Source: Bispira polyomma
Taxonomy: Eukaryota
NCBI GenBank assembly: GCA_965649765.1
Contig: OZ287761.1
Coordinates: 14,508,001 to 14,572,000, forward strand
Length of the DNA: 64,000 nt
Direction of reading: 5' to 3'
Shown: one piece after another, positions 1 through 64,000 of the stretch
Position numbering within the stretch: position 1 is the stretch's first letter
How the letters are laid out: the number at the start of each line of letters is the position of its first letter
Translations under genes and position numbers: made by a program
The notes under the pieces: model-generated
What the model was told of the DNA's origin: nothing
The model's database searches: none
What the model saw: only the letters and a program-made list of their open reading frames with translations

Positions 1-680
1 CTGGGGTTTAATTCGCAAAAACCCTGAAGGCCAAGGAAGTTTTATATTAGGATCAAAGGTTACCTTAATTGGCAGTTACTTTCCGATGGTTGCTGGTTTC
101 CAGTGTCAGAATCTTGATCAAACTAGTATACACACTGGTTTCTTCCAGCACTGACAGTAGCAGTCGTGATATGACCTATACAAAGTGTTAAAAATACATT
201 GTTAAAAACCCCCCAAATCAAATCAATACCTTAGTGGGTGTTGTGTGTGCAGCACTGTGGTCTGATTTCCCCCAGAAGAAAATCTGTGAGGGTTTCGGGA
301 TCTTCTATAATATTTTATTGTAAAATGTTTGAGTTCTTCAAAGAAATACGTTTTTTTTTTAAGACCTTTCATCCATGCACAGCGCCTTGAGGAGTGTAGT
401 TAGTAACAAAGACTTTTCTTAGCCTGTTGATATGTCTGTCTGGTTCAGACCTCCTTTTATACCTGTGTTTTGTGCTAATCTCTCTCTCTGTCTCTGCTGA
501 CTTTGGCTGAAGAAGCAAAGCTTTGGGATCTTGGCCTAAATTATATACTACTCTGTGTGTATGTGATATCGAGGGGCTCCAGAATTTGAAAAATTGTCGT
601 TTTGCGTTTGTTTTAAACATTTAAAATGGTGATTTTATTGGGGTAGAAAACATAAATATTGAAAGTATTATTAATCAATA

Positions 681-2045
681 CCGTATTCGACGTAATTAGC
701 GCACAGTGCCCTTAGAAAAACAAATTACCCCCTTAAATGAGGTTTTAAGTGTTTCCTCATAACCGCCCAGGCCTACAAAAAAGCATACATGTCTCTTCAC
801 AGATTAAATGTCTGGAGACCCCATGTAGAAACATATCTGTGCCTGTGTTGAGGTGATCTTACTCAACTACATACATGTCTACAATGTCAAGTTACACCTT
901 AACTAAGACAAAAAAAAAATGTGCAAATAATGTCACTTATGGATAAAAATATTACATAATTATTCTCAAGCCAAAAAATAACTGGTTTGATTGAACACAG
1001 ATAAATTAAAAATGTGAAGTTAATAAATCTGCAGCAACTGTTATTTAGGTTAAGGCTGATTCTTGGTTTTGAAAATACATAGTATATCTTTTGCAGATGT
1101 GTTTACACTGGGAAATTTTACAATCTACCTGATAACAGAAAGCTCCACAATGAAGTATTACTATAAAAATTTGCTATAAAACTGAAAGGCATTAAAAAAA
1201 TTATTTGGTAACTTTACTATCTTATTCTCTTATTGTCAGTATAATAAGTTCTCTCAGCTTTTAAAAGTATGCCTATTTCAAACTTCTAGAGACTGCAACA
1301 AGAAAAAAAATGTGTACTTGGCAAATGAAACTTGAAGCAAAATTTTGATAATTTACTATAAATTTTTACTGGATTTTAATGGCCATTTGCTGCAGTTAAT
1401 GGCAGGACAGAAATAGTAACCTTGCTTGGGCTTGTATTTCACACCATTGATCTAAATATTATATATTTTTTTTTAAATTTAACATTATTGTTTAAATAAT
1501 ATATTAGAGATTATATTCTAATTACATTAATCATGTTAAAGTAGCTTAACTCATTGGAAGTCATTATTTTGTCACCAATGGGTGTGCAGACTGATTTTCC
1601 TACATACAATAACGTTGAGCCTTAAATATCTTTGAACAAGGCTACTTTATCAGTCAGTCACTTTCTTCCGTGTTCAAATTTATGACTAATTTCTAGCTTT
1701 GTAAACCTTAGTGCAGGAAGACTCCATCAGTTACTATCTTACTATGTGATAGTTTACTTTCACAGGCACTAAAAGTCTTGATTGCAGTTATTCACTTGTA
1801 TTGGAAAATAATCCAAGTACTCACATAGACTTGTATATAGCATTTATTGCTGTTACTTGCAAAATACTTTTATTTTAAAAATAGCAGTAGAATTATTTTT
1901 TCCTCATTCAAATTCTTATTTGTATAGGTACATGCTTATACTTAACATAAGGCTGAAGTAATATTTCAAATAGAGAATCATACCAAACATAAAATTAGGG
2001 GATGTGCGGTTAATGGGGCATGTGCGGTAATTACGTCGAATACGG
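681..2045. mobile_element. Non-autonomous Tc1/mariner-superfamily (pogo/Tc2-like) DNA transposon
   Basis: TIRs CCGTATTCGACGTAATTA / TAATTACGTCGAATACGG, flanked by TA on both sides; no transposase ORF. Confidence 0.8.
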
Positions 2046-2231
2046 TAGCAATACAAACGGATTGGCATTTTAAAATAGACATATTATTGTAATGTACTAT
2101 TAATTTTGGTCAGTAACTGTGCGCTTACTTACGTCCGCGATATATGGCACACCGAGGATAGTCCCTGAATCTGTAAGAAGCGATGGACATAGTAAAAGAG
2201 CATTGTATATAGTAAAAGATCATTGTAAATA

Positions 2232-2399
2232 CAGTAGAACCTCTAATATCCGAACCTCTGAACTTATTTCACACTGTACTCCCAAATTAATGTTTTCCTA
2301 TTGTTTCATAATAAAATGCCTCTCTTATTTTATTAATCATTCTATTATCCAAACAAAATCTTCCCCTTCTAACATGTTCAGATAATAGATGTTCTACTG
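2232..2399. mobile_element. MITE of the CAGT..AACCTCT family; other copies ~22410-22586, 24297-24473, 45405-45610, 47510-47648, 49023-49210, 50430-50602, 51890-52064, 63718-63890
   Basis: TIR CAGTAGAACCTCTA / TAGATGTTCTACTG, preceded by TA; recurrent TTATCCGAAC/GTTCGGATAA subterminal motifs. Confidence 0.75.
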
Positions 2400-5300
2400 G
2401 GTATCAAGAGAGCTCGCTCCGTATTAAATTTCGACCCGTATTTGGAAAAGACAGCCCGCTCCGTATTTTAGTAATTTACCTCGGAAGCAAACCCAAATAA
2501 ATCTGAATTTCATCCTTTTCAAAGGGACCCTTTGCATTTGAATATGAATATTTTATCACAAAGTAGTACTAGTAGTAAATACAAGCCTTTTTATCCATCA
2601 ATAGCAGAAAGTTTATCAGACACAGAGAGATCGCCACAGGTGGGGGGGGAGGAATGGTTCCATAAACCAGATGGGTGTATACTAAGGCTTTATTAACCCT
2701 TTTCTCATTTGCACTTGGTTCTCACAATCAGAACAGATTTTTGTAGTTTACTTTTGTACACACATCTCTTTTTTGGGTTTCAAGTAGTGTTGCAATCAAA
2801 TATTTTATTCATAACCTGATTGCTAAAGGATATGCCGGGGCGAAATTTGGGGGATATGAGCCATAACTATAGACTATAGGAAGTGGATCTCCGCCAAAAT
2901 TCGACCAATTTTTTCCATATGCAAAAGTTTCGTAAATTTACTAATAATATTTATACTTTTATGATTATCTGGATATGGTGAACTTTGCACAGATTTCAAG
3001 GTTTACAAGATTATACAATGATTAAAAAGTTTTTATTTTTATTGGTCAACCAAACCTTGAATTCTAAACCCTGTTTAACACTGTTCAGATAATGAAAAGA
3101 CCTACTTTGTCTTAGTCCGGAAGGTTTTCATATTTCTGTGTGATATAACACACATCTGTTTTAAAAGGTGCCTTTTTGTCTAAATTTTGTGGATATTTTT
3201 CTGTATGGATATAAATAGTTCTATAAATTAAAGTGAGGGGGGACGGGCAGATATATATAATGTATGCTGTATTTGATTGTACAAAAACAGGCCTTGTAAT
3301 AATTAGGATATTCTTACAGGTGGATGAGTGGGTACCTTGTCTTGTCAATCTCTCATAAGCTACTTCCTCAGAGACAATTCAAATTTGACACACTGGAGTA
3401 ATAATAAATGTCCAGGTTGTTATCTTAGTAGCTATTTGTTCACAGCAAGAGATTAATTCTCAGGGGACAAATACAACTTTATTTGGGCTCAGAAGGTCTC
3501 GGGTTCTACTCCTGGTTGTGAGGGTTAGTCTGGTGATGGGAAGATACACGGTTCGTCTCGTGCTAATTGGCGCTAGGTTTTTTTTTGTGGGGTACAATCA
3601 GATACAGTGTCCCTTTTTTTCAACCATTTTTGCCGTTGAATAATGAAAACCTTCAGGGGAAATTTTAGTTCGGGAGCAAGAAAACCAGCAAGAAAATGGA
3701 GTCATGAATTATGTCATATGGGAATAAAATTATTGTGAATTGTTAAAACATAAATGTCTTGAATCTATTCAAATGAATTTGATTTTCTAATTTCTTTTCC
3801 TTCAACATTGCATTTTTTTTTTTTTGCCAATCTCTCTTACTTGTAATTAAATGTTATTGTAGTAAATCTATCATACTTGTCTTTTCTGTGACATAATAAC
3901 GTGTTAAAATAATTTTCTTGTTTGTTCACTTTACAATCATATAATTTCTGGAAAAGAAAAATGGAGCAGATTTGAAATTTTTTAAAAATGCACGTCATTT
4001 ACAGGCGCAAATAATACGGTATTCGATTTACACAAATCTGTAAAGATGCTTTAAGAAATGCATACTTTTGCCTGCGAGTTTCTGCAAAAAGCTCATGTTT
4101 TGTTATTTCAAGCCGACTGTATATATACTTTTAAAAGAGTGGGAATTTACCATTTATAATCTGCTCTATTTGAATCATTTGATCGTGCGGTAGAAAATTT
4201 CACATACAAACTGCAACCTCTACTTTCCGAATTTTGTGTGGATCATTTTTAAGATTTTCTAAAATAGAGTATGGAACAATTTTTTTTTTAAAAATGTAAA
4301 TTTAAGAGAATGATTACGCAGTGTGTCTGGATAATAGCATTTGAGATAAATTCATAATAGAGGTCTCTACTATATGTGGTAAATTTTAGATATCCTTAAG
4401 GGCTTTACAGACCACTGTTGCGTCGTGGGTGTGGTCTGTAAAGCCCTTTACTTTTTCTTTTGTGGCTCTGAAACTATGTCTGCTGTGGGCAGTTGAATGA
4501 GCTGCACTTAAAGTACTAACCCAAGAAACAGGAAAAATGGCTCCAGAATGATTTGATATACAAAGCTATACGGCTCGTATTCAGATCAGTGGCTCTAATT
4601 TACAAAGACTTTTTAGAATTTTCTTAGTCTCAGCCTATCAGATTCTTTGATAAAAATATTTGCGGCCAATCAAATTACTCAAGACTAACCCGACTATGAA
4701 TCTTTGTGAATACAAGCACTTTTTTCTGGTTTGGACTAATCAAATTCTACCATGTTTTCTAATGCTCTTTAATTCTAGTTAACTGACACGTTTTTGCATG
4801 TTCGTTCTCCTGTATTCAATGAAACTCCCTTTGATTTACTAGATTTCCACTCACAAGCTGGGACCACAGTTCTCACCGCGGTCCCTCGACTGGTCTTTAT
4901 ATATGTGGTCAGTGGTGAAATTGACCACATTCAACAGTTTTTACCATGGATAATTGTGAATCTGCTGAAGTTATATAATATAATAATAATATAATATTCC
5001 TTCCCCCTTGTTTTCTAATATTCTGGTTCTAATATTCCTGATCTTGGGATCATTATTTAGCTCACTGTTTGACCATTTAAGCTTTCAGTTTACAACCTTT
5101 ATTTTTAAGAACAGTCTGGCACCTACCCATGCAAAGAAAACCATTGCCTTTTTTCGAAGAACTTCACTCAGACTTTGACCTTTTACCTTTGGATTATAAC
5201 CTTAACTTTGACCTTCAACCTTTGGATTACAACCTTAACCTTTAACACATTATAAGAGTGTGTAAGGCCATTATCTAGCCCAGCCTTTGACATTTGCATT

Positions 5301-5851
5301 ATAACCTTCAACTTGGAACAAATTATGAGGGTGTGTAAAGCCATTATCAAAACTGAAAAATTTTGATCTTTATATAAAACCTTCACCTTAAACAAATTAT
5401 AAGGGCGTGCAAGGCCTTTGTTTTTGGTAACCTTTTAACCTTTGGGTTAAAAACTTCACTTTAAATAATTGCCTGACCCCTTATGTATGAAAAGAGGAAT
5501 GTCACATTCAGAAACCCTTATGCCATATCTTTATATCTGCTCTGTAACCTTTGTTTGACCTTGGTGTTATACTCTCGACCTTTAGACATATTTCTGGCCT
5601 ATTTCTATTTCAATATTTGCAAAAACATTTTTTACCTTCATCTCCAAATAACTTAAAAAAACTGCAAAATTAGTGTCACTCTTTTGATTTGACATCAAAT
5701 GTCCCGTTTTAATTCCTAATATTGCCATTATTTTGTTAAATAACTACAGCACTGTCACTTTGGATTGCGTCAGCCTTTGATTGACGCCTAGTTAATTCCG
5801 CCCTTCCTCTTAGAATTGTAGTGTTGTTCTACTTTCTGTCTATCATAACAG

Positions 5852-8800
5852 GCTCAGGCTAGCTGGACACAACATGACTTTGGCCATTTGTCCGTCTTTA
5901 ACCGAAGAAACTTAAACCACACATTCCATTTATTTTTAATGTGTTTCATCAAGGTAAAAATCGGCTTTTCAAATTATTTCTTTCAAATGTCGCAAAAAAA
6001 TCTGATGTATTTTATTTTTCTAATATAAATTGGCTAAAACATTTAAAATATATAAATTCGGAGAGTTAGTGATGATGACAATTACTGATAATTACTAGTA
6101 ATTCATTATAACTCAATTACCTTCTTTGTTTACTTTTTACTAACTGTTTTCCTCCGTATTTCTGTGAATTTGTTGTTCAATTTTGAAGAGAAAATTTTCA
6201 ATGGAAAAACTAAATTTAGTGTAATTTCTGATAGCCATAATCTTTTTAACAATACACAATTTTATTGTATATCTACTGGTATCACAATGTTGATGGTTCT
6301 CTAAATATATGGTGAAGGGGACATTTTAATATATTACATGTAAATGTTTGTAATGTAAATAAAACACCTTATGTATCTAAAATATGCCACTGTACAAAAT
6401 AACTATTAAAATTGTTAACACTAAAAGAATTGGTCTAATCAACAGGATTGATAATTAGTGTACATTGTAAATTTCTTTTAGTTGATTAACTGATTAACTA
6501 ATAAATGATTTGCTAATTCAGCATGATCGCAGATGTGTCTGCGTGCTCTGTTACAAAAATGGTCAAGAGATTTTTTGTACAACCCAATAAAAAAAAAATT
6601 TGTACATATGTAAATGAAATAATAATCAGAAATAATTTTCTCTTTTTGATTTTAATGAAATGTAAAAGGAGATATTTATCAATTTATAACATTGCTTAAA
6701 TTCCACTATTTATTTTAAAATGTTTGTCAGAAGAAATTTGTTTATCTGAACGTCTTCTGAGCCATAGAATTGGGTCGGATAAATGGGAAGTTCGAATAGA
6801 TAAGTATAAGAAATATTTCAGAATTTGGCCACAGATTGTGTAAAGGGGCGAAAGATGAGGATATTTTGCCATTTTAACTGTAATGTTTACTATAACATGG
6901 ACAGAACATCTAGTATAGAGTTATTGTTATTCATAAAATAGTTTCAATGTGAATTGAAAGTTAAATATTAAATACTTTGAAGTTTATTGTCGAGATTTTA
7001 CGATTATGAAGTTTAACCCAGTGACAGAATAAAATATGGGGAAATCCTTAATTATCGCCCACGGAGCAGATTTTTAAAATAAAAAAAAAAATCTTTTAAA
7101 ATTGGGGGGGCACATCAGTTTGGTTAGATTAACCCGGATTTTTGGATGAACAGAGGTCGGATAAACAGACTCCTTCTTCTGCATTTAATGCAGTGACTTC
7201 TATGTGGGTTGTCATGTTTGTAGGGAGCCTCCTGCGACTGGTGGAATCACATGCACTACCAACACCATGCTAAACCCAATGTCGTAAGTATATGGACTAC
7301 TCAAACCACTGTCAAAGTTTGGTTCAGATAATAGAATGCATATGTATACTACTCTAACTAGAACCAGTCAAATGGGTCTTTATTTTTAATTGTGATATTA
7401 TCGTCATAAATAACTGATGATATTGTGATGTTACAGAATATAGTAATTGTTTTTAAACCCACCACCAGGTAGGTTGGATCTAGAGCTTTCTCCATAGCAT
7501 CCCATTTGTCTCGCACGGTCTCGCAGGTGAGCTCAGATCACTAGAAACACTTTAGGAAAAAAATGTAAAACCATATATCTTTTCAAGCTCACTTATCCCG
7601 CTTAATTCCCTCCATTTACAATTTTACACCCCCACATGATTCCTTTATGACCTGGCTATGTTTATGCACTATAGGATTGGTCAACTGATTCTGATGTTAC
7701 ATTTTAGAAGATGCATCATATCAATAAAGTGCATTAACAATGCACAATAATAATATTAATAATACTAGTTCAGATAATAGAGGTTCCTCTTGTGTATTTC
7801 AAATACTAAAGAAAGATGCTCTATTGTGGTGTGATTTTAGCTGGACATGGACCCAGATGTGAGGCTGGAAGCTCTGTTTGTGCTGGGAGACACAATGGCT
7901 AAGAAGGTGAGAAAGAACAAGAGGGACTCTTAATTAAAACATTCACCACCTATCTGACATATCGCCACCTGTAAAAATTGTGTTTAATAATAATAATTCA
8001 TAGGATATAGAACGTTATCAACATCACTGTTATCTAATGGGCTTTGACATTATTACCCCAGCCTGGGTTATTCCACTTGCCAACCTATTGTTCAGTCTCA
8101 GCTCCCTTAAGAAGCATACACTAGCCGTGCTGCTACATACGGCGCACGAAGACTAACGCCCATTAGCGGCCAGGTACCTGGGTGGAGAGTAACAACTTTG
8201 TGTAAAGTACATTGTCCAAGGGTACAATCACCAGGCCTGCAGTGAGAGTCGAACCGGGGCTTTCAGATCACTCAGATTTAGAGTCTGACACTCTAACCGC
8301 TAGGCCACAGAGACCAGAACGATCCTTTTCTTCCTGTTGGACTATTCTTTTTGTATACTGTTTGTATTCGCTATAGAGTAAAACATTAACATCAGAAATC
8401 TAAAGTGTATGCAAAGTTTAAAGTGACCTTTTTTCACATTATATCCATTTTCACTATAACCAACTTGTTAGTCAAAATAGCCAAAATTATTAAAAGTGAA
8501 GGGTTTAATGCAAAGGTTAAACATCAAACTGTAACTGACAATGACCTTGCATCTCCTTATAGTTTATTTAAGGTGAAGGTTTTAAATCCAAAATTTTAAG
8601 GTTAAATTTTTACCTAGATAATGGCTTTACATACCCTTTGAATTTATTCAAGGTGAAGGTTATAATTCAAAAGTTAGAAATCAAACTTTGAGCTAGAAAA
8701 TGGCCTTGCACACTCTTATAAATGGTTCAAGGTGAAGGTTAACAATCCAAAGATTCAACCTAAAAGGTCAAAGTCAAAGCTAAAAATTTCGCTGCATAAA

Positions 8801-11800
8801 GGCAGCAGTTTTCTTGACATAGGTAGGAGCCAGGTTATTGTCAAAACTGAAGGCTGTGAACTGAAATGTTCAACGGTCAAACTCCTAAGCTAAACAACAG
8901 CATTTCATCCCACCCCTTCCCCTGATCCAAGAATAATTATCAGCTGGACAAACTGAACCAGGGGCCGGTATTCGCAAACATTCTGATTATTTGTCCTTGT
9001 ATTTATATTAACAGGCTGCTCAAAAGAAGACAATCATGCCATATAACTGGCAGCACAGATATTTCTTTCTGAGTAAGTAAAAAAATAGTCCTAAAAAGTA
9101 GAAGAAAACAAAGTATGAAACTAGCCACACTTTCCTATTGTATTATACTAAAATCTGACTACCTACCGTGGTATAGTGACCCTCACAATCACTAGCCTTT
9201 CACCAATGCGGGTTTGAATCCCATTTGTTCCTTCGTGTGGGAAAATTTGTCAGGTACTTGCCGTAGGTCGGTGGTTTACAGTGCCTCAGCAGTGTTTTCT
9301 TCGACCATTGAATCTGGCCGTAAAACCCAAATAAATTCAAATTAGAGGTCTCACTTGGGAGAGGAAAGGAGAGGTGTCTCTAAGACTAGTTTTTGCCCCT
9401 CTAAATACTGAAAATTTATTCTATTATGGTATTATCAGTTAAATATCATGCTTAATATTACCTGCTTCACAAATACTGACCTCTCACCTGAATATGGGTT
9501 CGAATCCCAATTGTTCCTTTAGGTGGGAAAGTTTGTCAGGTACTTGCGGTGGTTTACAATGCTTGCTTGGTTTTTTACAATGCTTCACTGGTTTTCTTCC
9601 ACCATTGAATCTGGCTGTCGTGAAACAACTGAAAGCTGTTGAAAGCAACGTAAAAAAACGACGTAAAGAAACGATAAACTAAATTCATGATACCCTTTTA
9701 ATAGATGTTGTTATATCTTGAGGTTCATCGTAAAACTGTTTCTTATTAGTGCTTAGAATATTTTTTTTGTAGCTTATTGAATAAAAATGAACTTCATACT
9801 TCAGTACTTCATTCTAACTAATGGTACAAATGCTTTGTCATTTTGTATACGTGTCTCACTTCTAGCTCTACCCCCGCTGCTGTTTCCAATTTACTTCCAA
9901 GTGATGCTCTTCAGACATATATTTACACGCAAACTATGGGGGGTAAGTACAATAGACTGCACTGGTTGCCTATACATCAAAGAATTAAATGTAGTATTTT
10001 GCTTCTGACATTCAAAGCCTTGAAAGACCCTGAAGCTACAAGCTCATATCTGGCAGACATGGTTTCGTACTACAGGCCAACAATATACCTGCGTTCACAA
10101 TTACATGAAAGACTTGTAGAACGCAAATCACATTCCAAGTATGGGCGACAGAGCCTTTAGCATTGTAGCCCCAAAATTATGGAATCGAATGCCTGTTTCT
10201 CTCAAAGCCTGCAAAATTGTCAGTATTTTATAATCAGAAGTAAAAACATATTTGTTTAAAGAGTACTTTGCTGAAAAATTTTGTTCAGTTTATTGTGAAG
10301 CACCTTGAGCAGTATTGGCTAGTAAGGCGCTATATAAAAACCTTATGTGATGTAAGTATTAACTTCACAGTAAAACCTCTATTATCCGAACTTGTGTTAT
10401 CTAAATATTTCAATTTTATGAAGCTCATTCCCTTTGTCCTTTGCTATTATTAACTCAAAGTTCAGCCTACTCTCGGCCACTGTCTAATTTTTTAACAGTT
10501 TCAGACAAATCATTTAAAAGGAATCAAACATTTTTTTTTTTTTTTGTGAAGCCCAAAATGCCCAAAAGTTAGTCCGAAACAGTCTGCAACTTTATCCAAA
10601 TATGTTATATTAAAATAAGGTAACAAGTGTGCAAGTGTGTGTGTACGCTGTGTGTGTACGCTGTGTGTGTGTATCAGAAAGCGGGGGCGTTTAGTTAGCT
10701 TCAATCTGTACTACACTTGTGTGTAAACAGACCAAAAATGTACACACAAAATACATGACACGCTCGTTCATAGCGTTTAGAACACAAACCACCAAATAAT
10801 ACCACCGGTAAATTATCATATGCATGAGAAAAGACTGATGAAGTCACCAAACAATGTTATTTTTCTTTTGAATTAAAAATGAAACACTTGAAGAATGAAA
10901 TGTTCACGTTACACGTTTACTAAAATGACCACTAGTAAACTTGTGAATTAATAGGAAGCCAAATTTCAGGGGAAAAAAAAATAAAATAAAAAAAAGATTT
11001 CAGTGAATATGCGTATTTACTGAATTTTTTAGGGATTACAAGTATATTGCATATTTCGCAAATTTACTGTAACATATAAATATATCTGTGTATTTCAGGA
11101 GTTGTGTGTGACGCTGTTGATGTACGCTAAGGTCATGTTCCTCTACATTCCCCTGTTAGGATTCTGGGGATTTCTTGCCTGGCAGTTTGTATTCAGGTCA
11201 GGATTTCAATTAGAATACTTATACATTAGTGGATAAATCATTTAGGTTGGTGAAGATCGATATCAAACGTAAAAGTACTCCAATATCGGCTGATATCGGG
11301 ACATAGCAAGAAAATTTGAAGAAACTCGAACATGTCTCTAAAAGTTAAAGACCTGCCCGAATGAAACCGGTAGTGATATGTGTACAAATGAAAATGACTT
11401 TAAATGGTTATCATTCATTATTTAAAAGGTATTAACCCTAAAATATCATTAAAATTCTTGTATAAATGTTGTCACAAGGTGTAATGTATGTTATTTCTTA
11501 TGTCAATATGTTTGTATTACACAACAATATTGGCACGCAAAAGCCCAAACAATATATATATTGGTTGATATCGATAAACAATTTACCCACTACTATGCAT
11601 GTATTACAGTTATTGGTTAGAGAGAGGTTAAAAAAAAACCACCCAAAACTAAAGCCGGAAATATTTTTCGTTTTATATTCCAGTCTTTCGGTGAAGCGTA
11701 TACCAGGCGTATAATATAGGCTATAACTTTAACAGGAGAGAACAACCAAAAAAAATCTATGCATATTATTGCGCAAAGTTTTGCAATTTTACCTTAGATA

Positions 11801-14749
11801 TAAATATATTACTATCTTACTCGCAGGGGGCCTCAGTGGCCTAGCGGTTAGCAAGCATTGCGCTTCACAATCACCAGTCTCTTACCTCTGGGAGTGGCTG
11901 GCGTGGGTTCGACTCTCGTCGATGCCTATGTGGGAAAGGTGGTAGTTCCTTACTGTGGGCCGCTGGTTTCAGTGCAGAATCTTGATCAACTGTATGCAGT
12001 GTTTCCTATAACCTAAAAAAGGTACTAGAGTGGACGTTAAATATTCAAATTCAAAGATATATTACTCGCTTACTCGCGGTGGCTCCAATGTGCTATAACC
12101 AGATATCCTGTGTGACTATTACAGAGTGCTGGAGAGCCACTGGTTTGTCTGGGTCACTCAGTCCAACCACATTCCCATGGAGATTGACCAGGATAAAGAA
12201 CGGTCGTGGCTTCCACTACAGGTAAATAAACAACTTTATATATTGTGGGCCCCTGTGCATTCATAAAAGGTCTTACTCTTCACTTAGTCTGAAGTTTAAG
12301 GTTTTGGCCAAAAATGGTTAAGATTTTGGTCTGGGTCCCAGTAAGAAAAGATCCAGGGCCCGTATTCTCGAACGTATACTCAGCTTAAACTCATACTCAA
12401 CTCAAATATAGACCATGTGGAAATCAATGTACATGGAAATAACCTATACTTGTGACCATTCATTTTAATAGAGCTTTCAACACTGAATTCAAATATGAAG
12501 TCAGATTTTAGATAGGTTTACTGTATGCAGAGTTATAGAGAATCCAGATTTGAGTTGAGTATGAGTTTAAGCTGAGTATACGTTCGAGAATACCAGCCCT
12601 GGTGTAGTGTTAACTTGACAGTAATCTATCATAATTTATTAGATCTTTGACCCACAAAAGTAGCATCACTTTGCTATTATATGTTCTGGTAATGTAATGT
12701 TACTAATGACAGCTGAGAATAATGACTGCTTCATAAAAGGTATGTAATGCAGACATTTAAAAAAAATAATAATACTGTTGGGTAAATTAGTGAAGACCAG
12801 TCATACCCCACTTTGGCTGCAGCTCGATTTGTGTGGCAGTTACGAATGTCTTGTCTATTAACTAAAATTGCACCGATTTGACCCATATATGTAAGCAAAT
12901 TTTGCTGTACTTTGAATATAGTGAACTACTCTCAATTTTCTCACATATGTCAGTTTTGTTATTGTTTGATACTGAATGCTTCTTCCAACTTGTATAAACT
13001 TTCTGATATCCTCTGTGCATTTCCCTTTAGCTACATGCCACGTGTGATGTACAGCGAGGCGCCTTTGTCGACTGGTTTACTGGACATCTGAACTACCAGA
13101 TTGAACACCAGTAAGTAAAAAAACAACACAAAGATATCAATAAAGAGTGACATTTTAGACAGAGTAAAGAAACAGATACTGTATATTAATTGGAAATTTT
13201 AGCGGAACATCTTAGATACTGTATATTAATTGGAAATTTTAGCGGAACATCTTGGATAGTAAAGTAGTGGAATTATAGTGAAAATTACTACCCAGTAAAA
13301 ATGTATATGTATCCTTTGACGACCATGGCTGTTAGCTACCAGACGATAGACAAGTGTATCAAATATTATTGTATAGCGCCCCCGCCCCCCCCCACCCCCC
13401 CCCGCCCCCCCCATCCCGCCCCCATCAGCATACAGGAATATAATCCATTTGGTACACAGCATTTGACATAAAGAAAAAGAATATGTTTGTTTTCATTTGT
13501 GATGTGATCAGTTGTTGCAAAAAAGTCATCTGTGATGTCATCAGTTTGTTGCAAAAACATCATTTGTGATGTCATCGAAGTGTGTCGAAATATTTTCCGT
13601 CGGTGAAGAGTAATTACTCTCCATTGATGGGGAATTTTCACTTCCGCAGATTGATAATGTATTCAGGTTTGTTAATATAAAAGAAAACACTGAAAAAATA
13701 CAATTGTAGTGGGAAGAAAACTTAAGCCGCTTACTTATTTTTTTAGCCTGTTCCCGACCATGCCGCGCCACAACTTGTACAAGGTGGCACCACTGGTGGA
13801 GAGTTTGTGTAAGAAACACAACATCCCGTACAAGGTGAAAACCCTGTGGGCAGCATTCAGTGACATTGTTAGGTAAGCCCTAATTTCTCTCTCCCTCTGT
13901 GTGTGTGTGTGACCTACATGGTTTCAAAAATACAATTACAAACTAATATGCCCAAATTTAGCTGAAGATTCGTAGAACACAGCAAAAGGGTTTGTGGCTG
14001 TAAAATATAGCATTGAGTTAATACAGCATTTATCATTAAGAGCATATGGGTATCCTTTGTATTGTTGTATACTGTAGTATACTCATTAGTTAAAAAAGAA
14101 ACTGTGCTAGGGGGGGGGGGGGGCCTGATTATTGTAGAGAAAGTTTATGTTCAGATTATCCCTATGTTTTGGGTTTTTATGGAATACCGTATGCATTTTG
14201 GGCTTCACAAAAAAAAATGTCAGATTCCTTTCAAATGATTTGTTTGAGACTGTTTAAAAATTAGACAGTGGCCGAGAGTAGGCTGAACTTTGAGTTAATA
14301 ATAACCAAGGACAAAGGAACTGAACTTCATAAAATTGAAATCTTTGGATAACACTAGTTCGGATAATAGAGGTTTTACTGTGAAGTTATAGCGCCATTAT
14401 TATGGAACAGTCTCCCAGTTGACCTCAGATGATTAGATACACATAGAAAAAAACTTAAAACCTACCCTTTTAACCTTGCCTACCTACCGTAGTTCCCTCC
14501 TGTACACCCCCACATCCTTCCTTACGACCTTGCTATGTCCATGAACTACACGATTGGATCGCTGATTCTGCGGTTGTGCTTTAGAAGATGCCTAGCATCA
14601 ATAAAGTATGGTGAAAATGCACAATAATAATAATACTGTAAAAAGGAAAGTATTAAAACTTATGTTTTTGTTTTCTGACTATTTTCAGGTCACTAAAGTC
14701 GTCGGGAGAAGTTTGGACCCACTACAAAGACGCTTACTCTGTGTCCTAG
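5852..14749 (+). CDS. fads: Front-end fatty acyl desaturase (FADS1/FADS2-like, delta5/delta6 family), 3' 10 coding exons; 5' exons (cytochrome b5 domain) not found, presumably upstream of the window
   Basis: Exons with AG/GT boundaries and consistent phase: 5852-5953 ([16 protein letters not shown], His box 1), 7224-7283 ([20 protein letters not shown], box 2), 7841-7906 ([16 protein letters not shown]), 9015-9072 ([11 protein letters not shown]), 9866-9942 ([11 protein letters not shown]), 11099-11196, 12125-12221 ([16 protein letters not shown]), 13031-13110 ([13 protein letters not shown], box 3), 13747-13872 ([11 protein letters not shown]), 14689-14749 ([14 protein letters not shown]). 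Exon sizes 102/77/98/97/80/126 match vertebrate FADS exons. Confidence 0.96.
7480..7764 (+). mobile_element. L2-type LINE 3'-end fragment; related copies at ~14389-14635 (+) and ~46265-46530 (-)
   Basis: Shared TTTAGAAGATGC..ATCAATAAAG..ATGCACAATAATAAT 3' end with a (TAA)n tail. Confidence 0.6.
8012..8315 (-). mobile_element. tRNA-derived SINE (family B)
   Basis: Head GGTCTCTGTGGCCTAGCGGTTAGAG, B box GGTTCGACTC, central CTCTCCACCCAGG; homologous to 24593-25000 and 52928-53185. Confidence 0.8.
9950..10345 (+). mobile_element. L2-type LINE 3' fragment in a desaturase intron
   Basis: [37 protein letters not shown], then GCACCTTGAGC..AAGGCGCTATATAAA, an L2-like 3' end. Confidence 0.75.
11826..12055 (+). 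mobile_element. tRNA-derived SINE (family A), full length with TSD; related copies ~70-225, 9160-9340, 9470-9680, 16064-16320, 30330-30480 (+) and 30675-30777, 39930-40085, 51300-51510 (-)
   Basis: A box TGGCCTAGCGG, B box GGTTCGACTC, tail CAAATTCAAA; near-perfect 21-bp TSD ATATATTACT(AT/CG)CTTACTCGC at 11804-11824 and 12057-12077. Confidence 0.8.
12357..12598. mobile_element. MITE with ~50-bp near-perfect TIRs (PIF/Harbinger-like)
   Basis: GGCCCGTATTCTCGAACGTATACTCAGCTTAAACTCATACTCAACTCAAAT and its reverse complement, flanked by CAG / CTG. Confidence 0.8.
13174..13253. repeat. Perfect 40-bp tandem duplication
   Basis: AGATACTGTATATTAATTGGAAATTTTAGCGGAACATCTT twice. Confidence 0.9.
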
Positions 14750-17700
14750 TTTTCTAGCAATACAATTGGCCAGGCGTCATGTGTGTATGTTGTCTCTCAC
14801 CCAAGGATTGGCTGATTTGTATTTGAATTAATGATATATGATTGGCTAATGCTATGAGAGGAGGGGGGTGATTATAAAAGTGGAAAACAACAAAAAATGC
14901 TTGGCCAGATTATACGTATCACTCATTAATAATGTAAACTTTACCAAATTGCATCTGTACTTTATTTAGGTGGTGTATTATTTTTTTGTGGCTTTATATG
15001 TGAGTTAAACCTGCTTTTCTTTCAAGTGTTAAAAAACCCTTATGTTTGTGTAATCTTTTGTTGTGTGAGTAGGGTAGAAATTCTGCGAGTGGAGAAAGCT
15101 TTTGCCGGGAATTAATGTTTTTAGATTTACTATATCTAACGAGCTTGGATAAGTGAAATGAAGTCCTTGCTGAAATATTAAATATTAAAATAAACTGTTG
15201 AGAAAATAAAATGTCAAGTAGTGAATATGAAAATTCCACTAAAATTTGGAGAAAATTTTAAAAGGGTTTCTTAACCTTTTGATTTACCAGTTGTTGGTTT
15301 ATAAAACCAACTATAAACCATCCGACGTTCGTCAACCACTTCTTGGTTTATAAAAACTTGACTAGATAACCTGGTTATTAAGTGGTTTGTTAGAAATATC
15401 TGAAAAAGATATCGATCAAAACATTGAGACAAAGTTTGTAGATTCCTTAATATGTTGGGAGTTTATATAGTCACGAATTTGTTATATTCTTTAATATATT
15501 GAAAGTTTATAAAAGACTGTGCTAGGCATATCACCTAAAAGTAGAAAAATTTAATTTAAAAATATTTCAAATCTTGCTTATATATATATTGATGCAAAGT
15601 TTCTCTGTTTGTTTTGAAATCAAGTAACTGATATTAAAAAGCATTCCTAATAGGTAGTTATTAGAATCAAGAAACCCACCCACAAGTGGTTTAATAAGCT
15701 TTTTTTTTTCAAAGTTGTTTAAATTTAAATTTCCAACTGAAATATATTCATTAAGACAATATTTTAGCACCATACACAGGAGGACATTTTTTTTAAAAAA
15801 CGACACACTAAACAAATTGCTGGAAAAACAAACTCTAGTGCTATATTTCTAGTTATAAGTTATTTATGTCGCATTAACAGTAAATAACGTAAATTATAAA
15901 GCTAACTTTGTAACAGCTTGTTAATAATTTTGAGTTAACACATGTGAAATTTTATTTCTATAGAATGTAATATATATATATGTAATTTAAATTGCTATAA
16001 CATGTACTTTTTCTGTACCAAACAAGCCCTTGGTAAGAATGTAAGGAAGTACAGCTTGGATTAGGGGGCCCTCGGTGGCCCTGGTGGTACAAAGCATCTG
16101 CTATAAATATCACTGGCCTCTCTCATGTCTGGGGATCGAATCCATCCACAGATTCCTTCTTCATGTGCGAGAAAGTTGGTCGTAAGGACTTTGCCGTAGG
16201 GTCGTTCATTTTCACAGTGGCTTCAGCACTTGTTTCCCCCACCACTAATCCTAGCCCGTATGACTATATGACCAATGCTGTTGAAAGCGATGTGCATAAA
16301 AAAAATAAAAATCAATAAATTTCAATTGGGGCCGATCGTGTTGTGAAAGCTTAGCTCAACCTAGCAGTTGTATACAGCAGTACGTGAAATTGAGAGGTAT
16401 TTTTATAAAATTTCTTGGGAAAATGTATTCCCTTAGCGATGTCCTAGCTGTATTAATTGTTTGAAAATATTTAAACCTTTTATTATTCGCATATATATAA
16501 TTCCAGTTAACGTGATCGCTTTTAGCTTTAAAATTGCATATATATATTTCAATTCACATGATGGCTTGTAACTTAAAACAGTTTTAAAAATGTTTTTCAA
16601 TAATTGTTTATGAAATGTTTTGGAAAGTGAAAACCGCATGTAGTCGGTCAGGAAAAAGTAATGTCAGTTGGAGAAAATGCAATCGGTGGCCCGCATATGT
16701 AGTATGTAACAAGTGAAATTAAACTACAAAATGTATTGTGACAAAAGATTGGAATAGATTGCTTTTGATCAAAAATATTCTGTTGGTTTTACATTATATC
16801 CGAATATTCGATTTTGGACTAATAAAGTCAAGTCTAGTTGTTGTGGTTACTTAAGAAATTTTTTAAAGGATAGGTTAGGGTCCATGTTGGTGTTCACTCT
16901 TTGAAAATAGAGTACCAGTTGGCTCGGTCCTATTTATTACAGAAATTACATATGTACTCGTGATTATTATTTGGTTTTCAACGCTTTGTTTATGACTTTT
17001 GTGAAAAGCAATGTATTATTGTTTTAAGAGATGATATTGGTATGTTTAACAATATTATACAATGTGCTTATTATTTTTATGGTACGATTTTTGACCAATC
17101 CAAATCGTGGAGGCAAAACTGAGGTATTTCTTCAATAGCTTTGGCCTGAGGTAAGATCCGTTTAGTAGAAACTCTTTTATCTGAAATTCTATTATGCCAA
17201 TATATTTAGTCTTACTATGTCAAATTTATATAATTTGTCAAATTTATATCATTTCCCTATTACTTTACAACTAAATGATTTCTATGTTATAGACATTTCT
17301 TCTATAATTCTAAACTGAAAATTTCTCGCTCCCTCAAGACGTTCGGATAAAAGCAGTTATACTCTATTGAATTAACCTTGTATGTGTAAATTATTTGATT
17401 GTTATTGAAGTTTTAGAAGTTTTGAATGGTCAATGTATATATTGAAAAGAATTCAAAGTTTTCCATGTTCGCATGAAATATTGTTTACTTATTATGTTAC
17501 ATGTGTGTAATTTTTTCTGTTATAACTAGAGCGTTGTTTATTTTTAGTTTTAATATTTTCTTTTTGGAATGCATTATGATGTGAGTATAGTATTTTATAT
17601 ATAAATATATGTGTGAATTTCTAGGTTAAATAAAAACTGTAAATAACGATTGTCTTTATCATTTAAAGTACATTTTTTATAGAGAGAGTAGGGAATCTAT

Positions 17701-20700
17701 AATTAGCCCACTGTATCTGAAATTCACAACCCTACTTTAAATTTGGGCCAAATAAAAACTAGGCTGAAAAATAACTGGAATTTATGGTAAGTAAGGCACA
17801 AAAATAGTCGTACAAAAATCTCAATTTTAGCAAAATAACCACAATTCTACCCCCAAAAAAAACAAACATTTTCTAGGTGACAAATTTCAGAGACCGTGGC
17901 AAATTTGCGAATTCTTACTCTTAACATGACATCGTGTTGATTTAACTTAAAAGAGTGTTCAATTTTATGGAACTTATTAAAAGGGTGTGTAATATGTGTA
18001 TGTTGTCGTTGAATTTATTATGATTTTTGTACCTGAGGTTGTAACATCCGGTGATGGTTGCTGCAGTTTTATGTGACTTTATGTTTACTGATGTAAGAGC
18101 CCAAAATTCCCAGCAATTTTCAAATTAGCTGCATTCTTCTGCATTTATTTTTGGTTTTCACTATAAATAAAATCTTGTCAAAGATGTAAACAAATTTGTC
18201 ACCAGTTTGCTATTTAACCGTTACAGTCCTACCAAATATATTTAAATGAATCTGTACACATGGTACATTATTAAACAATAGACCCTTTTTTATCAGGCGA
18301 AGCTGTTTTTTATGAAGGGACGAAACCATCTTTGAAAAGGGCGCCGCCATCTTAGAAATAATATGCAAGGCAAAAAAACCTGTCGTAGCTGCATTAATTC
18401 TGACTGCTAGTCGCCATTAATTATTTGTATCTGCTCCCAATTGTCATCAAAAGTTTCAAATGACTCCTAGTTGTACTGTTAAGCCATTAACCTCGTCGTT
18501 AAATTAAGATTGAATCCCATTTGCAGTAGTACAGTGAAGCCACTGTTGGGAGAGAGCAGGATTTTCTTTGGGTAATAGAATGTTCATAAAACTAGAAGAG
18601 ACCTTTTAGTATAAATCAATATATAGGAATATAAAAATTTTGGAGAGTGAAACTGCGTTCAATAAAAAGGAACAGTTGGATAATAGAAGTTTCGATAACA
18701 AAGGTTTGGATAATAGAAGTTTGGATAATAGAAGTTTGGATAATAGAGGTTATGCTGTAGCTAATAGACAAACTCTATTCAGGGTTGTTTCATTTTGAGT
18801 GCGAGAATGAAAATTCTAGAGTTTGTTGGTCAGATATGATTTTGTTTTGTTCTCGCCTTCTGTCAATTTATTGTAGGCATTACTTGACTTATAAGTTTAA
18901 TGTGATGACTTGATTGATAGTTGACTGTGAATATGTTATGTAGTGTTTATTTTTTTAAATCCTCAAAATTTGTGAAAATTGTTTTGGAAGCATTTATTTA
19001 TTTTTTTAAATCTCATCAAAGTTGCAAGTTATCTTTTTTTTTGAAAGATCTATATATATATTTTAATAGATATGTAACATTAAATTATTAAAAGGGTGTG
19101 TAATATGTATGTAATATTATTTTTGTGTCAATAAGTTACATACACACATAGATAGAGGTTTTCATGTTTTTCATTCTATGATTTTCTTTTCCTATCCTCC
19201 CCCTCAAATAAAAATAATAAAACAGCTGTTTGTAAAATTGGTTGTAGTCCTTCTAAGCAATAAGGCCGTTGTAAGATTGTCTCGCTCATATGCCTTTTTG
19301 TATTTGAATTAAATCTAAATACTTATTGTTGTATAAGGGATATATGCTTATTATTGTATGTGTTAATGGGGTTTTTTTTGCGGTTGTAAACATATTTGTA
19401 CAGCACTGCTATCAAAAGGCTTCAAATTTTGGACATATACTGCTAACAAACTACAGTAGAACAATTTTATTATCTAAAACATGTTGGTGGCAGAGCCAAA
19501 TATGTTGTTCTGATAATATGAACAAGAAGGGTTCATAAAATAGAAGTAAGCATTTCTGTATATAAAAAAAAAACCCAAATAGGAGTTTTGGTAAAAAAAC
19601 AAAACAAATTGTGGACAGTGTGAAAGTGTATTCATTTAATGCAATATAGTTAAACCCCTTCAAGTATAATTCTTGACAAGTAGAATTACCTCTTAAGTAG
19701 AAAGTTTATTTAAGGTCCCATTGCTATATTTTTAATTGAAATTTATCCTCTTTAGTAGAAAAAAAAATTCGACGTAACATGGTTTACACTGTATTTAGAT
19801 AACAGAAGTTGTTGATTAATAGGAGGTTCTACTGTATTTATTGTTCATCGTCATCCAAAAAAAAAGTTTTATCCATCGCCAAACGCAGCGTTCCATCAGA
19901 GTAGTATTACAGTAATAGGTTGTCGACTTGGTTGTGTTATTTATAAAAGGGACCAACAAATCGATTTGATCAGTCGAGTGTAACTGACTATTACATGGCT
20001 TAAACACCCCGCTTGTCTTTTGTTAAAATCTCCTGTGCTAGAAGAATCTGTACATATGGTACATTGATATAACCATTGTTAGTGATTGATATATGTTGTG
20101 TTATCTGATTGGTTTAAAGCCATGAACATGACCTTTATAATGAAACATGACATTGAAGGGTTAGGCGGTGTAATATCAAATATGATATCCAACGGGGTCT
20201 TAGTATGCTTCCGTTATGAGAGAAAAAAAAGTTTTCATTTTAGATATTCTTTTGGCAGATGAAAATTTATTTTAAATTGATGTATTTTTTAAATTGATCC
20301 GAGTCTTTGCGTTGGTCTAATACTAAAGCCATATATTTTTTAAAAGCAATTATTTAAACTTTAAAGGTACAATTCGCAGTTTGTTTAGTTCGCATCGTGC
20401 AATATTGGTTTTCCTCGAGCCACTAAAACATATTGCGCCTTTAAAAGATGTACTAGTTCTTAAAAGGGTTTCTCTCTGGAGAATATTGATCTTCATACTA
20501 CAGCCAATCAGATTGTTACAGTTTTAGAAGAGCCAAAAGAAATGACTTGTTACATATAAACTTTAAGATGAATAATGTTTGAATACTTGTAGCTATTCTT
20601 ATTGTGACTGTGATTGTTCATAATTTTTTAATAATTGGGTTGTCTGTTCTATTGTATGTTTATTTTTTTAGCTTAGCTGTATAACCAAATGTGTATTCAT

Positions 20701-20905
20701 AGAGTAAGGAATCTAAAATTCGCCACTGTATTTAAGCCAAGTCAACAAAAAATGGTGAAAAATAACTAGAATTTAGACCAGTAAGGCAAAATAGTCACAA
20801 AAAAATCTTAATTTCAGCAAATATTACCCACAATTCTACCAAAAACACAACGCTTTCTAGGTGGCGAATTTCACATACAGTGGCAAATTTTAGATTTCTT
20901 ACTCT
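20701..20905. mobile_element. MITE; second copy at ~17685-17921
   Basis: TIR AGAGTAAGGAATCTAAAATTCGCCACTGTA / TACAGTGGCAAATTTTAGATTTCTTACTCT; the two copies share internal sequence. Confidence 0.75.
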
Positions 20906-21419
20906 TAACTGCAGAAGTGAAAATTTTCACTGATAAAATTTCTATTAGTTTTAGCTATTTTTTTTTCATTATGAACTTGAATAGCATTGATTCCCCCACA
21001 ATTTATTAAAAATTACTTTTTGTTCTCAAGGCCTCCCAAAGAAAAAATTAGTCCTAGTATAAATAAATTTCTATAAATATTTTCGCAGAAATTTTTAACA
21101 AAATAAATAAGTGAATTTTTTTCTTATGGCCTAAACTTTACCACTGCTACGTCTATATCAATGGGGTGTGTGATATTTATTTATTTTTCTATTTTTATTT
21201 CACACTGTGCAAAGAAGCAAAACTGGCAGCGTTTCTGTGTACATTCTATGTAAGTGAACACCGGTGAATTATGTGAAGTTTACAACTCTCATTAATTTCT
21301 TTTATTTAAGATCTGTGGAGATAAGAACAATAGAAGAAATAAAGAATCGTGTTTGTTTTGTGTGCAAAGACATTTTTGTGTGATGGGAATCAACAGCATA
21401 TTGCTTGTATATAGTACTT

Positions 21420-21742
21420 GTACTTAAATGATCTAATTTTCAATTAAACAGCAATGCTGTGTAGGTTTTGTTACTTTGATGTACTGAATTTTTGTATTTA
21501 TGTAAGTAAGGTTTATATTTTTAAACAATTTAAAAAAGATGCTTCGTAGATTTTGTTACTTTGTTGTATGAACTGAAATGATCCAATTTTGTTTTGTGTT
21601 TATTGTTGTATGTACCTTAAATGATGTAATTTTTTTTTTTTTGTATTTACGTCAGTAACGTTTATGTCTATAAAACAATTTGAAAGCAATGCTTCTTCGT
21701 AGGTTTTGTTACTTCGTTGTACTTAAATGATGATCTAATTTC
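21420..21742. repeat. Degenerate tandem repeat (3-4 units)
   Basis: Recurring GTACTTAAATGAT..AATTT and GTAGGTTTTGTTACTT motifs. Confidence 0.6.
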
Positions 21743-24592
21743 TAACCAAAAAAAAACATATTTGTGCTGAGTTCAGTATTTGATACAGGAAGTAGTGATA
21801 TAAAAATGTATTTGATATCGATATCCTATTTAAGTAATTTGGTGTAGGGTGTTGTAAATCTTACTTATTAGAGATGAGTTTAAAGTAGACCTATATGTGT
21901 ATAAAAATCTCGTATTTTTAAACCGTAATAGTTAGTAAGATGTCTTTGTTTTATTCATTTAATTTTGATCAGATATATACTGTTGTAGTTTATATACAGG
22001 TTTTCTTTCATTGATATTTTGCAAAAGGTTGTCGGCCAAATGTGTGTGTGAAACACCATTAGCTTACCATGTCCCATGACAGTATTTCATTCTTATATTA
22101 TTTATATTATAGATTGAACAAAAAAAAAGTATGCATTATTGACCTGCTAAGCTTCATCACATGGAGAAAAGAAAACTTAGTGTTGTGCTGGTCAAAATTT
22201 GACAGAAATGACCACTAATTAGCAGTTCTGAAATTGTATTTTAAAAATATTTTCGTTGAGAACATGATTGATAAGAAGTTCTGTTTATAAAAATTTACTT
22301 ATTGCACTTGTTTTTTATTTGTCATTCTAAAGTTTTAAAATCTGAAAATTTTTATATATTTTTTAAAATTAGGTTGTAAGAGGTCAGTCGTTATATAAAC
22401 CAGTCGTTGTACAGTTAAACCCCTTTGAGTAGAACTCTGATAAATTGATTTCTTTTTTATGTGGGGACAAATATTCGTAGTCCTACAAAGGCCTTTTAAA
22501 TCTAATCTGTTTAGTTGAAATCCTGCTTAAAAGTAGAGGCATTTGTCTGGGACCCTTGAGGTGCCATTCAATAAGGGTTTAACTGTATTCTGAATAAGTC
22601 TCTGGTTTAAATCTGACACTTGTACATAAAGACCACCCATAAAGCGAACCCTGAAAAGTGGTCTGTATTCACATTCATTGTATCGAGGTTGCAAATTTAT
22701 TAAACATTTAGTCTTGGGAATATGAAACTGTGGTCTTTATTACAGAGGTGGTCTCTCTCTAGAGGTTGTGGTCTCTCTACCAGGTATCACTAGTAATATG
22801 ATGGTTACCACTTTTGCAGTCTTATTGAAAAAAAAAAGGTGATGTAGACATCTTTTAATATCAACGCAGTTCAAAAAAATCATTTGTCAGAGAGCAAATC
22901 TCTCCCACCAAAACGTGTACATTTGCAATTCACTAGCATTTCTATATTTCAAAGTTTCAAACGTTTTGTACTGGCAGGTTCTTGTGCAAAGCATCCCTAA
23001 ATTGTGATGTTAAAATGGTGTTAAAATGGATTGTGGTACGTTGACTGCTTATATAGAAATAACCTGTACATGCAACCATTCCTTTAAGTAGAGCTTTCAA
23101 CGCTGAATTCAAATATGCTGTTAGAATTGTTACTCAAACTTGACTCTAGCCAACGAGAGAGAGATAGGGAGAGACCTCAGATTTTTGTGTCTTGAGTTAA
23201 GCTTGAGATTTTATGAAGAATACAGCTGTGTAACTTCCCATATTTTGTGAGAAATAATAGTTAAAGGGAATTGTGTAACTTCCCCCACATTTTGTGAGAA
23301 TTAATAGTAAACGGTAATTGTGTGTGTATACAAAATGTCTGTAGCTATTAAGAATGTTGTGATTACTGTATAATTATTAAGGTGTAACTTGTTTTTGCTC
23401 AGTATTAAATCGATTGTGCTTGGTAGAATGAAAAAATATGACATTCTCGTAAAAATTATTTATTTGAAAGATGGTTGTTTTTACGTAAAAAAAAAAAAAT
23501 TCACCTAAAATAAACTAAAAAGAAATTTAAATAGTTTGAAAGAAATTCTGTCAAAAATATAGTAGTCAGTAATGATAAGAAATCTCCTTGTGAACTCCTT
23601 ACAAATTGTAAAATTTTGTAGAATTTTAGTCGATGAAAATTTCCATTTGTACAGTATTTTCTTCTTCTTTTTGTTTCAGTACTTCAAAAGTTGCATAAAT
23701 TGTAGCTACACAGGAAGCAATAAAGTGCAAAACAGCTGAATATATATGAAAAATATATATAAATATATCTATCTATACATATATATACAAAATGTAAATA
23801 GGCATTGCATTGGAAAAGACCTATTAGAAAGCTATTAAATGCTAATAATAAAAAAAAATTGTGGTAAAATACAAGAGAATTGTACCAGCTAACAAAATGT
23901 AGTCAAAAGTGACTGTAGGAGGTTGGTTTGCTATTACGACTGATTTCAGTCTGGTACCATTTTAGTAACTTTTGAAGGCATCGCCAAGTAAATGCAACTG
24001 ATTTTGTAAAAAAAAACTGGAGGAGAATTGAAGAAGTAAATCATTCATAAGCACAAAAAAAAAACCTTCCTAATAAAAATTGTAAAAGTTTTGACTTAGT
24101 TTTTATTTCACTGATACCTGTCTATTAAAAGTCTTGGGGCTGTATTCACAAACATTCTTAGATTGCAAGTCTTAGAATTTTTTTAGTCTTGCCCAATAAT
24201 ATTCTTTGAAGCAATGTTTTCAGCCAATCAAATTGCTTAACATATATAGGTTAAGAGTGAGAATCTTTGAAAATACCAACCCAGAAAGTGACAGTACAGT
24301 AGAACCTCTAATGTCCCAAAACATTTTATTCAGATCCTAGAAATATCTTAAAACCCAGTAAATGTTTTAGTACAAAACAGTAGGAAATTATAAATTTAAG
24401 CCAAATATCTTGACAAGTGGAATGTAATTTAATATCCAGATAACAGAAGTTTTGGATAATAGAGGTTCTACTGTGAGAAAGCAAACATAAGTTGTTGTGT
24501 GGTTGTTTTTTACAAACAGAATCTTGCAGAAATGCTCTCAATACCAAAGAAACAGTATATCAGTATATGTGCGCATTAATTGCGCATTGTGT

Positions 24593-25000
24593 GGTCTCTG
24601 TGTCCAAGTGGTTAGAGTGTTTCATTTTAGATCTTCCTTCTGTCTATCACCTATGTTTTTCGACTCTGGCTGTGGGTTTTTTTGCGCCTTAGAATTTATT
24701 ACAACGAAAATAAGCACTGAAAAAGTCTGATATATTATTATTATCTGAGGGTCCCTGTTCGATTCTCACTGCTGGCCTAGTAATTGTACCCTTGTACAGG
24801 GTACTTTACACAAAGTTGTCTCTACCCCAGGTGTAAAAATGAGTACCTGGTCGCTAATGGGTGTTAGTCTTTTTGTGCCGTATGTCGCAGCATGGCTGGT
24901 GTGCTTACTGAGTGAGTTAAGACTGAACAATTGGTTGACAAGTGGAAGAGCCCAGGCTGGGGTAATAATGTTAAATTCCATTGGATAACAGTGATGTTCA
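24593..25000 (+). mobile_element. tRNA-derived SINE (family B) interrupted by an L2 3'-end fragment (24635-24742)
   Basis: Aligns with the reverse complement of 8012-8315 except for a ~108-bp insert flanked by ATCT/ATCT. Confidence 0.75.
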
Positions 25001-25040
25001 TCAGTATATCAAAAGCTAATTATTAGTAATAACTTGAATT

Positions 25041-25374
25041 TCCCTTTAGCTCAACTGTTGAGCATCCGCCTTGTGAGCGACAGGTCGACGGATCAAAACC
25101 TGCCAGAGGTGTAACTTTCTTTCTAATATTACATGGTCGAGATGCTCCAAAGATCACCCCCTTCCCAGCGAACAGAGTTACATAGAGTCATGATGTAGTA
25201 GTAGTATAAGACCCTGATGACGGGTCATCCTGAGAAGCAGTACATGTGTATATAATATCAGTATATATGTGCGCATTAATAACTTTATTTTCCGGGGGTC
25301 TCCCTTTTAGACCAACTGTTAAGCGTCCCGCTTTGTTAGCGGCATGGTCCACAGATCGAAACCTGCCGGAGGTG
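25041..25374 (+). pseudogene. Two degenerate tRNA-Thr(TGT)-like sequences (25041-25111, 25298-25374)
   Basis: TTAGCTCAAC A-box-like motif, anticodon arm CCGC-CTTGTGA-GCG / CCGC-TTTGTTA-GCGG, GATCGAAACC B-box-like motif; stems imperfect. Confidence 0.5.
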
Positions 25375-36700: not shown

Positions 36701-39700
36701 TTTCTTTGGGTAGATGGTATATTGTATAGGCCAAATTATGTTATAATATTAGCATATATTGTGCCATGTTTCCAATGATAGTGAAAAACAAAAAGGTATC
36801 TTGGCTTCTGTTTGTATAACCCTTCAATCATTGTTGTTAAAAATTACAATCTAACTAAGTGTATTCATCGTAATTTTGTTAGGGTATATCATTTATATCA
36901 TTTTATAAGTAATGATTGAATTCACAGGGCAGCATAAAATGGGACGGTAGTAGTAAAGTGGGTCGATTTTTGAACTCTCACTAAATTTTTCTACCAACAA
37001 AATACACTCAATTATTTAATTTAACACATCACTTTCGATACTCTTTACTGATTTAGTAAATTTTAAGACACTAAATGCTCTACATAATTTTTTATTGTGG
37101 TTATAAAAGATCGACCCACTTTATGATGTCGATCCACTTCATGATAACCCGTGTACATAAAACAGTGATCCATAAAGAATAATCACCACCCTATGTTTGG
37201 CGATCGTAGTTTAGTAAGCGCCATGTAATGCAGCTTTAATATAATTATCGCTATCATTATCGCGGCGAATAATTAGGAAGTGTATTTTTACCGGCATAAT
37301 TGTTTTTAGTTGTTTTTAGATTATCGGTTGTTCTTAAGAATATACGATGGAAAAATGATTGCAATTAGATCTAGAGCAAACGTGTTTTGATATCCTAAAA
37401 TGATTTTGAAATTTTCATTTTGATTAATAATGGCATGGCGTGATACATTAATTATCACCCATTTAGCATTATCTACACAATCGTTTAGAATTACAATCTC
37501 GTCAAAATACTGGTCGACGCATACTCTAGCACACAAAACTGGCACACGGGCGTTCATATTACCGGTCTTGTAATACCTTCCGTTGTGGTTTTTAAATACT
37601 AAACCATGAAACTCCTAAATGAAAACAGATTTAACTTAAAAAAATATCAGACTACAGAAAAATATAACTTTTGTCACATATATCCATGTTTAATGTTCAT
37701 AAATATACAGTGGGGGACAGGAATTCGCTCAAAATTTACAGAAATTTGACAAATGTGAGCAAAAAGAAATAATATTGAGGCAACTCAGTAGTATTTTGTG
37801 AATTTAGAAACCAAAGTCACTGGTTAATATTGATAAAAAAGTGGACAGCATTTGGCCATTGTTAGGCAATAGTAAATATATATGTATAAGCTTTATTAAG
37901 AATAAGAATAATGTTATGAAATAGTTTATGTACGTGATATATAAAATGAGAAATAGAAAGCGAACAAAGATACAGCACAATAGCCCATCAGAAGTACTGT
38001 CTAATCCTCAACCTCACACTTTGAGCAGTACCACTGTTTATTTAGTGGAGTCAGTACATCAAATTCATTTAAAAGTTATTTTACCGGACAATACTCTATA
38101 TATTTGTATTGTAGGTATGTGCATGTTATATGTATATTATATTTGTAAAAATGGTATGCAAGCAAGTCGCGACCACAACAACTCGCACCCATCGACTCTC
38201 ACATACAAGTCGCACCCCAAATTTTAAGAAGAGCTCTAATTTAAGTCACGGTAGCGTGGATTAACAAGATATTGATTAAAGCAAATATTTATTAATGCAA
38301 ATATAATAATAAGGGATTTGTAAGATGTATAGTAAATTTATTATTTTGCCGACTGTCATCTTATTTTAAAGCACGGAAGACAAGTCGCACCCCAAATTTT
38401 AGGAGGTTTAATTGAAGTCACGGGGATTAATAAGATTTTGACAAAGGCAAATATTTAGTAATGCAAAGGAATATATAAGATGTATAGTAAATTTTATTAT
38501 TTTACCAACCATGATTTTATTTTAAAGCACGGAAGTCCCCAAAAATATATGCATTAACCACAGACTTAATAAAAAACAAGGCCCGCGGATGTTATAGTTA
38601 ATAGTTATGTAATATTTGATTAAAGAGTGGTGAAAAATGACAAATATTGAATTTAGAATGATGAAAAGTTAAGCAAATATTTATTATGTCTTATTCATAA
38701 ACGGCTATTATTCAAAAATCGGGTGCGAGTTGATGGGTGCTAGTCGTTTTAGAAGCGACTTGTTCGTATTCCATTATATTCTGCATATAATTTCCTTTAA
38801 ATTGAATTTTCGACAGTGATTAGGTGTAATAACCATATTAACGGCAAAACGCTGTCCACCACAAATCGCTATACCCCCCGAAACATCATCCGATATTATG
38901 ACCCAACCAGTATTATGAATACACATGTACTGCTACCCTGCATAAACATAATTTTGTTTGGGGTTTGAAGTGCATCGATTATTGCCCAAGGAGACTCGAT
39001 GCATCATTCAATGCATCAAAAACTCTATTTTAACCAAATAAAGTGCTGATACATACCTAGATTCTACTGGGTTTTTTTTTAACACAATATCCCTTTAAAT
39101 TTAGGTGTAAAACGAACATAAACTTCACAAATCTATTATTTATATTTGTTCTTGGCGACAATGTGCTTTTCGGTGCATACTAAAATTCGGCCAATAGGGA
39201 GTAATATATAAATGATCGAGTCACAAAGCCCAGCGCGATGTATCGTTTTTCTTGTCTCACTCGATTGATGCATCGATGCTAGTGCTAATCGTCGCAGCCT
39301 TACTACAATATATAATAGATGTTGAAATAAAATAATCAGAACTCTCTTGTGGTATATTAATTTATTCAAAACTACAAACACTGTCTAGTTTTTTTAAAGT
39401 AATTATTTTGAGATACAACTCTACTCTAGTGTCAAATCTGTTCAACTTTAAACTGTACTTTTGTGTATTCCAGCTGAATAGGCTGCAGGAAGCAAAACTA
39501 GTTTATGGCCAGCTAATAAAAGAAGACCCAGATAGCAGAATAGCAAATGCCAATATGCGGCTCATTGAAGAGAAAATGAAGACTGAGGCGGCTAAAGAAC
39601 AGAAAGCTAAGGTGGAGGACCCCAAGAAGAAATCAAAGAAAGGCAAAACTGTACGATATTTGTCACCATATTAATCATGAAAAAACATTCTATGAATATA

Positions 39701-42700
39701 ACATGTTCTTATATCAGTTGACAATAAAGTCACTGTGATATATTGCCTGTTGGACTTTGATATGTGTAAAACTGTAATACGTTTCTACTGGCAAAAATAA
39801 CACTATTTATTTTCAAATATCTTTATTTATCAGCCATCAATAAAGTCACTGATATATGGTTGGTACTGTGTGTCACTAATAGTGTCAAATTTCATATTGT
39901 GACGAGCAGTTTATTAGAGAAAGAAGAAATCAATACAGGGTAGTTGATCAATGTTTTAAGCATGGCAAATGACCGGCCTTCACCAGGTCTAATGTCGACT
40001 TTCCCACATACATTCTGTATCTGAGAATTGAACCCTGACTGGGAGGCAAGATTGTTAAGTGACCGATGCACCACCATGGTCCCTTGTTATTACAGTAAAA
40101 TGTGGATCTGTCAAAAGTACTCCGGTACTTCTTGTAGAATACAGTCATGTCTTCATACAAACTCTAAGGAAAAAAAAGTGTACCTTCTAATTGTATCCAC
40201 CGATCAGGTGGATACTTTGGTTTATCGTTGGCTACGCCACCGCCACCACCGTAGAGAGATTTTTGTCGTTAACACTCTCAGCGGAAAACAAGACCAGCTA
40301 GCTTAGCCAAATTTGCAGGATATCTTCATTGGGAGGTAAGCTTCTCTGCGACTGATATTAGCCTCATTCTGAAAAACAAGATGGCCGCCATCGGCATTTC
40401 TTTGAAAATTGTCCATCTTTTTCTACTGGCTGGTTCTCGTAACTAGAAGGTTAAATCTCTTCATAGGTGATATGTATAACAGATATATATGTCCTCTACA
40501 AGCATGCAGACATTTGACCTTGAAGTTCTTCATTGAAGGTCATTCACGGAGTGCCAAAGTACCCCACATGGCGAACTTTAAAAGTGCCCATATCTCCCTT
40601 ATTATTGGTCCTAGAGGTTTGGTATGTGAAGCCTACCTATAGGAAATCATGGGCTAGGAATCTTCTGATGTCGTCAGGTTTGACCTTGGCCCCTCATTCA
40701 AGGTCAAACAAGCTATCCAAACTTAAAAGTGCTTATAACTTGCTTATTATTGGTCCTAGAGGTTTGGCATGTGAAGCCTACCTATAGAAAATCATGGGCT
40801 GGGAAGTGCTTATAACTCGCTTATTATTTGTCCTACAGTTTGGAGATGTAAAAGCAACCTATAGGAAATCATGGGTTGGTAGTCTTCTGATGTGGTCAGG
40901 TTTGACCTTGGGCCCCTCTTCAAGGTTAAATGACAATAGCCAAACTTAAAAGTGCTTATAACTCCCTTATTATTGGTCCTACAGGTTTCAAATGTAAAAC
41001 CAACTTATAGGTAATCATGGGCTGATAATCTTTTGATGTGGTTAGATTTGACCTTGGGCCCCTCCTTCAAGGTCAGACGAGGGTAGCTATAGCTTGGGTG
41101 CTTCCTAACTATGGTGTTCTGTCTTTCTGGTGGATACAAATATGCATCGGTTTTCCAATGCGCTAGGTCTAGTTTTACCATAAAATAGGCACTAGTTATG
41201 CAATTTTTTTAGCATTTTATTAAGACCTAACTTAAGGTCTTCAGGGTTTTACACACTGGAGGGAGTTTCCTTTTAAGAGAGGTGCAATGCTGGACTACCA
41301 AAATTACATCTTGTTTCAGCCTTTATAGAAATGTATATACGTGTACATTTATTCTATTGATACCTCTATAGTTGTATGTTTAAATTATTTTTTTCTCTGT
41401 TGTTCTACAGAGTAAAGGGAAATCTGTGGATGAGAAAAAAGACAAGAAAGAAGAAGGTTACAAAGAAGAGTGGTGGTTGAAATACTGCAGGGGTGATCTG
41501 CCACCAGTGAGTTTGTGTTTTGTAGCATTTGCCTGGTGTTGTAACTGAAAAACCGGTTTAAACCAGTTGTTGGTTGGCCTCTTCATAAAAGCCAACTACC
41601 AGTTAAAACTAGTCAAAACCAGTTGTTGATCTTAGATTATATTCAGAAATTTTACATAAATGGATACACTACAGTTTCAATATTTATGTAGAACATTATA
41701 CTTTGGAGCCACCCACTGACACATGTGCTGCACAGTTTTGTGCTTTAGGATCTATAGACAGTATAATCATTTATAATTTACATTTTTCTGATTTTCTGTT
41801 TGTCGCTTGGATTTATAAACCAACAACTGACTAATGAAAAGCGAAAACCAACCTCAACCGTGTTTAAAGTGAATTTTGTTGAGTAGGAATCAGTAACTGT
41901 TAGTATTGTGAAAATTGAACGAGAAATCAAAGAAGTTGTAATTTTGCAATAACGATTACTGACAGTGTTATGTGCATATCCTTTGCAAGATATATTGCCA
42001 AATGAGGCTTCCTACAAGCTGCTTGCCGAATATACAGAATTTACAGAAATGTAGATGAATATGAAGATTCCTAAGTAGATGTAGTTATATAACGTACAGC
42101 AACATGGTGTGATTTCACCTGAAGGCTGGTAGTTTTTTCGGAGTCTCTGATGTTATTTATTTTTGCTCTTTGTATTTGTAGTATTATGAGAGGGAAACCA
42201 TGTTGAAGTCCTACATTAAGGAGATTCCGATCTCGGGGAAGAAGTATAAGGTCACGCCGCTCAGTTTATACCCACCTGTGATTCTGATTAAAGAAGTCCT
42301 GGAGAACTTCACTATCAGTAAACTCATCAACTTTGCCACAGAGGAGGTAAATTAGACATCATGAAAGCTCTGAAAAGGGGGCACTTGTTTGTATTCACAC
42401 TGTTAATTAATTTTATTGTGCCGCCTAAATTTTCTGTGATTTTTTATGAAAATTGATTTAATTTTGTATCTCTTGTCATATTTTACTTTTGTAAGCTAAC
42501 CTTTTCCTGTTAATTGGAGATGCTTTGTTTTTGTCCTGACAAAAGAAAGAAACATTTATTCGTTTTGACAGTTATAAATTTTAGTACATGTAGATGAATA
42601 TTATAATAAATGTAACTGGCAATATAAATAACAGTAGTTTTAAATTTAAGAAGACTTTAATAGTTAAAGCCTTTCTCTTATTTACCAATCAAAAACTTAT

Positions 42701-45700
42701 TTGAGGGAGTATTTCTTTTGTGAATTTAAAAAACTGAAAATCGCTTAATTTTACCAAGTTTTGCCAAATTTATTTAATTAATTAAAATGTGTTCAACTGG
42801 CAATCTGAAAGGTATAAATGATCAAGTTTCTACATATTCCTTCTTGTTAAAAGTCTTGAGGAAGTGCAACTGAACACAAGTTAACCTTGTCTCTTTAAAA
42901 CTATTTCTTTGTAGATTGTAGAAAAGATACACACTTATTCACAGCCAGATGAGGCTAGGTATAATTTATAATACCACACAAATCTTTTGGATTTTTTTTT
43001 TTTCTGGTACATTTACTTTTTTATTTTTCTCCTTATGGTTTGTCTGTGTTTTAGTTTCTGTTGGCAAAAACGTAAACGTTATATTTTGTAAACAATGGAG
43101 CACAAACAAGAATCTTTTCAGGGGTTTGTTTTGAGGGCAGAACAAGTAGTCGGTCAATCCCTATGGAGCGGTTCAGCTTGTGGCCTGAGAATTGAGTCTC
43201 ACCGCGCCTATTTTCCCACTCAATTGTAGCCTTAGTTTGTTTTAGGTTTTGTGACAGTAGAGTAAGGATGCAACCGAGGGCTGGACACTCGCTGTATGAG
43301 CCCATTTTTTCAAGGAATTGAGCCCATTTTCCCTACTCGACTACTGGCTATTATAGCAGATTATTGCTCCCACAATATAAAAGACATATAGAATATTAAC
43401 ATTTGCCAATTTTGGCCTGGTGACAGCAAATAATATTTAGGCTTTTGTCAAGTAACCTACATTTTATTGCATATGTTTTAAAATATCAGACGTTTTTTCA
43501 CAAAAACATCGCTGCGGGAAATGGCCATATTTGTTTCTGGTGTTTCCAATTGGTAAATACTAAAACTCGCAAGTACCCGAATTCGAGTCGAGTTTCCGAG
43601 AACGAGCACTCAAAGCATTTTTTTTGCACCCGTCCCACCCCTACAGTACAGTAAAAATAAATATAAGTCTAAGACATAATAGACTTGAAAAAGAAGAAAT
43701 AACACAGCAATAACACCATTCGATAAAAACCAAAACATTGAACTGTCCTTGATATTACTGTAGATTCTCTGTAAGTCAAATGTCTAATATTTACCGGATT
43801 TGGTTCTATGTATGGAAATATTCTAGTTTTATACCCAGTTTATGGATAATAATTATTTTGGATGTTGAGAACAGATAATTGGTTCTAGTTATAGAGAACT
43901 TTGACTTACCCTGATGCTAGTTACAGAAAATCTACGGTACATCATTGTTATATTATAATACGACTATTATAATCTTTTAAAGAGCATAATTCCATCAAAA
44001 GCTGACTTCATTTCTTGATTACAGTGAAAGCTCATCTAGATGTTGTAAACCGCCAAATATCTAAGGCCTGAAATGAAATAATGTCCTCACTTTTTGATTG
44101 TTTTGTCCTTCTGGGAAGTAGCTTTGAATATCACACCTGCTCCCAAGTTTATTGAGCAAAGGTGTTTGCCCTGGGAAATATATATTTTATATGTTAGTTC
44201 CCATTCACTTAAAGTGATAGTAGAAGATGATTTTTTTGTCAGTATCCAAATTTTAAAACTGGTACCCTTAAAACAACAGCAGCTTGTGACCAAAGTTTTT
44301 CAGTGAAACCTATGTTTTCCGAACTTCTGTTTTCCAAATATTCAAGTTCACAAACTCATTTCAACTCTCCCAAATTTATCTTTTTCTATTGCTCGATAAA
44401 CCAAAAATAAAATGGCTTTCGATTTTATAAATAAAGTAGAAATTCCATTTATCCAAACAAAATGTTGCTCTCTCCCAACATGCCTGGCTAATTGAGGTTC
44501 TATGCTGTACTAATATACTGCCTCTTTAAATAGTGGCAGTTTGCAGTGTTTTCGTTGGAAATTTTTTTTTAAGATACATGTAATACTTATTATGTCTTCT
44601 GGATATATTATGTTCAGTTTGTGTATTATTTTAAAAAAATATTTTTTTTTTGTGTACTATTTTTTTAGAAAAGTACAATCTTTAATTAGTTAGAACCATT
44701 CAGTTTCTGGGGTTGGGTGTTTGTTATATTTAAGGACATTGTGATGATAAATATTAAAAATTTTCGAAATCATTAAAATTACAGTCAAATTTGTGTAGAA
44801 GATGACTGACCGTGGGAATCAGTAAAAATGGTTGCATGTAGAGATCGGTCGTTCTGTGAACCTATCGGTCATCACCAAAGTTGTCGATAATCAGAGATTG
44901 TGTAAAATTTTTCTTTAACTAGATCGTTGTTGTACATGCTATTAACACATAATCCCTTCTAATAGTTAATTCTATATATTATATAATTCTATTCGTGTAT
45001 TTTACTTTGTATAGTTAACTGAATTTGTCTCCCACAAGCTATGCTTAGTTTTCAAGAGTCATTTGACAAACTCCTTCCAAAAGTTTTGTTTGAGTTAACT
45101 CGGTCTGCCATTCAACTCGTGAAAAGTAGAAAACTTTGTTTTAAAACTCTCTTTAGACCAAAGTGCTTCTGTAATTTAATCGGGTGCATATGTACTTTCA
45201 GTGCACCTGTGTTCTGGAATGATGAGACTTACTGGATGGAGAAGTTCACCGTCACCATGCGTAACCTAACTTACCAGAAGTACAGTGTGGAGAGCCACGC
45301 GAAACTCAACCTGCTTGGGGCGGTTAGGGTGAGTGAGTAGTACGTACAGTCAAGAATCAAATACAGTGCTATGTAAAGCGCCTAAATCAATGAAATGTGA
45401 TAGTACAGTCAAAAATTCTATTGTATTTTATAAAAGTGAAACCCTGTTAAGTCAAATCTAAAGGGACCATAAAAATTTGTACCACTTAACAGAAATTCTA
45501 CTTCATCAGAGGTAAATTTCAATTACAAATATAGCAGTGAGACATTATAATAACTTCTACTGAACAGGTAATTCTACTTATTACAGTTCTACTTGAAGGG
45601 GTTTAACTGTATATATACTTTAGGCACTTTATTTATGCGAGGCATCTTCTTTAAACCAAATCAATTCAACCAATCATGTGTCCCAACAACAGAGCTTGGG

Positions 45701-48700
45701 TCGTTTTTCATCCACAGGTAATGGCGTGTATAGACATCTTCCCCAAATGATGTTATCCCACCCATTGAACCTAGCAGCATTACTTTTCTGATCACCAGAC
45801 TCCTCCCTGATAACCACTAGGCCATGGGAGACCATCAGTAACATATGTATGGCGTATTATATATATGTTACACCTAAAAAGTACATGTCACTGTTGTATT
45901 TGAACCTGACTGAGTCAGAACTCAAAAGATCAGCTTGTGTTCTTTTTGCCACCCAGTCTTAGAATGCAATTCTTAAGAATTTTTCTTAGCCTCAGAAATT
46001 TAGATTCTTTTGAGAAAAAAAAATATTCTCAACCAATCAAATTGCTTGAAACAAAAACTTTTAAGACAATGAATCCTTGTGAATACCAGCGCAGGATAAG
46101 GACTTCAACTTAAGCAGGAGTTCTTACTTAACGAGGTTGTGTTTAAAGTGGAAAATTCCTTTGTGGTTGGAGGACTACAGACATTTCTCCTGACCTAAAA
46201 GGGAAATTGACCGTTTTTAGGGGGATTTTCAGGTTTTCCTATTGTTGGTGATCGACTGTACAGTTATATTGTACATTTTGAACGTGCCTTATTGATGTGA
46301 GGCATCTTCTAAAGCACAACGACAGAATCAAATGAACCAATTTAAAAGTCCCAAAAACATATCCAAGGTCATAAGGAAGGAGGGAATTAAGTGGAGTGAG
46401 CGAGTTTTAAAAAAATAAGTTTTTTTTCTAAACCTGAAAAGTGTGTCTGGTGATCTAAACAGGGAGACTACTCCATAAGATCGGCGCAGAAATTAAGAAA
46501 GCTCTAGATCCAGCGCTCTTTGTGGGTTTTACAGAGAAAACAGAAAGTCTCTTTCTTCTTTTTCTTTCAATTTATATGTTTATATCTTACAGGTGTACAA
46601 TGTAGGAGCAGGTGGCACTTCAAATCCTGGACGTGGTGAATTGAAAGTGACGCCTCGATCTGTAAGTTGCCCTTCTACAGATAAAAAAGTCTGTTTAATC
46701 AAATTTCGCGGGGGACATGACTTTTGGTCCGATAAATGGGATATTCGGATACACTGAAGGCCTACATAACAATACATGTTTGAGTGGACAAATGGGGGTG
46801 AAAATTGGGGACTTTACCTTTGATTTTAACATTAAAACTGTCACTACCAAAGCTTGCATTACACTGGTATCACAATAATTAGGTGGTAATTCCATGAAAT
46901 ATTAACTCTTCTAGTAAACTACAGGTTAAATCCTTTACTATTTAGAAGGTCCACTCAGTTAATCTGGATTTTCGGATAAACGGACGGTTGGTTAAATAGA
47001 GAGGTCTGTTATACAGAATTCTTCTGTACTTGATGTCCTTCTTTAGAAAACTTGTTGCGATGAAAGGTCTAAAGCCTATATATTCACTTAACCCCTTAGA
47101 TACCATGTCTGTCGACTGGCATTCGACAGTGAAGTCTATTCACTAGTGCCATGTCCGTCGACCAGCAGCCGACACCCCCATAATATTGTTTTACTTTCCT
47201 GCAGTACAGCATAATTGAAATGGCTTAATATATTGGAGTTCCTCGATTAAAATATCATATATGAGTGCATTATGAAAACCCCCAGAATTGCCTGTAAGTG
47301 AGTGTTTTAATGACTTCAGCTATCTGTAACCTTATTTCTGTGAATTTCCTTCGGTATATGTGAAGACTGTTCCCTTGGTGGCAAAGGGGTTAAATGTGAA
47401 GAGATAATTATGGTAATCATGGAGTGTTTTTTTTTTTATAAAAAGCCTTTAATGATACACGCACTGCACTCTCTTTTAATTTGTATGATTTTACATGTAG
47501 AATAATTTACAGTATAACCTCTGTTGTCGGACCCTCTGTATCCAAATATTCTATTTTATAAACTCAATTTCCCTCTCCCAAACTATATTCTTAAATCCTA
47601 CTTTCTTTCTCCTATCTCCAAAGATGTCCGTAAAATAGAGCTTCTACTATATGTAGTGAGGCACCTCAAATAATGTTATCATTTTATTGATTTTACCATT
47701 CTCTTATTCAGTGATTCAATGATATGTGTCCCCAAAAAAGTTGCGAATAATAATGAAATCAATATCTAAAACAAGAAGATAGTAGTCAGAGACTGCAAAA
47801 CCTCGCCCAGAAATTCAATCACGGACTTGCAAATTGGTGATTGGGGTTAATATATTGAGTAAGGTGTACTTTACTTTTAAATATGAAGTTAGGGTTATTA
47901 TTTCTAAAAATTAAATAGAAATGGGGTATATAGTCAACATAATAATATATTACATCAGAATGTACACTACCATTAGTGCTAGTTTGTGACGTCAAATTGG
48001 GGTTATTATATGAATTATATCGGCCAGAAACGGCTTATTTTATTGAAAGGTGTATTTTATTTCAAAATATGAAGTTAGGGTTATTATGTTGAATATAAAC
48101 ACCATTTCCATAGCTGTAAAATGAGACGTGTTTCAAGTTATTTTTTATGGTAACAAATCTGTACCTCTTGGCTTTCAGATTTGTATTGTGACATCATAAT
48201 GGAAGGTTTTTGAATGCAAAAAAACTACAGAGTTTTGGGTTGTTTGAATATGGTCATAGTGAACAAATTAATCCCTCAATTCTTTGAAAATTACGATATA
48301 TATAAAATATAAGCAATATTTAATGTTATTGTGTACAAAACCTGATTTTTAGAGTGGTAGAAATTTGTATTTGAAGCTAATTCTGTAAGGTCACAACTCA
48401 GTACTTTTTGTATGTAATTTGCCGCGAATTTTCAATATTTTGGATCTATTTCTGACTGTTTGGTGTTATATTTTGACCTACATAAGCATAATAATACCCT
48501 TTTATAAGTGGATAATAAAAGAAAAACCTCCTTTGTGGTGTATATTACAAACATATACACCATTCCAGTAGTTTTCCTATTATATTACATCGTGTACGCT
48601 ACCATTAGTGCTACATTGTGACATCATAATCAGAAATTGTGTATGAATGATATTTTGATGACGTAATGATGACGTCATCATATTTCATATACATCCCCAA

Positions 48701-51700
48701 TCTTGGAGTCGGTGTAGCTTCGGTTTGCCCAACGCTGTCTTTCTTTTTTTTAATATTATGCAAATGATCCGTGATCTCGGAGTCAGTGTAGCTTCGGTTT
48801 GCCGAACGCTGTCTTCGTTTCTTATATGTGGCGCAGAATTTAAGAGATCTTCAGAGCTATTTTTGTATATAAAAAAAGGAAATCTTGTCTTAAAGCTACA
48901 GTTCACAACCGATCTGTATGTAGATTTTGTGTAATAGTGGTTTGTACACTCACACACACAAACACACAAACCGAAAACAAAGGGCAAGGTTAATGATGAT
49001 ATTTTAACTGTACTAAATGTACAGTACAACCTCTATTATTCAAATAAGTTGGATGAGAGCTAGATTTTGTTTGGATAATAAAAGATTAAAATAAAATCGA
49101 TGAGACATATTAGTACAAAACAATAAGAAAATGTGAATTTGGGAGAGTGGAAATATGTTCATAAAATTAAATATTTGGATAATAGAAGTTCAGATAATGC
49201 AGGTTTTACTATATTATTTTTCAAATTAATTGATTAATGGGATGTAATAACTGTAATGAATATATTAATTACTAAATGAATTCATCAATGTGATGTTTTA
49301 ATTGTATGAAATATATTAAATTCTAAATTAGTCGATTAATGTATATATGTTTTAACTGTATTAAATGTATTAATTTATAAATCAATGATTTTAATGGTGA
49401 TGATTGTTTTAATTTTTCAGACTTGGGAAAAGAATTATATTGGACGATATGTTCTGTTTGTAAGTAGATTTTATTTATACAGTAGGTTGAATGTTTTCCC
49501 AGAGAAAGTTGAATCTTTCTATTTAAAAAGGGAACCAATTGTGAAAATAAACTACGGTGAAATTTGATCAAGCTCCTTTTCTGCTATTAATACAACATTT
49601 GTTTTGTGGAAGGTTTATTTCAATTATTTCTTATTTTATTTCTTGTACTAAGTACATTCAAAGTTTTACAAACAAAAAGTTGAACCACTATTTATATACA
49701 AAATAAGGTTTAAAGAAAATGAAAAAAAGAAAAGAAAAAGTTAATAAGTACTTGATATATATCATATCAACCTGTTATATTTGATCCATCTTTAAAAATC
49801 AACCTGTCATATTTTATCCATCTGTTAAACATTCACCTATATAATTGTATAACGACATATATATATATTTTCAATCCAATGTGACGCAATTTGTTGTGTC
49901 AGCATTGATTAGAATATGCAGTTTCCACTTCTGGTGCAATTGTATCCACTTAATCAGTAGAAACCCTTTAAAAAAGATTTTTTTTGAAAGGAGAAGTGTT
50001 ATAAAAAGTGTTTGTTATCAATCCTTTCTGTTCGTCCAAGAAAAATGTGTACAATTTGAAAAAAATATATACAAATATGAGATGTTCCTTATTTTCAGTT
50101 GAAACCACCTAAAGCTGGCGGCCATTTTGCGTTTCCATGGTTGCGGGTGAGCGTGAAACCCGAGAAGGGAGACATTCTGTTCTGGCAGTTCCGTACACCG
50201 ACTGGCAAGGTTCACCCACGGGTCCAACACTGGCTGGAGTGTCCAGTTATCCTGGGAGACTTCTGGTGTAAGTCCACTTGGTGTTATACTTCACCCTTTC
50301 GACTAGTGGGGTGCGACTGTGTAGCAAAAATTTGGGTCTGGGATATCGTTTGACAAAAATCGTCCCGATTCTTGAGAACACATGTGCATGATCCCTCAAA
50401 ATGACCTATTTTAGGATTCAATAGATATACAGTGTAACCCTGTTAAGTCGAATTTGAAGGGACTATAACATTTGTTCTATTTAACAGGAATTCTACTTAA
50501 CAGGGTAAATTTCAATTAGAAGTATAGCAATATGATCTTATAATTACTTATACGTACCAGGTAATTCCACTTAACAGAATTCTACTAAAAGGAGTTTGAC
50601 TGTTATTTGTTTGCAGTAAAAAGCCTGCATTTTCGGAATTACGGTATCTTTATTTAATCAACTTATTCAGAAAATCTGTTACCAATAGTGTATATTAACC
50701 CTTTCTCAACCTAAAAAAAAGATTACAGATAGCTGGAGTCATAAAAACACACACCACAAATTACTTCCGGCATTATATAACGGCCCCGCGTATAATTTTG
50801 TTTTTATATAGGCATTTAAATGTATATTATGACATTGAGTTACCAAACTGACGTCATCAATACATAATTATGACGTTATTATGACGTGTAACAGTAGCAG
50901 AAATAAAAAAAATAAAATATGCATATATTTGTAAATATACAGGCTTAGTTAAGACAATAACAGCAGGTTTGTCATTTGTAGAGTCCAAGATTTCCATTAA
51001 TACCCCAAAACTCTGGCCAATTGCATCCACAAACCCATTAAACACACTTGTGTTTAGTAGTATAGGTAATCGTAAATTTTTTTTTTATTTACACTTGTCG
51101 AAATTCTAATGTTTATATGACAGACATATTATATTGGTGTAGGTTCACATTGAAGACATAACATCCGTAAAATGTTTCAATAAATTACACTGCTAGAAAT
51201 TTTGATTGTCTATGTTGTTTGTAAAGATAATAAATAAAAGGGTGATAAAAAGAGTAATTTTTAGTATCAAAGTACAGGTACCAAAACTAAAATTTGAATT
51301 TATTTGAGTTAAAATTCACTTTCAACGGCTTATGTTATATTATGACAACCAGATTTAATGGTGGAGGAAACCAATGCTAAAGCATGGTGTAAACCACTGT
51401 CCTATGGATGGTACCTATCAAAACTTTTCCACATGACGGAATGAACACGATTCAAACCCACGCTGGTAAGAGGCCAGTGATTTTGAAGCAGGGGCTTCTA
51501 ATGCGGCCCCTATATTCTCTATTGTAAACATTTTATTATCTAAAAATTTTTGGAGTTGAACTGAGTTTAGTATAAATTGAATATTCGGACACTAGAGGTT
51601 CAGATAATGGAGGTTCTGTTGCACATTACTACAATCTTTTTTTGGTTTACTTTATTTTATCTACAGATGCTGAGCAGATGATAGAACATAACAATATGAT

Positions 51701-53994
51701 AGACAAAGTGGACTTATCTTACATTCCCGAAGTTATAAAGAAATCTGACAATGGTTCAAAAAAGAAGAAAATATTAAAAAAGAAGAAAAAAGTGGTGAAA
51801 AAGGAGGAAGAAGGTAAATAAGAGTTAATGTTGCACCATGTGAAGTCAATTCATAGTTAACATTGAACCCTGTAAAATAAATTCTTATACAGTCGAACCC
51901 CTTTATGTAAAGCTCTGTTAACTCAATTTCCTGTTTATGTGGAACAAAATTTCTGGTCTCAAAAAGGTATTTTCTTTTATAATCTATCCTGTTAATTGGA
52001 AATCCTGTTTTAGTAGAAGTATTTCTACTGGTCCCTTGAGGTTCGACTTAAAGGGGTGCAACTGTTTATGTAGTTAACCTGTGTGAAGTCAATTCTTATA
52101 GTTAACATTGAATTTTTGTAAAGTCAATTCTTATAGTTAACAATGAACCCTGTGTGAAGTCAATTCTTATAGTTACATTGAATTTTGTGAAGTCAATTCT
52201 TATAGTTAACATTAAGCCATGTGTGAAGTCAATTCTTATCGCTAACATTGAACCCTGTGTGAAGTCAATTCTTATAGTTACTAATGTGAGTCAACTCTTA
52301 TAGTTTTAACCCTGGACCCTGTATGAAGTCAATTTTTATAGTTAACTTTGAACCCTGTGAAGTTATTTCGGTGCTAGATATAGCTAAACTTGATGTCATA
52401 TGTGATGCCATAAACATCTCAACTGTTGCATTGGCTGTGATGAAGGTGTAAATTATGACATTTGCTTTTGAGTCTTACAGTAGCAAAATTTTTTATCCAA
52501 AAGATCATTGTAAAGATGACACCTTACTTAAAATAATAACGTCAAAATATTCATTTCTGAAGGTCAAGCTTTTCATCAATACCCGCCTCAAAAATGCAGT
52601 CTAGAAACAGCACATGTAAAAATCATAATGGTTTTACCACTTTTCAGTCTGATAATAAATATCTTATGCATGTCTCTAAACAAGTTTTAATAATAGAGGA
52701 TCCACTCTAATGGCCTTTTGATTACGACTGAACTTATCTGATCATGGGTTTATATGATGGGTATACAAATGTAGCTTGCTTGGAATTAATAAGGAATACA
52801 GTAGACTCTGCATGAGTCAAATGTTCATTATCCACAGGATTTTACTTGACTTATGGCTAACTTTTACTTATATGTGTGTAGGTTTATAGTCTGACATCAC
52901 TTCTATTGACTTTACAATTTACACCCCCCAGCCTGGGTTCTTCCACTTGTCAACCAATTGTTCAGTCTCAGCTCCTTCAGCAAGCATACTAGCCATGCTG
53001 TCACATAAGGCGCAACGACTAACACCAATTAGCAGCCAGGAACCCATTTATACACCTGGGTGGAGAGGGACAAGTTTCGTGTGAAGCACCTTTCCCAAGG
53101 GTACAATCTCCTGGCCTGCAGCAAGGATAGAACCTGGACCCTGAGATCCAAAGTCATACACACTAAACACTAGGCTACAGAGACCATGGGGTGGCACTAT
53201 AGAAGTAAATCATTAACATTAATAATATTTACCCTCTTAACTATTGTTTTATACAGAAGAAGAGGAGGAAGAGGAGGATGAAGCTCCAGTGGAAGAGCCT
53301 GAAGAGGATGAAGAGGAGGTTGAAGAAGATGTCGAAATGGATGAAGAAGAAGCAGAGGTAGAGGAGGATGAAGAGAAAAAAGAAGTGCCCAAGAAGAAGG
53401 TGGTTAAGAAAACTGTCTCCAAAACAAAGGTCAGAACATTGTATTGTAGAAGTAGGCTTTGTTCGTAGCAATTATGTTAGTTTATAAATGTTTTTTCAAA
53501 TAGCGGAATGTAGCTTAAAATTGTCCTTTTTAAAGCAGATTTTACACGCATAAGGTAACATTAGGCGATAATAAGATAGTTTATGACAGTTAGAAAGAAA
53601 TAGTTTATAATAGTTTATGTTGTTCAGATGATCGAGATTCTATTGTTAATTCTATGTAAATGTATCATGTGATTAGACTTCCTTCTGAATTTAGTTCACA
53701 CTGGCTGTAGACAGGTTTTCCATTTTATTTATATTTTCTTAAATTTTTCAGGATAAGATGAAAGAACCCAAGGAGAAGAAGCATCCAAAGGAAGCCAGAA
53801 GTAAGTCTGAGGAAAAAGAAGTCAAAGCTAAGATGGCAGATAAAGAGAAGCCAGCCACCAAGGCAACAAAGGAAGCCAAGGGGAAGCCAGATGAGAAGAA
53901 AAAGGAAGACATGAAAGTTGAGAAGGAGAAGGTGGTCGTTAAAAAAAAGAAAGTAAAGAAAACAAAAACCAAGAAAAAGGCAGTCAAAAAGTGA
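33714..53994 (+). CDS. Prolyl 4-hydroxylase alpha subunit-like protein (divergent, predicted catalytically inactive) with signal peptide and long Lys/Glu-rich C-terminal tail; 16 exons, 759 aa
   Basis: Exons 33714-34057, 34602-34765, 35107-35213, 35494-35625, 36017-36100, 39474-39650, 41411-41506, 42182-42346, 42915-42958, 45202-45328, 46593-46661, 49421-49459, 50099-50267, 51667-51813, 53257-53429, 53752-53994. All AG/GT; phases join into one open frame of 2280 nt. P4HA landmarks in order: signal peptide MAKLGFLGYSLCLTFFWICGINC, FVNNPLAMFSIRKRLADTW, DLEMAYEDILRLQKAYNL, TPR-like ALEWL/DPDSRIANAN, YCRG, VYNVGAGG, AGGHFAFP..V.PEKG..LFW, CPVILG. Confidence 0.88.
38153..38772. mobile_element. Non-autonomous TIR element with an internal ~175-bp tandem duplication
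   Basis: Imperfect ~45-bp TIRs (CAAGTCGC..AACTCGCACCCATC / GATGGGTGCTAGTCG..GCGACTTG); the unit ACAAGTCGCACCCCAAATTTTA..TTTTAAAGCACGGAAG occurs twice. Confidence 0.7.
40191..41174 (+). mobile_element. Helentron-associated non-autonomous element (HINE / DINE-1-like)
   Basis: 5' TTGTATCCACC with adjacent inverted copy GGTGGATAC, (CCA/CCG)n microsatellite, central ~150-bp tandem repeats (AAAGTGCTTATAACT..TTGACCTTG), 3' subTIR GGTGGATACAA (41129-41139), hairpin GCATCGG-TTTT-CCAATGC, end CTAGTT. Confidence 0.8.
47092..47389. mobile_element. piggyBac-like non-autonomous element
   Basis: TTAA|CCCCTTAGATACCA ... TGGTGGCAAAGGGG|TTAA. Confidence 0.7.
51823..52366. repeat. ~36-38 bp minisatellite interrupted by a MITE (51890-52064)
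   Basis: Unit TGAAGTCAATTCTTATAGTTAACATTGAACCCTGTG, about 2 copies before and about 8 after the MITE. Confidence 0.85.
52928..53185 (-). mobile_element. tRNA-derived SINE (family B)
   Basis: Same sequence family as 8012-8315 (CCCAGCCTGGGTT..TTCAGTCTCAGCTCC..CCTGGGTGGAGAG..ACAGAGACC). Confidence 0.8.
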
Positions 53995-54241
53995 TAAAGT
54001 AGAGGATGCGCAGTAGAGACTTTATTATTATATTCAATTTTATGTAACGTAAGAAACATATGCACAATAGAACAACAAAACCATGAAACTGGAGCAAATG
54101 GATAGAATATAAATCCTGATGTTAAATTTTTTGAAGAAAACTAAAGCCAAGAAAAATACTGCCAAAAGTAGTAAAAGTACAAGAACAATAAATTACATGA
54201 ATTACAGCGGAACTTTATGATATTAGTGTATTCACAAAAGA

Positions 54242-54300
54242 AATAAACTTAACAAGAATAGAGTGACCCAGCTGAACAGAAAAGAATAAGCTGGAATAAA
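54242..54300 (+). terminator. Candidate polyadenylation signals of the P4HA-like gene
   Basis: AATAAA at 54242-54247 and 54295-54300, 250-300 nt after the stop and followed by T-rich sequence. Confidence 0.4.
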
Positions 54301-55841
54301 TGTATATAATATAATTTTATTTAGTTTCCGTTATTAAAATCATTCAACTACCTGGGACTGTTAATGCTGTATTACTAGTCTGTGCTTTTTCATGTTATCC
54401 TATGATGTATGCATTCATCCAGAACCATCTCTTAATTGTTTAGTCATGTTTGGGTAAATGGATCTTCCAAATGTTTCATATAGTTAACATATCAGGGACT
54501 GTATCCAAACATCAGATGCAGTATTTATATAATTAAAATATACATTAGTTTTAGGTACATTGGCTGTTGTGTACTATTCTAATACTGAATAATGTATGTG
54601 TACTTTATCTGCTGTTGATATGTGACATACAATGCATTCTATATCTTCATCAGTATATCTGTTCACGTGTTTGTTTATGCTTCAATGACATTATCCATGG
54701 TATTCTATATATTACAAAAAATAAACAAGAATGAAGTAAACCTAGATGAAATATTCGATACAGAAGGTCTTTTCTTCTTGTAATTCCTCTAACATTTATA
54801 TTAAGTACATATGAAGACAAAACAGAGAAGATGTTTTTGATAATCGTCTGACCCATAATTTTCCAATTGAACATATAATCCAGTGACCTTGGCCGTAGAC
54901 ATCTTATTTTTTACCAAGGAAGCACAAAGATGAAGTACAGAGTAACAAAAATCAGTAAAAGAAAGTAGATGATCTTTGTCTTTGCAAAAGAACAAGGTCA
55001 TGACGTTTAGAATTTTGGTCAGACAATTTGTGACTGACCATACAATTGGGGGAAAGTTTGTGTTTAATGGAAACACTGATATATCTGCGACTCTTTTTTT
55101 ACAACCTTTTCTTTGCACAGTTCAATTTAATTTGGTCACAGGAAACTATGCCACCCGATGGTCTTGCTTAGGTGTAATCATCTAGTCAACCTCCTGGTGT
55201 CTTAATGATCTTTATCTGTCACTGTGGCCCCCTTAGTAACACTTAGGAACAGACGACCTGGGTTTTATCACAGCCTTGGGGAAGCAAGGTACCGGCAAAT
55301 ACCTATTCGTTCAAATGACCACTTTAAATGGCCCTATCCCTGGTGGCAGGCTTGAGAACTTTAGAGATGTTTATAATGGCCATTCTCAAAACTTTCTTTT
55401 CAGTGTTCTACATAACCGTTTTCTGTGGTTATAACAATATACCACTGTAACGATAAATTATACAGGTAATTGAAATAGAAATACTTATATTGAGTAAATA
55501 CTATTAAATCAAAACTTATCCAACTTTTGTTATATCGGTGTATATCCCTGCATTAAACATTTAGGCTTCCAGGGTTTCCCTTTTAGCTCTACTGTTCTTG
55601 TACTAGAATATTAATCTCAAGATCCATGACAACCCAGAATCGAATCCCAGCAGTAACAAGCCTCTTTATAAGTTTACAGCAGAGCCAAGTGATTTCTGTG
55701 GTTTACATTTAGTAAATTGTTTATATCCCTTTATTTTAACAGGTACAATTGAAACAACTCCGATTTGCAATTTAATCAACTCCCAAACACTTAAAAATAT
55801 TTAATATACAAGTATTCTATTTTTATTCTATCATCGTTCTC

Positions 55842-56680
55842 TTTTTTTTTTTTAATATTTTTGTTTTCTTTTTCATAACAAGTGCACAAATTTATAATCA
55901 CATAAAGTTATATATTCACTAATCACTATTTGTACAAAATTAAACACAAAGAAGCCACATAAAAATTGAACCAAATATATAACTTTAAGAAGGCATCCAC
56001 ATTAACACTTTTGACAAGCTGATCAACGTACAAATGATTTGGCAAAAAAACATTATCCTATACCTTTCATTTTGCTTAACTTTTATCAGTTACAAAGTTC
56101 TAATTATCACTCCTAAACACCGATGCCCACCTATCCAAAACCTGATAAAAATTAATTTCTTTCTGATTTATTTTAGCAGGATAATCCTCATCTCTATACA
56201 GCCAATTCAATCTGCATTCCAGAGGTTTCAGAATCAATCTCCTACAATCTCTAGACAAATCAAATATATACTTTTTGACAACTAGTATTAAACTATTGAT
56301 TGGAATATGATTCTGATCTTTATATGTATAACCAAAGATGACTGTAAAACAAGTACATTTTATTTTAAATCTGATATCCTCTTTCGGTAAATTTCTCAAT
56401 ATCTTCCCATAATGTTTTTGAATTCGGACATTCGTAAAAAAATATGCAATAAAGTTTTGGACTGATGACAAAAAAGACAGTTGGGATTGTCATTTAGGCC
56501 TAGTTTGCACAGATAACTGTTGATTCCCAAGATCCTGTAAATCAAATTGGGCTGAAACCATACAAGCTGATTGTTTGTCAGTGTTTTAAAACATATAGAA
56601 AACAAGAATTTCCAAGTAACATGGTCAATATGAATTTGAAGATATTCATTTCATTTGAGTTTCATTTTATGATCATTTTG
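55842..56680 (-). mobile_element. Degraded 3' end of an L1/Tx1-type LINE
   Basis: Frameshifted minus-strand ORFs with WFQ..YRILGINSYL..LNDNPNCLFC, typical of the ORF2 C-terminus. T-run at about 55842-55853 corresponds to poly(A). Confidence 0.7.
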
Positions 56681-57628
56681 GAATTTTCCTTGTCAACACA
56701 ATATTTGAACTGATTAGTAATGAATATCAATATGTTACTCCCGGAAAATTTCGTCCACAGATTGTTTTAACGCCGTGTTTTAGTAGTTTTCAGCATGTTA
56801 ACCCGTTTCCACGAGGATACTGACAGTCAAAATATAGGTATCCAAATGTATTTCCCGGAAATTATTGGCGATCGAAGTGAAGTGTAGACTTGCTCACAAG
56901 TCTTTACTGTTGGTAAAACACTGAATGACTGCATTATACAAGTTCCTATTCTGTTAAAAAGGAGTCAGCACTATTTTTTTTTTATAACTGCTAGCTTCTT
57001 CATTTTATTCTCAAATCCACACAGGGATATAGTTTAAAAATCATAATGCCCTCATTGAAGGACCTTGTACAAGGTCTAAGTTAAGAAAAGTCAATTAAGG
57101 TTTTACTAACGTAAACACACAAATACGTTGCTGATTAATCATACTGCATTTGTGCTAGTTTTTTTTTCTCAAAAACACACTATAGCAGCCATGAAACGAT
57201 TCTTTAGCAAGGTATTGAATTATTTTCATATGGCCAGACAATTTAAAACTATAATATTTTGCTATAAAACTATATACCCACCCATACAACGATTCTTGTA
57301 TTGTGACGTCACACAATTTGAAATCTATGGTGGAACGTCATATTTGTAAACAATTCTCGCAGAGAGGCCCTTCTATTGTGACACAATACGAGTATTGATC
57401 CAGCATATATAAAGATATTATATAGGCTACACAACTTTAAAAAAAGTATATATTGTTTTTAATGAATTACATTTTTAAATATGTTTTCTTAAGTTATATA
57501 AACGAAGAATACAAAATATCTTTCTGTTTAGAAGAGTGTAACTTTTATGTTTTTCTAAAAAAAATCCCCGTTTTTATGCTTTTATTAAAAGCAAATTCAT
57601 TCAAAATATTGCTGATGTTTCCCTTTTC

Positions 57629-58855
57629 CTAATCTAATCTAATCTAATCTAGTCGTACTTTTATAGCGCTTAATCTTTGTACAACAAATTCTAAGGCGCA
57701 ACAAACCCAAAACGTTAATCAAAAATCAAAAATAGTGGGCGGATGGCAGTCGTAACCAGGGAGACTACCGTAAATGGTTGCGACGGCTAAGGTGGAAAAG
57801 CCTGTTCAAAAAGATAGGCCTTCAGCTTACTCCTGAAAGAGGAGAAAGTTTGTGCCAGGCAAACATGATCAGGTAGGCTGTTCCAAATGAGGGGGGCCAT
57901 CATGAGCTAGGCAGTGATTGAACTGAACTTTGGATTTGTGGATGCGAGGGTTGAAAGTGGGAATGTTAAGGTATAATTTATCAGGGTTACTGCGCCGTGT
58001 CCTGACTGAGCATGTATATTTGGATAGATGGGGGCTAAAATAAGTGGGTAATCCAGAATTTAGAAATTTATGTATTATTGTTGCTGTTTTGAAAGCAACA
58101 CGATATTTTATTGGGAGCCAGTGCAGTGAATTGAGTACAGGAGTAATGTGGGAAAATTTAGATGTTTTGGTCACAATACGTGCCAACGAGTGTTGGATAT
58201 TCTGAAGGCGTCTGAGATCACTACGAGATAAGGAACAGAACAAAGAGTTGCAGTAATCAAGCCTGCTGCTGACCAAAGCATTGGCAACAGTGATTGCAGT
58301 GGATTTGGAAAGATAGCATCGAATCCGCCTGAAATCACGGAGGCCAACAAAACATGATCTACACACCGATGCGACATGGTTAGAGAAGGAGAATTCAGAG
58401 TCGAACACCACACCCAGGTTTCGTACTTTGTCAGCTGGAAAAAACCTGCTGCCAAGAATGTCAAGTGGAAAACAGCTAGACAATTTTTCCCATTGCGACT
58501 TGGAGCCAAACAAAATAAACTCAGTCTTCTTAGGGTTCAGCTTGAGTTTATTTGCTGCCATCCAATGTTGTACATCAACAAGGCAGTTCTGTAAGGAAGT
58601 GAAAGCTGCCTTGGCAGAGTCAAGTGTAAGGTGGATATACAGTTGGGTATCATCAGCATAGAAGTGAAAGTTTATGTTTTTGTATGCAGCAATAATCTTG
58701 CTGAGTGGAGTGGTGTACATGGAAAACAAAATGGGACCCAGGACGGAACCTTGGGAAACCCCAAATTTTAACCATGTTGGGTCAGATAAGATATTGCCAA
58801 TTTTGACTGATTGGAATCTATCAGACAAATATGCAGTGAACCACTTAAGCACCAT
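57629..58855 (-). mobile_element. 5'-truncated L2/CR1-group LINE (RT C-terminal half and 3' end)
   Basis: ORF 57869-58855 with GVSQGSVLGP, YADD, LKLNPKKTE, SRLDYCNSL, LHWLPI. The 3' end terminates in a (GATTA)n tail (57629-57651). Confidence 0.92.
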
Positions 58856-59809
58856 ACCGTCATTTCGTTGTCATGTACAATATTTCAGCATTGATACCTT
58901 CTTGGTATGTGTATTGTGTCACATTTGTGAAGGATGTACTTGGACAAATATTCATGTTTTTCTTACAATTTTACACCAACTTATACGTAGTAATTGTTGC
59001 TGAAACATTGTTAAAATCAATTTTCCAATTGATAAAATTTAGCTTAAATTGTTATTTATTCTGTTTCCTATCATTTTGGCAACTCATAAAGCAAAAATCG
59101 TATTTAAAAATCGACTTTAAGGCCTTCACAACAATGTAGTGTATGTTTCTTGACAGTGATTCTTTCACAACGTGGTTTAGTGGCGATTGTTTTTTGTGTT
59201 TACGTTACTAGAGCCTTAAAAAAAACAATAGTAAGAAATAAAGAAGTCTTGTACTGTCTGAAGATAATATCAACCAAAATAAATACAAAAAATACAACTG
59301 TTTCTAAATTAATTTATTATTATCCTTGTAGCCCTAATTTATTATTAAGAAATTATTATAAAATAAAAAATTGTGTGCTATTATATAATAAACTGAGTAA
59401 CAACAAACCTTTCTATTTATGACGCTACTGTGGTCAATCATTCTGGGTACCATCAATCTGATACAAATTTAATAGCATACATACCACAATTAATTAAAAC
59501 TACAATTATTAAATAAATCTAACCCAGATAATTACTCCAGAAATAATACATAACACCATAATACTGAATTAAGTACATACAAATGATATAGTCAATACCT
59601 AAATTTATGTTTCGGCTTATCTCTATGACGTGTAATTTTTATTTTTGGATGTTATCTTGTGTGTTTTTTTTGTTTGTTTTTTTTATAAAAATTCTTTTGG
59701 CTTCAACGTTAACTTTGTGCGCTAACTTTATAACGCCTTCCAGATGGTCCTAAACTTTTGATATCAGTGTAAATGTAATGTTTATGTCGTTGTACTCACT
59801 TAGCTACAC

Positions 59810-60062
59810 GCTCATTGGCAGATAGACATTCTTGACATACCGGAGATATAAGGGGCCTCCTGATTGGATACTTGGCTTTAAGTACACAAGATCGTGCGAA
59901 ACTTTCTTTGGCAGTCGACATTTGTTGTATGTCGTGATTTTACAGCTCTAATTTCTGTTTACGCCGGATGTGTCACAGTAAACAAGCAATGAGTTGGTGT
60001 TACAATATATAAACATTTTTTGGATTTATTCAATCCAGCCAGATTCACAAAACCAGTAAAAC
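59810..60062 (+). promoter_or_regulatory. Putative promoter / 5' leader of KLF6/7
   Basis: CpG-enriched stretch with two ATTGG (reverse CCAAT) boxes near 59815 and 59863, inverted Fox-type sites TGTTTAC (59956-59962) and GTAAACA (59978-59984), and upstream ATGs at 59929 and 59968. Confidence 0.5.
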
Positions 60063-60164
60063 ATGTCGTTTCTTCCTAGTGGGAATATTTTTCGTGAACT
60101 GCAAGTTGTTCACGATACTGGATACTTCTCAGCCCAACCATCACTGGAAGATCGATGGCAACAG
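60063..60164 (+). CDS. KLF6/7: Krueppel-like factor 6/7 (luna-like), first coding exon; gene continues beyond the window
   Basis: ATG..CAG|GT, 102 nt: [34 protein letters not shown], matching the KLF6/KLF7/Luna N-terminal domain (xIFxELQxVHxTGYFSAxPSLExxWQQ). No exon 2 recognised in 60165-64000. Confidence 0.93.
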
Positions 60165-60736
60165 GTATAGTACATCTATAATGTACATTTGTACACTATG
60201 TAAAATCCATCTTTGATTAATCATTGAATTAAAACCTGTACTGCCTTTCTAGGTAACTGTCAACAAGCTGCCTGTGTGTTTATTATCACGAATTACCATT
60301 ATTCACCACCCAAGAAATGTTGAATATTTCCTGAAAGAATGATTACTGAGAGAATGTCAATACTAAAAAAACTGTCTGGCTGTATGTAACAAATAAATGT
60401 ATGATTTTGCAATGGGTATCTTTGGCGTATAAAACTACTTACCATAGGTGACGTTTCCTTTGCATATTGACACAGAAATAATTTGAAATAGTGAACTTTC
60501 AAAGTAGCTGACAGTGATTTGCCCTGAAGTTATATCTCCTATGAAGTTACGTAAAACTACGATATAAGAAGCAGTTAACATCAAATTGGAGACACTGACA
60601 TGGCAGTTAATAATAAAATCTACACAGGGGTACACATATAGACTGGGAGCTAAGGATCGACCATCTGTCGCAAAATTCAGTGGAAATGTCAGAAAAATTC
60701 AACGACCATCCAAATGAAACCCCACAAACAATTGTA

Positions 60737-60949
60737 CACCGGCGGTCACAATAGTGTCCGGGTCACAATATTGGTCGACATACATTTCAAAGTATAAAAC
60801 GTAGACTTCTTAAAAATAAAATATAGTATTCTGTAATTTATTCTATAGGCATAAAGTAGCATGTGTTTTCAATATTAATTTCTGTCAGTCAGTTCTTTAA
60901 AAATGCAACGGACACTATTATGACCCGGACACTGTTGTGACCACCCGTG
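60737..60949. mobile_element. MITE with TA TSD in KLF intron 1
   Basis: TA|CACCGGCGGTCACAATAGTGTCCGGGTCA ... TGACCCGGACACTGTTGTGACCACCCGTG|TA. Confidence 0.75.
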
Positions 60950-61202
60950 TAAATACCATACAAGTGCACCAAAAAAATTATGACCGTTTTCCTTAATTCC
61001 TGGCAGTAACTGTTTTTAGGAAGTCGGCATGCATGGTATGTCAGTGGCCATTATGGGATGGATACCCGACCAGCATTAATGTCAAATCAACATGGTTTTA
61101 CTATATGGTATTTAGAATGTAATATGTGTCCACCACTTGTGTCAAATTAGTAAGCTATAATAACTTGCGTATCTTCATAATAGCGGTCGGGTCATATATA
61201 TT

Positions 61203-61325
61203 ACACAGGTGGTGCTGGCTTCGGCCTGTTCTAGGCCTTGGCCACCTAGTAAAATCACTACCAAGTCAATGTAAATTTTGAGATTGCCAAGCCAAAGGGT
61301 AGGCCGAAGCTAGTGCAACCTGTGT
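61203..61325. mobile_element. Short TIR element / hairpin
   Basis: ACACAGGTGGTGCTGGCTTCGGCCT / AGGCCGAAGCTAGTGCAACCTGTGT. Confidence 0.6.

Positions 61326-64000: not shown

Follow-up and report, generated by a model that had tools for sequence, protein, structure and literature searches.

What a P4HA-like protein with a long, highly charged C-terminal tail might do in an annelid is the question raised by a locus of Bispira polyomma, which lies in the window analyzed here (a 64,000-nucleotide stretch of contig OZ287761.1). The gene model consists of 16 exons and 15 introns, all with GT-AG boundaries, and holds a P4HA-like frame of 759 amino acids (2280 bases, open throughout) that closes with a TGA at 53992-53994 (Table 1). 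A sequence-only reading had assigned the tail to the last three exons of a P4H-fold gene. The frame agrees with this assignment, and exons 14–16 join the exon at 50099-50267 in phase (1, 1, 0) with GT-AG ends.

Table 1 Exons of the P4HA-like gene and downstream signals, in window coordinates
Feature	Position	Strand	Content
Exon 1	33714..34057	+	ATG, signal-peptide-like segment, first part of N-terminal dimerisation domain
Exon 2	34602-34765	+	P4Ha_N dimerisation domain; Pfam PF08336 28.4 bits, above cut-off
Exon 3	35107-35213	+	P4Ha_N dimerisation domain; Pfam PF08336 E 0.005
Exons 4-6	35494-35625, 36017-36100, 39474-39650	+	TPR/PSB-like domain, apparently degenerate proline-binding groove; charged linker begins
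Exons 7-8	41411-41506, 42182-42346	+	K/E-rich linker, Cys362, Ser378, SGKK
Exons 9-12	42915-42958, 45202-45328, 46593-46661, 49421-49459	+	Catalytic-type domain; exon 11: Gly493-x-Gly495, zero His
Exon 13	50099..50267	+	FWQFR subfamily motif, Trp561, Cys564 (CPV); PDB 7zsc E 3.5e-4
Exon 14	51667..51813	+	Ancestral terminal exon homologue (Gln576, no Cys) and first basic block
Exon 15	53257..53429	+	Bulk of acid block and second basic patch
Exon 16	53752..53994	+	Mixed K/E stretch, C-terminal basic block, stop codon
Candidate polyadenylation hexamers	54187..54725	+	6 AATAAA/ATTAAA sites; AT-rich DNA, weak evidence

Exon 14 is a homolog of the normal terminal exon and therefore belongs to the P4HA-like gene. 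Exons 15 and 16 are predicted from splice sites and frame. The donor of exon 15 ranks only at the 90th percentile among local GT sites, introns 13–15 contain several alternative strong acceptors, and read-through at the exon 14 donor would end translation past the first basic block. Exons 15 and 16 were recovered on single-depth DNA contigs with 0 differences in 3 of 3 runs and exon 14 on one 0-difference contig per run; these runs are DNA-like contigs from at most two samples, possibly the assembly's own source, and are a check on the assembly only. Exon 16 had no genome match other than itself and gave no usable match in an Atlas search. A separate gene was rejected as the origin of the tail exons, given the homology of exon 14 and with no downstream coding gene seen in the window, and so was a repeat or transposon, given the flat depth and the single genome match.

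The protein shares with the collagen P4H alpha subunit (human P4HA2, PDB 7zsc; PF08336) the signal peptide (here a signal-like segment), the N-domain, the TPR/PSB domain, the catalytic-type domain and the intrachain cysteine pair, and the gene has the phase-1 intron after the CPV exon in common with all seven intron-bearing paralogs. P4Ha_N is its best-kept domain, exon 2 alone exceeding the cut-off of 25.3 bits. Pfam searches with single exons gave no match to a 2OG family. The C-terminal 2OG-dioxygenase-type domain was recognized by the match of exon 13 to 7zsc and by that of the relative P0008 (E 7.9e-11), whose Atlas model reaches TM 0.71–0.78 to P4HA clusters; a single-sequence fold of P0008 had a pLDDT of 37 and was not used. 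Unlike collagen P4H alpha, the protein lacks the His-x-Asp...His motif, the 2OG Tyr/Thr/Lys, Cys311/Cys529 and the LLIA-type patch, and it continues for 193 residues after CPV, compared with about 30–35.

With residue roles taken from PMC9676403 and the register set via 7zsc, none of the three iron ligands is kept, as the His-x-Asp...His positions are occupied by G493, G495 and W561. The 2OG positions Tyr421, Thr467 and Lys511 are V484, F526 and Q576. The catalytic sites are intact in all eight in-genome paralogs that were aligned. The proline-binding groove appears degenerate as well: only the Asn227 equivalent is kept among the residues named in PMC12433258 (by-eye alignment with paralog C6a), but the intact paralogs L002 and L003 also diverge in these positions.

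The equivalent of Cys311, which links the a' domain of PDI, is replaced by Ser378. No cysteine lies between residues 362 and 564 or after 564, so both PDI-linking cysteines are missing whatever the alignment. The hydrophobic b' contact (LLIA in the human protein, PYVV-like in the paralogs) aligns to SGKK. Judged from its sequence, all three mapped PDI contacts, the two cysteines and the hydrophobic patch, are gone from the protein. C362 and C564 are kept as the equivalents of Cys294 and Cys504, which form a pair in the crystal structure, and we infer a disulfide bond between them.

Four relatives with the dead motif (P0001, P0008, P0015 and P0017) were found in ENA/Logan. Common traits of the dead subfamily are FWQF[RK], one extra residue before the Cys, Trp or Tyr at the third His, and [EQ]CP. 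P0001, P0015 and P0017 are exon fragments, and P0008 alone has its C-terminus available. P0008 groups with the Bispira protein with a tree support of 100/100 and has it as its best genome match; it differs in keeping the Cys311 equivalent and in ending 24 residues past CP, with no tail. Since a dead relative has no tail, the tail is not the core function of the subfamily. P0008, the closest relative whose C-terminus is available, is likewise without the Cys529 equivalent and the hydrophobic patch, which counts against the secreted scaffold favored below. One relative is 64% identical to the Bispira protein over exon 13; together with 2280 bases kept open although the end branch in the tree carries 2.95 changes per column, this points to a protein under constraint.

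A nemertean protein, P0009 (Tubulanus polymorphus, XP_074662426.1, named 'P4HA2-like'), likewise lacks both iron histidines (F, W) and Cys529, whereas it keeps the Asp, the Lys and the Cys311 equivalent and bears no tail. It gave the best full-length score to the Bispira protein among the 14 compared (107 bits versus 74 for the next full-length one). The two stood apart in two trees, and a single clade was not rejected (AU p=0.33); the reciprocal genome search with P0009 ranked two intronless paralogs over the window exon, an order affected by exon-length bias. Three dead proteins have enough sequence for a comparison; of these, a single one is without the Cys311 equivalent, and it alone has a tail. 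Word-indexed protein searches returned no candidate for exon 13 and 0 of 3043 for P0008, and a subfamily profile recovered only P0008 of 1235, all of which is weak evidence of absence; two metagenome pattern scans yielded 115 and 62 matches, none of them confirmed. P0003, P0005, P0006 and P0022 were rejected as relatives, the matches being repeat-driven and the proteins unrelated. The dead subfamily carries the ordinary P4HA label in databases, and a search of literature listings, in a collection with few subscription journals, showed no report of a dead annelid P4HA.

The tail comprises the last 156 residues (55 basic, 51 acidic) and is a strong block polyampholyte, with a high charged fraction (0.68), a near-zero net charge (+4, NCPR 0.03) and segregated charges. 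Its kappa, calculated with an approximate routine, is 0.40 versus 0.117±0.033 in shuffles (maximum 0.249; 0 of 500 reach 0.40), and its SCD is -15.6 versus -2.1±1.5, so the proposed charge blocks exceed chance. The basic-acidic-basic layout described earlier holds for a basic block at 604–618 (11 of 15 Lys) and for the Glu/Asp stretch, put at about 45 residues, which is the acid block 619–661 (34 of 43 Asp/Glu, zero basic residues). It holds with a qualification for the last 98 residues, which are not a pure basic block (44 basic, 17 acidic); here basic ends at 662–681 and 741–759 flank a well-mixed K/E stretch at 682–740 (kappa 0.03). Of two Lys-rich inserts reported further upstream, the linker of exons 6 and 7 is real (residues 311–356; 18 basic, 11 acidic), whereas the exon 1 segment stands where L002 and L003 carry one of similar length. 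Hydrophobicity over 19-mers peaks only in the signal-like segment at the N-terminus, in agreement with the reported lack of a transmembrane segment. The start of the tail coincides with the expected site of the second PDI contact. The tail is non-standard, as had been suspected, being absent from all nine intact collagen-type paralogs of the genome, and no tail-bearing ortholog was found among the relatives recovered. It is probably a lineage-specific addition that arose through loss of the stop codon from the ancestral final exon and recruitment of two new exons.

Because the iron and 2OG ligands and both PDI-linking cysteines are gone, we tentatively favor a catalytically dead P4HA-like scaffold that likely folds independently of PDI and is likely secreted, with the charged linker and tail likely maintaining its solubility. 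The N-domain would mediate dimerisation, the vacated PDI face would be shielded by linker and tail, and the dimer, without the KDEL of PDI, would exit the ER. Its two flexible arms might then serve to bind divalent cations or polyions in one of the extracellular layers (the cuticle, the mucus or the tube). Normal P4HA needs PDI for solubility and ER retention (PMC12340787, PMC9676403), PDI being what keeps it in the ER (PMC3799842, PMC12340787), and fly PH4alphaSG1 is secreted upon failed KDEL retrieval (PMC3799842). The absence of a KDEL-type end was read correctly but is uninformative on secretion, since no genome paralog has one and P4HA is held via PDI; the loss of the PDI contacts would be the better argument. 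Against the secreted scaffold, the PDI disulfides may be transient (PMC9676403), PDI binding could persist without them, an active alpha subunit could retain the protein as its pairing partner, and the apparently degenerate proline-binding groove points to no binding partner. If secreted, it would represent an enzyme-to-material switch in annelid extracellular layers. A paralog without the three PDI contacts and with the disulfide pair and charged arms offers a direct test of the role of PDI and of its replacement by a tail. A broader and unlikely scenario is that an old lophotrochozoan (annelid and nemertean) lineage of dead hydroxylases cut its PDI tie stepwise and here became a secreted dimeric scaffold, whose block-charged arms would stand in for the chaperone subunit and cause condensation, triggered by ions or polyanions, in the cuticle, the mucus or the tube. 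An enzyme of the ER would then have turned into a structural material protein.

Possible, though doubtful, is an ER-resident non-catalytic partner that would pair by its N-domain with an active P4HA, be held by the PDI of the latter, and tune or chaperone collagen hydroxylation, with the acid block as a low-affinity Ca2+ buffer. Such a buffer would be analogous to calreticulin-type tails. The good conservation of P4Ha_N is in line with this pairing and the nine intact paralogs are possible partners, but the protein has no retrieval motif, its tail is near neutral and not acidic, Lys being as numerous as Asp/Glu, and its groove appears to keep only the Asn227 equivalent of the named residues. 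Hetero-pairing of non-catalytic fly P4HA-like proteins has been speculated on (PMC12340787). The expanded PH4alpha-related proteins of Drosophila (SG1, CG34041 and the accessory-gland set) are likewise divergent P4HA paralogs, tied to secretory glands, and one has no catalytic domain (PMC12340787). They differ in that SG1 is ER-resident via KDEL retrieval (PMC3799842) and in that the accessible text on them does not mention a charged tail.

We regard it as improbable that the function lies in the dead fold, the tail being either a lineage-specific extension of low complexity and low constraint or part of a minor isoform. P0008 and P0009, both dead and tail-less, would fit, as would the weaker exon 15 donor and the alternative acceptors. 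The shuffles argue against it, as do the fitting intron phases, the motif KKKV(V)KK, which occurs three times across three exons, and synonymous codons that are near-even (Glu 23/19, Lys 23/31), unlike those of a simple repeat.

Quite improbable is the strongest form of the earlier interpretation, a protein dedicated to glue, mineral binding or coacervation in tube or mucus. Screening of plain Lys/Glu pairing by the salt of seawater would count against it. The kappa of the tail, from the approximate routine used here, is above the 0.22–0.24 quoted for phase-separating Ddx4 and Nephrin regions (PMC7503639), and tubeworms package their glue by complex coacervation (PMC12621633). The tail has no Tyr/DOPA, 0 Cys, 3 Ser, 1 His and 1 Arg, whereas tubeworm cement proteins are rich in DOPA, phosphoserine and His (PMC12621633); this unlike composition weakens the adhesive role suggested earlier. 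The sabellariid cement proteins Pc-1 to Pc-5 are also charged annelid proteins, secreted and packaged by coacervation; in them, polycations and phosphoserine polyanions are separate and DOPA and His occur, a chemistry absent from this tail, and they have no enzyme fold. A role in shell, also suggested, is unlikely in an annelid host. The glue or coacervate reading overlaps with the secreted scaffold and does not exclude it.

That the protein is still an active oxygenase whose metal site was rebuilt, or else a decaying pseudogene, is hardly credible: His560 adjoins the third ligand position (Trp561) but was rejected as the third iron ligand, being present in only two of five subfamily members, exon 11 has no histidine, and the frame and all 15 introns are intact.

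According to PMC9676403, the iron ligands of P4HA, the collagen prolyl 4-hydroxylase alpha subunit, are His430, Asp432 and His501, and its 2-oxoglutarate (2OG) contacts are Tyr421, Thr467 and Lys511. The same source gives Cys294-Cys504 as the intrachain pair and Cys311 and Cys529 as the PDI-linking residues, and describes an LLIA patch that enters PDI b'. These residues were transferred to the predicted window protein through the paralog L002. The iron-ligand positions are G493, G495 and W561, and the 2OG-contact positions are V484, F526 and Q576. The intrachain pair is kept (C362 and C564), while S378 stands for Cys311, no Cys later than C564 could serve as Cys529, and SGKK replaces the LLIA patch. 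The missing Cys do not hinge on the alignment: neither the stretch between C362 and C564 nor the one beyond C564 contains a further Cys. Its proline-binding groove (residues as defined in PMC12433258) looks degenerate against the paralog C6a, as do those of two intact paralogs. That the protein has lost both catalysis and its PDI contacts is on firmer ground than any function proposed for the tail, the last 156 residues (from within exon 14 to exon 16).

The host genome (1.04 Gb, 75 contigs, window on contig C14) contains three above-threshold matches to the annelid erythrocruorin linker family, and the host is therefore most likely an annelid. Family and protein queries against it returned at least nine further P4HA genes of the collagen type (C14: two, both intronless; C6: three; C2: four) and at least one more P4H-like gene on C11. 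The His-x-Asp, His, Tyr, Thr, Lys and Cys529 are intact in all eight aligned paralogs, and the same motifs are visible in the search match of the ninth. All nine collagen-type paralogs stop shortly after CPV, none with a KDEL-type end, and seven outside reference proteins, a few with single substitutions, terminate 30-51 residues past CP. Therefore the tail is not standard for P4HA.

Searched in full with HMMER, exon 13 had 31 matches. Four of them (P0001, P0008, P0015 and P0017) share FWQF[RK] and [EQ]CP, have one residue more ahead of the Cys and carry an aromatic at the position of the third His; P0001 is 64% identical to exon 13. P0008 spans the C-terminal half, has also lost the catalytic residues, retains a counterpart of Cys311 and ends without a tail; its grouping with the window protein has 100/100 support, both branches being long. 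The nemertean Tubulanus protein XP_074662426.1 (P0009) lacks both His, Cys529 and a tail, and scored highest to the window protein among the full-length proteins compared. Two trees do not join this pair, and the AU test neither showed nor rejected it as one clade (p 0.33). The searches found no full-length ortholog. The intron that splits the exon 13 equivalent in paralogs (apparently also in P0015 and P0017) is absent from the window gene and P0001, possibly marking these two as a closer subgroup.

The gene predicted by reading the window has 16 exons (33714-53994), GT-AG ends on 15 of 15 introns and 2280 coding bases in a single 759-residue open frame. With a splice matrix trained on the first 12 introns only, the donors of exons 13, 14 and 15 fall at percentiles 98.8, 98.1 and 90.1 of 1242 local GT sites, and the acceptors of exons 14, 15 and 16 at 96.5, 98.6 and 99.5 of 1206 AG sites; seven other acceptors within the three tail introns exceed the 95th percentile. 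DNA contigs from three runs agree with the tail exons at every base and at even depth, and the only genomic match to exon 16 is exon 16 itself. All seven collagen-type paralogs with introns carry a phase-1 intron behind the Trp that comes after CPV and end with one further exon of 23-27 residues. The window gene shares this intron, and its exon 14 start ranks 2/333 against P0008 and 6/333 against active enzymes among open acceptor-led peptides downstream (those outranking it all lie >2.7 kb from exon 13). Most likely, therefore, exon 14 is the former terminal exon, lengthened; exons 15 and 16 are predicted to follow it on splice sites, phase and composition only.

The basic-acidic-basic architecture claimed for the tail is present, with 11 Lys in 15 residues, 34 Asp/Glu in 43 and a final 98. 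This last block had been called Lys-rich; it is basic overall (44 basic, 17 acidic), but only its ends are basic and its middle is evenly mixed. Tail net charge is +4, and kappa is 0.40, a value that none of 500 shuffles reached (0.117 ± 0.033). For both Glu and Lys, synonymous codons are used evenly, which suits coding DNA better than a microsatellite. At the level of the predicted protein, the charged tail is a real feature. Pro, Glu, Val and Lys make up 120 of its 156 residues (77%; window 51760-53991), and KKKV(V)KK occurs three times, a pattern that presumably resembles titin PEVK segments.

Normal alpha subunits are reported to rely on PDI to be soluble and to stay in the ER (PMC12340787; PMC9676403), and fly PH4alphaSG1 to be secreted when KDEL retrieval fails (PMC3799842). 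Of the two PDI-facing elements in the window protein, the first is immediately preceded by a charged linker (311-356) and the second closely followed by the start of the tail; across three proteins, Cys311 loss coincides with tail gain. Linker and tail would shield the vacated PDI face, and the protein would leave the ER as a dimer bearing two charged arms, a proposal whose chances we put somewhat below even. Its main rival, that the protein stays in the ER to pair with active P4HA, with an acid block that may act like calreticulin-type tails, seems less likely. That the tail is under low constraint or belongs to a minor isoform is less probable again. A dedicated glue or mineral role, which overlaps the ER-exit dimer, is favoured by the tail's charge pattern when set beside PMC7503639 and opposed by its composition when set beside PMC12621633, and we consider it slightly less probable still.

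Pseudoenzymes are common, at 8% of enzyme-like fly genes according to PMC12869072, and P4HA expansions are already known. The literature listings searched, which are incomplete, showed neither an annelid P4HA that is both dead and uncoupled from PDI nor a tail of this kind.

Other elements in and near the window, and intronless paralogs
Feature	Location	Strand	Basis
Long frames, non-LTR retrotransposon endonuclease/reverse transcriptase-like pieces	window 25461-28893	+	by eye
Long frames, non-LTR retrotransposon endonuclease/reverse transcriptase-like pieces	window 57872-58870	-	by eye
Degenerate tandem array, roughly 35-40-base unit, intron 14	window 52060-52370		
L085, overlapping long frames, DIRS-type retroelement-like	G000:C14, about 20-25 kb right of window		by eye
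L002, intronless intact P4HA gene	G000:C14:19385012-19386688		
L003, intronless intact P4HA gene	G000:C14:5978070-5979707		

L002 and L003 are sister to an intron-bearing C6 pair in both trees and are likely retrocopies. The four C2 paralogs (C2:22.26-22.34 Mb and C2:30.04-30.06 Mb) contain several inserted six-cysteine modules, which we take to be ShK-like. One C6 paralog (G000:C6:51124749-51125454, 51137051-51137962) has one exon in two versions and ~6 tandem copies of part of another, and the paralog at C6:12.98 Mb has a PSB exon in two versions; these doubled exons may reflect mutually exclusive splicing.
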